DNA of 64,000 nucleotides from Eutreptiella sp. 'Long Island Sound 2002'. Its lineage: Eukaryota > Protista > Euglenida. Numbering within the stretch: position 1 is the first letter of the stretch; every line of letters starts with the position of its first letter. Shown piece after piece: positions 1-64,000 of this stretch. A program made the translations under genes and the position numbers. Where the stretch lies: contig OZ038378.1 in assembly GCA_964036045.1 (NCBI GenBank), positions 179,924,001 to 179,988,000 on the forward strand, read 5' to 3'. The notes beneath the pieces are model-generated. The model had not been told where the DNA came from. It was given only the letters and a program-made list of their open reading frames with translations, and did not search any database.

Positions 1-1400
1 CCCTTTTGAGCCGCTCTCATCCACTTTCCGGTACGTACCTCATTCGTCGTTGAAGTCTCCTTCATGATGTTCCTTGCCCCACCAGCTCAGTCCCAATATT
101 CAATCCTGGTTAGGGTCACCGAGCTGGTGGAACTAGTCTTGGTTTTATAACCCTCTGTAGTGTCTAGGGTGGACCCAACAGGTTTGGCAAGCAAGCAGCA
201 AGCAAGCAGCAAGCACGCACGAAAAGGGCGAAAAATCACAGCTCCATCGTAGTGCTTTGGATTCGGCCAAAATTTTGGTGGATGCTACCTATGGGTGTGA
301 GGGACAACCACACAAAGTATGAGCAAGAAACTCAACGGTGGCGGCCGGGAACGGGCGTCGCAAGTGCCCGACCTCCATTGCAAAATCTGCCATTTAGGGC
401 CAAAATCGGCCTTTTTTTGCCGAAAACCGCCCTAGAACCTGTTAAAAACGGCCAAATGAAGGGAAATAGGGTGCTCTACACATGCAGCTAGACTTCCTCG
501 TGCCGAAGGGCGGTCTAGGGCCCTCTAAGTCCACAATATGTCCGCGAACCGCCCCCAAACGGCCCCCAAAAGCCCCAGAATTTGTGCACATTGGCCGCCG
601 ACATCTCCCCAAACCAAAAACAGACCATATCTCGGGCTACGTGGCTCAAAATGCCATTTCTAGCGCACCTAATCCACCCACAATCACCCACTTTTAGTGG
701 TTTCCACCCCTCAAAATTGTGCTAACCAATGCCTAGACCCCCGTACCAGTGGGGTGCGGCAAGCTACAAGAGGTAGCCCAAAGAGGTGGGTGCCAAAATG
801 GGTTAACAAGGTCCACCGGATTCAAAAAAATGACCCTTTTCAAAAATGATCCTGGACCACATGGAATGCCAAAACAAGTGTTTTGGGCATGTTTTGAGCT
901 CATGGTGGCCCGTTTTGGCCCTCCCAAAATCCCAAAATGCCTTGAAAATGGGCTGTTTCGGGACAAAAAATGGGTCAAAAATTGGTCAAAAATGTGTTAG
1001 GGTGGGCTGTTTTCAGACCAAAAATCAGTCAAAAATGGATCAGAAAATCTGTTTTTCCAAAGATACTTTTGGACGATTTGGGGTGCACAAACAAGTGGAA
1101 TGAGCCCATTTTGAGCCCATGTTGAGCAATTTTGGCCCCTCTCAAGGCCGAAAGGGCCTTCAAAATGGGCTGTTTTGGGATCGACCACAAATGGCTTAAA
1201 AAGGGTTCAAAACCATGGTTTTCCAAAAATGATCCTAGTCCAGTTGTGGTGCCCAAACGGATAAATACAGCTCATTTTGAGCCCCTTTTGAGCCGCTCTC
1301 ATCCACTTTCCAATGCGTACCTCATTTGTTGTTGAAGTCTCCTAGACGATGTTCCTTCCCCCACCAGCTCGGTCCCAATATTCAATCCTGGTTGGGGTTA
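1..1400. repeat. Tandemly arranged ~1.28-kb repeat with A/T-run-rich subunits
   Basis: 1-115 recurs at about 1281-1400 (cccttttgagccgctctcatccactttcc...caatattcaatcctggtt). Internal motifs such as aaaaatgatcct and aaaatgggctgtt repeat. (CAAG)n-type microsatellite at about 187-215. Confidence 0.7.
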
Positions 1401-1647
1401 GATGGTGGAGGTAAGTGGTATGTAGACAGCAGGGCTGCATAGGGTTACCTGGTAATGGGATGTAAGTGCTGTGGACCCTTTGTGTAGTATCATCACATGG
1501 GCTGTACAAGGCGGCTGGAAGGGACTTTGACTCTTACCCTATTCGCAAAAGCATTCTGTCACGAATCTGCACATCGTTCGAGATCACTTTCACACACGAA
1601 GGCACTTTCACTAATGATGATCAACACCATTTGTCATTTGCTGTCCA

Positions 1648-2268
1648 GTGAAAGTCAGTATGCCTCTTTTGCCACCCTTCAAGACCTCAATTCAGCTTCG
1701 TGATGGGGCAACAGAAGCGCTGTTTGTGATCAGTTTTGGTCCATTTTGCTGCCCCAAGGCGCATCATCAGCTGCACTTAGCATCGTTCGAGCAGCTCTGT
1801 GATGCCCACAACATTGATCTTGTGAATGTGAGTATACCATCTGTCCACTGCTTGCCCTCGACCAGCCAAGCCACTTGGCAGCAGCACAAATTGATGCTTG
1901 GGCATCTGATTGTGAAGGAGCTTGGGGCACTGAAAGAGTGGGCGCGCGTCTGCATTGTGGATGAAAGATTCCAGTGGGCACCCGTGCAGTCGCCATTCAC
2001 TCAGGTGCCTTCAGAGTCCATTGGGGTTGCATTTGGTGGCAAAGATCCGAAGACCAATCCTGCGTTGATGGTGGTGCTCTCTGAGGCGCATTATGGATCA
2101 TTCCGAGGGGCATTGGAGGAGCTGTCGGACGGCAGCCTGTGGCTGCGCATGCAAGTGATGGAGGCCGGGCAAGACCGGTTCCTGCAGTACCTCATGCAGC
2201 AAGCGCAGGTCCAGAACGTCCCGGTCGTCTCGATCACTGTTGACCTTCCCCGTCATTGTGCCTGCTAA
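1648..2268 (+). other. Unassigned 206-aa ORF, possibly a decayed gene or TE fragment
   Basis: The ORF has protein-like composition and the upstream in-frame region is broken by stops. No recognisable motif. Confidence 0.2.
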
Positions 2269-2409
2269 AGTGCCCAGACGCCATGGCAAATGCCGAGGTC
2301 CGTCCGGGCATTCGTCTGTGGCTAGTTGGCGCTCATTTTGCTGGGAAACCATTGCAGATGAGTATAGGTTTGTGGTCAAGTGCAATACATGACTTCGCGA
2401 AGTTTTCAT

Positions 2410-2610
2410 ATGACAGTGCCCCACTGCGCTGTCGGCATTGAGCCGGGATGTTTCCTCTGCCCCCATTTTGTACCATGACTCTGTTTAGTGTGTAGATCTG
2501 TATCCGAAAAGGTGATATTCAGGAAAAGTGACCGAAATGATTGTGAAGGAAATACACAGTGACGAACAAGTGACCCCGACAGACCGGCCTCATGCCACCT
2601 GCCATCTTCA
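2410..2610 (+). repeat. ~200-bp direct repeat, copy 1 (copy 2 at about 5548-5750)
   Basis: Both loci share cactgcgctgtcggc...ctctgtttagtgtgtag...aaaaggtgatattcaggaaaagtgacc...gaacaagtgaccc.gacagaccggcc. Confidence 0.75.
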
Positions 2611-2937
2611 TCTAAACAACCCCCCCCCTGGAAATTTCCTCAATGGAAGCACCGAGACCTGTGTCGTTGCGTTGCCACATTGATCCAGTGGGAGACGTTT
2701 GCTGTTTTTTTGCTGATCTGCTTTGGGGACCGTATCTGGTGCAGGGGGATCCGGGTCTGGCAGGAGGAGTGGGGTCGGTTGACACCAGCAAAACAATGTG
2801 AATCATCCCCAGTCTGGGAGCATGTAGCCTGCATGCAGACTGTATTTCGCCTGTAGGTCGGATTTTGTTCCGTCGCTTTATTTCAGCTTTGTACTTGCAT
2901 GTACCCAGGCCTATCCGGCTTCCCATTACTCCGCTTA

Positions 2938-3305
2938 CCCCTCCTCCCCCCGTGTCCAACGAATGCTGTGTCCAACGAACACTGTCCCATCAAATCTGTC
3001 CGTCTCGAAGGTGCCTGAGCCGGATTGGGCTGCCACTTCTGCCCGTGCCAAGAAGGGCCCTAAGCGTGGGGAGCATGTTCAACTTTTCCGCATGATACAG
3101 GACCGCAACAAGGGCTTCTACTCTGACAAGTGCTAGTTGGAAGCCTCCATCGCATTCTGCTTTGAATGGGCTGGTTATCTTGTGTCTCCGGATGTGTTAC
3201 AGCGTTTCACAATATTGTTGCCCGCACCGAACAGTGTGTCCAACACCCCTGTTCAGACCCTGTTTTTGCAGGACCTAATTTTTTGTTGGACACCAGGGGG
3301 GGGAG
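2938..3305 (+). mobile_element. MITE, family B (C-run-TGTCCAACGAA ... TTGGACAC-G-run), carrying a pogo-like transposase C-terminal fragment
   Basis: Inverted termini ccccccgtgtccaac / gttggacaccagggggggg, with TA to the left. The internal frame reads GEHVQLFRMIQDRNKGFYSDKC*, homologous to GEHVQLFRMVYDRKKGFQAEHL* at 55318-55385. Confidence 0.7.
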
Positions 3306-4439
3306 TCGCTACCACAGGCAGAACATGATTCTGATAGGTCTGCCGGTACCGTAGTAGTTGAGCCCACACCACTGGTGCCGACAGATGACATTCCGCCCAT
3401 GTTACTCAGATCAGTTGAGCATTCGAGTACACTTGAAAGCGCTGAAGGCACGGCGCGGAACCATCCCTGGACCCTGAGCATGATTCCCATCTCTGGACCC
3501 TGAGCAGCGTTCGCTGTTGAGGGAGGACTCAAGTGTCTCTCTGGTGGAATCTCCCCGTGAGGACATGAATACAGACTATTTACCCAACACCACTCAGTCT
3601 TTGGATGTTGTTAGTTGGGATGAATTTAGCACAGATGTCAGCTCTACCAGGGAAAGGAAATGATTTACACAAAAGGCACCCAACTCAGTATGAGTGGGAT
3701 GGGAAGACTATATTCCATGGGAGTGCATTCCTGCAGGCCCACTGTCTCAGCTTCAAACCCCCTGAGGATTGTTTGCATGTGTGCCATGCACATTGTGGCG
3801 CCTAAGCAACGCCCTTGTCTATGCAACACCAGGCATTGGTTCAGTCAATTTCTGGTCAAATACCGTTGCTTGGACGAGGGTGTGTGTGGGCAGGTGCGTA
3901 CTAACATAATGCACTGATTCCACTTTGACTCGTTTGCTGTTGATCTGAGCTTAGTCCGTGTTACAACACAAAGGTCACAGCAGCTATCCGCGTGTTATGC
4001 CTTATTACCATGTGCCTTGTGTGGGGAGTCATCGCAGAACTGGTCAGCTCTGGCAGTGTGCACAGCATTGCTCTGCGCGGTCTAGCCTTTGCCGAACAAA
4101 AGTCAAACAACACCAAAGTCACAGCAGTTAAGGCCTGGTCGAATGGTACTGCTTGACTATGTTTGGGATATCAGCGCCAATATGGAACGTGTTCTTTTAA
4201 CCGTACCCAAGGCGCCCCGTAATAAACGTGGATTGGTCAAGTTGTGCCTGAGCATGTGGCTGCCCATGTCAGCCCCAGTGTGAATGTGGCATAATGAGCA
4301 GTTTAAGCCTGTTGTTTGAGAGTATGTGTATGCCCCTGTGTGAATGTGAATTGTTTGCCAAAGCGTCGATGCTGATTGAGACAGTGCACTCTATCGAAGG
4401 GCCATGTCAATGATTGCACTGGAAGGAGCATCCCGGGAG

Positions 4440-4790
4440 AGTCGCCACGTTGGGTTGTCCAAACATGGCGACCCTGTATTTCTGCACCTTTCAGCCTTTT
4501 CTGGAACCATCGTTTTTGCGTTCCAAATCCAATATTGAAAGTGGTTTGTAGCTTTGTGCAGGCTGCAGGAAGGGTGTCACTATTGGGTGTCAAAGTGTTG
4601 GTGTAGCTGTAATTCCATGTGCTCTTGTGTTCTGCGGTGTATGCCAGCCTGCTGGACACCCTTTTGTAGTCATGCAATCCCTTATGCCTACAACATGTGT
4701 TCCGTGGTACGTGCCGTGCGGTAACACAGGCTTGTCCAAACTCGGCGACCCCATGTTTCTTCACTGTTGCCCCCTGAACCAGAACCAGGC
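4440..4790. repeat. Dispersed repeat also found at about 49630-49800
   Basis: Shared ttgtccaaacatggcgaccctgt and ggcttgtccaaactcggc.accccatgtttc...ccccctgaaccagaacc blocks. The minus-strand translation VLVQGA.V.KHGVAEFGQA occurs at both loci. Family unidentified. Confidence 0.65.
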
Positions 4791-5985
4791 AGCCAGGGCC
4801 GAGGGTTGGCCGACGCATGTGAAGGGTGGTGTTGTTGCAGGGCCATGCTTGTAGCCTTGTTGGCGTGGGCGTGGGGCGGTGTGTGTGCTGGTCTGGGGAA
4901 GGGCTTGTGTGCATGTGGCGTGTGCTGGGGCGAGGGCAGAATGGAGGTGCGGTGGCAGGGCATTAGGAGGGCACTGGGGACAGCTGTTAGGCGAACGGTG
5001 CTGCAGACAGCTGTGGCACATGGAGGGCACTGGGGACCGGTCGCCAGCGCAACGCGGGCAACTCTTGCTGCTCTCTTGGCGGAGCCCACAGCTGCTTGCC
5101 GCCTTGTTTGCACTATTGGCCATTTGTTTGTCCACCAGCAGGTCCCCCCGCCGCCCCGCTTGTTGCAAGAACAACCTTGTGTTAGAACAACAGTAGTATT
5201 GTTTCGGCGAGATTTTGGAACCGCATGGAATTTGGCGGTTCCAATTTCTCTGTGTCCAAGAAGATCCAGTTTTATTCTGTGGTTTGGGGCTGGGGATGGT
5301 ATTTTGGGGATGCCAGCTTCTGTCCTGCGACTTGTTGATCCTCCCTTGCAAGTATCATGCCTCATTCTGCTTCTTGCTTCACTTTCAGAGAGTGACACAT
5401 GAATGGTACGCTGGTGGTAGTATTATGATCTTGTGTCTTCTCGCCATTTACCCAAACAACGACCATGTCGCGACAGCAGGTGTTGTTTCCGTCCAAGTTT
5501 GGAATTTTACCTTTGTTTTCGCACCGGGAGGGAAGGGGATGTTTTCACATGACCGCACTGCGCTGTCGGCGCTGAGCCGGTATGTTTCCTCTGCGCCCAC
5601 TTTATACCGTAACTCTGTTTAGTGTGTAGGTCTGTATCCAAAAAGGTGATATTCAGGAAAAGTGACCATGACTGAAATGATTGGGAAGGAAATACACAGT
5701 GGCGAACAAGTGACCCTGACAGACCGGCCCTCTGCCATCTGCTGCTGGTCATCTTTAAAGCCCTGCACTCCCCTTACCAGTAAACTGCCTGGTTTGCGCT
5801 GCGAATGGCAAGGCAAAATGCTTTGTAATTGCAGATCATTTGAGCAGCATTGCACTGAGTAAGTCTGGCTTGAGGTGAGGGTCCTGCTGGTGATTTGAAA
5901 ACCTGTGCCCCCCCCAGAATATTTGCCTCGCTGGACGGAATCAGCATATTACGTCAGTACGCACCTGGGGTGCCTCTTGTCCACT

Positions 5986-6145
5986 CAACCATCGGAGGCC
6001 ATGTCGGTTAGCCTGTCGGCGCGTACGCCCTCCTCTCTTCTAATACACCCCAGAACCCCCTCCTCTCTTCTTGGGGTGTCCTTGCACAGCGCGCACTGCG
6101 CACTCCACGCGCCGACAGGCTAACCGACATGGCCTCCGATGGTTG
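5986..6145. repeat. Perfect 39-bp inverted repeat around an 82-bp spacer
   Basis: 5986-6024 caaccatcggaggccatgtcggttagcctgtcggcgcgt is the exact reverse complement of 6107-6145. The spacer holds two ccctcctctcttct copies. Confidence 0.9.
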
Positions 6146-7319
6146 GAACTCCGAACCTGTTGAGGCAGTGATCCCAGCTTTGAGGGGCTGTGGGGAGTCA
6201 TGGAAAACCTCGCGATATGGCCAGAAGCCTCTTGCTCTACTAGCGCACTGGGACCTCCCTCCCACACACACAGACAGGCCACCAGTACTGCATGTCGACC
6301 CGCTGCAGACAGCACCACAGGTGTCTGCGGGTGCCCTTGACCCATGCGGGTCTCCCTCTTTAATATTGGCCACTTTTCTTGCCCCTTCTCGCGGTTGTGG
6401 TGTTACCCACTGAGTGCAAGACTCGGTGGTCCTTTTTGCAGGCTAGGCTACCCATTGTCTCCCCGCATGCGCTCTTGTGCAGTGCACACAGTGCTCGCGC
6501 CGTCGCAGTGTCTTGCCACTGCGAACCTGCCGGCCCTCGCGGCACCATGTGGGTTACACGGCGGTGTGCCGCCCCGTCAGGAGCGCCCAGGGGATGATGA
6601 TATGGGTACGGCCCCTCGTCATCGGGGAAGGGGAGGGCCTCAGAGGATCCTACCTGACCCCAGCAGCGAGGTCACCTGAGCATGGCAGCCCAGTCCTCCC
6701 GTCGCGCTGCTACGCCAGGGGTGGGCGGGGTCGGGAGGGGGTTGGCGACGCCAGCCCCTAACCCATAACTCTCCCGCTTAACCTGTCACACAGCATCCAG
6801 GACTATAGCCGGCCTTTACGCTCTTTAATATCGTCCCCTCCTCCCCCCCACACACAGCCTTTGCAGACTGGAGTGAAAGGGCCTGTGCCACTGACCCCTC
6901 AGTTATTCTCTTTGATATGCAATCCATCCCTGCCGCTTCTCTTCGCAGCACACGCATGTCCCCCAAGGGGTTGCAGTCAGGGCATGGCCAAGCCACCTCA
7001 GAGCTCGGCAAAGCCTCACAGCCAAGAGCCTCTCGCTCTAACGGCAAAGTGGGGACCTCATTCACAGACAGCACTTGCAGACTGAGGATTGGGGGGGGGG
7101 TTAACACTCAGCCCATGAGCAGTGCTCAACACTAAGCATTCCCTCCTTTCTTCACCTTTATGTGGTACCCCCCTTGAAATCCCCCCCCCCCCCCTTGCAA
7201 TCCCCCCTGTCCGGGGGGGGGGGGGTTGGGGCGTCACTTCACTGTTTTGCTAGGCAATATCTATTGTGGTGGTTTGTGTTCCACATCTGTCACACACGGT
7301 TTCTTGCATTGCTTTCCCA

Positions 7320-7900
7320 TTACTTCAAATCAGTCGTCTGTGTGTATTCTGTGATATTCTCTCTCCAAAGGCGGTGTACAGGGTGTTGTGTCCCTTTTTC
7401 AGATGCAAGATGTTTTCTCCCGGCGACCGTGTGTGGTACCACTCACGCACGTGTACATGTGTTGGGGGGGAGTATCAGGCACGTTGCACATGCGGTGCGC
7501 GCATGGTACGGGTACCCGGGCTCAGAGCCCACCAGGTACCATCTACAACTCGTCTCCCAGTAGACCATCTCCTGGAGAAGTTTTTCAAATACCTGACACA
7601 GTGGGCGCACGGTGCGGATACTTCCTCCAAATCAGTCATCTGTTTGTATTCTGTGATATTCTTTTCCAAAGGCGGTGTACAGGTCCCAGGGTGTCATGTC
7701 CCTTTTTCAGACCCAAGACGTTTTCTCCCGGTGACTGTGTATGATACCAATCACCCACACTTGGTGCACATGTGTTGGCCACTGTTGTGGGGCCTTCACC
7801 AAATGGGCTGCAGTTTTGCCACATTTGGTACATGCGCCCTGGTGGGGTCACTCAAGTGGATCATGAGAGTGCTCAACTCTCAAGGCTCCAGGATGTGGTG
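7320..7900 (+). repeat. Two ~304-bp tandem units, each with a polypyrimidine-AG followed by a small decayed coding segment
   Basis: Units start at about 7323 and 7627. Translations are FSPGDRVWYHSRT.. and FSPGDCV*YQSPTLGAHVLATVVGPSPNGLQFCHIWYMRPGG. Segment 7522-7630 also recurs at about 33384-33510. Confidence 0.6.
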
Positions 7901-8434
7901 GTTGCATCACCCAAGCAGCTTCGCCCGTGTTCTGTTTCTTTGCATCAGTAGAGGGTACCACAGTTTGCCTTGAAATACTCTTGCGATCTCCACCCCACCA
8001 CGCCCCTCACTTGGCGACCATCTCCTTCCCCCGGGGGGTGGGGGAGACCGTCGCGCGCGGGGGGGGGGGGGGGGTCAAGGAGTGCGGTCAGCCACACGGG
8101 GATTTTGTGCGCACACCCCCAAATTTGTCCCAAAATCCCTGTCGCAAAAACCTTGGCTAGCTGACCGGCAGGGCAAATGCTGCGCACAAACTCTTCGCCT
8201 TGCTGACCGGCAGCTGATGTGCTGCACACAAATTCCCCGTCTGGCTGACCGGGTAGGGGGTTGCTACGCACAAATTTGCCGGGGACCGTAAAAGTACGAA
8301 ATTTTGCGGTTGACCCACGGGGGGGGGGGGTCCGAGACCGGACCCTTTACGCCCCCCTCCCCTCCCTATGGGAATTTGGTCCGAGAGTGCCGGACCATGG
8401 GCGCCAAAGGCGCCCCAAGCAAATTTTTCTTGAT

Positions 8435-11194
8435 CTAGCAGAGGGTGACACAATGAGTTTTCACCCCATGTATTATTCCCGCATAGTCTTGCCTGGAAAT
8501 GGGTGACGGGGAGCCTTGTAGGTCATTGCCTTGGTCCATTGATGTTTCATCATCACCTGCATCTTGTTGAAAGAGGGCTCGTGCTACACCCGTATCATTC
8601 TCACTTGATACCGTCGTGGTTGCACAGTTGCCACCCTCCTCGCACGGGATAGTACTAGCATCCGAAGAGGTGTTATACACCACTCCTTCCATGTCCATCA
8701 CATTTAGTCTCTCTTGCGGTCCTAGTCCAGTGCACGTCAGTACGGCGCTGGTGTCTGATGAAATGTTATATACCAACCCCGCAATGTCCAAGAGATCAAG
8801 TTGTGGTTCGTGCGGACATGTAGCAGGGGTTAGTGCCCTAGGTGACCCTTCATCATAATGAGTGACCGATGTACGGGTTCTACCCGCATTTTGTGCAATC
8901 GCCATTCCTGGTGCTTCTTGTGGGCAGTTTGGCAGACTTAGAGCAGTGGGTGTTGTATGTTGCCCTGTGTGCGCTTCACACGCCTTGGGGTTGCTCGTGA
9001 ACCATGGTGCCCGGACGCAACGGTTTGGATCCCTTTCCAGGGGTTCCGACCATGCACGTACATCCGGACTTAAAGTTGCCGTCGTAAGGCATACGGGGGA
9101 GTGTCCGCACATGTGCTCAATGGTAGTGGGGTCTGGCAATGACCTTATAGACCAATGCGTGTGTCTACAGACAATTGTGTCATGGAGCACACGTGTTCCC
9201 GGTGTATCCTGCAAATGATTGTTGCCACTTTGCACCGCATCTGCCCTGTACCCCTGCTTGCCTGAGTGTATTGGGGGTAAGTTTGGGTGTTCATCCATCC
9301 ATGTATTTACCCGGTTAAGTAATGCCTGCCACGACTCCTGCGATGGGTATCCCTGCCCGGAAGAGGCCACATGCACACACGACAACGAACACGGTAGAGG
9401 ATGCTCATACACACATGTTGCAAAAGATTCACATGGGTCAATATCCATTGGGTCATTGGAATGTTGCATGCTCTGATAATTTTCACCGTCAGAGTGGGAA
9501 GACATTAGTTGCCGGGCGGTGATGCGCAAACTGAGATCAACATCATGGTCTGGCGCACTCCTCTCATTGCGCACCACGACGAAGCGAGGGGTTATTGACG
9601 ACATCATTGCATGTTCCCGTACACCTTGGTTGATGGCCATGAGCTTCGGCGTCGGCCACCGTGCGGCAGTTGCTGCCGTCTTCTGGGCCGGACTCTCCTT
9701 GCTCATGGCGGCACGTTCACGTAGGGGCAAAGGCGTCGGCGTCCGTGCGGCTCCGGGAGCCGACATCGGCGCCGTACTCTCCTTGTGTTCCATGACCATA
9801 GACGTGTGAGGTGTTCGCCTCTGTGCGGCTGCGGGTGCCGTCTCTTGGGCCGTACTCTCCTTGTGTCCCATGACCATAGACGTGTGAGGTGTCGGCCTCT
9901 GTGCGGCTGCTGGTGCCGTCTCTTGGGCCGTACTCTCCTCCTGTCTTTGTCTCACCAGCTGTGGTCTCGCTCGCGTCGACCCTACAGAAGCCCATTCGAT
10001 GGTGGATGCATTGATTGGTTCATCTATGTTATCACGTGATTCCATAACATGCGAAACGAGAAACCGTTGCGTGATATTGTATGGGGATTGGGGAGGGTAT
10101 ACCTTTGGTTTGTGTGCCGGCTCACATCTGCTGTAAGCACTCTTGGGTGTCTCGACCCACCCGCCTTTCTTGCCTCGGCCTCCATATGAGCCCTTCTCTC
10201 CCGATCGCTGATGGTACTTGGACTCCTCATAAGACGGAGGACCGGAAGAGGTTGCTTGTGACTGATGTCGTGGCACATGCTGGTCGTGGTAGGTGTATGA
10301 TGGATGACGCATGGGAGGACCCGGGGGCGGACCTGGCGGGGGTGACGGTGGGCGCCTGATTTGCTGATGGGCCATTACGTCGCCCGTTGTTGCTCCGTGG
10401 GACGTAGACTCTGCCCACGCCTCGGCGCGCCCTGCCTCTTTTCCCGCGTAAAAGGCGTTATCTAGGGACGCCATAAATTCAGGGTTGCTTTGCGTCCAAT
10501 CTTTCCACGCACTGCGCCGTACGGTTGCTTCGACCGCCGCTCCCACAGAGACAAGTTGTGGCGGTGGGCTGGGCGCGTGCTGCACCTCCTGGCCTGAGTG
10601 TGGTGGGTACGTTGGCTGCGCGTTGGTTGTACCGACCGAGGCGGGGTGTGGTGTTGGATTGATGGATTGCTGCCCCTCTGGACCTGGGTATTGCTGATAT
10701 GGCGAATGCGTGTAGTGGTAATGGACCGTTTGCGGGCCACTCCGCATTGGTACCGCAGTGAGTTGTGCTGGTGCATGCATCGGTTGGTGGACCAGCGCAG
10801 GGACGCTGTGTGCCTCATGTTCTGTGCTGGCACCTTCTGCTGATGGTACTTCGAGGTGCACTTGTATCCGTTTTCGCGCATCTGGGGTGTGTGATTCCGT
10901 TTCTGCTGACTCTTGTAGCTGCTGATTTTGTGCTTCCAAAAATTTCAAATTTTCCTTCATTTCGGCCATCTGCATTGAATCATAATCCTCTTCGAGGAAC
11001 AACAAATAGTGTGACCCCGACTCCCCGCAGCAGTGTTCCCGAAACGCAGCAGCAACAGGTCGGCACGAAGGGCGTGGCACAACCGGAATCGGCGAGTACA
11101 AAGTGCGTAGCAATGTTCGCAGCCCCACAACCGCTTGCCACGTGGGGTCCTCCTCGACGTATGCAGGCAGGGGCGCAATCTGCTCCCAGGCCAC
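8435..11194 (-). CDS. 919-aa low-complexity ORF, possibly a retroelement Gag-like/ORF1 protein
   Basis: Open for 2.76 kb. It has a coiled-coil-like stretch (MQMAEMKENLKFLEAQNQQLQE), P/H/Q-rich tracts, an RG-rich segment, 26-aa repeats and a PMDID motif reminiscent of Ty3/gypsy Gag. No catalytic domain recognised. Confidence 0.45.
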   Translation of the reverse strand: MAWEQIAPLPAYVEEDPTWQAVVGLRTLLRTLYSPIPVVPRPSCRPVAAAFREHCCGESGSHYLLFLEEDYDSMQMAEMKENLKFLEAQNQQLQESAETESHTPDARKRIQVHLEVPSAEGASTEHEAHSVPALVHQPMHAPAQLTAVPMRSGPQTVHYHYTHSPYQQYPGPEGQQSINPTPHPASVGTTNAQPTYPPHSGQEVQHAPSPPPQLVSVGAAVEATVRRSAWKDWTQSNPEFMASLDNAFYAGKEAGRAEAWAESTSHGATTGDVMAHQQIRRPPSPPPGPPPGPPMRHPSYTYHDQHVPRHQSQATSSGPPSYEESKYHQRSGEKGSYGGRGKKGGWVETPKSAYSRCEPAHKPKVYPPQSPYNITQRFLVSHVMESRDNIDEPINASTIEWASVGSTRARPQLVRQRQEESTAQETAPAAAQRPTPHTSMVMGHKESTAQETAPAAAQRRTPHTSMVMEHKESTAPMSAPGAARTPTPLPLRERAAMSKESPAQKTAATAARWPTPKLMAINQGVREHAMMSSITPRFVVVRNERSAPDHDVDLSLRITARQLMSSHSDGENYQSMQHSNDPMDIDPCESFATCVYEHPLPCSLSCVHVASSGQGYPSQESWQALLNRVNTWMDEHPNLPPIHSGKQGYRADAVQSGNNHLQDTPGTRVLHDTIVCRHTHWSIRSLPDPTTIEHMCGHSPVCLTTATLSPDVRAWSEPLERDPNRCVRAPWFTSNPKACEAHTGQHTTPTALSLPNCPQEAPGMAIAQNAGRTRTSVTHYDEGSPRALTPATCPHEPQLDLLDIAGLVYNISSDTSAVLTCTGLGPQERLNVMDMEGVVYNTSSDASTIPCEEGGNCATTTVSSENDTGVARALFQQDAGDDETSMDQGNDLQGSPSPISRQDYAGIIHGVKTHCVTLC
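9770..9945. repeat. 78-bp coding tandem repeat (26-aa unit KESTAQETAPAAAQR.TPHTSMVM.H)
   Basis: ccttgtgt.ccatgaccatagacgtgtgaggtgt occurs at 9781 and 9859. Confidence 0.85.
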
Positions 11195-11241
11195 AACAAG
11201 TTATGGGCCTCCTCCCCGTCCGGTGCGTTGTGCGCCCCCAA

Positions 11242-13265
11242 TCACACGCCATACCGGTTGCGGTAGAGAATTTTTTGTACCTCCGCTGCAACCTCAGGGG
11301 GATGATTTCCCACGTGGGCCTCCAGGAAGGCCACGAAAAGCCTGGTGGAGGGTAGCTCTAAGCTGACAACTGGCCTACCCGGCAAAGCCAAAACATGATA
11401 GAGGGGTGAGCTTACCCTGCCCTCCTCCGCCATAACATCTGCTCTTTCCTTACCTGAGATCACGGTGTGACTGGGCACCCGTAGCCATTTAACAGTGGCC
11501 GAGACTCTGTCTACAAGGTCAAGGGCTCTTATCCAAAGATCAACATTGCACATTGGTCCTGACCGACCAACCCATCCCGCGGTGCTCCACCTGAAAGCAG
11601 AACCACGCAAGCCGTCATATACATACTGCGAGTCCATGACAACAGCCAGGCGAACTGTTTGTAAGAGAAAATGTTCCAAGACAGTGATCAGTGCCAAAAG
11701 CTCAACTCTATTGTTGGTCTGGGCCGAATTGGGGGGTAGGAACCCCTTGGCCTCCTAGGCCCCCATCACAACGCACCCACACCCGGCTACCCACCCAACC
11801 TTAGGGGGTTGCTTGGTGGAGCCGTCTGTGGAAGCCAATATCCATCCCTCATTCTTAGGTTCAGATAAGACATGCTTGGCCTCAATGGCAAGTTGTTGCG
11901 TGCAATCTTGTACCTTCTATTTTTTGGCTGCTCCGGCGGACGAGGAGGTGTCATCATAGGTGGCATTTATGGCTATCCCTGGTAGTATTCCAGATTGGGC
12001 TAGTGTGGCCACATCGTCATAGAACTGTGTTAAGGGGGCACTGAGGGACTGCCAGGGTTCCCATAGGATGAGTTGGGAGAGGACCCTTATCCACTGGGCC
12101 AGAAAGTGCTCTAGGGAAGGGGCAGAGAATACATTTTTTGCTTGATTGCGAAGCGACTAGTGGGCCGCCTGGGCGGCCCACTTAGCGATGCCCCGTGGGC
12201 GCGAAAATGAATGCTTGAGGGGCAAAGCCCTCACCGCGTAGCTAATGCCATCTACATACAAGGGACCCCAACAATACCAATTATATCCCACGCCATGGCG
12301 TGGAACTTGCAGTGAAACAACGCATGCTCTACCACTTCTAGGTGAGCACAGATTGGACACCATGGGAATTTAGTCCAGTTTTGGAGTCGCTCCCCCATTT
12401 GGAGTTTTGCCCAAAGAGCTTCATATGCGAAATCCTTGAGAAAGGGAGGGGGCTGCGAGGCCCAGAAAGGTTTCTAGACATATGTAGGTTGTCTGCGGGG
12501 CACATAAAGCATGGGCAACAAATTTTTCAGAGAGGCATATTTACCCCAGCTCCCCACCCAAACCGAGGGTATGGACCAGTCTGTGGGCATTAACTGGCTG
12601 AACTGTTTGATAGACGAGGTGTACACCTAGCGCCAGGTGATGCCGATTTTGAGCAGCAGGTCCTGACGAGGGCAGCAGTTTGTGTCAAACAAAGTCTGAT
12701 ATGCACATGGCCCCTTTGCGAATTAACGAAGGGCAGTAGTAAGTGAGATTGTCTGAATTGCGGAAAATGGCTGAGTGCCATTGTGGAAGTTCTCAGATGT
12801 TTGCCCCTTCCGGTGCACCTTCAATGACATAGCGTCTGGCTTGTGAGTATGACTTTAAGGATTGTGCCAGAAATCCCATTGTGGAATATGGGACAGGACC
12901 TAGCTGCACGAAAGGTAAGGACCTCAGGTGCCATGAGACACCGAATTTGGCAGCCCATCCTCGAAATTTTAATCGCACAAAGCTCGGCATGACTGCCTGA
13001 TTCTGCACAAATGCGGTAAAGGCCGGTCCCGCCTGCACCTCGAGCTAGATGTCAGGGGGGGGGGGGTAAGGAGAACCCCCCATCATCAGCATGGAGGGAC
13101 GCCTGGGACAGCGTAGTGCCCCAGCTATCAAAGCCTAGTGCTGTGTTAAAGACCACCTTGAGGGAACGCTCTTAATGCTCAGTCACTCTATAGGCCGTGG
13201 CCGTGAGTAGTGGCAACGACACGACCCACATTTTAAGTAAGAGCAATCTCTCTGCTAGGGACAGG
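11242..13265 (-). mobile_element. 5'-truncated, decayed L1/Tx1-like non-LTR retrotransposon: end of RT, zf-RVT-type CCHC, C-terminal RNase H
   Basis: Minus-strand translation gives LSLAERLLLLKMWV (post-RT), ALWAKLQMGERLQNWTKFPWCPICAHLEVVEHALFHC (CCHC) and RNase H motifs ASTDGS, QTNNRVELLAL, VMDSQYV, NVDLW, WLRVPSH, ERADVMA. Several stops and frameshifts. Confidence 0.85.
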
Positions 13266-13539
13266 CCGGAGGGTGCCACCACAGCAGAGCGCCTGTGTCA
13301 TTCGCCCATCACCTTGGAGAAGGCTTGAGAGAAGGGGGGGGGGGGTGTACATTGCATTGTCACAAACATCACCCCCATTCCGGAGCCCTTGCCATGCTTT
13401 TGCCTTTCCCGCACCACATCACTACTGTTCTCTTACCACATGTACCAATGTGCAGAACAATTATGGACGAGGCTCCTCGTTTGTGCACAGCGGTATGATG
13501 CAACGCAATGCGCGATGACGTGACGAGGGATTTCGGTGT

Positions 13540-14410
13540 CTGCATGTAGTCCCGTTTGTAAATACATATATGTATTGCAACCCCTTGTCCTGTCCGTGTG
13601 GCGGGGATGTTATGCGCTCTTATAGTGACTGAATTACTCCGTCTTTGTGGAAACATGCAAACATATATGCATGCAACAACTTGTCCATTCACTATACCGC
13701 ACCTGTACCCGCACATATACGGTGCAACCCCTTGTTCGGTCAGTGTACCGGGGATTTTGTGCACAGTTCGAGGTATTGTACCCTCCCCCCCTTGCATAAG
13801 CTACGCAAAAGTCCCAAATTAATACGGTCCCTACGCCTACTTTAGCTTGGACAAGGCCGGAGATGCCCGGTTCAAAAAGAGAAGTTTGCATGGTGAGCTA
13901 GTGCAAGAAAGGGGAACATTATGCACAAATATCCCCAAAATCAGGGCTATGTGGGTTCAAGTGGGCAAACACTCACAACAGATGTGTCCATGACACTAGG
14001 TGACTGGCAAAATTGTCACCAAACCCATGTCTTACGTGGCTGCACTACATTTGTACCGAATCAAATTAGGTACCAAATTAATACAGTCCCTACACCCGCT
14101 GTAGCTTGGACAAGGGCGTAGCTTATACAGGGGGGGGGGGGGGGGTAGTGCGGTGTATGTATATGGTGCCACGTATACATGTTTATAGTGCAACCCCTTG
14201 CCCGGGTAGTGTGGCAGGGATTTTGTGCGCACATGTTGTCAATGTATCAGTGGGTGGTTGTGCAAACATGCGTACATATATGCAGGTGATAACTTTTTGT
14301 GCGTAGTTGGAGACGGAGTATTGCCGTCCGTTTGTGGAAACGTACCTACAAGTGTGTATAGGACACACTGCTGCCCAGTCAATGTACCAGAGATTTTGTG
14401 CGCAATGAGT
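13540..14410. repeat. Degenerate tandem repeat interrupted by a MITE
   Basis: Recurrent tgcaaccccttg...gggattttgtgc and gtggaaac...acatatatgc motifs on both sides of 13781-14145. Confidence 0.55.
13781..14145 (-). mobile_element. MITE, family A (C-run-TTGTATAAGCTACG ... CGTAGCTTATAC-G-run) with TA target duplication
   Basis: TA at 13779-80 and 14146-47. The termini are inverted, and about 110 bp of one end resembles the left end of the pogo-like element at 53097. Confidence 0.8.
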
Positions 14411-15379
14411 GAGAGTATGTTAGGCCGCAGCCATGCATTGGAACTGGTGCCTCCCGGCGATGCCTATGCATTGATATGTCACGTTGCGTTTATTGTTGAT
14501 GTACCCTAGAGGGTAACACCATACAGTCACAGGGTGGTTGGCATTGGTTAAATCCCGGTCATTCCACGGGCGGGGCGTAGCATCGCGCCATATGCCGACA
14601 CCTTCCCACTCTTGGACCACTTTCAGGGTGGGTGGGGGGGCAACCACGAAGGCGGGGGGGGGGGGGGGGAGCTCCGGACCCTCACATATATGGCATAAAA
14701 TGACTGCCTCATCACGTTAATCACTTCGAGGCATGTGTTTCGGGGAAATTTTTTGAAAGGCAAGGGGCACGTGGTACTTTTATTTGAGGGCATAGCACCC
14801 CCGAGTTGATTCCCAGCCAATATTGCTAGTGGCGCCCCACCCAGGCTGAACCATGCTTGATTTCAAGGCAGAATTGATGTATGTTCCGAAACCCGTTGGA
14901 GGAGCAAGGGGGGGAGGGGCTGTTTGCACCACACGCACTACGCCTTTCCAAAAAAAAAGCGTCTTTTTTTTTTGTATTCCGACACTGGTAAGTTCTGCCG
15001 ACAGGCAACAGTGTGCGTAGGCACCATGGCCTAGGAGTATGTACAGTGAGAAAGGCTTAGCCACTGGACTGGATACGGATGAGGTATTTCCCTGGAACCC
15101 ACGGAGTCCAGCGGGGGCGCCTGCCCGTTTAATACTGCACATTGTATGCGGGAGGTGAGACCTACCACGACCTTGGGGATCCACACCTGAATTGGACAAA
15201 AAAGCGTCTCTCCGTGCACTACATGCCCACAACGAGCGCGCACACACCACTGGCACATTGTGTGCAAGAAACGTGCCGGATGCCCTTCCTGGGGTGCTCC
15301 TCCTCGGGGTCAAACATGGGTGATGGAAGTGGTGGAGATGACAGAGGTGAAGAAAAGAGGCCCTTGAAACGATGAATAT

Positions 15380-15451
15380 TGCCGGCACTAGGGTTTGAGC
15401 CCATGACCTCCCGGTTGCAGAGGCACTAGTTTACCCACTAGGGTATGGGCC
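15380..15451 (-). pseudogene. tRNA-like relic or SINE head
   Basis: The minus strand reads GGCCCATACCCTAGTGGGTAA...CTGCAACCGGGAGGTCATGGGCTCAAACCCTAGTGCCGGCA: 72 nt with decayed A-box and T-arm/B-box-like segments and imperfect stems. Confidence 0.5.
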
Positions 15452-15535
15452 AACTCTGACAAACGCCTGCACACTGGTGCTATTGATATTTGATCAATTA
15501 TGGTTTTCCTCCAATATTGAGTTGCCTTAGAATGA

Positions 15536-16822
15536 GTGCGGGCCTGCGCCAATTGCTCGCAGAGATTCCGGAAAATGGTCCGCCCCGACCGTGGGAGGTA
15601 TAGGGTCACCAGTGACATGTTCACGTCCAGGTGGAAGTGTACGCAGTGCGGAGAAACACGGAGGACATGGAACCCTAGCACCACATCGGACCCCACGGAG
15701 GAAAAGCAGCCACCTCTGGAACGGACTGTAACCCCAGGCAAATATGCCATATCTCTACGCACGGAAGGGAAAAACTTACATGTCACATACGTAACAGAGG
15801 CATATACGGTAGCCACAGTACAGGATACGGTGATGGCGGTATGGGGCATTCCCGTGGACATGCAACGCATCGTATACCCGGGCAGTCTACGATCGCTACA
15901 ACCCAAGGACGTGCTGAGCCAGCATGGTATAACAAAGGATGCCACGTTGTACGTGGTACCAAGGGCAAGGGGTGGAATGGACACGGGCAATGAGAGTGTC
16001 ACCATACCAACAAAAAAGGTGCCGGCACCACAGCATACTGTGCCGTCACCGCATAGGCATGGGCCGTATACGGCGACGGAGGAAAAAGGGGTGGAACAGA
16101 CCACACTAGAGAAATTGAGACAGCAAATCATGATGGGGCACACATCGGCACATTGCTGGGAGACATGGCAGCATGACATAGGATTCCAATTCAATGGAGT
16201 GTATTATAGGGACAAGCTGGCCATGCAACCCAGAAAGGCGTTGCTGGATGAGATGTGGCAAGCGCAGCCGTGGAACGTCAGGATGGGAGATGGGGTGACC
16301 ATACCGCACAATGCAGGCAGAATGTTACCGCCTATGGCTGATTCCCTGCGGTGCTTGGCACCAGGGGAAACGGCAATATGGACACTACCAGCATTCACGG
16401 GTGGCAAGGAAGATGCGGTGAATGAAAGTGGGACACAGCTACCATGGACAGGCAACCAAGTGGAGCACATCAAACAAATAGATGCTGTGCTAGAACGCAT
16501 CACCACGTCCCCGTCGGTAAGCATATGGGTGGTGTTCCGCACCAGGCAGGGCCCCACACAATCGCCCATGGTGTGTCTCCAGCTGGATGGTAGGCACCGA
16601 GTCAGAGTTGCACGAAAACGGGCAGCATATGTCATATATGATAAGTCTGGACAATTCTACAGAGCTACGGCCAAGTCCCCCAGGGAATTGTTGCCTATAC
16701 AAGGGAAGGCACCCTACCATTTCGCCATCTTGCTGAAATCCAGCTCTATGTGGACACCACTCCTACGCATTCCGGGTACCTTTGTGAGGAACAAAGCAGC
16801 TATGCATGCTAGGGTCAAATAA
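15536..16822 (+). CDS. LINE N-terminal ORF: C4 zinc finger plus ubiquitin-like domain (15743-15976) ending RARGG
   Basis: CANC-x27-CTQC. GIPVDMQRIVYPG...LSQHGITKDATLYVVPRARGG aligns by eye with ubiquitin GIPPDQQRLIFAG...[21 protein letters not shown]. Confidence 0.8.
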   Translation: MRACANCSQRFRKMVRPDRGRYRVTSDMFTSRWKCTQCGETRRTWNPSTTSDPTEEKQPPLERTVTPGKYAISLRTEGKNLHVTYVTEAYTVATVQDTVMAVWGIPVDMQRIVYPGSLRSLQPKDVLSQHGITKDATLYVVPRARGGMDTGNESVTIPTKKVPAPQHTVPSPHRHGPYTATEEKGVEQTTLEKLRQQIMMGHTSAHCWETWQHDIGFQFNGVYYRDKLAMQPRKALLDEMWQAQPWNVRMGDGVTIPHNAGRMLPPMADSLRCLAPGETAIWTLPAFTGGKEDAVNESGTQLPWTGNQVEHIKQIDAVLERITTSPSVSIWVVFRTRQGPTQSPMVCLQLDGRHRVRVARKRAAYVIYDKSGQFYRATAKSPRELLPIQGKAPYHFAILLKSSSMWTPLLRIPGTFVRNKAAMHARVK

Positions 16823-18023
16823 GAACCCACCATGATGTGGAGGATATTGCTGCCGGCACAATATCGCACCGAAAACAGTTTCTATAGGTATATGAATGAC
16901 ATGGGTGATGTGGGAACCAGCACGGCAGTGCGACAATCAAAACTCCCGTGGTCAGGGGTGAGGCGGGTGGCCTCGCCAGACAAGGAATCTTTTTAGTGGG
17001 AATGGACTCTCCCAGAGTCGTTTAGGTGCACCCTCCAAGAAGCATTGTACCGCACTAGGGAAGAACCCAATGAAGAGGATGGCACCGAACTGACCATGGA
17101 AACAGTGCCATACCAACACATAGAACTCACCCACCATCAAGAGATCTATGTGGTCTTGCAAGCAAAAGCCAAGCAAGGCGAAACACTATCTCTTATAGAA
17201 GCACCCGATGATCTGGAAACGGAGCTGGGGGTGTTATGGTAGATGAATACGAAATACCAACAAATAGGCTGCTGATGCATATACCGGACATATTCCTCCA
17301 AGGAGTACCACACGTCAGGTACCAACGACTCGTGACCATTCACCCGGGATGTAATAAGGCAGAGTTGGCACAAACTCTATGGGAGGCAGGGAAGTTGGTG
17401 CTGAAACACCTGCATAGTGACCAACGGGTGCACTTTGGTACATGGTCACAGGACACGGATAGGGGTGTCAATGAGGCAAGCATACCATGTTTTGGGCGAC
17501 AATGAGATATGGATGGACGCACCAATTGGAACACCGGAGAGCTCCATCCGACGATATGCAGCGCTATTTGGGTCATTCACCACAGTGGATCATCTACCAA
17601 TGCTAGGTGGCAAGGAGAGAACAGGTTACAAGATTCAATACGGAAACAAAGATAGTGCGGTAGTAGCACATGGGCTCACACTGGAGTCGGGACTAGGTGA
17701 AATACATTTCACGGGGAGAAAACAACCCACAGAGCTCGCACACATGAAGCAGTCAATAAGGCTCCCCGAAGGCATGGAAGATGAACACGACGAAGATTGG
17801 TGGAGATTTGAGATTGGCCGCCTGATGGGTGCCGAAAAGGCAACAGAACAGGAAGATAACAGGCTGTCGGCGGCCAACCTGTCCAGGTTGATGGATGAAC
17901 AGGCAGACATGCTGCAATGACAGAGGATAGAAGCGCCCGGCACGCCGTACCACACAACAGGTACATGTGACGGGGCAGTAGGCATCACCCTGTTAGTGGG
18001 GATGATGTTGGTGGGCATATGGT
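16823..18023 (+). pseudogene. Disrupted continuation of the LINE ORF1 region with an RRM-like segment
   Basis: The 15536 frame continues past TAA/TAG into ORF 17045-17242, then frameshifts. SSIRRYAALFGSFTTVDHLPMLGGKERTGYKIQYGNKDSAVVAHG is RRM-like. Confidence 0.5.
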
Positions 18024-19703
18024 GTGCTACACGCCTCTGCCAACACCGACGACAGTGCACTAGGCGCACAACGCCCAGCACACCGCGAATCTATAGATAC
18101 GTCTCCACCCATGTGGATGTATCTTATAACTGTCCTCCTTGTGGTCGCAGTGAAGGAACCCATTCCAACTACACCACAAGGAATGCAAGGATGTACAGTA
18201 AATAGCAAACAAGTACGAAATAGAACGATAGTGAAAACAACCAAGGTTCACCCGTGGAATATAAAGCGAATGCCTTGGTGGTACCATATGATGAGAATCG
18301 TGTGCATTGTGTGGTTGACTGCAGGTGACTACGATGTGACACACCACACGGGGGTGGCTAGGCAACACATATGGTCCAGGGGTGCAGAACCCAAAGGTGA
18401 CTTACTAATGCGGTGGAACATACAACGGCGCCTCATTACGTTGAGCAACGACATGGCATATGGTCAGCAAACATGGAACGATAGTCAATGGAAAATAACG
18501 ATGGCCCATGATGTCCACCCCAACATAGGGCCACCACCGCCCCCACCGGATGAATTAACATACATGACGCTGAATGTAGGAGGGCCCCACATATCCAAAA
18601 AGAGATGGGCAGGATTGCCGACTGAAATAGAACAACAAGAGCCGGTGTGTGTGGGATTGCAAGAGGTGCGGTTTAGGAGTGGTAGTAACCACATGGCACT
18701 AACGTCGCAACTACTGCACACATATGTGCCCATGTACCACAAAACACAGACGGCGGACGTAATGATGCTCATACACAACCGTATATCCCCGTATGTTACA
18801 ATGCTGCCATCCCGTACCCCACATGCCATGGCCGTGAGGGTGGAGTTACCGGGTAGACTACCATTTACTGTCATCAACCATCACGGCAGATTCACCAAAC
18901 AGGATAGGGTAATCATGGATGAGTGGTTTAAGACAATCCCAGAAGTCGGTGTGTTCATGGGGGACTTGAATGACACAGTGTGGCCATCAACGCGAGGAAT
19001 GAAGAGGTGGTGGCATCGTGCACTCCAAGATGGGGATCTCATCGACCCTGTATATGCACTGCACCCGCAATCACATGTGCCCAATGTTGCCACGAGAAAA
19101 GGCAAGCGGTTGGATGCTATCTTGTGTTCCCCACTGTTCTGCGGTGTATGCCAGCCCACAGGGTACCAGGTGCGGACTATGGCCTCGGGAGGGGATCATG
19201 ATGCAGTGATCATGCACACCACAAACCCGTTATACACATCAACTGCAACAGCGCCTGTCCAAGGGTCCGTGCGCATGTGGTCACGAGGAAAGTTTCAGGC
19301 ATTTCACAGGCACATGTCCAGGTGGGCAGAGCAGGCAGAAGCGCAAGAAGGAACAGTGAAAAGACAAGAACAAATATTCGCAGAAATGAGCCGGTTTGTG
19401 GAGCGGCAGGCATCGCCACCGAAAGTAATGGATCCTAATGAACAAAGACTCAAAGAGGCCTGGGAAAGCTCACCCCAATCCCATAGGGTAGCCAAGGACT
19501 GGTGTGAATATCAAGCACTAAAGCGGCTCAGGATGGCAAACAAAGGACTACGACAATTCCGGAAAGCAGCAATACATACGGGATCCAAGTTCTTTAGCGA
19601 ATCAAAACTGTGGTTACTTACGCCGTTTCGCATGGCACAACGGCAGCCAGAGGAGCAGTCTGCACGGAAACTTCTGTCCAAATTTGCCGGAAACCCGCCA
19701 TGA
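18024..19703 (+). CDS. LINE apurinic endonuclease (APE/EEP) region, preceded by a 2A-like DVHPNIGP motif
   Basis: TLNVGG, GLQEVR, FMGDLND, KRLDAIL, GGDHDAV. The TGA at 19701-03 is internal because the frame continues to KAAGPDQV and into RT. Confidence 0.9.
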   Translation: MLHASANTDDSALGAQRPAHRESIDTSPPMWMYLITVLLVVAVKEPIPTTPQGMQGCTVNSKQVRNRTIVKTTKVHPWNIKRMPWWYHMMRIVCIVWLTAGDYDVTHHTGVARQHIWSRGAEPKGDLLMRWNIQRRLITLSNDMAYGQQTWNDSQWKITMAHDVHPNIGPPPPPPDELTYMTLNVGGPHISKKRWAGLPTEIEQQEPVCVGLQEVRFRSGSNHMALTSQLLHTYVPMYHKTQTADVMMLIHNRISPYVTMLPSRTPHAMAVRVELPGRLPFTVINHHGRFTKQDRVIMDEWFKTIPEVGVFMGDLNDTVWPSTRGMKRWWHRALQDGDLIDPVYALHPQSHVPNVATRKGKRLDAILCSPLFCGVCQPTGYQVRTMASGGDHDAVIMHTTNPLYTSTATAPVQGSVRMWSRGKFQAFHRHMSRWAEQAEAQEGTVKRQEQIFAEMSRFVERQASPPKVMDPNEQRLKEAWESSPQSHRVAKDWCEYQALKRLRMANKGLRQFRKAAIHTGSKFFSESKLWLLTPFRMAQRQPEEQSARKLLSKFAGNPP

Positions 19704-22109
19704 GACCCCGAACAATGTAAGGAGATACTACACAAGGTACCGACCCAAAAAACGGGCTTCCAAACAGCTCCACCATCATGGGAAACCTTCCATAAGGTAG
19801 TCAAGCAGCCCCAGAAAAAAGCAGCAGGACCAGATCAAGTGGCGCCACACCTTGTGTCATGGCTTCCCCTGGACCTGCAGTGGGAAGTGTACCAGGCAGT
19901 GCTAGAGGTATTGGTCACAGGAGAAATACCGCAACATTGGTTGGAGGGAAGGATAACACTATTGTATAAAAAAGGGGACCCTTCCCAGGCAGCAAACTAC
20001 AGACCCATGGCGGTGTCGGGGGCCATGTATTTGATACTGGCACGATTGCTGCTGGGTGCTCTGAAGGACCCAATAGAACAATCACTATCGGCACGCCAAG
20101 CGGGCGGAAAAAAGGGGGAAACGCCGGCACAACATGCATTGGCAATGTTGACCAGGCTGCATGCGAAGGACAATGAGGAGGCTTATGTTTGCCTAATTGA
20201 TATAGCCAAAGCCTACCCGAGCATGCCGCACCCCGCCATAACGTACGCCTTGCAGGCAATTGGGACACCACAACACCTCATAGAAATGATAAGGGACATC
20301 TACCACAAAAGCACGTTGCAGTATGGGTCATTTGTGTACTCATTAGAGCGAGGAGTGAAAGAAGGCTGCCCACTCTCGCCGTCACTGTTTGTGCTAGTGT
20401 ACGAGGCCTTTCATCACACGTTGGCGGCAAAATTTCCAGGATTGGAAGTATACGTGTATATGGATGATATTGCCATTGTGGCGCGCAATCTCACCCAGTT
20501 GAAGGCGGCCATGAATAGGATCTCAGAACTGTCGCAAATCCTGGGGTTCCAAGTTAACCCAGGGAAGACAGAACTGTACCACTGGGCGAGAAAACCACAC
20601 AATGCAAGAGTGATATGGAATGGACAACACATACAGGCAAGATCGCCCGTGTTCAGCTATCTAGGTCATATGGTTGCACATCCTGCGCATGTGTCGCTAG
20701 CGCGCTCCCAGATACTGGCGGAAGTAAAGAGTGATCTGAACAGGTATAAGCAGCTGCCGTTGAACGCCTTTGAAAGGGTACAACTGGTGAACTCCGTCCT
20801 CATTCCCAGGTGGCTGTACCATGCCATGTTTGTACCCCATGATCGCATGTTCCACAAGATAGATCAAAGGGTACGTGATTTTGTGACGGCGGCAAAAGGC
20901 GTGGAACCCAAGTACAACGCAAGCCATGTCGCCGCATCCCAAAAGAATGGAGGGCTAGGGCTGCACCAAATCTACTGGGCCTACATAGCACGGTATATCA
21001 CCATCATGCAACGCACTCTGCAAGACGGAGACCATCCCATTACCAAAGCAGCCAGCCGACCTGTGCACCACACCATGGCACCACTCACAGACTATGTCCA
21101 CATGGTGGAGCAAATGGGAGGAACAGTACCAATTCAAATGGATGATAGGCAACGCCCGCAAGGGGGACCGGATCTGTTCGATGAAGAGGATTCAGAGGAT
21201 GGCGATATGCTCAGGGCCCAAGAGAGGGTGGTAGGCCTCATGGAATATAGGGCGCAGTACCACGGCACTGCACACCCGCCGGACGTGGATGACACGGGCA
21301 CACTCCCAGCAGGTTTTAGACAAGTCATGATAGGCGGCATGGTGTGTTACACCAATGGAAAGGACAAAACCGATACCACATGGTACAGTGATGGCAGTAA
21401 GCAGAACAATAGGGCGGGAGTAGGAATCAAATGTGGCCCATTGGAGATAATTGCCAGAGTGACGGGTCCGCAGACATCATATCGGGCCGAACTGCAAGGG
21501 GCGGCTAATGTGAGTTGTTTGGCAGACCAGGAAGATGAGTTGGTCATAGACAACAAAGCAGTAGTGGATTATGGGGCAGTAACACCACATAGGGAATGCT
21601 CGGATGTAGACCTGCGGCAAATAATACAAACACACCAAGGGGCCAAGCAGCTGCAATGGAGATGGATCCCAAGCCACGGGGTGATCAAACGATACCACAC
21701 AGACCAGGAAAAGAAAGACATCAAGCACCATGATGTCGTGGACAGACTGGCAAAGTCGGCGGCAAAACTTCCCTTGCCGGAAGCGCCACTGGGGACAGTG
21801 GATAGCATCACCATATGTAATGGAGTCACACCTACACCGGCCAAGAAGTGGATCATCGAATACCGGAACGCGGTGAAATGGGGAGGGACCCATTGGATGA
21901 GCTGGCTTCCGCTACGAGGATCACGAAGAATGACATGGCTCACATGGCTGTGGGGCAACGTCCGCTCGCAAGGGACACGGGCACCATGGGAGCGGGGCAA
22001 GGAAAAATGCCCCTTGTGCGGGTGCATCCATGGAACCACAGTGCATAATCGACTCATCCAGTGCCCAGTATGGGAACCAGAGTTCAAAAGGATGTGGACG
22101 ACTAGCTAG
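19704..22109 (+). CDS. LINE reverse transcriptase, RNase H and CCHC
   Basis: LLYKKGDP..ANYRPM, IDIAKAYPSM, GVKEGCPLSP, YMDD, VNPGKT, YLG. RNase H WYSDGS, YRAELQG, IDN, WIPSH, VDRLAK. CPLCGCIHGTTVHNRLIQC. Confidence 0.95.
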   Translation, partial: DPEQCKEILHKVPTQKTGFQTAPPSWETFHKVVKQPQKKAAGPDQVAPHLVSWLPLDLQWEVYQAVLEVLVTGEIPQHWLEGRITLLYKKGDPSQAANYRPMAVSGAMYLILARLLLGALKDPIEQSLSARQAGGKKGETPAQHALAMLTRLHAKDNEEAYVCLIDIAKAYPSMPHPAITYALQAIGTPQHLIEMIRDIYHKSTLQYGSFVYSLERGVKEGCPLSPSLFVLVYEAFHHTLAAKFPGLEVYVYMDDIAIVARNLTQLKAAMNRISELSQILGFQVNPGKTELYHWARKPHNARVIWNGQHIQARSPVFSYLGHMVAHPAHVSLARSQILAEVKSDLNRYKQLPLNAFERVQLVNSVLIPRWLYHAMFVPHDRMFHKIDQRVRDFVTAAKGVEPKYNASHVAASQKNGGLGLHQIYWAYIARYITIMQRTLQDGDHPITKAASRPVHHTMAPLTDYVHMVEQMGGTVPIQMDDRQRPQGGPDLFDEEDSEDGDMLRAQERVVGLMEYRAQYHGTAHPPDVDDTGTLPAGFRQVMIGGMVCYTNGKDKTDTTWYSDGSKQNNRAGVGIKCGPLEIIARVTGPQTSYRAELQGAANVSCLADQEDELVIDNKAVVDYGAVTPHRECSDVDLRQIIQTHQGAKQLQWRWIPSHGVIKRYHTDQEKKDIKHHDVVDRLAKSAAKLPLPEAPLGTVDSITICNGVTPTPAKKWIIEYRNAVKWGGTHWMSWLPLRGSRRMTWLTWLWGNVRSQGTRAPWERGKEKCPLCGCIHGTTVHNRLIQCPVWEPEFKRMWTTS

Positions 22110-23219
22110 GGAGATTGGGCCGCCCAAATGGAGGATTGGTACAATGACGCGACTCCAGAGGACAAGCACCGCATCAGTAAATTGCAGATCCCGGAAAGCC
22201 TGATTGAGGCACTGCAGCCTGGTCAGAAGCGTGAACTCCGGCGCAAAGTGGCGGAGCACCAATACCTGGCAATGATAGGAATGACACAACTCAGGGGCAC
22301 ACTTCCCATGATGCCAAAGGACCCGGCGTGGGTGGAAGGAAATGCAGGACCGGCATGGTATGGGGCGCTTCGGGCACGAAAGGTGAGCCCAAATGTCACA
22401 GAAAAGAACCTTAGAGAACAAGTGCACTATCAACCGAAAAAGCGCACAACCTGGGTAGTAAAAGCAGACCAACATTGTAAGGACGCCACAGCCCCATTGC
22501 GTCAAGTGTACAACAAAGTAAAGGTGTATGCGGTAGGAGACGTAGCAAGAAAAAGGAAAAGACAGCTGTTGGACATACTGGGGTCCTCCATAATGCAGAC
22601 CACAGGAGCAGACGATCTGCGCGAACAGATATGTCAAATACTACAGCCGCGGTGGTCCATACTGTATGGTCCAGGAAACCACATGCCAATAGGAGGATAT
22701 AAGATCACCAAGTCCACCATAGAAGGGGTAGAGGCGGATGCCAAAACAGCCTTAGCTATGCGTTACAAGGTAGGGGTCGCCATGCACAACATGGCCAGGT
22801 GGTTGCAGTACACCCTGAAGTGGAGAGATTACTACCAGCAGCAGAAAAAGAAAATGTACCATCAAGATTCCAAAGGGATAGTGCAACAAGTGTTTCGCAA
22901 ATGGTATAGACAAGGGCAGGTGCACATGCGTCACTACAATACCCAAAACGTGATGTCACCGCAACCGGCATGGGATGCATGGGAGGAGCAGGCAAGGCAA
23001 CTCTGGAGTCAGTCTACCAAAAAGAAAATGGAATGCACTTACCGGAGGGTGAAGGACGAGATCCGACAGTACATTCGAAAGCTGTTAGCCCGACACGAGT
23101 GGGCTGTAGCCATACTGCATGGCGAGGCGATCAACGCCAGCCGCAAAGGACGCCCTAGGGATGGCAATGAATGTGGTATTGACGGCAGCAGCATACACAA
23201 ACGGCGTAGGACAAAGTAG
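22110..23219 (+). CDS. LINE C-terminal region, in frame with RT after one TAG
   Basis: Same frame as 19839. A paralogous relic at about 28450 has W at the TAG position (MWLDTWGPW vs MWTTS*GDW). Confidence 0.75.
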   Translation, partial: GDWAAQMEDWYNDATPEDKHRISKLQIPESLIEALQPGQKRELRRKVAEHQYLAMIGMTQLRGTLPMMPKDPAWVEGNAGPAWYGALRARKVSPNVTEKNLREQVHYQPKKRTTWVVKADQHCKDATAPLRQVYNKVKVYAVGDVARKRKRQLLDILGSSIMQTTGADDLREQICQILQPRWSILYGPGNHMPIGGYKITKSTIEGVEADAKTALAMRYKVGVAMHNMARWLQYTLKWRDYYQQQKKKMYHQDSKGIVQQVFRKWYRQGQVHMRHYNTQNVMSPQPAWDAWEEQARQLWSQSTKKKMECTYRRVKDEIRQYIRKLLARHEWAVAILHGEAINASRKGRPRDGNECGIDGSSIHKRRRTK

Positions 23220-23959
23220 GACAGTATGTCGCAAGAGAGAGGAGGAAAAAAACACACAGTGAACGAGAATAAGAGTTTGCAGGGAGGAAGCACCTTGGAA
23301 GGAAAGATGCATCTATGGGTCTCAACAATACAGGGGACTACGTGAGCTTCACCATCAACATAAGGCCGTTAGGCGTGACACTGCGTAGTGCATATGCAAG
23401 GGGTAGACCAAGCAGGTAGTGAACAGAGACAGCTCCCCAGGTAAAGCTGGAACACATGCCAAATGTGGAGCACTCGTTTGTACTATATGCCCTACTTCTT
23501 GAACCAGGCGGTTGCCTGAGAGCTCACATTACACTCTTTGAACTTGTTGAGCCTGAGAAAAAAAAAGATTATGATTCAATGCTTGAGAGTGCGGATGCAT
23601 GCGGGGTGGGATTGGCTGCCGTGTCGGGGGATGTTGTGGAGAGCACCAATTACGTTTTGAAGAAGGGGTGCAACGGGTATAGTTACAGGGGTCGGGGTGC
23701 GGGTAAGAGTGCAATGGAACGGGAAGCAATGGTCGTCCAGCAGGTTTGCGAATGGTGGTTTCTAACCTTTGACTTGCCGTTGTTGCACTATATAACACCG
23801 CGGCGTGCACCGCCGCTTCACTTCTAAGCACCACCGCCCAAGCACCCTCCACCCAAGCGCCCTGTGCGACCCAGCTATGTTACTCTTCGCCCATCCATGG
23901 ACGCCGCCGATGTGAGGAAGCTGCTAGAGGAGAGTCAGAAGGCGACCCTCGCCCTAGTG

Positions 23960-24123
23960 GTATGCTATCTGTCTGCTGTTGTTCGCGTTCATATTGCGTT
24001 CATAATTCGGCATTCATAAAACCGAAAATGCCGTCATAAATGAATTATGAACCGATTTATGAACTGATGAATTATGAACCAGTTTTATGAAAGATTTATT
24101 AACAGCTCCCCCCACGTCCACAG
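23960..24123 (+). other. 164-nt GT-AG intron with TTCATAA/TTATGAA hairpin arrays
   Basis: GTG|gtatgc ... ccacag|GAG, phase 0. Four TCATA-type motifs are followed by four TATGA-type motifs. Confidence 0.65.
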
Positions 24124-24649
24124 GAGCAGCGGCTGGCAGCCCAAGCGCCAGCTCAAGCTCAAGCTGAAGCTCAGGCTCCACCCCCACCCCTACCTCAAGC
24201 TCATCCGCACCCTCAAGCTCACTCCTCCAGGCGACCCCCCGCCGCTCACTCCGCCTCCCCACCCGCCGGCGACTCCTCGAGTGAGGAGTCGCCGGACTCG
24301 TCGGAGCAGGAGAGGAAGAGGACGAAGAGGGAGAAGAAGAAGGAGGAGAAGAGGAGGAAGAAGGAGAAGAAGGAGGAGGAAAAGAGGAAGAAGAAGGAGG
24401 CAGCGGGGGGGGGGAGGGGGGTGAAAGAGGAGGAACGCGACCAACATTGAGGAGGTGAAGGCCGAGATGGAGGACGTGACAGTGGAGGACGCAGGGGGTG
24501 GGGGGTGGGGGGGGCAGGGTGTTTTGTTTGTGACCCCGTGGTTGGGGGGGGAGGCCGGCCATGCATGGGGCCTGAGCCACGCCAAACCACCGCATTTCCG
24601 GACCGCCCTGGGTGCCATGGGCGGCGTCGGACCATAGCCGGATTTCAAG

Positions 24650-24789
24650 GTATCTGCGTTCATAATTCGTTCATAATTCGTTCATAATTCGGCGTTCATG
24701 ATTCAGCGACGCTGCATTGCCTGTTTATATACCATGAACGCGTTTTATGAACCCGTTTTATGAAAGCACTTTCTGAACTGCACTGTCAG
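24650..24789 (+). other. 140-nt GT-AG intron with the same TTCATAA/TTATGAA arrays
   Basis: CAAG|gtatct ... tgtcag|AG, phase 1, restores the frame into ORF 24795. Confidence 0.65.
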
Positions 24790-26918
24790 AGGTCATGGAC
24801 GTGGAAGTGAACCTGGCGGTCGTCGCTGGGGTTTGCATCCGCTACTGGCTGGGCACCGCCAAGTTCAGCATCGCCCTGTCCGCCCTATACCAGCTGCTGC
24901 TCCTCAACCCGCAACAGGGGTGCTCTATCCTGTCCAACATAACAGGGCGGTCACTAAGGCAGTCATGCATCCACCGCACCTTCAGTCGTCTAACTATGAC
25001 TTGCACCACGCCTCCTTTTCGCTATTCACCGCCAAGCAACTTACCATACGGTGGGCGAGAGGACACCGCGACCCCAAGAAGGCACACAACCTACAGGAGT
25101 AGCAGGACCGAATGGAGAATGAAATGGCGGACGAGGAGGCAAAAATGGCAAGTACCATGCATCCGGGCAAAGGAGCAGACAATACATCCCCATCAGATGT
25201 CCTGCTTAACAAGCACGTGATGCCCTCGCCGGCCTGTAAGTTGATTGTCAAGGTGTGACCCCAAAAGTCAACACCGGACGCCAACTGGACGTCCTGGCTC
25301 CCTCTCTTCGCTTTCAATCGGGACAAATGGGGACCCTGACGCTAGGGCATCCAACGTTCGCTAGGATATGGAGCACCATGGGAAACCCTCCCATCGTGGT
25401 ACCGCTCCAAAGGAGCGTTGTAAGGAGATGGGTACCTGTAGGCGGGTGCACACGCGGCACTCGTCTTCTGTTGCCGCGTGTAGCCACCGTTCGGCTTCCG
25501 GTCACCATACTTCCCATGCCTCTTTCTAGCTGGTCCAAAAGAGGGCGTCCGATGGGTAGAAAAGGAGACACTCCTGGATGGCCATACCATCCCCGTCCAC
25601 TGGCGGGTAGTGGTCGGAACTTGGGAGTTCCACGTTTACCAGAGAGTACAAGCCCGGAGCGTAACAAAATGCAATGCGAGACCGGCCTTCGTCTCTTCCA
25701 AGCGTCCTACGTACGTGGTTCCACCCGCGCCAAGAGCCAGTCAGCGCCCACCCAGGCCTACAAAGCGTAGAGGGGTGGTCGCGGTCACGCCTCGGGAAAA
25801 ACCACAGCTTCGGGACGTCGCACCGACCCTCCACGACCTACGCTGGCAACTGACCCAGGCCAACTCCGCGGCGGAAACTGCATGGGTCCTGCAAGCCCTG
25901 CGGAAACAATTCAAAACAACACGTTCCCAAGAAGGACTTGCGGAGCCGCGAGTTGCACCGAAACGGCCACGTCTTCTTGAACGGCACGTGCCTGGATGGT
26001 ACCGCACTCACGTTTGCAGCTGGCCTCTACCGCCATCAAAACACGATATCCGTTGGCAACATTTGCAGACACCCTACCGCTATCCTCGTGGAGCTCCAAG
26101 CTGGCGCTCATGGGGGTACAAGTGGAGCGCCATGCCGCCCTAGAATACACACGAACCGAAGAAGAAACACACCGACTCTACATCGAATCTGCACGCCGTC
26201 TCCAGGAATCAGTGTGCCTGGTACAACGACATGCACTGCACCGCCATGCACATTGAAGCGTCATCCAACGACATTTGCGTGCGTCCCTGCAAAGCAAAGA
26301 ACACCTGGCCTACTGAGTGTGCATGCACGTGCGACTACACAAATGGAGGTCGGTACAAAGTGCAGAGTGTGCCGCCCGTTTCCTTTTATCCGCACAACAC
26401 GTGGTGGAGTTGGAACGGACAACACGCCGCCACCTCGCTGGCAAACACGAAACCGCGGTGCACACCCTTTCCAGGTGGCGGCATAAACGACCCAGACTCC
26501 ACCAAACATCTCCCCCACCAAAACGGCCACGCTTCACGACACCGGCCATCCTGGAGCCGCCGGAGGATATGTGACCCATGGAAGTCCCCTTGGAAGGTTG
26601 GGGGGATGCTATCGTCCTGACAAGATTGTGACCGAACCGCTGCAGACAACGCCCACGACACGGGACCGACAGGGGCGTCGCTAGGCATAGGACTCGTTCC
26701 AATTGCATGCTAACTTTTCTGGGTTAAGGGGCAGGGGGGCCCAAGGGAATGGCCCTAAACCACCCAGTTAGGGGGCTGCTCGGCATGCGCAGCATTTCAA
26801 CCACTCCACCGGAACCCCATTGCACCAGAGCTAGAAGAGAACAAGCAAGCAAAGGCAACATCGGCGACCCGACAGACTTGCTCAATCTTCCCTTCCAGGA
26901 GAGAGCTCAAGGCGGGGA

Positions 26919-27212
26919 TCAGTTGCCCGGGGTTTCAATCGCCCGGGCGAGAGCTTCCAAGTTGGAGACCTGGAGTTGGATCCTGTGCCGGCGGACGAAC
27001 TCCATGAAGGGAGTGTTGATCCGCGGCGCGAAGGATGACACGGGCTCCCAAGTGTCGTGAGATGGCCCGTAGCCTCGCCATCGCACCCGGAACTCCATGC
27101 CTCCGGCCACAGAGGCGTTCGGATGCCGGGCCACGATCTTCTCGACGGTGTAGTCGTCCTGCTCAGCATAGTCGTTGTCCGAATCGGTCTCATGGGCGGT
27201 GTAGTCCAAGGA
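26919..27212 (-). mobile_element. Chromodomain fragment, probably the 3' end of a chromovirus-type LTR retrotransposon integrase
   Basis: DYTVEKIVARHP...MEFRVRWRGYGPSHDTWEPVSSF is a canonical chromodomain ending at a stop. No integrase core upstream. Confidence 0.75.
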
Positions 27213-28096
27213 CTCTGCAAGATGGGGGAAAAGTACACTGGACAGCCGAATCCCCCACGCAAACACAAGATGTGAAGGCGCCGGGATAAGAAGCCCATAA
27301 TGAAACCAAGGGGCTAGATGTGTCCTCACTGCGGAAGTCATAATTATGCGCAATGCACAAGGTGTAACACGTGTGCAAAGGGCAACTGATTGGCGTGTCC
27401 CAATACCCACATAGCCTGAGCAGTCGGCACCCTTGCCACTGCCTGGTTACACAGGCCACCACTGACACGAGTGCAGGGGACTATGATTCTTTAGTTGTTC
27501 CTATTCCCGTTCCTCGTAGCTTCCGACTCGCTGCTGCATTGTCACACATCAGTCACGCAGCCGACCACACACATCGATGCCACCCACTATGCTACACACA
27601 CGTGCAACTGTATGAGTCGTTCACGGCATGTGTTACCTGGGACCACTGCAAATGACCGAAGAGATGCTCGTTCTCTGAACGACACACACATCACATCCAC
27701 ATTGATCGGTTGCCAATTACCTGTGGCCAAGGGGAAATGCACAATGGGAGGGATGCCCCCCCCCCCCCGTGGAGTGCTTGTAAGTTTTCAAGTGCCTTCC
27801 CGACACTCACACACAACTTTATCACGGATGTCTTACATTTCATGGAGCTACCAGAAAACATCATCCTGGTGCTACTTTATACACTCCAAGCCCCCTTCCA
27901 TTTCTGCGCCTGGAAAGGGGCAGTGCGGGAGGTTTTATTTTGCCCAATTGTAGGAATGGGGCAAGGGGCCCGGCTCTTGTCGTCTTTTACTTCCGTGTCT
28001 CTTTTGTGTTGTTTCGATTTAATTGTATCGTGAATGTGGAGGCGTACATGTACGCCGTACAGCACATGAGCGCGAGTGCATCCACTCAATGGGAAA

Positions 28097-28545
28097 GTGG
28101 ACTTGCTCAGCAAGATGGCCACACGGCTGCTAGTCCCGATTATGATCCCACCCGGCCGGAGGATATAGCAGTTTGTAGCGGACCTACCCCCACTTTGGCA
28201 CGGAAATGGATTATCCGGGGAGATGCATCGCACCTTTTGACGGCACACAATGGACATCTTGGGTGCCCATGCGGGGAGAACGATGCATGCTTTGGGTGAA
28301 GTGGCTTTGGGGCCAGATGCGCTAGGCCGCAACTGGCGCGCCCTGGGACTGTGCCGCCCCGAAATGCCCACTCTGCCCCCTCCACCACGGTACCACATTC
28401 CACAACCGCCTCATTCGCTGTGTGGGATGGAAAGTCGCATTCCAAAACATGTGGCTCGACACATGGGGACCATGGCAGGACACTGTGACGGAATGGTGGA
28501 CTAGAGCGTCCGCGGCGGACATGCAAGGGATATCTAAGTAGGACA
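28097..28545 (+). pseudogene. Decayed 3' fragment of a LINE related to the 15.5-23.5 kb element
   Basis: VDLLSKMA, PTPTLARKWII, WVKWLWGQMR*, KCPLC..HHGTTFHNRLIRC and MWLDTWGPW are colinear with 21740-22180. Confidence 0.8.
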
Positions 28546-29580
28546 CTAGTCACTGTGGGAACACATCCCGCGATCACAGCGAGTGGATTTTAGGGCGCGG
28601 GTGGCGTGTAACCCATATCCCGCGCTTCACGGCGTGTTTACGCTGCGGGGCCAACTCACCATGCCCCCCCGCGACCCACAGGCACCGCCAACGCCATCCA
28701 TAGCTATGCCAGCATGGTACACGAAACGGCGCCCACGTGAAGTACGGCCAAACCCCACGGACACTGCCCTCCGGAAGCAGGTAGGGTATACTCGCCCTCC
28801 ACGAAAGGGCGCCGCGGCGAAACGTCCTCCCCTCCCAGGAAGCTAGTTGACGTGGTACAGTGCCGCAGGGAGGAAGGGACCTTGGCCCTCAACCCCACCC
28901 ATGGAACACTCGGACAGCAAGCACAGAGAACAATGATCTGATACACGGAACTGAGAGCAATGAAGACCGTGGGGCAGGCGCCTTTGGAGCTAATTGCGGT
29001 GTAGCAAACCTGACCCATTGTGGCCCAGGAATAGTTCGGCATTGGCGCTTAGGGGGAGGTAGTTCCGCCCTTTCCTTTGCGTGTTTGGACGCCCACAGGC
29101 AGCACCTCATGGAAAAGAGTTGCAGCCGCCGCCAGTGTTGTTGGTACTGCCGGGCAGTGGAGGTCGCCCATACGGCCACCGGGCGCAGGAGGGAGTGCCA
29201 GTGATGGGATTGCCGTGCCAAAGTATCTAAGGTATCGCGCCAGGCGCCGGTGAGGCTTGTGCCGAGGGCGGTCTGCTGGTACTAGGGCTGAGCCAAGCCC
29301 CGCTTTGCCATGGACGGTTGGTACCAGTATACCCAAGCCCTGGTATGGTACGATTGCTGCGGGTCCCATGTGCGTGCCGCTCTGCGGCGTGAGGCTAGGG
29401 TCAAAATGTTGGGCGCACGACCACCTCCGGACACCACCCCAGACGGGAAACATCGCAAACTTGGGGTAGTTACCCCACATGACTTGTGGCAACATTTCCA
29501 AGGGTGATTCCCAGCCCCTTTTGGGTGTGTGGCGACGGCTTTAGGGCGGTGATGTGCCGTGATGTGTGCCGGGAGGTGTC

Positions 29581-29700
29581 CCACCGCCGCAGGGACAAGA
29601 ATGGTCCACTGACATTGAGTGTCAGGTTGGACATTTGTGGATGGTGGGGCGGGTCAGGCCCTAGGTTGGGGTGGATATGGGACCAGGATAGGCAGCGGTC
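29581..29700 (-). pseudogene. Short relic of the same LINE family's 2A-like/APE N-terminus
   Basis: HIHPNLGPDPP...LTLNVSGPFLSLRRW compared with DVHPNIGPPPP...MTLNVGGPHISKKRW at 18510. Confidence 0.55.
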
Positions 29701-30058
29701 CTTTAGTCGCTGTAGCACTTGCGCCTCGATGCTCGGAGCCCGCAATCTCTCCCGCTTGTAGGCTGCCGTCGGAATAGAGGGACGTGCCGTTAGGCGGTTC
29801 GAGGTTTGAGTAGCATTGTATGCCTATGATGGTGACTGGGTGATACCCGGCTAGCACCGTGCCTGCCGAGGGGTCATCGTGGAAGCGGTGTGGAGCCACA
29901 TAGTGGTGCGTTTGGAGGGTGTCCCCTACCTACTCCTTGCAGGCCGACGGCAGGATGCCGTCGTCGGAGCTCTCGCTGTCTAGAAGGTTTGGGCCCAAGG
30001 TTCCACCATTCAGCCTTGGGGCGGCTGAAAATTTGGCCGCCCGACGGTTCCCGTTCAA

Positions 30059-30544
30059 ATGGCAACGGGACGTCATTCAAGGCCTTGTGATTTATTAGCC
30101 GACGAGCCTGGACATGCACAAGCGGGTGCACGCCTTGCTAAAGGGGTATGGGGTACCTTGTACAATGTTATAGAAGCATGCGCTGGTGTATCTCAGCAAG
30201 GGCTCCATCAGCGCCCACGTGACGGAGCACCCTCGGGGCCCCTATCAGCCTGTTTTGGGTGCGGCTTTTCTGGTCATTGGGCCCGCGACTGTGTCACACA
30301 GCCGGTCCACTGTGGAGCATCCGTTGGCGTGGCGTCCGCCCTTGGGCCAAATGTGGGGGCTCCTGCTCACGAGTTTGTATCCAGTCAGTCGGTTTCTAGT
30401 TTTGCCAGCATCTCCGATGCCCGCCAGCGTGGCGTGTTCAGTTCAGCATGGTGGGGGCCCAGACGTTGTATATATACCACTGCTAGCACTGGCCGCAAAT
30501 GCGACGCCTCTAGCCCCACCATACCTGTGTGTGCGCTACCATGA
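30059..30544 (+). pseudogene. Gag-like CCHC zinc-knuckle relic
   Basis: CFGCGFSGHWARDC matches CX2CX4HX4C. Confidence 0.55.
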
Positions 30545-31724
30545 GGTACAACCATGTGCTGCTTGCGGAACAGTCCCATTAGTCCCAGCGAATGCACAGG
30601 GCCCAGTTCCACACCTCTGGAGGGGCGCAGCGAGCATTCAGGGCCCTTGCACCCCAATGATGACATGTGCCCCCACCCCGCAAACCATGGAGCCCCCGGA
30701 GAGTGCCCTGCAATTCAATTGCTGTATCTGCGAACTGACGTTGATGTGGCGCAAGTTCGGGACCTGCCATATCCGCCAAAAACCTTGGCCCTCTCCAAGT
30801 GGACTGACGGGACCATTGGCCTGTGGATCGGCTACTTACAGCCACTTGAACGATCTGCCCTGTTGTGGCATGTGTGGCGGGCTTAGCGTTAGGCTCTCCG
30901 GCCTCCCTGCTGGGGCCTGAAGCATTAGGCACACACTTCCCTGCTCCACGTGCGCTGACGCTGACTAACAGTGGAGCAAGCAAGTGTGCCACACCCCCCC
31001 CCCCCCCTCCCTAGACATACAATGTCATGAAACAAAAATCAGTGCAGGATATCTGGGGGGAGTTGGGACTGCAGGAAATGCCTGACTCGTATGACACGGA
31101 CTCAAATTGCTCGGGGGGGTCCCACATTTCAGAGGAATTAAATGAGGACAACTCAGAGAACTGGCCCAAGCGGTGTCGGTACAGCTAATCGGGGCCATGG
31201 GGAGGGCAGAGTGAGGTGACCTGCGAAGAATGCTAAGTCTGTGAACAAACAGTGCTGCAGTGCAGCAGAACAATGTTGTTGGCGATGACCTATGACCTGT
31301 GTCACGGGGGTCATATGGTAGCTGAGTATCCGTTGCTTCACACCCCCTAGACATACAAGGGCACATACACATCGGCACGGCGGCATCTTCCGCAAGCGCC
31401 ACCACGGGGTCTGGGGGCGGTCACCGCGTTGTGCCAACACATATTGCGCCTTGTAGGGGAGCACCAGGAACTCAAAAACCCCTGCAATCAGTGAGTATTG
31501 CATTGCCATCGTGGGCAGGGGTACAGGGACGTGACAGACAGACAGGGCGAGCAACGGGATGCTATGCAAAACCTAGGTTTGCCCCTTTCCACAAGTTTTT
31601 TGTTCCATGCCTCCTATGCTTTAGGACAGGTTATGTAGCCTTTCCGCCCGCCTTTGGGCTAAGTTCCCTCCACAAGGTCTGCGGCCGATGGGGTCCTATG
31701 TTAGGACATTCCTTTCTTTCTCCT

Positions 31725-31910
31725 CATCAGGCCCCTTTCCGGTTGGGGATATGGACCAGCCCCTTTCCAATGGCCCCTTTCCGCTTGGGGATATGGACCG
31801 GCCCCTTTCCAATTGGGTGTATGAACTGATCCCTTTCCGGTTGGGGGTATGGACTGGCCCGTTTCTAGCTGGGGACATGGACTGGCCCCTTTCCACTTGG
31901 GTGGGGACTT
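31725..31910. repeat. ~27-bp minisatellite (ggcccctttcc..ttgggga(t/c)atggacc)
   Basis: At least six degenerate units are visible. Confidence 0.8.
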
Positions 31911-32499
31911 GTGAGATGTTGTTTTCAATCCCAAGTACGTAGGCCATGTTCATAAGATTACCATGGCTGTCGACCATCTTGGGTATCTAATATGGATATG
32001 CGACCTTATGCCCGGAACCTCGGCGGATGTTATGATTTGGGATCAACGTGGTCCTTTGCGAACACATGGGCGGTTCTTCAATTTTGAAGCAGGTGCTCAT
32101 GATGGCGCCTATAAGGGCCGCTTGCACATTGTTGTACCGTGCAACCGTGGAGCACCTCTTTGCACGCTTGTGGCAATGGAGGATTGTCCGCAGTGTGTGG
32201 ACACACTGTGCAGCGGAGCTGTATGGCCACGTGCGTATTTTGCACCACCTTACTCAATTTTGTATTTGCAGGTAGACTAGGTATCGGCCCTATATGGACC
32301 GTGGCCTCATGTGCCTGAGTCTATGTGGGCGCAGGAGGCGGCTATCGTTGAGGATGGGGAAAATGATGACAGTGTTTGTTGCCAATTGTGTGGCCACCAT
32401 TCTAGTGATATATCTGTGTGTGGCACTTGCCAATTGAACATGTGTGCATCTTGCATGCCACTACACAGATGTACTTTACAAAAGTGAGTGGTTTCTTCA

Positions 32500-32650
32500 T
32501 AGGTACATTGGAGTACCAATTCGAAGGCAGATTTGTTGTCATCTTGTGGGCTTTGCTGCTTTGCTGGGCTATCAAGTAGGTGGTAGGTGATCCTAGGTGA
32601 GTTCCCCGGTAGGTGCACACAGTGCGCACGCAGTGCAACAACTTGGCCTA
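32500..32650 (+). repeat. Dispersed repeat shared with about 52380-52560
   Basis: aggcag.tttgttgt...tgtgggctttgctgctt...cagtgc...acttggcc occurs at both loci. Confidence 0.6.
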
Positions 32651-34515
32651 GGTTGATTTCTCCTCACCATGTGTACCCCAAGAAGGCAGGGGTTATGCAG
32701 CCATGTTGACACATATTCTGTTGATCCCTTCACTACTCATCAAACAGGGTTTGTGAAGAGAAGATGAAGAGTAAGTGGCATATTAGACATCTTGCATACA
32801 ATAATTTTGATGTTAGATGTCTAACATGATTGTGTGATATTGTGTCAGTACACAATGTTCGGGTACAAGGAATTTAAGCACACACAAGTTTCAGTGGAGT
32901 GAAACCCATCAAAGTTGGAGGCAACCTTTTTCAATCAAGGAAAAAATTTCCTTGTCGGATTGCAATTTTTACGCCCCTTGGCTACTTTGCACCCCCAAGG
33001 CTAGGGTAGTTGGGGTTGCCTAATTTCAAGGTCGCTTGGAAGGGGCATGCCTGTCTCAACGTAACGCGCAGTGTGCGCACAGTGCAAGGATTCCCCCTAT
33101 GGTATCAAGATTTCGCATCCCTCGTGCAAGCACCTCGTGTACCATCATCCTAAACTTTGTCCATGTTAGGAGAGGGAGGAACGCAAACTGCAGTTATCCC
33201 ACCATGCACGGTGCTGTGGTCACCAAGAGAGCCTTACGCTAAGACTGCCAGGGGAGATGTGGGCTAAGGTTCACAGGGGGAGTATCAGACGCGGTGCGCG
33301 CGCGGTGCATGCGCGGTGCGGGTACTGGGGTTGTTCCATAGACCCTTTCATCCAGAGCCAATCAGGGGGAATGGTAACGCCTCAGAGCCCAGCAGGTACC
33401 ATTTACAACTCCTCTCCCAGTAGACCATCTCCTAGGGAAGTTGTTCAAATACCTGACGCGGTGCGGACGCGGTGCGCGCGCGGTGCACGCGCGGTGCGGA
33501 TACTCCCCCACAGCCTCCATGTCACAGGGACAAAACACCAAGCATCTCGACAGCCGTCTGGGAGCACAGCAGCACACATGTTGCAAATCACCTCGGCATG
33601 AAAATTTCTTTTACTTTGACAATTCCTCGGAACTTTTTTGAGTGTTGTACATCGCAAGGTGCAATTCTAAGCAAGGGCCGGAAAGTTGTATGGGCCAAAA
33701 AACAGTTCTCTGACATTTGGTGCAACACACCGCTTGGAAAACCGAATGCGTCCGCCGCTTGGAAAAAGTGCTTGGAATTTTTGATGGGCGGGGGTGGTTG
33801 GGAAAAGTGCTTGCGAGGTTGCATGCAAGGTTGGCGGGGATTGGTGCCTGGAAAAGGGGGTGGGGGTGGAGTGTGGAAAAAGTGCTTGGACATTTGGATG
33901 GGAGGGGGTGTTTGGGAAAAGTGCTTGCAAGGTTGCCTGCGAGGTTGGCGGGTGGGGTGGGCTGGGATTGGTGCTCAGAAATTGCCTTGGGTCGATGCAC
34001 GGTAAAAGTGTTCAGGGTGTTCCTACCAAGAACTGCTTGGGAAAAGTAGTTCCAACAACACCACGGAACACCATCACGTGGAAGCAATTGTTGTCTCCAT
34101 GGGCCAACTTAAAAAGTCGGTTGTCAACAGCAGAGCACAGTTGTAGCAATACACCTGACCAAATATACATTTCAAGGGAAGCATATTTGTTACATGTGAG
34201 GCGTGGTACGGGCACTGCTGGGGCTGGACCTGCGCGCCTCCCCGTGTGGACACCACAAGCGCCATGAGGAGATTTGTACACGTTGGTGGATAGGTGAAGG
34301 GGGATAGTAGATGTAGCAAGTCAAGTGGGTGACCAATGCGGGCGCACTGTGTCAGAACTGCCGAACATTGCTGCATATGTACCAGACCGTGCATGTGTGG
34401 AGCGCCTGTGTGCGGTGTTTAGATCCATTGCTGATGAAGCCGTGCATTGCCTTGGACCTGTTTCGACTGCACATGGCCTTGTGCGTGCCTTCATCTCAGG
34501 GGTGTTTTGTTGCTG

Positions 34516-35418
34516 ATGTCCGATTTCTCCTACTGCAACCTCAGCACGAGCTTCCAGCAGAGCGCAGGCAGCGGGGATGACCCACTTGCCTCCCCCTTGA
34601 TGGCGTGTCTGGACTTGGACCAGTTCTATGTGCAAGTGGCCCGCCGTAAAGACGCGTCCCTGCATGGGGTCCCCGTGGGCATCTCCCAGAACCACGAGCT
34701 CGCATGCGTGTCCTACGAGGCCCGGGCGTGTGGGTTGTACAACAGGTGCATGGTCAGCGAGGCCCGTGCCAAGTGCCCCAACATCCGCATTGTGCCCTGC
34801 GACATGGAGGCGATCCGCCAGGCCTCTGCCCAGTTCTTCGCGTTCCTGCGGCAGCGGACGGGGCTGATGGTGGAGCGGGGCAGTATCGACGAGGCCTTCT
34901 TGGAGCTGACGCCGCTGCTTACCTCTGAGCGCCCATCGTCTGCTTCGTCGAGCAACGCCACCTTCGACGCGGCCTGTGCCAAAGGCCCCGCCTCTACCTC
35001 AGCCGCAGTCACAGGAGTGCCACCACCAACGCCAAAGCTGTCGGCAGCACCAGCGACACCAGCAGCACTGAGGGGAGCGGCAGCAGCTACTGCAGCAGCG
35101 CCACTGGCGCCAGCGCCTGCACAAGCAACAGTACTGCAAACATCACCAACACGGACGTCATCGACATCAATGACGGTATCGCCGCCACATCCCATGACGT
35201 TGCAGTCCCGTGATACGACTGCGCTCGAAGCGGCGTCCGCCTGGCGCGCCGCACCCGCCACCCTGCAGGCCCCGAGGGTCAAGGTGTTGGGCACGCCCCT
35301 CGACGAATACGATGCCCTCCTCCTGCGCGCGTCGGCGCTCCTTGAGGACCTGCGCGCCGCCGTCCGAGAGACGATGTGGTTCACTTGCTCCGCAGGGCTG
35401 GCGCCCACCAAACTGCAG
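34516..35418 (+). CDS. POLH: Y-family DNA polymerase (Pol eta-like), exon 1
   Basis: LDLDQFYVQV, CVSYEAR, VERGSIDEAFL and FTCSAGLAPTKLQ catalytic motifs. An A/P/T/S-rich insert follows SIDE. Donor CAG|GT at 35418/19. Candidate acceptor ctcag at 34495-99 upstream of the ATG. The subfamily assignment is tentative. Confidence 0.9.
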
Positions 35419-37049
35419 GTGCATGGTCCGTTGTGAAGTTGTGCGGTCCTCTGCGTTGCGGCCCCTCATTGGACGTTTACCTATTGTGCCAATAGTCATT
35501 ATTTGCAAAAATGAGTATTTGCCAGCACAAGGTGTTGTTTTACGCAAAAAGAAAAAAAACGCAAACAAAGATAATTTTCAGCTGCATGCCCTTCCCAAAA
35601 ATGACATACACACAAACAAAAGAATCGCATTTTTTGTGCCACCACCCCAAGGAGGTATTAGTGGCACCAAAATGAATAAAACATCCCCCCCCCCCCCTGA
35701 AAAAGGAGGCCAAACGCAATTTCCCTATTTTGGGTGCTGTCGCAAAAAAAAAAAAAGAAATAAAATAAAAAATAAAATTCAAAACACCCAATGCAAAAAT
35801 TAGTTTTCCGCAAAACGTTAATATTGGCACGGTCTCACGGAGATTGCATGCTCACTGAAAGAATCTGCTGTGATGGCACCAGGCACAAAAACCGGGCCAG
35901 AGTGTCTCACATTTCTGGACTCCCTGCCCCTCAAATCGATGTTCAAGGGGGCGGCTAAGCTCCTCCTCAAGCCTCTATCCGAGTCATTGGTTCTGATGGC
36001 ACTATTGGGACTAAAATGGAACATGCCATTGCAAACAATGCCGGCCAGAGGGGGTCCCCCTGGCACACCCATGGCCTGGGGTGCAGTTGCTCTGTGGGGA
36101 CCACCCCCTTTCACACGCCAAAAATGAATGGGGATGTGAGCATGGATAGGAGCAGGGCAATCAGTGGCAGCGCCATGGAAACACATTTAAAAAGTATGTT
36201 CTGCAGGCATAGGGGGCACAACTCGTCAACCGATCGCGAGCCTTTTTCTTTGGAGATGGGGGAGAGAATGGCCAGAGGCCAGCGCTCTGAGATCATCCCT
36301 GTCACGAGAAAGTGTTGAATCCGTCATCTTCCAGCCACATTTGCAATAAGACAATCCGACACAGATTAGATTTTTAGTCAGATTTTTTACAAGGAAGCCA
36401 AAATCAACACTGCATTTTGGGGATAAATCAAATCGTGATTGAAAATTTAATCAGCTTTGGTTGCAGCGTTGATTTGCATTCCCAATTTGGACATTTCGCA
36501 AACTGACTGAATATTCCGTCAGACTTGCTTCAAAGCTGTTTCTATACCCGACTCCGGGTGCAGTGCATTGCATATGAATATTATCCTTTTTTTTCGTGAT
36601 CTCATACCAGTAAATCAGTGGTTTTTAGTGGTAAACAACACTCATGTCGCGATCAACTATGACTTTGGTACTTTTGACTGCTTTCACTGTCAATTGGGGT
36701 GATCATAAACTGACATTGTTTTTGTGTGCTTGAGGGATGCTTAATTTCACTATAATGCAGTACGTCCGATTGCACACCTTGAATGCGCATTCACCTAGAG
36801 GACCACTTCAACGTTTCGTGCATCAATTTGCCACTAGATCCGTCGATGTGTCTTTCAATGGTCACCAGCAACTCTGCACCAATGGTGATGCATGCATTTT
36901 CTGCCGTCCAATACGTTGATTCCTCATACCACGCGGTGTGCACTGATGGAATGTCACATTCAACACCCCAACTTTGCCCTCCCATTTGGCGCATACCAAA
37001 TGGCCTCATTTCGGCTATAGTGGTCTAAAGGGAGGGGGGCGGGGGCAGC

Positions 37050-37330
37050 CTTGGACGCCTAAGTAGGAACAGAGCAAAGCAAACACTGCTATGTTCAGAT
37101 TTGCTACCGGTTGTACAAGGAATCACTGCAAAAGCCTAGAAGTGGTGGTGCCACGATTGGCAAGGCCCTGCCAAACGTGTGGGCCACATAGACTTGTGGA
37201 CAAAACTGCTTCAAGAAACGGAGTTGCAGGGGCCGGTATTGCCGTAGTTGCATGTTCTCTCACATCGGTATTGGCGGCAACACAAATGCCGACAAGTTGG
37301 CAGATCTCGGACGTAGGCAGTTCCCCTTGG
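37050..37330 (+). pseudogene. RNase H relic of an L1/Tx1-like LINE (intronic)
   Basis: VVQGITAKA*KW...VGHIDLWTKLL...*LHV.SHIGIGGNTNADKLADLG parallels the RNase H at 11400-11650. Confidence 0.7.
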
Positions 37331-37959
37331 TGAGGGGACGAGTACGGTGTCACCACATGGATAACTCGGGTACAGAGCCCGAATCCGCTTTGGATGCACC
37401 CGCAATGTGCACAATACGGTTGGGAGCGGGGGACCACGGGACCCCGCTCCCTGCCAGCCAAGGAACCGAAGGGGGAGGGGGGGAACCCCAACCCCCCATC
37501 CACACCCCACACTTGGAAGTCGCAGCCACCCCTCCCCATGGGGGCACCCGTCAGCTGGTGGATATCGAACAATGCACACCGCTCTCACGAGCGCCGTGCC
37601 TTTCCACATGCCATTCCACCCCCCGTTCCAACCGGTGCTCCAAGGCACAGTCGCGGTCACGGCCCAAGGACCAAACACAAGAAGGGGAAGGGGATGCCCA
37701 AATGGGGCCAGCAACCGCAATTGCCCACCCCCTGATGACCGTTGACCAGCGTACACGCCCCTCACCCTGTAGAGGAACAGCCCGGCAAGCCGATCGACCA
37801 GGCACACGGGCATACACGTGGCCGAATGTTTGCCACGCACAAAGCCTGACAGGTGACAACTAACTTGGTATAGTGGAAAAGGGAGGAACGGACCTTGACC
37901 ATGATCTAGCCATTGAACACTTGGAAAGCCACCACAACCATACGTACACGCCAAAAGAC

Positions 37960-38230
37960 CCATTTTCGTTCTAGCCTAGATGATGCTAGAACGCTAGAAC
38001 CAAAAAAGCGGGCATTACCCCAACCCCTGGGTGTGGGGTTTGGTTATACCAATGGTGGAACTTGGTCCCCTGGGACCATTTTAGGGGGTCCAAATCTCAT
38101 TTTTCAGAAAAACACATTTTTGACCGCGAACGGAAGACAAAAAAAAGTGTTCTAGCGACGCTCTAGCGCCGATCTAGTGTGGTCGCTAGAAAGTCGCTAG
38201 AACCGTCTAGCCCAGAACAAAATTGGAACA
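37960..38230. repeat. Small element with short inverted subterminal motifs and about ten CTAG sites
   Basis: gctagaa / ttctagc motifs are clustered at both ends (e.g. ttctagcgac vs gtcgctagaa). Confidence 0.5.
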
Positions 38231-38299
38231 AAAACATTCACGCAAGTTTCACATGTAAGGGACACCAAAGTGGGGCAGGGGGGGGGGGGCAATGCACAT

Positions 38300-38750
38300 A
38301 CACGCATAAAAATCAACACACTTGACACATGCATCGGCATATGTGCGCACCCAGCAAGAAGCTGAGCTTGAGGCTCCGGTGAAGGGAGTGCGTCTCTGCA
38401 TAAGCGTAGGGTGGCCAGTATGGCGTCTCGTGGGCGACAACGGGTCCGCTCTCAGCTAGGTGTCCGTGGTGAGGGCTGGGGCTAGTTTGCAACGCCACAA
38501 TCGACACCTCCATGGGCTTTTTTATTTACTTCAGCGCCGGGAGTCTTCCATGTATCTTGAGTATTTCTCAGGGGACCTTAACCCAGCGGATTCCCTGCCT
38601 AGGGTTGACTCCAATTGGAGTGGCCGTTTTGAGACTGCCTGCCTGCAAGCACAGGTTCGATATAAGGCTTTGGAGGCTTATCCGGACGTGCGTTCCCCTG
38701 TCTGGGTTCTTGGTTTTTCCAAAGGGCGTCGTGGGGCAGCCACCAACTTA
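38300..38750 (+). pseudogene. DIRS/Ngaro-type RNase H relic
   Basis: QQEAELEA.VKGVRL...LVGDNGSALS*V...YFSGDLNPADSLPR matches the ELxA / DN / NxAD-x-x-x-R RNase H pattern of tyrosine-recombinase retroelements. Confidence 0.6.
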
Positions 38751-41700
38751 GAGAGCTCTGCCCTAGGCTCTGCGGAACCATTGCGCGGCGGATTTTTTTT
38801 TATGCGAATGCTGGGTGAGTTGCTTTTGTCACTAGAGTGTGGGTTTTTGGGCCCCGGGGTGGTCAGGATCCTAACAGCCCTGTTGGTAAGGCCTTTTGGG
38901 GAAAGTGGCGAGAAAAACAGTGTCGGTGACCGTAATATGCCTGAATACTCTTGTTTTGCTTTGTGATTGAAACGACTGTTTGCTTTGCAAACTTGGGTTT
39001 CGTGTCATGCATATTTTATTTCATGGTTCACACTTGTTTTTAATATTTGCCCAAGGGCCCACGCGCCCACCCATATTGGGTAGGTGGTCCCGCCCACCCG
39101 CTCAGTGCAACGACCTGTGTTTGTACAGCATTTCTTGTGCCTTTGCGGACATGGACAGTGTCGGTGACCGTAATATGGAGGGGGGGTCAGAGGCGGAACA
39201 CAAACACCGCACAAACATGCCCTGAGTGTCGGGCTATCACCCCGGCTAGGGCTGCTCGGGGGAGAGCTTCTCCTTTTGCTTGGTGATGTGTGCTGCAGAT
39301 GGAGTAGGCTTCACCCACCTCTGTGTTTCGTGCTCCACAAAGGGCCGCGCAGCGCCTGACATGATTTTTGTTGGTCTTTTCACATGTGATGTGCACTGCC
39401 CGATTTCGAACAATTGTGCATCATATTTGCTAATAACACCTTTTGGAACATCTTGAGACACGTGCCAACACGTGCCAAAAAGTTTTGCGACACCTGCTGA
39501 CAACCACCAGAATTTTTCCAAACACATGTGACTGCTTGATGGGGTGTGGTGTGTTGCATGCAACAATAAGCGTGTAATTCCATGCATGGGATGCATTTCA
39601 TCACCCGCTTGACACGTGCCGACAACTGCCAAAATTTTTGTGACACCTGCAAACATCCGCCTCGGCAAGTGTTATTCACAAGTATATTGCGGATGCTCTT
39701 GTAGACTGTGTGGCTTTGTGACCCACAAGGACCAGGGCATGTCATGTGCCCAAGGTCGACTGCCAGTAGCGAGGTGCAATCTCACCGAAATCCCATCCCC
39801 ATATGTCCAACCAATCAGGCCATGTGCATGCAGAGGAACGCGGCGGCCAAAAGAATGTGTGCGTGCCCCCGTCACAACGTGGGGTTTTTGGTATCTGCCT
39901 TACGGCGTTGGCCACTCTGCCAACCTGCGCCTATCCTTCATCGTTGTGGCGATTCCGTCATGCGCCCTTGCTTCTTCATGTGCCCCACGGGCATCCGCCA
40001 CCTCAAACATGATTGCGGGGGCTATTGAGCCACGTACGTTTTGTCCATGGGGTAGACACGACTAATCAGTGCATCATCGAGGGCTCACTCTTAGTGAGAC
40101 GTTGTTGCGACAAGGCATTCGTTGGACAGGGGGAGGGGGGTGTCGCGCAACCCATCCGCACACAATCAACCAGGTGGAACGGTAAAAAAACGGGTCCCTC
40201 GCTTCGCGGGTCCATCATGAATGTCCAAACAGCTATCTTGGGCTCACTTGAAGCCGCATGTGGTTTTTGCAGCACACATCCAAATTTTTCAAAGCCCTCG
40301 GAGTCTTCACATGTGTTTGCATGTTGTAACAATGATTGTTGATGAGCGCTACACCCCATGTGCATGCAAAGGGTCTGCACTTGTGCAGATAGCTTGAGAG
40401 CGGTGTATGCTAGCAAGTACCCTATCGGTAATAGTAGGGGATCTTAGGTCGTTGTTTCAAACCTTCCGAGGCTGCTTGGGATGCCCTGTGGGGGCTGAGT
40501 CATCTGATCATTGAGACTGACGGGGGCACACGTGATTGGTATATCTAGCCAACCGATGGGACGCTAGGTGTTAGTTTTGACTTTGCTCGTTTTGGCAGGT
40601 GGTGGGACAACAAGGGAGGTGGGGCATGGGTGTGCCTTACCCCACTCTGCAACTCCTCGCCCCCAGAGTGCACTGTTTATGACCTACCGGTGCCGGGGAG
40701 GGAGAGGAGCTAACCCAGACATCTCAATTGGCAAACTGAAGGCAACATTTGGCAGGCTTGGTTTGCGTTGTAGTGGCAGCAAGGCAAAACAATCTACGAA
40801 TAAGGAGCCGAGTAAGTCTGGCATGAATATCGTGCTACTTAATTCAAAACCTGACATCATGGAACGTGGCCAACAAATGCCTTGTCTAGCTATCAATTCT
40901 GTCTGGACCGTAGTTTCTGGGGACCGAATTAATTTGGTACCAAGTTTAGGTACCCCGTGCCCCCTTTGTCCGCGTCGGATGGGTCTGGATAGGGGGGCTC
41001 CACCACCGGGTTTCGCTTTGGCGGATACCCCTCCCGGGGAAGGTGCGATATCCGGATGGGGCAGCGGTACTATTGCCATAACAAGTGCTACACACTTGGA
41101 GCTGCGGTGGGTGCGATGTTGTGTGGCAAGCCGCACGAGTCTCAGGACTTGCGGACCTGGCCCTGTGGTCTAGTGGCTCGGCCCTGACCTCGTGCATCAT
41201 GTCTCGGACTGTGCACCACTGCCCGTGTGCCTTTGACCATGTGACACAATGTGGGACCTGCAGTACTGCCACTACTCCACTGGATGCTGAGCGTAGGGCA
41301 CACAGTGCCCCCGGTCAGTACCATGAAATAACATGGTGTGTGTGCGTGTGTACGTGTGTGTGAAGAAAATGCAGGAGTGTGTGAGGATTCACCGCATCTG
41401 GGTTCTTCAGGGTCACTGATGTCTTGAAGCCCCGAGTCCAACACGGGGGAGCCTGTGACGCCCTGCAAGGTCAGCTGCGGTGGTAGAGGGACCCGGGGCT
41501 TAAGAAAAGCGTCAATACTGGCTGTGGACACTATGCGATTGCATCCCACCCCCCCCCCCCCCCCCCCACACACATTTGAGCCACCACAAAGCGAGGGGGT
41601 GGGCGGGCCGTGGGCTAGTTCCCTGTTGGGGACCAGGAAACAAGGAAGCAGACCTTTTGCTCCCCACCCCCCCCCCCCAGGCAGTTGCGGGACTAAATGG

Positions 41701-42099
41701 GTGACGGACCCGACACAGCCCCCCCCCCCCTGGCCCCCAGCACAACCTTTGCACCCTTGAAGCAGGCTGGCACATGGCAAGCGAGGTTGCTCCCCTCACG
41801 GAAGGGGCGAGGGCGCTGGAGGTCGAGAACTTTGGGATCTGGGACCCGCATGTTCACCCAGCAGGTGGTCCTCTTTTTCCGAAGATGGAGATAACAAGCA
41901 AATGAGCGAATAGGTAGACTCCCCCTCTCTTAGGATGAGCCCCCCCCCTCCCCCCCCCCCCCCCCCTGCCAGCACCCACACTCCCAGTGTTAATGGAGTC
42001 GGTGCCTTGTGGGCTTGGAAAAGTGGTGGCCGTGAAGGGCTCACAGCTACAATGTTGTTAGTATCCCTAGAGCGGCATGCCTAGGGAACCTCCACGTGT

Positions 42100-42650
42100 G
42101 CGCGCCCCTCCAACCCCTACACAAACACCTGTGCCACCACAGCCCCGTGCAATTTTGTGCACTTGTGGGTGACCCTTGGAGGCCGGTCGGCCGCCACCTG
42201 ACCCTTGCCCCCCCCGTCCCCCCCAACGGAGAGCCCATTCGGGTGTGGTGCCCTCTGGGCCCCCTCGTCTACGCGCGCCGTAGCGGCCTGTGCAGCTGGC
42301 ACCGGCAGCACCCAGGGCAGGGAAGCACTCTGTGCACCTTGGGGCCCCTCCACCTGCGCCATGAGCCGTGGGGAGCCAGACCCAGCCCACGTGGCAACAC
42401 CACCCGTGCCGAAGGCATTCAAGGAGTGTAGGTCTGACCCTAGTTGTGCCACGTACCACCGCCTTCCCGTGCTGCCAAGCAGTCGTGGAGCGGTTGGGTC
42501 GCTTGTCCTTGTGACGCGGAGGTTGTGAGCCCACGCCCACATCTCCCCCTCACCGAACACCCACGTACGGCCGCCCAGTCGGGTTCTGCAGGGAAGGCAG
42601 CGTGGACCGTGGGTAGGCGACCGTGAGGCCTTGACCCAACCAACCCAAAC
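42100..42650 (-). pseudogene. Possible tyrosine recombinase relic (DIRS-like)
   Basis: Frameshifted pieces CLRHG / GVATWAGSG / WRRWR resemble the HSLRxGGA...GRW end of YR domains. Confidence 0.35.
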
Positions 42651-42684
42651 GTGAGGCCTTGACCCAACCAACCCAACCAACCAA

Positions 42685-45600
42685 CCCCCCTTTGTGTAAG
42701 CTACGGCAGGCGTAGGGACCGTATTAATTCCGTACCTAATTTAATTCGGTACAAAAAGTTGTGCAACCACAGAAGACATGGTTTTGGTGACAAATCTGCC
42801 AGTTGCATGGAGTCATGGACCCATTGTGATTGTTTGCCCACTCGAACCCACAAAGCTATGATTTTGGGGATATTTGTGCAATATCTTCCCCTATGTCGGT
42901 GGTGGCGTGTGTGCCTGTAGTTGTACGTGTTGCGCGCAAGCTACCCTAACCTGGCCTTGTCTAAGCTACAGTAGTTCTTGTATGTCGAAGTCGATTTTGA
43001 GACCGCGCCGCGCCTGGTCACGACTTTCGGTCGTTACCCTCAGTTTGCCCTCTTGCCCTTGCGTTGGTACACAGGCCAAGAGGTAGACACAGCGGAAGTG
43101 CGTCTCAAAGTGACGATGGAGCGGTCTTTTCGGGACAAGCACATGCCATTCTTTTACGCGTATGTTTTCGGGCCTTGTGGGAACTGGGGGAGGTGTTCAC
43201 CCCGGGGAAGGGGAGCTTACAGATTATGCACTCCAAGCGCATACAGGTGGGGCAAGCACCCCATGCTTCCGGCACGTCTGAGGCCTGTGTGGTGGCCTCT
43301 AAGCTGCCCCCTGTGAGGGCCTTAGCCGTTTGTTCATCGCGAATCTCAAGCCCCATCATCGTCAGCCAATCCTCCATATTCTTCTCCACAAATGAAAGGC
43401 AATCTTTCATAAGGCAAGAATTTGTGCGGACCGTCCTCCTCACACAAGGTACTGGCCAACGTGATTTTGTGGTGGATAAGTGCCAATTTCATATTGGCGA
43501 CATTGGATCCAAGACCTGGATGGTCACAAGTTCCAAGGTCAGAGACCTCCCGGGGAAGGTCTTACAGGCGGCATCCACTGGCACTGTCATAGTACCCATC
43601 TTGCAACAAGAATATCGGTCTAAGTGTGCCCAGGCCCGGTCCAAGGGCAAGGGACGTGGGAAAGCACGTGGCTCGGGCACGGGGGGCCGTCGTCATCGGA
43701 GCTCTTGGAGGCCATGGGGCCGTCAATCATGAACAGTTGCTGCCTTGGCGACCATACCGAGAGGGGAGGGGCGTAGGGGCGAGTCGCTGGGTTCAGAGTG
43801 TGGTATTGGTAACGGCTATTTTAACCACATCCGTAGCATAGCATAGTGGAAGTGCACTGGGACTTCGCGGCGGAGGCCCAGCGGGGGGGCGGCCGGCCCC
43901 GGTCCTTGTATGCCAACCCCCCCCCCCCCCCTTGGTTTTGAGAGATAGTGGGTTGGGGGCATGGCGCCAACGGCGCCCCCCTTTTTTTTGCATGGCGCCA
44001 CCGGTGCCCCCCTTTTTTAGTGTATGCTTCCTTTTCAGCAAACCATCAGTGCTTCTGAGCGCCAGATATCGCAAGACGAGGCACTATACAAATTTCATTG
44101 GTTGCGAGGTGCTTTCCAGCGGAGATGAGCAAGACAGGCCACTATACAAATGTTGTTTGTTGCTAGCTGAAGAGCCTGCCTTCGGAGCAAAACCCCGGCC
44201 CGAGTGTAGCGCCAAATTCTTTCTGGGGCGAACGCACTGCGTTCATTCTTGCTTTCCTGAACACCGAATAGGGTATTGATAGTACGTTGCGTTTCGTCGT
44301 TGGTGTGTCCCCTTTGAAGCGTGTGCCATGTGCAGTGCAGTGCAGTGCAATGCAAGATTTGCGAGGCAACAGTGCCACGCGTGTGCATGTGTACACATGT
44401 GGGTCAGCACCTTCTACGAAAGGAGTGTGTCAAGGGTCAAGAAGAGATTTCTTTGGCCACCGCTTGCGGGTTTTGTGGCGATTGTGTCACTTGCTCCACC
44501 CAGGTCGTGATGCGTAACAAGCGGACACATGCCTTGGTCACCCTCATGATCTTTGACTGTCCCAGTCAACCAGCTAAGCTGCGCTGCAACACGCTTGCCT
44601 AAAGATCCGAAAGCAGCCCGTGCACGAATCATCCTGTGCGGTGTCCCCTATGCACAAAGACAATTTGGTCATACTGCATGGCACAGCGCTATGCAGATGT
44701 GCATGACACTGCACGGCACCCTGATTTGATGCACATTGCAAAGGCAAAGCAAGAGGCGGTACTGAATTGGGTGCCTCACAAGGCAAAGAAAAAAATCGGG
44801 GCAATGCACCTGCATAGGCTGATGATGCCCAGTCTGATGCAGCGGCCTCATCTGTACCTGGCGACGTTGCTTCATCGTTATCAAGCTTGCATCCCCTACC
44901 TTTGCCCCAGTCAAAGCCTCCTGCTTGCCCAAGTGAGTCCGAGGCAACGACCTCTGGGGCTGAGCGATCTCGTCCGCTGAAAAGCGTCGGGAAGCGCATC
45001 AAGAAGAGGCGGGACGAAGCCCAACGGGAGCTTCAGTCAAAGCGCGCCCGCCGAGACTCCTCCTCCTCCTCCTCAGAGGGGGAGCTTTTCAAGGACCTCT
45101 AAGCAGAAGTCCATCCATTTTTTCTTTTAACGCCCAACTGTAACCAAGCCTCAGGAATTTTTCTCACAAACTAACCGGGGGGCGCGGGGCAACAAGGGGG
45201 GAGGGGGAAGGGGGGAGGGGGGTAACACGGCGACCCTTAAGATTTTCTTCTCGGCAATGACGAGAAAGCGAAATTATCGCATACATACCTCCGTACCCCC
45301 AAACCCCCAGACCCCCCCCCCCCCCAAGGAGGTATGCATGTGGTAGTAGTGGGTCACGTGCAAGCCCCCCCACCTTGGGACCCCCCCCCCCACGGCCAAA
45401 ATCCCCCCCCCCTACATCCCCCAGCCGACCCCCCCCCCCACAACTACCCCCCCCCCCCCCAGAGTTTTGACAGATAGCTGGGGGGTGGTCGCATCAGGAC
45501 CGTTGGTAGTCCCCCCCCCTTGGTTCGAACCCCGGCGTGTAGGTTGTGGCGCCGTCGGGTTTAGGGCTAGTTTTTTCTTCTCAGGTCGTGCGGGAGATGC

Positions 45601-45898
45601 GGGGGGTGGGTCGGGCGGATATGTACTCAACAATCCTGATCGCCTAAAGGCGCCGAGACCCTATCCATCAGGGCAGGAGTGCAGATGCACAGGATGTGCA
45701 CGCACACGTGAGGGCGACTGCGCCACCTTGCTGGACACTTGGGCGCGGCTCCGCCACGTGCTGGACATCTGAACAATGATTTCCTGCCGCTGGGATACCG
45801 GGGCTGACGGCCATCGTCGGATTATGGCTAAGCTACAGTAGGCGTAGGGACTGTATCAATTCCGTACTTTTGTGTAGCTCAGACAAGGGGGGGGGGGG
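42685..45898 (+). mobile_element. Family A MITE split by a 2853-bp insertion
   Basis: Left end cccccctttgtgtaagctacg plus an internal block like 13781-14145. The right end ...cttttgtgtagctcagacaag-G-run resumes at 45828. Confidence 0.75.
42975..45827. mobile_element. Unclassified insertion flanked by a perfect 14-bp direct repeat
   Basis: CTAAGCTACAGTAG at 42961-42974 and 45828-45841. No TIR and no poly-A tail. Short, partly Cys-rich ORF remnants. Confidence 0.7.
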
Positions 45899-45909
45899 CA
45901 CTGAATTAA

Positions 45910-45993
45910 ATAGGCACCGAACAGCGTGTCCAACGAACACTCTTGTTTGGATTATTTTTTAAGGACGTTATTGTTCACTGGACACGGGGAGGG
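45910..45993 (+). mobile_element. Family B MITE right end
   Basis: gcaccgaacagcgtgtccaac...ttcactggacacggggagggg is similar to 3224-3305. Confidence 0.6.
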
Positions 45994-46160
45994 GTCCGTT
46001 GGAAACAACACCCTGATCCAACACCTTGGGACAGTGCGTGATGTGAGATTGTGTGTTGATTTGTGAGTGCCGCACACTTGTCCTATGCATCCTTCCAGCG
46101 CTGCCCCCTCCCACTTCCTGAATCTCCTCCTCTCACCCCATGTCTCACGCCATCGTGCAG

Positions 46161-46988
46161 GCAAAGGTCGTATGTGGCAGCCACAAGCCCAACGGCCAGG
46201 CTGTCCTCTTGCACAGCCACGCCCCCCATTTCTGGGCGGCCCTCCCCATCCAGCACGTCCCCGGCATCGGCCCAACGCTCCAGAAGGCCCTGTCGGACAG
46301 CGGCGTCGCGGTGTGCGGGGACGTTGAGGGCTGGGATGCCATGCTGCTGACCATGACCGTGGGCGCCCGCAAGGCCGCAGAGGTGGCGCGGCTTCTCCGC
46401 GGCTGCGACACCTCCGCCGTGCGGGATGCGCAACCGCAGAAAACCGTGACGGTTGACCAGAGCTGCCGACCGGCGACCGCGCCGTACAGCGCCTGCGACA
46501 CCTTCGCCGACCTGGGGGCCGCGGTGGGCGCCGCATGCGGCGTGCTGTGCACACGGCTGCAGGGCCTGCGGCGCACCGCGCGCCGGCTCACGGTCAAATA
46601 CCGCATTTACCAGCAGCGCTACTCGTGTGTGTCGCGGACGTGCGCCGTGCAGCCGCTCGTGTTTGCCTCGCCGGAGAACCTGTCGGCCAAAGCGATGGCG
46701 CTGTACCGGGACATGGCCACGGAGCCTTTGCAAATGTCGCGCATCATTTTGACGGCGTCGGAGCTGCTGCCAGAAGCAGGCCACAGCGACCTCAGGCCTG
46801 CGGGGCTGCACTCTGGGGCTGAGGGCACGTGCGCAGGGGCGGCCGCATCGAGCGGCTCTGGGCAAAGCACATTGCCAGTGCAGGGCCTGCCCAATGGCCG
46901 GGCGAAGCAGCGCAGCGCGGGCAGTCTCGGACCGGGGGACGGGCAGAGGGCGGTGAAGCAGCAACGGATCACGGCGTTCTTCAAGTGA
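46161..46988 (+). CDS. POLH: Y-family DNA polymerase exon 2: thumb, little finger and C-terminal PIP box
   Basis: HKPNGQ, LPIQHVPGIG (HhH), ARRLTVKYR, MSRIILTASEL. Ends QQRITAFFK*, which fits the QxxIxxFF PIP consensus. Confidence 0.9.
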   Translation, partial: AKVVCGSHKPNGQAVLLHSHAPHFWAALPIQHVPGIGPTLQKALSDSGVAVCGDVEGWDAMLLTMTVGARKAAEVARLLRGCDTSAVRDAQPQKTVTVDQSCRPATAPYSACDTFADLGAAVGAACGVLCTRLQGLRRTARRLTVKYRIYQQRYSCVSRTCAVQPLVFASPENLSAKAMALYRDMATEPLQMSRIILTASELLPEAGHSDLRPAGLHSGAEGTCAGAAASSGSGQSTLPVQGLPNGRAKQRSAGSLGPGDGQRAVKQQRITAFFK

Positions 46989-48652
46989 TCTTCCAGGAAG
47001 GCCTCCAATGCGGGACCTCCAGCGCGATGCCGACAGGGGTCAAGCGAATGCCGGGCATACGTGGCCCTGAGCACTTCGGGCGGGGGAAGGACAAAGACGG
47101 TGGGGGCGGGGGGTTACATGCGATGTGAGATCACTTCGCATGCAGCCCAGTTCCGCCGAAATGGTACTGTAAGGTTGTGCAGCCTTCTGGTGCCCACGCA
47201 GTTCTCGTCATAGCCAGAGTGCCCACCAAGATCCCGCCGACCATTGCCCTTGTGGACTCTGAGGTTCCCACCGAAGTTTTGCGGCACCGGGAGGTGCAAT
47301 CGCGTGCGGAACTGCCAGGCCTGGAGTGGCTTGGCGTTGCGATTGGCAACCTCAGGAGATCTCCATCACCCTGCAGCTGGAGCGACGGGCAAGAGCAGCC
47401 AAACCACGATTCGCTGTGGGAAATTTCGCAGCCACGTGCTGTCCCTGCCTTTGGAGGGTCTAGACTCTGTTACAAGTGCCCGTAGGCGCGTGGATTGCAC
47501 TGTCAGTGCCCAGGATAACCCACACAACAGGGCACGCCACATGATGCCGCCGTACCCCGCGTACAAGTGCTGGGTGGGCTTGGCAGAGGCAGCCGCACAA
47601 CAAATGATGTCGCGACATTGCGACGGGGGGGTGTTTCGGTGCGTGAGGGTTGTGCGCACCCAATTCAAGTGCGAAATTCCCCACCACGACAAACCTTTTG
47701 CACCCCCCCCCCCCCCCCCTCCCTTGTCTGTCCACAAAGGGCAGTCATTTGTGGGCGCTCGTCGCCTGTCAGCATCACGACACGGCCCTGTGCTGTGCGA
47801 CATGACCCTTTGCCGTGCGACAGGAGGCTGCGACGGGGCGGTGGGTGGGTTGGGGTTGGGGGGTGCGATCCATGTTCTGGCCGTTTGTTTGCTAAAGGTC
47901 TTGCTTTACTAATGACGCTGAGCCGAAGAGGGACAGGGGCGTTTGGGGCGCCGAGACCGCAGCACTTTTGGAGGGGGTAATGAAACATCGGACACTTGGA
48001 AACGGCGGAAATGTGTGAAATGTATTTTTGCAATGTTTCGCATGTATTTCATCATCGGCCAACAGCACAGCCCACCCTCCACCCCCTCCCGCCCCGCGGC
48101 CAGTGCTGGGTTCTTGTGGCGACCACCGTCATGCGGAACATCCGCGTCCGGATGGTCTTCCCCCGGTCGCACTTGCCACTCAGCATTGGGCGTGTGGCCG
48201 GGAGGGGGGGCGGAGGGGGTGCTTGCTGGCAGTGGGTTGGCGTCTCCCGGCAGTGCCACTGCCCCTTCCCGATTCCCCCACCCCCCACTCCCGGGCACGG
48301 GGCTGGCACCACGGGGCTCTACCCCCACACCGACCACACCGTCCTCTACCGCACTTTTCCCGTGCCACCTCCTCTTCCCTTGTCAAATCATGTCCCCCGC
48401 TCTTGCCCATGGCGCGTACGGACTGGCACACAGGGGCGGGGGCACTCCCTGAGCGCCCGACTCTCCTCTGATAGGCTGCAGAAGGGCATGAGTCCCACGT
48501 CTGAGGACCACTCGCTGATGTGCTACCACGCGACTGGGTGTGTCTCCAACCATGAGTCAAAGCCCGGCTGCGAACTCTTGACCACGGGTCTTTCAGGGTG
48601 TTCTGGCCGCGGAACCTTCAAACCTTGGGATTCGAACCCGCGACCATGGGTA

Positions 48653-48751
48653 ACCCCCCCCCCCATGTCCAATGAATGCCTTGTCCAACGAACACTCCTG
48701 TTAGGACCGCAATTTTTGAGGATTTATTGTTCGCTGGACAAGGGAGGGGGG
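48653..48751 (+). mobile_element. ~100-bp family B MITE flanked by TA, inserted next to a reverse-strand B-box-like sequence
   Basis: TA-(a)C-run-atgtccaatgaa...ttcgctggacaag-G-run-TA. gggattcgaacccgcgacc at about 48627-48645 is the reverse complement of a tRNA T-arm. Confidence 0.7.
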
Positions 48752-51739
48752 TATGGGAATCTCCCATTCTTCAACGCGCCAAGGGGCCCATGGGCTGCGA
48801 CTCCATTGGGCACGGAGGAGCGAAGGGTATCCCCCCCCAACTCCGACACGGACTACAGACGAGGGCAGACAGCAGGATGGGCCAACTGGAGGATCAGACC
48901 GCAGTGTGGGTCAGCCTCCGCTCCCCCTGGTACAAGTCTCCCGCAAGACGCCTCTCCCCTGTCGCAGGGCCCCCTCCCATTACCAAAGTCACCAGCCGCC
49001 CCCTTCCCTTTGGCTCAGGCTCCGGCGTTCACAGGCCCTCAGCACAGAGATGTCGGGGACCGCATGACCTCTGGCACAGGGGGCGCACTGCACTCGCGAC
49101 ACCACCCGCAAAATGTCTGGAAATGCGGCGCACCACCAATGTGGCCCAGGCCCTGCGTTGCACCGACCACATCAGATAATTGTGGTGGAGAGCACCCCTG
49201 CAAGCGCCACGGTCTGGGAATGATGGAGTACGGAGTCTGTCAGGGCTGGCACGGGAGTGGAGGCCACGGGGGTTGGTATGCTGCAATATTGAGCAGTGAG
49301 ACGGAAATTCTATTGCCTTCGGTAAGTCCACCTCATAGAGAATCTACCCCAAGCAACGCACACCCAAAATAGGGTAAAAACTACATAAATACGGGGTGAA
49401 ACATGCTTTACTAATCTTGGATGGTCATTTTAGGTGATCGCACCATGATCGGACCTTGAAGGGCTTCACTTCCCTCATAGCACGCCCGGATCCACCCGAC
49501 ACAATGCGCAGTGGGGCACTGAAGCAGCACGACACGATATCGGGGGATGGATCCAGTAAAAGGGGCGCCGCAGTTCATCTGAGAAACATTCCCGAAAAAA
49601 TGATGCCGACATTCAGTGGAAGTTACCCCACCAAACACGGGCTTGTCCAAACATGGCGACCCTGTGGCGATTCCACACTTTTGGATCTTTTTTGGAACCT
49701 GCAACATGTATTCTGTGGTAGGTGCCGCGCCATAACACGGGCTTGTCCAAACTCGGCAACCCCATGTTTCCCCACTTTTGCCCCCTGAACCAGAACCTGG
49801 CCCATGTTAGGATAAGGAGGGGGGGGTCGCAAATGCTAAAATTGTGAAAGAATGGCCCAACCGGGGCTGTCTCCTCTGTGGAGGCCCCTGGATTCTGAGG
49901 TGACGGGCCATTCCCCCCCCTTCCCCAGCCCTAGGAACGGCCCCTCCAGCTCATTTGGGGGGGGCAGTCTTTGGGGCCCGTGGGAGGGATTCCTCTGAGG
50001 ACAACCATTCTCCTACCACCCAGTCTCCCACAGGCTAAAGGCATCCTGACAATCCTCATTGCCAAGGCCGATTTGGACCCTTCTTCCACCAGCACACTGT
50101 CAGATCATTAGCCTGGCCACCAGATGCAGGCACCATCAAGTGCAAGAATATCCGTCTGAGCATCTTGCAGGGTCAAGGGTCAGCTTTGGAAAAAAGCGTA
50201 TTTATGGTCCAGTGTCGACCTGATTTCAAGACAGAGGCCATGACACATGGGTTGACAAATAGCAGCTGTGCGTTGATAACCTGGTTCCCCCGGATATGAA
50301 GCAGTTCTGCCTGTGGGCTTGCAACCCCAGGGCTCACATCCCATCATTCTTTCCGCCATGATGTTGGCTGGTTGACCTGTCTCTAATTTTCATGATGCAT
50401 GTCTGGACTCCTTCTCCTGCATTTGCGTTGAATTCCAGTCTGAATTCCAGTCGCCGTTTGCGGGCACCCCCAGCGTTGTGGCGCTGTCTCTTCTTCTGCC
50501 CCCCTTTTTTTTTTCTGCCATGCAATTTTTGCTGTTTTTAGAACCCGCCTTCAACAACCAGTTGCCACGCCACTGGGCAAAGGCCATCTTCTGGATGGAG
50601 CTGAGACATATCTATCAACATGACCCTTGCCCATCCCGCTTGTGCGCTGCCTGGGTAGTCTTGCCGGGCCACAAAGTGTGCCGCCGCTCCTGACCGCACG
50701 ATCCAGTGATTTTTGTGCCAGGCCTCGTGTCGCATTGTTAGGCAAATGATGTTTTTTTGCCTACGCCATTTTCTCTTATTTCTCGGCCAGGTTTTATGGC
50801 CATGGCCGCTCTACAACCCCCTTTGCCTATCTTCTTCTGAACATTTCCACCCTCGACGCGGGGCAGGTACGTTGCCTCGAAACATCACCCGCTATAAGAC
50901 GTACTTGCTTTGGACTTTACCGTCTGCTGCTCTAGTCAGCTCAGCTGCTTTAGTCAGCGAGCCCTGAAGAAGCCTGAAGTGGTAATCTTGGCTGCCGTGA
51001 CTCTCATCCACTGCTTGCAGTCATTCCAATAAACGGAGACGGACCCAAATATCACCTTACACAGCCCCCCGCCCCCCCTCCCCGCCCCCCCAAAAAGCAC
51101 GTTCTACGGCCCAATATGTATCCCCAAAAAACAGAACTATAAAAATGCGTGTTTTTCACCACACAACCCACCGTGCACGGTAGCACGTGCTAACCATTAA
51201 AGCAACTGCTTTCAAATCATTTTTTCAGGAGTATAAATGTACCAAATTCTGAAAGTAGGCAAAATTCGCATACTTTGCCGTGAGTAGGCGAAAATTGCTG
51301 ACGTCGCCATTCCATTGAGTGGTACAGAAGGTAATACGCAAAAATTCACATAATCTCAATTACAATGGTGAATTTATTCAGACCATGCTGGCATGCGTTT
51401 CTTGATATGCTGTTGCATATGTTACACAGGAATTGCCTGTTCGCTTTGCAGCTCATACAGTGCTTGTATTTCGTGTGATCTAGTTTGAACCCTTTGGTTC
51501 ACACAGATGATGGTTTGTTCGTCATTGGGCGAATTTTTGCCTCGCCCGTTATGCAAATTTCGACTATCTGGTTGCTTGATGAAAGCCATTAATAGCATCA
51601 ATGAGCAATGGTATGAAATAGTTGGGAAGGTGTAGTGCATAGAAACGTGCACAACAGACACTTGAATTTTGAGTGAGGGAACCTCAAACTAAGGCTAGGA
51701 ACGTTTGTTGGAATGCTAGGCTGGTTATTTGCTGCCAAA

Positions 51740-52920
51740 AATTTCCTACTTGGTGCCAACTCATGTCCATGGGATGCATCCCCCACCCTTGGACACCACT
51801 GTGTGTCCTACTTGGTGCCAATTCATGTCCATGGGATGTATTCCCCACCCTTTGCTCACCCTGCATGTCCTACCTCACAGGCTTCCATGTTTATGGGCTT
51901 TTTACCCCCCTTTGGGAATGCCATGCACGCAGTGCACACACAATGCGAAGTTTTGGATGTTGGTTTCACAATTTTTTGGTTCCGTACCAAGGTTTTTTTT
52001 AGGTTCCTAAGCATTTAGGATGTGGCATATTTGAATTGTCAACCATTTTTGCCCATTTTCAACCATTTCCCCCCATTTCCTCCCCCGCATGGGCGTTAGC
52101 GCACGGGGTGAACTGGACTCTTAAACAGACAGCATGCGAGAACATCCTGGTAAGGTGGATCCGCAAAGACACATTGCAACTTCACGACTTTGTTTGGGAG
52201 GTCTCCTTGATTGTTCCAACCCCAGGCGGATGGAGGTCAGTTTCCGTTTCCGCCAACCAGGCCAGGAGGTATCACCACATTTGGTTTTCGGGAATGCCCG
52301 GTATCCTGCGCTGTTTCGAACAAATACGTGTGTGCATCTTGCATGCCCTTGCATAGTTGTATTTTAAAAGGCTGAGTGGCTTGTTCATAACGACAGTTGA
52401 TTACTAAGTTGAAGGCAGTTTTGTTGTTCTCATGTGGGCTTTGCTGCTTCGCCGTGCTACTAGACAGGTGACAAGTATTCTTGGGTGAGTATCCCAGCCT
52501 CTGCGTGCGCAGTATGCACGCAGTGCACACGCAGTGCGCAGTGCAAGAACTTGGCCTTGGCCATGCCTGTGTGTCCTACTTTGTGCCAATGCATGCTTGT
52601 GGGCTATATCCCCCAAGCCTTTGTTGACCCCTTTGTGTGCCACCTAACACCAATTCATGTTCCTAGGATGTATCCCCTACCCTTTTTGTCAAAAGTGCAA
52701 CGGGTTATTGGTCCAGATTTGTCGACCTAGAGAGGTGTCACGTACTAATAGCCCCAACCCAAAACATAAATCGGCGCCTAGTAGGACACACGAGGGTGGC
52801 CAAAGGGTGCTGGGTACAGCCCGTAAACATGGATTAGCGCATGTTACCACAGGGTAACATAAGGGTGGGGAATACATCCCATTGACATGAATTGGCGCCA
52901 AGTAGCATACATAGGGGGCA
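51740..52920. repeat. ~55-60-bp satellite-like units (catgaattggtgccaagtaggacacac family) in both orientations
   Basis: Reverse copies at about 51745-51850 and 52560-52680, forward copy at about 52860-52920. Confidence 0.65.
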
Positions 52921-53096
52921 TATTGTGCGCTGTGCACGCCGTGTGCCCAAAGGTTGTACAAGACCATACCCAAACTGCATAGTAGTGCCTAGTATCAATA
53001 ACAATGAGCCTTGTTGTGTATATGACCTGCCTACATACCTAGCCCTCATTTCTAGTGCATTTGTGTGTGTTGTTGTGCATGTTACTCAAAAATGGT

Positions 53097-55636
53097 CCCC
53101 CCCCCTTGTATAAGCTACGCCCTTGTCCAAGCTACAGTAGGCGTAGGGACTGTAATAATTGTGTACGTAATTGTTATTGCGTACGGAATGTAGTGCGGCC
53201 ACATAAGACATGGGACCATTTGCAGTATTGGAGTACATGAAGGGTGGGCAGATGGTCACACACCCCTATGCCCCCCTCTCAAGAATCGAGTTCTTTATCC
53301 GGTGCCCATCTCCCTCCCCGAGCCGGACACACCGCCGATGCCTCCCACCGCTGCTGCAGTTCCTCATGAACCACAGGTGGCAGCTGAGCCGTGTCCGAAG
53401 CCCGGGCACACCACAAAGGTCCCCCCCCAGGGCTGCTGCATGGGGGCAGCTCACCATGGAGCACTTCTTTGCTCGCCCCCGCCCTGCCAGCGAGGATGAG
53501 GAGGAGGATGATGAGCCCCCCACCAAGTACCGGTGTGTGGAGGCCACTACCGCCTCCAACTCTACGGCCGTGGCTATGGACTACACCAACGTGAAGTCCA
53601 CCCGGCGCTGCACAAAGGCCGAGGTCGCGGCTGCCCCCCTTCGTTGTTTTCGAAGTGCTCACGAAAAAGTGGAGATCATCAACTACGCGAGGCAACATGG
53701 GCTGCGGCGCGCAGCCAAGAAGTATCACGTCAAGTCCCCCAAGAACATTGGAGAATGGGAGGACCAAGAGGAGGCATTGAAGAAGATGGCCCACATGATG
53801 GGCGGAAGACGCTTCACCCGGGGAAGCCCTCTCAATATCATCAAGTTGAGGGCGCCCTTCGGCAATGGCTCCTCCGGCGCCGTGGCCGCCAAATTCTGGT
53901 CACAAAGAAGATGATGATCAAGAGGGCCAAGGAGGTGAGTGCCACAATTTGTGCACTCACACCAACTCAGTTGGAGGAATGGTGGGCCTCCTTCCGCCGG
54001 AGGCGCAGAATTTCTGCACGGAGGGTGAGTTCCTACCGTCGTGTAAGTGAAGACCATGTCCTTCCGTTAACACAAAGGTATTTCTCATGCCTCCCATAGG
54101 TCCTGAATTGCGAGTTTCAGCATGTGGCTCCTTGCTGGTGCACCAGGAATGTTTTTTTTTAGTCTGATGCTGTATCACTGTAGGTATTGTGTTGTTCTAC
54201 ACCGCGCCATTCGGACAAAGAAGGTCCAATGGATGGCCAACGGCGATGAAACCCAAGTGTCGTTGGAGCCACTTTCCAGGAAGTGTTTGGATGACAAGTC
54301 CGCCCACCGCGTTGTGGTGCGCATCAACGGCCGCCTCAAGAACAACATCACCGCCTTTTTGCAGTTTGCTGTCAAATTGGAACATGGGACGGATGAAGAT
54401 AACCACCCATGTATCAAGTTGGGCCGGGTGGTAAAGTTAAAGCCGGTGTTGATTTGGAAGGGCGAAACGGAAGGGCGAAATAAAAGGGAGGTCACCGGGT
54501 TGAACCGGAAGATGCGGCGCATGGTGCAAACGGTCACCAAGAAGCGCAAGACCAACGAGGCATCCATGCTATATATTGTTAAGGAAACTTTGTGGCATGC
54601 CATTCCTTTGGGAGAGGGTGAGCAATGTGTTTTTACGGTTGATGGGGCCCCTGCCCACAGCATACACTGCATGCACTGCATGCACTGCATGCATCCGTTG
54701 CCCTTGCCTTCAAGAATGCCAATTTGTGGCTTTACATCACGGCCCCAAATTGTACTCCGTGCATTCAAGCATGTGACAAAAAATCATCCATGGGGCATTC
54801 AAATCCTCTTTGGAGGAGAACTATGCCGAGTGGGTGGAAGACAAATTGATGGGGAAAAAAAGGAAACAAGGGCCCGTCCCCGTCCCTTCCCGCGAGGAAA
54901 CCGCCACATGGGTTTTGGAGGCATTCGATGCCATCACGGAGGATGATATTAGGGCTGCGTGCCGTGCGGCTTACTTCCCCAAGGGGATGAAGTTGTCGGA
55001 GCTTGAGGATTTGAAGTATTTTGCCAATTCTGATTATGATTCAAGTTCCGATTCTGATTCTGATTCCGGGACGGACACCGATGACGATGGTCCCATTTCA
55101 GAGTCTTCCTCAAGTGATGATTCGGACGACTCCGATGATGAGCCCACTGAAGTTGTTCGGGCTAAGGCTGCCCGAGGCGTGTGGGGAATGGCCCATGTCT
55201 TCGATGGGAAGTTGTATTTTACAAGGGACCACATGCAAGGCAATTTCATTCCCAAGAATTTGAAGTTGCCCAAGCCCAAACCAACCCCTAAGCCTCAGCC
55301 AAAGGCATCTTCAAGTGGTGAGCATGTGCAACTGTTCCGCATGGTGTATGATCGCAAGAAGGGTTTCCAAGCCGAGCATTTGTAGGCTTCGCATTCTTCA
55401 TTGCTTGTGCCAACATTTGTGTAAACCTGAAATTTTCATGTTCCCAAGGCTTTCTTGTGTTTGCATACACTTGGTAATGTGGGCGGAGGTCAAGGTGCAC
55501 TCATACCATGCGCGCGCACACGTGTGTCGGTAGTTGTATTTATTGCGTGTAAGCTACGCCCTTGTCCAAGCTACAGTGGGCGTAGGGACCGTAATAATTC
55601 CGTACATGGGCGTAGCTTATACAAGGGGGGCGGGGG
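53097..55636 (+). mobile_element. Decayed pogo/Tigger-like DNA transposon, the likely master of MITE family A
   Basis: Short TIR C-run-TTGTATAAGCTACG / CGTAGCTTATACAA-G-run, followed by TA on the right. 53-bp subterminal direct repeat at 53108 and 55547. Internal DDD transposase. Confidence 0.85.
53457..55385 (+). pseudogene. pogo-like transposase: HTH plus CENP-B-type HTH, DDD core, acidic tract and extra C-terminal segment
   Basis: EKVEIINYARQHGLRRAAKKY, VEGALRQWLL...EWWASFRRR, NGDETQV, VDGAPAH, PNCTPCIQACD. Frameshifts near 53815, 54670 (cactgcatg x3) and 54780. Candidate GT-AG intron at 54078-54183. Confidence 0.85.
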
Positions 55637-56159
55637 TACCCGATTCGGTGCTGTGGTGATACATTTGGGTACCCTGTTCGGGGGCCTCCACTACTCTCTG
55701 TCATTCGGACTTACATGTCCACATCAATGGAAAGGGAGCACTGGGTGCGGTCACCTTCACCGCCACCCTCTCCTAGTCCGCCCGGCCGTAGTCTCCTTGC
55801 ATCGCTAGAGGCTAAGCGGCGCGATCCCCCACCATCACGGCGGTCGAATACACCATCTACGGCGGTGTTAGAACCACGCGAGGCAAGCCGGCCGGCACGG
55901 TCCCCCTCGGCTTCGACCGCCGGTAGTCCATCTGTACTGGCGCATCGGACGTCACCTTCACGGTCGGCATCGGGATCGGGACGTTCATCAGGTTGTGCAA
56001 CATTGTGGGGGTGTAGTATGGTCCACAGAGGCAAGAATATTGCCAATGGTAGCAAAAATCCCCAAAAAAATCACCCCCCCTGTGGTGTGCGCGCCGTGCA
56101 GGCGCTGGTGAGCGCTGTGCACAAACGCCCCCATAGGGGTTTCCAAGGGACGGGAAATA

Positions 56160-56510
56160 TAGCCCATGAACATGAATTGGTGCCAAGTAGGACACACAAG
56201 GGTGACCAAGGGAGGGAGGGGGGCGCCCATAAGCATGGTTTCGTGCCGGGTAGGACGTGCAAGGGTGACCAAAGGGTGGGGGATACAGCCACTGACCATG
56301 AGTTGGTGCCTAGTAGAACACACAGGGGTGCCAAGGGGGGGCGGGGTTCATCCCATAGACATGTATTGGTGCCAGGTAGGACACACAGGGGTGGCTAAAG
56401 GGTGGGGAATAATGAACATGAATTGGCGCCAGGTAGGACACACAAGGGTGACAAGGGGAGGGGGAGATGCATCCCATGGTCGTGAATTGGCGCCACATAG
56501 GATACACATG
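56160..56510 (+). repeat. ~57-bp tandem repeat, about six units, same family as 51740-52920
   Basis: catgaattgg(t/c)gcca.gtaggacacacaagggtg recurs. Confidence 0.8.
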
Positions 56511-56809
56511 TCACACATCCGCCCAAGACAGAAGGTTGCAATTGCAAGCAAGATCCCCCCTCAACAAAGATTGATTTTGTGGTATGCCTGGTGATATGCT
56601 TTGTGACCGCGATATGCTTTGGTGTGTTCGGCTCCCAGAAAACGGAAACCCCTGCCAACGGACGCCTGGAAGGTTTGAAAATCGCCTAGAAAACAGCCCG
56701 GAAGTGTTGGTTCTGATTTTGGTCCCCAAAACGCAACCAATATTGGAGGCAATGTTCCGTGCACCTTCTAGGCAACATTCTGCAGAATGCTCGGCATCAA
56801 TGAGGGCCA

Positions 56810-57030
56810 GAACAACCAAAAATTGTGTGTGCGCATATGTGCCCAGGGCCAGAAAACGTAAAAAAATGGGGTCGGCACACATGTGCCTTGGGCCAGAACA
56901 CCAATAAATGGGGCCGGCACAAATGTGGTTGACACCCAAAAACTTTAAAATCGGGTTGGCACATATGGGTCTGGGGCCAGAACACTGAAAAATGGGGTCG
57001 GCACATATGTGCCAAGGGCAAGAGCAATTC
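56810..57030 (+). repeat. ~40-50-bp tandem repeat
   Basis: gggccagaac...aaaatggggtcggcaca.atgtg recurs about five times. Confidence 0.75.
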
Positions 57031-57189
57031 AAAATGAGGTCAAGTCATCTCAGCAATGGTCATCTCAGAAACAGCTGTTGTGGGTTGATAATTTCAACGA
57101 TTGTCCTTCACGTCTGAGTACTCATTAATTTCAGTCAAATGTTCGACTATGGTCTCAGAGTGGCATCCTCAAAACTGTATGACTATGCA

Positions 57190-57960
57190 CTTAAGCTGTA
57201 CCCAATACCATGGCATGTGGAGATGTGGAGAGGAGCAGATGGTTGCGCAGTTTTGAGGGCTCCAATGCGACAAAGTATATGGAAATTGCGACCGAAGTGG
57301 ACTATCTGTGACTTGTAATTGCTCTAGGCAATTACCCCAAGCAATTGTGAAGTGTGGATAGTTTGTTCAAGTCGAAATTTGAAGCTGTTTGGGCACATTG
57401 GAGCTGCCAAAAGTGCTTGACTATCCGCCCCTCTTCTCTTGTCCTGGGTCCTATGCTATGGCCTATGGAGAGGGGTGGATAGTGGTACAGCTTTGAGGGC
57501 TCCAATGCGATGAAATAGTTTCAAATTTCAAACGAAATCAACGGTCTCCAAGAGGCAATGTGGTGCGCCAAGCAATTCTGAAGTGTGGACAGTTTGTTCA
57601 CATCAAAATTTGAAGCTGTTTCATGCACATTGCAGCGACCAAAAGTGCTTGCCGCCACTCTTCTCTTGTGTTGGGCCCGATTTTATGGCCTGTGGAGAGG
57701 GTTGGATAGTCGTACAGTTTTGAGGGCTCCAATGCAATAAGGTAGTTTCAAAATTCGAACGCAGTGGACTGTCTGTGACGTACAATTGCTCCACGCAATG
57801 CATTGCTCCAAGCAAGCTTGTGAAACGTGGACAGTTTGTTCACGTCAAAGTTTGAAGCTGTTTTGGCACATTGGAGCTGCCAAAAGCGCTCGATTATCCG
57901 CCCCTCTTCTCTTGAGCTGGGCTCCACAATGTGTCCTTTGGAGAGGGATGGATAGTCATA
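57190..57960 (+). repeat. ~235-bp tandem repeat, about three units
   Basis: tttgagggctccaatgc at about 57251, 57493 and 57719. tttgaagctgttt...cacattg...ccaaaag at about 57378, 57610 and 57851. Confidence 0.8.
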
Positions 57961-58952
57961 CGGTTTTTAGGCCACCACTGTGGCACAATAGCATCCTCTT
58001 TAGGCCTAAAGGAGTTGTCATCAACTCACAATTGCTTGGGGCATTGCTCCGCCCCAAGCTGTTGTGAGTCATGGATACATGATTCAGCTCCAAATTTGAA
58101 GCTTCTATAGGACAAATTGATTTCCATTTTCAACCCAAATGAACTGTCCACGAATTACTATTGCTTTGGCCAATGTTTTGCCACACACAATGGTGGATGG
58201 GTGGTTTTATGACAGTTATTCTGAGTTGAACAATGGAAGTGCTGTTTGACACTTGTGGCCTCAGAAGTGGTTGACCCTCCGACCCTCTGTTCACGTCTAT
58301 TCACGTCTATTCACATCTGTACATAAGAACGGTGAGTCCAAGACGCAGGCGGAAGCACCGGGACAGTCACCAAGCAAAAGCCCAGACTCAGTGTTGTGGA
58401 ACTTGCTGACGAACAATGTCTGGAAGTGCAGGGACATCCAGTTTAGCTTGCCAACCATTTGATGCCCCTTCCCCAACCGAACCTAGCTAATTCTCTGATT
58501 AATCTGACCGAACAAGGGAGGGCTGATAAGCTAATTAGCACCTGCAGACAGTAAATGGCCATACGGCATTGAGATCAACAGCAGGCACGTGCACATTTGA
58601 GCGCCGGAAGTGCATTTAGGGAGACAGCCAGAGTGCATGTGGTTGAACTTGTGTGTTGCTGTGAATGATCCCCCCCCCCCGCCCGTCAGATTGCCTGTTG
58701 TTGAATGGCGATTTGTGCAGTAACACATTAGACAATCAGTGGGTGCCCTCCTCCTACCCCTTTGCCCAATTGAAACTCAATTTTATTCCTGTGTACCCCT
58801 TGGTTAGCTCTTTGCAGGGCATTGCCTCTGTCCCATGTTGCGACCCATCAATCTGTGCAGTGCATCACCAGGGTGTGCGAATTCCATTCAGGCTTGTCAT
58901 GAAGTTATTCAACACAATATTGCACTATCTCTGGCATTCTCTCTTGGTGCAG

Positions 58953-58973
58953 CTTTCTGAGTGGACATTTTCG
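58953..58973 (+). other. Euglenid spliced-leader-like relic between a polypyrimidine-CAG acceptor and the ATG
   Basis: ctctcttggtgcag|CTTTCTGAGTGGACATTTTCG-gagattt-ATG, compared with the Euglena SL ACTTTCTGAGTGTCTATTTTTTTTCG recalled from the literature. The 11-nt 5' core and the TTTTCG end match. Confidence 0.65.
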
Positions 58974-58980
58974 GAGATTT

Positions 58981-61900
58981 ATGTCTTCCATCGAGAACGA
59001 CGTTCGCGAGGTCCGACTTGACTATACAAACTGGGATGATTTGCTGGGTCCCGAGGTCCAAGCGCTCAAAGACAAAGCGATGCACCTACATCGGGGCCTG
59101 TTTATAAGTTCGCCCCAGGCCCCAATGGAGGCGGAGGAGGAGCACATCACGCCTGGTCCATGTCCCCCGCTCAGGGGCCAGCCGTTGCTGCAAACCACCA
59201 GTGCCCTCTTCTTTCTGCAGTTGGGCTACGTACCGGAACTTCCGATGCGGCCATTCCTACGGACTCTTCCCGAAGAACGGTGGCCCTTGTCTTTCATATC
59301 GCAGATGCTGACTGATTTTGATGCCGATATCTCGAACCAGGACTGGGTGGGTCATATCCACTGGAGCCGGCTGACTTCCAATGAATTGCTCAGCCTCTTT
59401 GTGTGGAGCTATGACTTCACAACGGAGCCCTGCCCCACCCCTACCCTCTCCCTGAGGCATCCTCACCAGATCCGTCGTTACGTCAATTGCGCCCTGTGGG
59501 AGGAGTACTCGAGGCCGCCGAAGTGTCCTGCTGTCGGCAGCCGAGCAGACAGAGACGAAGGCCAACAGCAGCAACAAGCCCAAGAGGAGACAGCCAAAAG
59601 AGACGAGTCGAAAGCTTCACCGTTGTACTTCTGGCGGCCTTTTGTGTTCTTCCTTGACAAAGCGCTGCAGAAGCTGAAGCCGTACCCCGGATTCCTCTTC
59701 CAGGTGCAGCCTGCAAACCAGCGGGAGAATTGGTACGAGGTTGGGAATGTTGTGACGTGGCCTGCCTTCTCCCCGGTGACGGCTAGTATGTCGGAGGCCC
59801 GATGGATTAAGGCGCAGATCGAGGGGCGGAAGAACAAGGAGCGGATGAAGGCCAACGTTCTGATGCTGCGGACATCCAAAGGCCGGCTGCTGCCCCCGTT
59901 CCGCCATCTGTACGGCAGGCGAGAGGTTCTGATCCCCCCAAACGTAGTGTTTGAGGTGGCGCCTAGCGCCACCCTAGCGGAGCTCCAGGCCTTGCAGTGT
60001 GTCATGGAGAGGGATGGGCTGCACGAGTGGTCGCTCTCGCGGGATTGGACGACGGTGTGGGGCGGGGGCCTGCCCCATGACATGGCAGGCCCCGTGAAGG
60101 ACTTCCCGGTCTCAGACATGGACGTGGTTCTACTCGAAGAAAAGCACAAAAAGCTGTCGCCGCAGGACAACTACTCTCCGCACTACGTCGAGGAGCGTAT
60201 CGTGGAACTCGTCGAGGCACTCCAGGGCCGCACCCAGAAGTGGTCCCGCGTTCTCAAAGCCACTTCGGGCGGCACCGGAACCGCCGAGTGGGAGAACGTC
60301 GAATGCGAGAAGTGGAAGTTGGCCGTCTTTACGGCCTCGGACGGGATTGTGTTCAGCGATTCAGATTTCGAGTTCATGGCGGACCTCCTCAACGGCAACC
60401 GGGACGGGCGCATTGCGGTGCAGGAGATCGTGGCGGCGCACGAGACGTTGCCCGTGATCGATCGGCTGCTGAAGGGGAGGGACGATTGCGACCTGCCGGA
60501 GCTGGCGGCCGTTGTGGAGAAGTTCGCGGGGAACGCCAGCGTCGCGGAGGCGGCCTTCAAGGCCATGATCCGCGGCATCAAAAAGATGACGTGGGAGCCC
60601 GAAGGGCCGAAGCATTGGTGGTACGACTCCACGTGGCACACCATCTACGGGCATGTCAGCCGCGACACTCACGCTCGGAAGCATTCCCAGGCCTACGTGA
60701 TCGGCCTGCCGACCGACCCCATTGAGGAGGAGATCCACCGCCAGGACCGCCGGGACAAAGAGAAGGTGTACTCTAAGGGCGCCGTGTGCGTCGCGCCCGT
60801 CTTCCAGGCCATGCGGCGGCACCCCGGCGCCGTGGTGCTGCAGCAGCACGCGTTGGGGGTGCTGCGGTTCCTGCTGCGGGCCCCCGCGAACTGCGAGCGG
60901 GTCTCCTCAGCCGAGGTGGACTGCATCGTGGAGGCCATGCAGCAGCACGTCCGCAGTGCGCGGGTCCAGGAGGCGGCCTGCGGCGCCCTGTGGGCACTCG
61001 CCTCCAACGCCCTCGCCGTGGACATGCTCCACGTGTCCACCCTGTTCTCCCAGGCCGTCGTGGGCATCGTCCGGGCCCTGCGGTGGCACGTGCCCCACAC
61101 GGGGGTGCAGCTGGCGGGGCTCGGGGCTCTGGGGCGGATCGCCGGGCACGCCAAGTGCTGGGGGACCCGCAGGATCGTCCAGGAGGAGGGAGGCTTCGAG
61201 GCCGTTGTCGCCTCGATGCGGTTCCACAGGGCGTCGCATGGGCTGACCCAGGCCACCCAAGGCGTGATCGATCAGCAGTGCTCGTCCGGTGCGGCCCGCC
61301 AGGACCAGTTGGCGGCTCTGCAGGAGTTTGGGTGTTGGGCGTTGGCCGCCCTTGCCTGCAACAACGGCGAGGACACGGTCGCGGACCGCATCCTGCACAT
61401 CGCAGCAGCGGGCGGCATCACGGCGGTGATGGAGGCGATGCATCTGCACAAGTCCCGTCCTCGGGTGCAGGAGGCGGGCTGCGAGGTGCTGAGCATGCTC
61501 GCCACTGTCCCGGAATTGCGATGTGTCATCGCAGGCACACACAATCTGACCCCGGTAACGCCAGTCTATCGCCCATGCGACGTGGAGTGCTGCACGTGGC
61601 TGAATCGACCCCATCCCGGATGGCTGTCCAACGACTGCCATTTCCATCTCAACGTGTACGAAACGGCAGGTTTGGCCTTCGAGTTCCTCGAGCCTCTCGT
61701 GATCAGGACGGTCGAAGTCACCGTCCGGATTTCGGACACCGAAGGCGTCGGAGCGCCCATCTTCCACATCGGCAACAATCACCTCACCGACAAGTATCGT
61801 GGACTTTATTTCGGTGGTGACGCCTTATGTGCCGTGCAAACCTTCGGATGCACCCGCGTGCACACCACGCGCTGGCCTTACGGGGGCGGCAAAAACCCGA

Positions 61901-64000
61901 CGGATGGGCACTGGCATCGTGTGGCGTTCGCAGGCGACAAGCTCTACGTCGACGGCGCGCTGTCGATTTCCGGGCTCCCATATTGGGACTGCGCGTGTCA
62001 CGATCTGTGGATTGGGTGGAGGGCGCCGTCGTGCGGGACGTCGTGGACCGCCTGCCCGTCCGCTGCGCCCGGGAACAAGGGACAGCTGCAGCTCCGCGAG
62101 ATCCGCGTGTGGTCCGTCGCGCGCACTCGGGAGGAGATCGCCGCCTGCGCGCCCCACGGGCCCGGACTGGAGACCTGGCTGCCCCTGCAAAAGGGCCCAG
62201 GCTCTGGACCCGGCCTCGGCCCCAGCCCGGGCCCCCGGGAGCTCCAAGACACCACCTCAAAGACGTGGACTGTGGTGGGGCCCCACTCCTTCGAGCGCAG
62301 GTGCTGGGACCATGTCTTCGGCGCCACCCTCATCGTGCAGGCGCTGCAGCGGCATCGCACCCATCTCGGGGTGCTGCGCGCCGCCTGCCACGCGCTGCTG
62401 AACCTGACCGTCGACGACGGCGTTGCCGTCCAAATTGTGAGGAACGAGATGACGGTCGACGACGGCGTTGCCCTCCCGATCGTCAAGACCGAGACCGGCG
62501 TCAAGGCCATCGTGGACGCCATCCGGATCTGCCGGAAGTGGGAGGACCCGTTCCCCACAACGCAGTCACTGGTGTCGACGAAGTGCTTCCCGCCGCCGAA
62601 GGACCGCGCGCTGGACCAGAACTGGGAGCGGAAGCCGGTGTGGGCGAGCAACCCCGCGGTCACGAACCTGTCGGCCACGAACATCGGGGAGAGGATGGTC
62701 CTGGTCATGCAGTTTGGCGTAGGCGCACTGCGGAACATGGCAGAGGTGGACGTGAACCGCGCCCCGCTGACTGCGCCCCAGCGGAAGGCTGTGTACGTGA
62801 TATCAGACGCACTGCGAGCGCACCTTCCAGAGCGAGCGCTGCAGAAGGCAGGCTGTGAAGCCTTGCGGTATCTGGCGGCGGAAACCCAGAAAGAGAGTGA
62901 GACTCAGACCCGCCCTCTGGAACGCAGAAGGCTGATCTACGAGAAGAACGGGTTCAAAGCGTTAATCAAGGCAATGGAATTCCAGAAGGACGAGGCGGTG
63001 CAGTACCCGAGCTGCGAGGCGCTGCTGAGCCTGACCATGTGCCCTGAGTTGCACGCAGACTTGGTGGGCCCGGTAAAGGGACAGGGAATCTACAAGGCGA
63101 TCAGAATTGTGCATGAGCACAAAAAGGCGGATGCCTACCTGCAGACGCTTTGCTTCAGGATGCTGTACCACTTGACTCTGGAACATGCTGATAAGCTGGA
63201 ACAGAAAGGGGTGAATGCCTTTTATAATGCCATGGCCTTTCACAAGGACGAGAGGGAGGTACAATATTGGGGTGAGAAGGTGCTGGACCGGCTCCGAGAA
63301 CAGAAGCGCATAAACCCTCAGTTGGCCATCGAACTTCGAGACACCCCACAACGACAACGAGAGAACAAGAAGAAGACGCAAACTGCACTGAGCGACGCGT
63401 CCCAGGGTGAGAATAAGACAGTTGCATCGCCCTCTGCTGACGATGCGAAGGATCGTAAGGAGAGTGTTGATCGTGCCTTGGAAGAACAGCGGGTCGTATT
63501 GGAAGACGCGAGGGCTGCGTTGGAGGCCGAGAAAGCTGATTGGGCAGCGCGGTGGGCAAAATGGCAAGAGGAGAGCGCGGCATTCGAACGAAAGAGTGCT
63601 GCACGGTGGTGTTTGGAGGTTCAGCAGCAGAGCGAAGATACACCCAAAGAGGAGACTGAAGAGCAGAACGATGCTGCGTCGGAGTCGAGCAGAGATTCAG
63701 ACAAAGCATCCAAAGCGGAGACCGAAGCTCTCAACGATGCAGCCCTGAAGCAGAACAACCAGTCACACAAAAGCAAGCAGGCAGCATCAGGCAAGCAGGC
63801 AGCATCAGGCAGGCAGGCGGCATCAAAGAAGACTAAAAAACAAGATGGCATAGTGTCCAAGGAAAGCGAAGATGCTGATAAACAGAAGCAACAGCATGAT
63901 GGGAGTGAGGACGAAGAGGACAAAGAGGAGGATGAAGCAGAGGACAGAGTGGCGAATGCACAGGATAGAGCAGAGGAGGATGCAGACGACACCAAGGAAG
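58981..64000 (+). CDS. Intronless protein of at least 1673 aa (3'-incomplete): degenerate ART-like domain, ARM-like repeats, LamG/ConA-like insert, coiled coil, acidic tail
   Basis: Manual translation from MSSIENDVREV shows no stop to the window end. ELLSLFVWSY..YVNCAL..WRPFVFFLDKALQKLKPYPG..VTWPAFS..GRLL..REVLIPPNVVFEV (ART-like). AMQQHVRSARVQEAACGALWALA repeats. DGHWHRVAF..LYVDG..LWIG..REIRVWSVART (LamG-like). Confidence 0.9.
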   Translation, partial: MSSIENDVREVRLDYTNWDDLLGPEVQALKDKAMHLHRGLFISSPQAPMEAEEEHITPGPCPPLRGQPLLQTTSALFFLQLGYVPELPMRPFLRTLPEERWPLSFISQMLTDFDADISNQDWVGHIHWSRLTSNELLSLFVWSYDFTTEPCPTPTLSLRHPHQIRRYVNCALWEEYSRPPKCPAVGSRADRDEGQQQQQAQEETAKRDESKASPLYFWRPFVFFLDKALQKLKPYPGFLFQVQPANQRENWYEVGNVVTWPAFSPVTASMSEARWIKAQIEGRKNKERMKANVLMLRTSKGRLLPPFRHLYGRREVLIPPNVVFEVAPSATLAELQALQCVMERDGLHEWSLSRDWTTVWGGGLPHDMAGPVKDFPVSDMDVVLLEEKHKKLSPQDNYSPHYVEERIVELVEALQGRTQKWSRVLKATSGGTGTAEWENVECEKWKLAVFTASDGIVFSDSDFEFMADLLNGNRDGRIAVQEIVAAHETLPVIDRLLKGRDDCDLPELAAVVEKFAGNASVAEAAFKAMIRGIKKMTWEPEGPKHWWYDSTWHTIYGHVSRDTHARKHSQAYVIGLPTDPIEEEIHRQDRRDKEKVYSKGAVCVAPVFQAMRRHPGAVVLQQHALGVLRFLLRAPANCERVSSAEVDCIVEAMQQHVRSARVQEAACGALWALASNALAVDMLHVSTLFSQAVVGIVRALRWHVPHTGVQLAGLGALGRIAGHAKCWGTRRIVQEEGGFEAVVASMRFHRASHGLTQATQGVIDQQCSSGAARQDQLAALQEFGCWALAALACNNGEDTVADRILHIAAAGGITAVMEAMHLHKSRPRVQEAGCEVLSMLATVPELRCVIAGTHNLTPVTPVYRPCDVECCTWLNRPHPGWLSNDCHFHLNVYETAGLAFEFLEPLVIRTVEVTVRISDTEGVGAPIFHIGNNHLTDKYRGLYFGGDALCAVQTFGCTRVHTTRWPYGGGKNPTDGHWHRVAFAGDKLYVDGALSISGLPYWDCACHDLWIGWRAPSCGTSWTACPSAAPGNKGQLQLREIRVWSVARTREEIAACAPHGPGLETWLPLQKGPGSGPGLGPSPGPRELQDTTSKTWTVVGPHSFERRCWDHVFGATLIVQALQRHRTHLGVLRAACHALLNLTVDDGVAVQIVRNEMTVDDGVALPIVKTETGVKAIVDAIRICRKWEDPFPTTQSLVSTKCFPPPKDRALDQNWERKPVWASNPAVTNLSATNIGERMVLVMQFGVGALRNMAEVDVNRAPLTAPQRKAVYVISDALRAHLPERALQKAGCEALRYLAAETQKESETQTRPLERRRLIYEKNGFKALIKAMEFQKDEAVQYPSCEALLSLTMCPELHADLVGPVKGQGIYKAIRIVHEHKKADAYLQTLCFRMLYHLTLEHADKLEQKGVNAFYNAMAFHKDEREVQYWGEKVLDRLREQKRINPQLAIELRDTPQRQRENKKKTQTALSDASQGENKTVASPSADDAKDRKESVDRALEEQRVVLEDARAALEAEKADWAARWAKWQEESAAFERKSAARWCLEVQQQSEDTPKEETEEQNDAASESSRDSDKASKAETEALNDAALKQNNQSHKSKQAASGKQAASGRQAASKKTKKQDGIVSKESEDADKQKQQHDGSEDEEDKEEDEAEDRVANAQDRAEEDADDTKE

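What the first reader, a model, noticed from the sequence alone, without database searches (positions are those of the whole stretch)
15536..16822. LINE encodes a ubiquitin-like domain with an intact di-glycine, fused inside its polyprotein
Seen: Zn finger, then a 78-aa Ubl ending VVPRARGG, immediately followed by MDTG... and more element protein. Established: host deubiquitinases cleave after LRGG in ubiquitin fusions, and some pestiviruses exploit captured ubiquitin for polyprotein processing. Inference: the retrotransposon uses host DUB cleavage to release its downstream proteins, or makes a conjugatable Ubl or decoy. I do not know of this as a standard LINE ORF1 domain.
Basis: partly seen in the sequence, partly recalled or inferred. 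Interest (0 to 1): 0.8.

Follow-up and report, generated by a model that had tools for sequence, protein, structure and literature searches.

The report
Ubiquitin-like cleavage module in euglenid LINE
A family of jumping genes (LINEs) in a Euglena-type alga carries, inside its first protein, a diverged copy of ubiquitin whose cutting/tagging end (Gly-Gly) has been kept by selection, most likely so that the cell's own ubiquitin-trimming enzymes cut the element's long protein in two.

Summary
Window 15743-15976 encodes a 78-aa ubiquitin homologue ending RARGG, followed by Met. A 12-sequence profile matches ubiquitin end to end (E about 1e-10). AlphaFold gives a beta-grasp (pLDDT 86.7), and the best Foldseek hits are ubiquitin (TM 0.8-0.9).

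It is not chance adjacency. The domain sits at the same place in ORF1 in at least four divergent LINE lineages of this 2.28-Gb euglenid genome. It also occurs in an environmental lineage, represented by two metagenome contigs.

- The two glycines are invariant at 27-56% identity.
- The next residue is Met, Ala or Ile, never Pro.
- dN/dS is 0.15-0.3.

The window copy itself is dead: 5'-truncated, with in-frame stops and a broken 2A. Relatives also carry 2A/StopGo sites. None of the searched parts of these elements holds a protease domain.

Best reading (inferred, about 0.6): host deubiquitinases cut after GG and separate the variable N-terminal part from a conserved ORF1 core of unknown fold. 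Cleavage itself is untested.

I found no paper describing this. The scan had already met it on other DNA of this genome (s1-213082, s1-213168, s1-210240, s1-213067). The new results here are the fold, the homology statistics and the cross-lineage conservation.

The parts
15536..23567 (+). Dead, 5'-truncated copy of a non-LTR retrotransposon. It holds an ORF1 remnant, ORF2 (EN-RT-RNH with a C-terminal extension) and a short 3' tail ending in an A-run.
   Evidence: ORFs and Pfam hits. In-frame stops lie at 16820, 16994, 17240, 17273, 17333 and 17402 in ORF1 and at 19701 and 22107 in ORF2; the A-run is at 23555. Upstream sequence differs from that of longer copies.
15545..15649 (+). Zinc ribbon (CANC-x27-CTQC) just upstream of the Ubl.
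   Evidence: The motif SCANCS...SRW.C..CG..RRTWN is conserved in families A and C. Family B has CPNC-x9-CSTC at the equivalent place. No Pfam family matched.
15743..15976 (+). Ubiquitin-like domain (78 aa, beta-grasp) ending R-A-R-G-G.
   Evidence: Pfam PF00240 E 3.8e-4. Profile against PDB ubiquitin E about 1e-10. AF2 pLDDT 86.7. Foldseek top hits are ubiquitin, TM 0.8-0.9. 35% identity to the host polyubiquitin arrays.
15971..15979 (+). Gly146-Gly147 | Met148, the proposed scissile junction.
   Evidence: G83, G84 and M85 are invariant columns in alignment A1. 17 of 19 distinct tails keep GG. GG aligns with ubiquitin G75-G76, and the Met aligns with Met1 of the next repeat in polyubiquitin.
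15977..17917 (+). ORF1 core downstream of the Ubl: a variable Pro-rich linker, then a conserved domain of unknown fold. In this copy it is interrupted by stops and by a garbled stretch at 17240-17416.
   Evidence: 30-36% identity across families A-E with about 30 invariant columns. No Pfam, PDB or Atlas match. The AF2 model is unusable, pLDDT 35.
18432..18533 (+). Degenerate 2A/StopGo site at the N-terminus of ORF2 (LITLSND...DVHPNIGP). It is broken by an insertion and a Pro-to-Ile change.
   Evidence: Intact counterparts are DVQPNPGP in L034 and DVHPNPGP in L031, L032 and L067.
18564..19139 (+). APE-type endonuclease.
   Evidence: PF03372 E 4.9e-5.
19971..20669 (+). Reverse transcriptase.
   Evidence: PF00078 E 6.7e-28.
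21372..21755 (+). RNase H.
   Evidence: PF00075 E 1.1e-4, below the gathering score in this copy. E 2.6e-7, above the gathering score, in the relative L067.
22110..23216 (+). C-terminal extension of ORF2 in the same frame, beyond a CCHC-like finger. No known domain and no protease.

Best explanation
Window 15536-23567 is a dead, 5'-truncated copy of a euglenid APE-RT-RNase H LINE. Its ORF1 is a polyprotein. Embedded in ORF1 is a true but diverged ubiquitin homologue (about 30% identical to ubiquitin). Its flexible tail R-x-x-G-G is joined directly to the conserved ORF1 core. In live elements the most likely mechanism is that of natural ubiquitin fusions. While or just after ORF1 is translated, host ubiquitin/Ubl C-terminal hydrolases cut the peptide bond after Gly-Gly. 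This releases a lineage-specific N-terminal piece (zinc ribbon with or without a Cys/His cluster, or an Arg/Ser/Pro-rich region) that ends in Ubl-GG. It also releases the ORF1 core with a stabilising N-terminal Met or Ala. The element would thus have a protease-type processing site without encoding a protease, alongside the ribosome-skipping 2A sites that the same elements use elsewhere. Shown here: homology, fold, position, conservation and purifying selection. Inferred: the cleavage itself, the enzyme, and the purpose (separating modules, and possibly a ubiquitin-fusion folding or yield benefit).
For: - Homology: the A1 profile matches ubiquitin at 44 bits, E about 1e-10, full length, with GG on G75-G76. 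Pfam PF00240 is above the gathering score in family B (29.9 bits) and at it in family C (25.4 bits). The Ubl query also finds the host polyubiquitin arrays at 35% identity.
- Fold: AF2 pLDDT 86.7, with the tail after the last strand disordered. The listed top Foldseek PDB hits are almost all ubiquitin or close UBLs, TM 0.8-0.9, rmsd 1.2-2.7 A.
- Conservation: GG and the next Met are invariant in 12 sequences at 27-56% identity. Tails read PRARGG, PRA[QCHG]GG, PRPRGG, MRGRGG, IRGRGG and LRGRGG, and TRLLGG|A in the environmental lineage L066/L067. The +1 residue is never Pro.
- Selection: dN/dS is 0.15-0.29 at dS 0.55-1.0 between subfamilies. Between families A and C the Ubl (52-56% identity) is better conserved than the rest of ORF1 (33-34%).
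- Module boundary: the N-terminal partners differ between lineages, while the Ubl always immediately precedes the same conserved core.
- Processing context: the same elements carry 2A sites. 2A in LINEs is documented (PMC3708506).
- No protease of their own: no protease domain, and no invariant Cys or His in the core.
- No lysine column is conserved in the Ubl, which argues against a chain-forming modifier.
- Precedent: cellular ubiquitin C-terminal hydrolases cut ubiquitin-NS3 junctions in cytopathogenic pestiviruses (PMC8310069).
Against: - Cleavage is not demonstrated.
- The Ubl is only 27-35% identical to ubiquitin.
- The position equivalent to ubiquitin Leu73, which by my own knowledge is important for many DUBs, is Ala, Gly or Pro in most lineages. 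The Ile44 position is Thr in family B.
- The Met after GG is also kept in family D, which has no recognisable Ubl and reads NGNM or NCNM there. That Met may therefore have another role, for example as an internal start.
- The downstream domain could not be folded or named, so the biological sense of separating it is unknown.
- The window copy itself is non-functional.
Confidence: 0.6

Rival explanations
1. Conjugatable modifier or decoy. After the junction is cut, the N-terminal product ends in a free Ubl-GG. The host E1/E2/E3 cascade, or a Cys/His-rich RING-like module of the element, activates it and attaches it to host or element proteins, or it titrates ubiquitin-binding factors. This overlaps with the best explanation, because it also requires cleavage.
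For: The intact GG and the conserved Arg at the ubiquitin R72 position, which by my own knowledge is the E1 specificity residue. A Cys/His cluster lies upstream of the Ubl in family B. Earlier scan notes, not checked here, report RING, Ulp1-like and OTU-like modules in other LINE families of this genome.
Against: No lysine column is conserved. The Ubl would carry a long N-terminal extension of about 140 aa to more than 500 aa, which is unusual for a modifier. Pfam finds no RING in the family B segment even at E<=5. The environmental lineage E has only a low-complexity N-terminus.
Confidence: 0.15
2. Uncleaved integral Ubl domain. The beta-grasp acts inside an undivided ORF1 protein as an interaction, solubility or proteasome/VCP-docking module. 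GG is kept as part of a linker.
For: The tail deviates from LRLRGG at the Leu73 position, and the Ile44 patch is not conserved in family B. By my own knowledge, many proteins carry integral UBLs.
Against: By my own knowledge, integral UBLs typically lose the di-glycine. Here GG is invariant while neighbouring tail positions vary. The domain ends exactly at a boundary followed by a variable, Pro-rich linker.
Confidence: 0.17
3. The conserved Met after GG is an internal translation start. The ORF1 core would be made separately by leaky scanning or reinitiation, and the Ubl-containing part would be a distinct upstream product.
For: The Met is conserved in families A-D, including family D, which lacks GG.
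Against: Lineage E has Ala at this position and L062 has Ile. The frame is continuous. Many upstream AUGs would have to be bypassed. The Met also matches Met1 of the next repeat in polyubiquitin, so it may be a relic of the captured gene.
Confidence: 0.06
4. Chance adjacency, or a one-off capture of a host ubiquitin exon in this copy only.
For: None after testing.
Against: The same architecture occurs in dozens of copies and in at least four divergent lineages plus an environmental one. Purifying selection is seen.
Confidence: 0.01

Closest known systems
Natural ubiquitin fusion genes (polyubiquitin, Ub-eL40/UBA52, Ub-eS31/RPS27A, and the Ubl fusion FUBI-eS30)
   Same: A ubiquitin-fold domain whose C-terminal Gly-Gly is joined by a normal peptide bond to the next polypeptide, and which cellular hydrolases remove. 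The ...RGG-M junction aligns with the repeat junction of polyubiquitin.
   Different: The Ubl is only 27-35% identical to ubiquitin. It is internal, with a long N-terminal extension before it. The tail is R-A/G/P/L-x-G-G rather than R-L-R-G-G. It is carried by a retrotransposon and not by a host gene.
Cytopathogenic pestiviruses (BVDV CP1, Osloss, CP Rit) with captured host ubiquitin upstream of NS3 (PMC8310069, PMC13517609)
   Same: A selfish replicator's polyprotein uses a ubiquitin moiety as a processing signal that cellular ubiquitin C-terminal hydrolases cut.
   Different: The pestivirus inserts are recent, sporadic, near-identical copies of host ubiquitin that arise by RNA recombination in single strains. 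Here the module is old, strongly diverged, under purifying selection and fixed across several LINE lineages.
2A/StopGo-bearing APE-type LINEs (Ingi/L1Tc of trypanosomes; Rex1, CR1 and L2 elements of animals; PMC3708506, PMC3894237)
   Same: The APE-RT(-RNase H) layout, a euglenozoan host, and 2A at the N-terminus of ORF2 (DVHPNPGP in relatives, degenerate in the window). All split one translation product without an element-encoded protease.
   Different: According to PMC3708506, Ingi and L1Tc lack an ORF1. These elements have a very large ORF1 polyprotein with a Ubl-GG site. The 2A papers I searched do not mention ubiquitin. An RT phylogeny was not done, so clade membership is open.
Known LINE ORF1p types (coiled-coil/RRM/CTD, CCHC knuckles, PHD, esterase)
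   Same: The position upstream of ORF2. The role is presumed to be that of the element's non-enzymatic protein.
   Different: No RRM, CCHC, PHD or esterase domain was detected. The core is an orphan domain, preceded by a Ubl, which I could not find listed as an ORF1 module.

Membership tests
Ubiquitin family / type-I (processed, GG-terminated) ubiquitin-like proteins | Significant sequence homology to ubiquitin | tested here: met
   Profile A1 against PDB ubiquitin: E about 1e-10, 44 bits, full length. PF00240 scores 29.9 bits in family B, 25.4 in family C, and 20.6 (below the gathering score) in the window copy. 35% identity to host polyubiquitin.
Ubiquitin family / type-I (processed, GG-terminated) ubiquitin-like proteins | Beta-grasp fold | tested here: met
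   AF2 pLDDT 86.7, pTM 0.75, with a beta-beta-alpha-beta-(short helix)-beta element order. Foldseek top hits are ubiquitin, TM 0.8-0.9.
Ubiquitin family / type-I (processed, GG-terminated) ubiquitin-like proteins | Flexible C-terminal tail ending in Gly-Gly | tested here: met
   GG is invariant in A1. 17 of 19 distinct tails keep GG. Lineage E reads RLLGG. The tail has low pLDDT after the last strand.
Ubiquitin family / type-I (processed, GG-terminated) ubiquitin-like proteins | Precursor is cut after GG by a DUB or ULP | not testable with these tools
   This needs an expression or cleavage assay, or N-terminomics.
Ubiquitin family / type-I (processed, GG-terminated) ubiquitin-like proteins | Conjugation to targets through E1, E2 and E3 | not testable with these tools
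   Only indirect evidence: Arg is kept at the R72 position and no lysine is conserved.
APE-type non-LTR retrotransposon (LINE) | APE endonuclease followed by reverse transcriptase in one ORF, with 5'-truncated dispersed copies | tested here: met
   PF03372 and PF00078. At least 98 scored matches and 567 candidates in the genome. The window copy is 5'-truncated.
Ingi/L1Tc clade | RT phylogeny places the element in the clade | not tested
   No reference LINE library was available. Only the layout (APE-RT-RNase H, 2A before EN, euglenozoan host) resembles this clade.
Ingi/L1Tc clade | Single ORF with no ORF1 (as described in PMC3708506) | tested here: not met
   A large ORF1 is present: up to 1705 aa open in L031, and the frame continues further in L030.
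2A/StopGo recoding site | D(V/I)ExNPGP-type motif in frame | tested here: met
   DVEANPGP in ORF1 and DVHPNPGP in ORF2 of family B, DVHPNPGP in lineage E, and DVQPNPGP in a family A copy. The window copy has the broken form DVHPNIGP. Activity was not tested.

The most novel reading that the evidence does not exclude
These euglenid LINEs do more than borrow a cleavage signal. The released N-terminal fragment ending in Ubl-GG would be a transposon-encoded ubiquitin-like modifier or decoy. It would act together with the RING-like fingers and the Ulp1-/OTU-like protease cargo that earlier scan notes report in sister LINE families of this genome. Retrotransposons would then carry a private ubiquitin-like writing and erasing toolkit, used to process their own polyproteins in trans and to manipulate host factors.
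Probability: 0.12. Interest if true: 0.88.

Novelty: new variant of a known kind. Interest (0 to 1): 0.66.

Why it matters
LINE proteins are generally described as unprocessed ORF1p and ORF2p. [quoted passage not shown] The only known way LINEs split a translation product is 2A ribosome skipping.

A conserved ubiquitin-GG junction inside ORF1 would be a second, proteolytic route that hijacks host deubiquitinases. Among selfish replicators it has so far been documented, to my knowledge, mainly as sporadic ubiquitin captures in cytopathogenic pestiviruses.

It adds a new module to the catalogue of LINE ORF1 domains. It shows that an old ubiquitin capture can be domesticated by a retrotransposon and kept for a long time. 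It also gives a simple, directly testable prediction: GG-dependent cleavage. If the fragment proved to be conjugatable, it would be a transposon-encoded Ubl.

Tried and rejected
- Downstream ORF1 core: no Pfam hit, no PDB sequence hit at E<=1, no ESM Atlas lead above noise, and an unusable AF2 model at pLDDT 35. Its fold and function stay unknown.
- Word-based protein searches with the window ORF1, the core alignment A3 and P0006 found only same-species fragments or the query itself.
- The exhaustive profile search was flooded by polyubiquitins, because the profile included the Ubl. Only about 30 single-stretch ORF1 hits could be read from the top 150. Weaker relatives in other taxa may be hidden.
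- Two metagenome scans found nothing. Alignment A4 was too divergent to derive search patterns.
I therefore could not get the full 5' ends of families A and C, the L059 and L062 lineages, or the host polyubiquitin loci.
- Family D: hhalign found no Ubl (probability 0.2%). I could not tell whether it has a decayed remnant or never had one.
- Pfam found no RING in family B and no protease anywhere in these elements.
- A tRNA-like-looking stretch at 15376-15455 was not confirmed by ARAGORN or Rfam.
- Seven literature searches and term look-ups in five papers found no report of a Ubl in a LINE.

Full report
**What is at the coordinates**

The frame-2 ORF 15536-16822 is real. Its translation reads as follows:
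- a CxxC-x27-CxxC zinc ribbon (15545-15649);
- a short acidic/Pro linker;
- a 78-residue segment (15743-15976) ending VVPRARGG;
- Met148 (15977), after which the protein continues.

Downstream in another frame lie an APE endonuclease (PF03372, E 4.9e-5), a reverse transcriptase (PF00078, E 6.7e-28) and an RNase H (PF00075, E 1.1e-4).

**The host**

The window is part of contig C1 of a 2.28-Gb genome in 2317 contigs. A 21-nt string that I recalled as the 3' part of the Euglena spliced leader occurs 3600 times exactly, against 0 for the reversed control. Earlier agents of the scan also took the genome for a Euglena-type protist. I therefore call it a euglenid. The species is not established. The published E. 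gracilis assembly has 46 chromosomes of at most 121 Mb (PMC11252322), whereas contig C3 here is 190 Mb.

**State of this copy**

The window copy is dead.
- Other copies of the same family (L003, L004) and of a sister family (L019, L021) stay open far upstream of the zinc ribbon, with conserved sequence. The window diverges from them just upstream of 15536 and has stops there. This is the usual 5' truncation of LINEs.
- The stop at 16820 is a mutation. L003 and L006 read through it (...ARVKEEPTMMWRILL...).
- Read in frame, ORF1 continued to about 17917, with six in-frame stops and a garbled stretch.
- ORF2 (18024-23216) has two in-frame stops.
- Its 2A site is broken (DVHPNIGP, with an insertion inside the motif).

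Nothing is expressed in a useful form from this locus. The finding concerns the family.

**Is it a ubiquitin-like domain?**

Yes.
- Pfam ubiquitin matches the window copy only weakly: 20.6 bits against a gathering score of 25.4. It passes in family B (29.9 bits) and reaches the threshold in family C (25.4 bits).
- An alignment of 12 copies from divergent lineages (A1), used as a profile against all PDB sequences, hits ubiquitin over its whole length. A single 76-aa ubiquitin scores about 44 bits, E about 1e-10.
- In that match the two glycines fall on G75-G76. The following Met falls on Met1 of the next repeat in polyubiquitin chains.
- AlphaFold2 on A1 gives a confident beta-grasp (mean pLDDT 86.7, pTM 0.75). 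The last five residues (RARGG) form a low-confidence tail after the final strand.
- The listed top Foldseek hits in the PDB are almost all ubiquitin, ubiquitin variants or close UBLs, with TM 0.8-0.9, rmsd 1.2-2.7 A and about 30% identity.
- The 87-aa query also finds the host's own polyubiquitin arrays (228-bp periodicity on C14 and C15) at 35% identity.

**Is it more than chance adjacency?**

Yes. The whole ORF1 query finds at least 98 scored matches among 567 candidates in the genome. The Ubl-bearing copies fall into clearly separate lineages.

| Lineage | Members | Tail | Identity to the window Ubl |
|---|---|---|---|
| A | window, L002-L008 | PRARGG\|M | 78-90% |
| C | L011/L033, L019, L021, L041-L054 | PRA[RQCHG]GG\|M, PRPRGG\|M, PKARGG\|M | 45-56% |
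| B | L020-L032, L064 | IRGRGG\|M | 27-28% |
| singleton | L059 | MRGRGG\|M | 34% |
| singleton | L062 | LRGRGG\|I | about 31-33% over the aligned part |

- In A1 only seven columns are invariant, and three of them are G83, G84 and M85.
- Of 19 distinct tail variants, 17 keep GG. The two exceptions (GS, GK) are single decayed copies.
- The exhaustive protein search brought in P0006, which lies on metagenome contigs L066 and L067 (ENA and JGI). It is only 36% identical to the best copy in this genome. I call this lineage E.
- Lineage E has a spliced-leader-like 5' end directly before the ATG, an Arg/Ser/Pro-rich N-terminus, and a Ubl ending TRLLGG|A. hhalign against A1 gives E 8e-5 over 76 columns with GG on GG, and PF00240 gives E 5e-4. 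After the Ubl come the same conserved core and an ORF2 with DVHPNPGP-EN-RT-RNase H.
- Nei-Gojobori dN/dS for the Ubl between subfamilies is 0.15-0.29 at dS 0.55-1.0 (window-L038, L043-L049, L043-L048, L042-L043). These values are inflated by neutral decay after insertion, so purifying selection in the active lineages is clear.
- Between families A and C the Ubl (52-56% identity) is better conserved than the rest of ORF1 (33-34%).

**Architecture**

The Ubl always sits immediately before the same conserved core. The core is about 30 invariant columns in A3 and extends for several hundred residues. What precedes the Ubl varies:
- families A and C: a zinc ribbon and more Cys-rich sequence;
- family B: a 2A site (DVEANPGP), a zinc ribbon and a Cys/His cluster. 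Pfam does not call this cluster a RING, even at E<=5;
- lineage E: only low-complexity sequence.

The stretch right after GG is variable and Pro-rich. The Ubl-GG therefore marks a module boundary.

Family D (L017, L018, L024) has the core but no recognisable Ubl (hhalign probability 0.2%). At the junction position it reads NGNM or NCNM. I cannot say whether this is loss or primary absence.

No protease domain was found anywhere in the searched parts of these elements. The core has no invariant Cys or His.

**Mechanism**

By established knowledge, linear ubiquitin-X fusions are cut after Gly76 by cellular hydrolases unless X is Pro, and the new N-terminal residue sets stability. [quoted passage not shown]

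The LINE module shows the following features:
- a complete tail with Arg at the R72 position and an invariant GG;
- Met, Ala or Ile at +1, never Pro. Met and Ala are stabilising N-terminal residues;
- a position at a module boundary;
- elements that already rely on protease-free splitting through 2A (PMC3708506);
- no conserved lysine.

The best-supported reading is that host hydrolases cut here and separate the N-terminal accessory part from the ORF1 core. I put this at about 0.6.

Several points count against it.
- The Ubl is only about 30% identical to ubiquitin.
- The Leu73-equivalent position is Ala, Gly or Pro in most lineages.
- The Ile44-equivalent position is Thr in family B.
- The Met after GG also survives in family D, which lacks GG.

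The rivals are:
- a conjugatable modifier or decoy, which also needs cleavage;
- an uncleaved integral UBL;
- an internal start at the conserved Met;
- chance, which is refuted.

**Comparison with what is known**

The closest mechanistic relatives are the natural ubiquitin fusion genes and the ubiquitin insertions of cytopathogenic pestiviruses. The closest element relatives are the 2A-bearing APE LINEs of Euglenozoa (Ingi/L1Tc), which are described as lacking ORF1 (PMC3708506). I could not place the RT phylogenetically.

Seven full-text searches and term look-ups in five papers found no report of a ubiquitin-like domain in a LINE ORF1. [quoted passage not shown] The library searched is incomplete, so this is absence in what I could search.

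**Earlier notes of this scan**

The scan had already met the same module on other DNA of this genome.
- s1-213082 concluded that a GG-ended Ubl belongs to a gag-like ORF1 and is conserved, 'but its fold is unproven'.
- s1-213168 and s1-210240 are first-reader notes of a Ubl, and of a Ubl with a RING, in LINE ORF1.
- s1-213067 describes a RING module between 2A sites in a related LINE.
- s1-199748, s1-213044 and s1-213176 report Ulp1-like and OTU-like cargo in other LINE families. I did not check these. They motivate the novel case.

**Verdict**

This is a real, selected, previously unreported (as far as I could search) ORF1 module. It is a new variant of known kinds: a LINE, and a ubiquitin-fusion processing signal. 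The mechanism is inferred and not shown.

Noticed in passing
L067:100-150 (JGI metagenome contig 3300045730 Ga0488962_0495611): The LINE copy of lineage E begins with ...CAGTCTATTTTTTTTCG directly before the ORF1 ATG. This resembles the 3' end of the Euglena spliced leader. It suggests that these LINE mRNAs are trans-spliced and that copies are reverse-transcribed from SL-capped RNA.
   Followed up: partly
G000 genome-wide (for example C1:29492-29512): The 21-mer CTGAGTGTCTATTTTTTTTCG (spliced-leader 3' part, recalled from memory) occurs 3600 times, dispersed along contig C1, against 0 for the control. This is far more dispersed than I would expect (own knowledge) for tandem SL-RNA genes. It may mark retroposed SL-bearing transcripts.
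   Followed up: no
G000:C15:29319614-29377405 and C14:38300640-38333792: Very large clusters of polyubiquitin genes, with open frames up to 1701 aa (about 22 repeats) and several genes side by side.
   Followed up: no
L017:859-2805, L018:73-2535 (family D): A LINE ORF1 with the same conserved core but no recognisable Ubl. The junction position reads NGNM or NCNM. A separate short ...LTRN(Q/R)GG|E motif lies about 110 aa upstream. This may be a decayed Ubl.
   Followed up: partly
window 18432-18533: The 2A motif of ORF2 is split by an insertion of about 19 codons (LITLSND / MAYGQQTWNDSQWKITMAH / DVHPNIGP). The NPGP has mutated to NIGP.
   Followed up: partly
window 15376-15455: Just upstream of the truncation point there is a stretch that looks tRNA-derived by eye on the minus strand. 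Neither ARAGORN nor Rfam confirms it.
   Followed up: yes
L031:5841-6455 against L030: In L031, ORF1 appears to end at 5895, with an overlapping ORF in another frame. L030 reads straight through, so the apparent overlap or frameshift in L031 is a mutation and not programmed recoding.
   Followed up: partly
L033:3576-5153 (minus strand): A long ORF of tandem repeats of about 30 aa (...GSPPQPTTGSPSADLQLRRISSGSVAHSAS...) lies next to a truncated family C copy.
   Followed up: no
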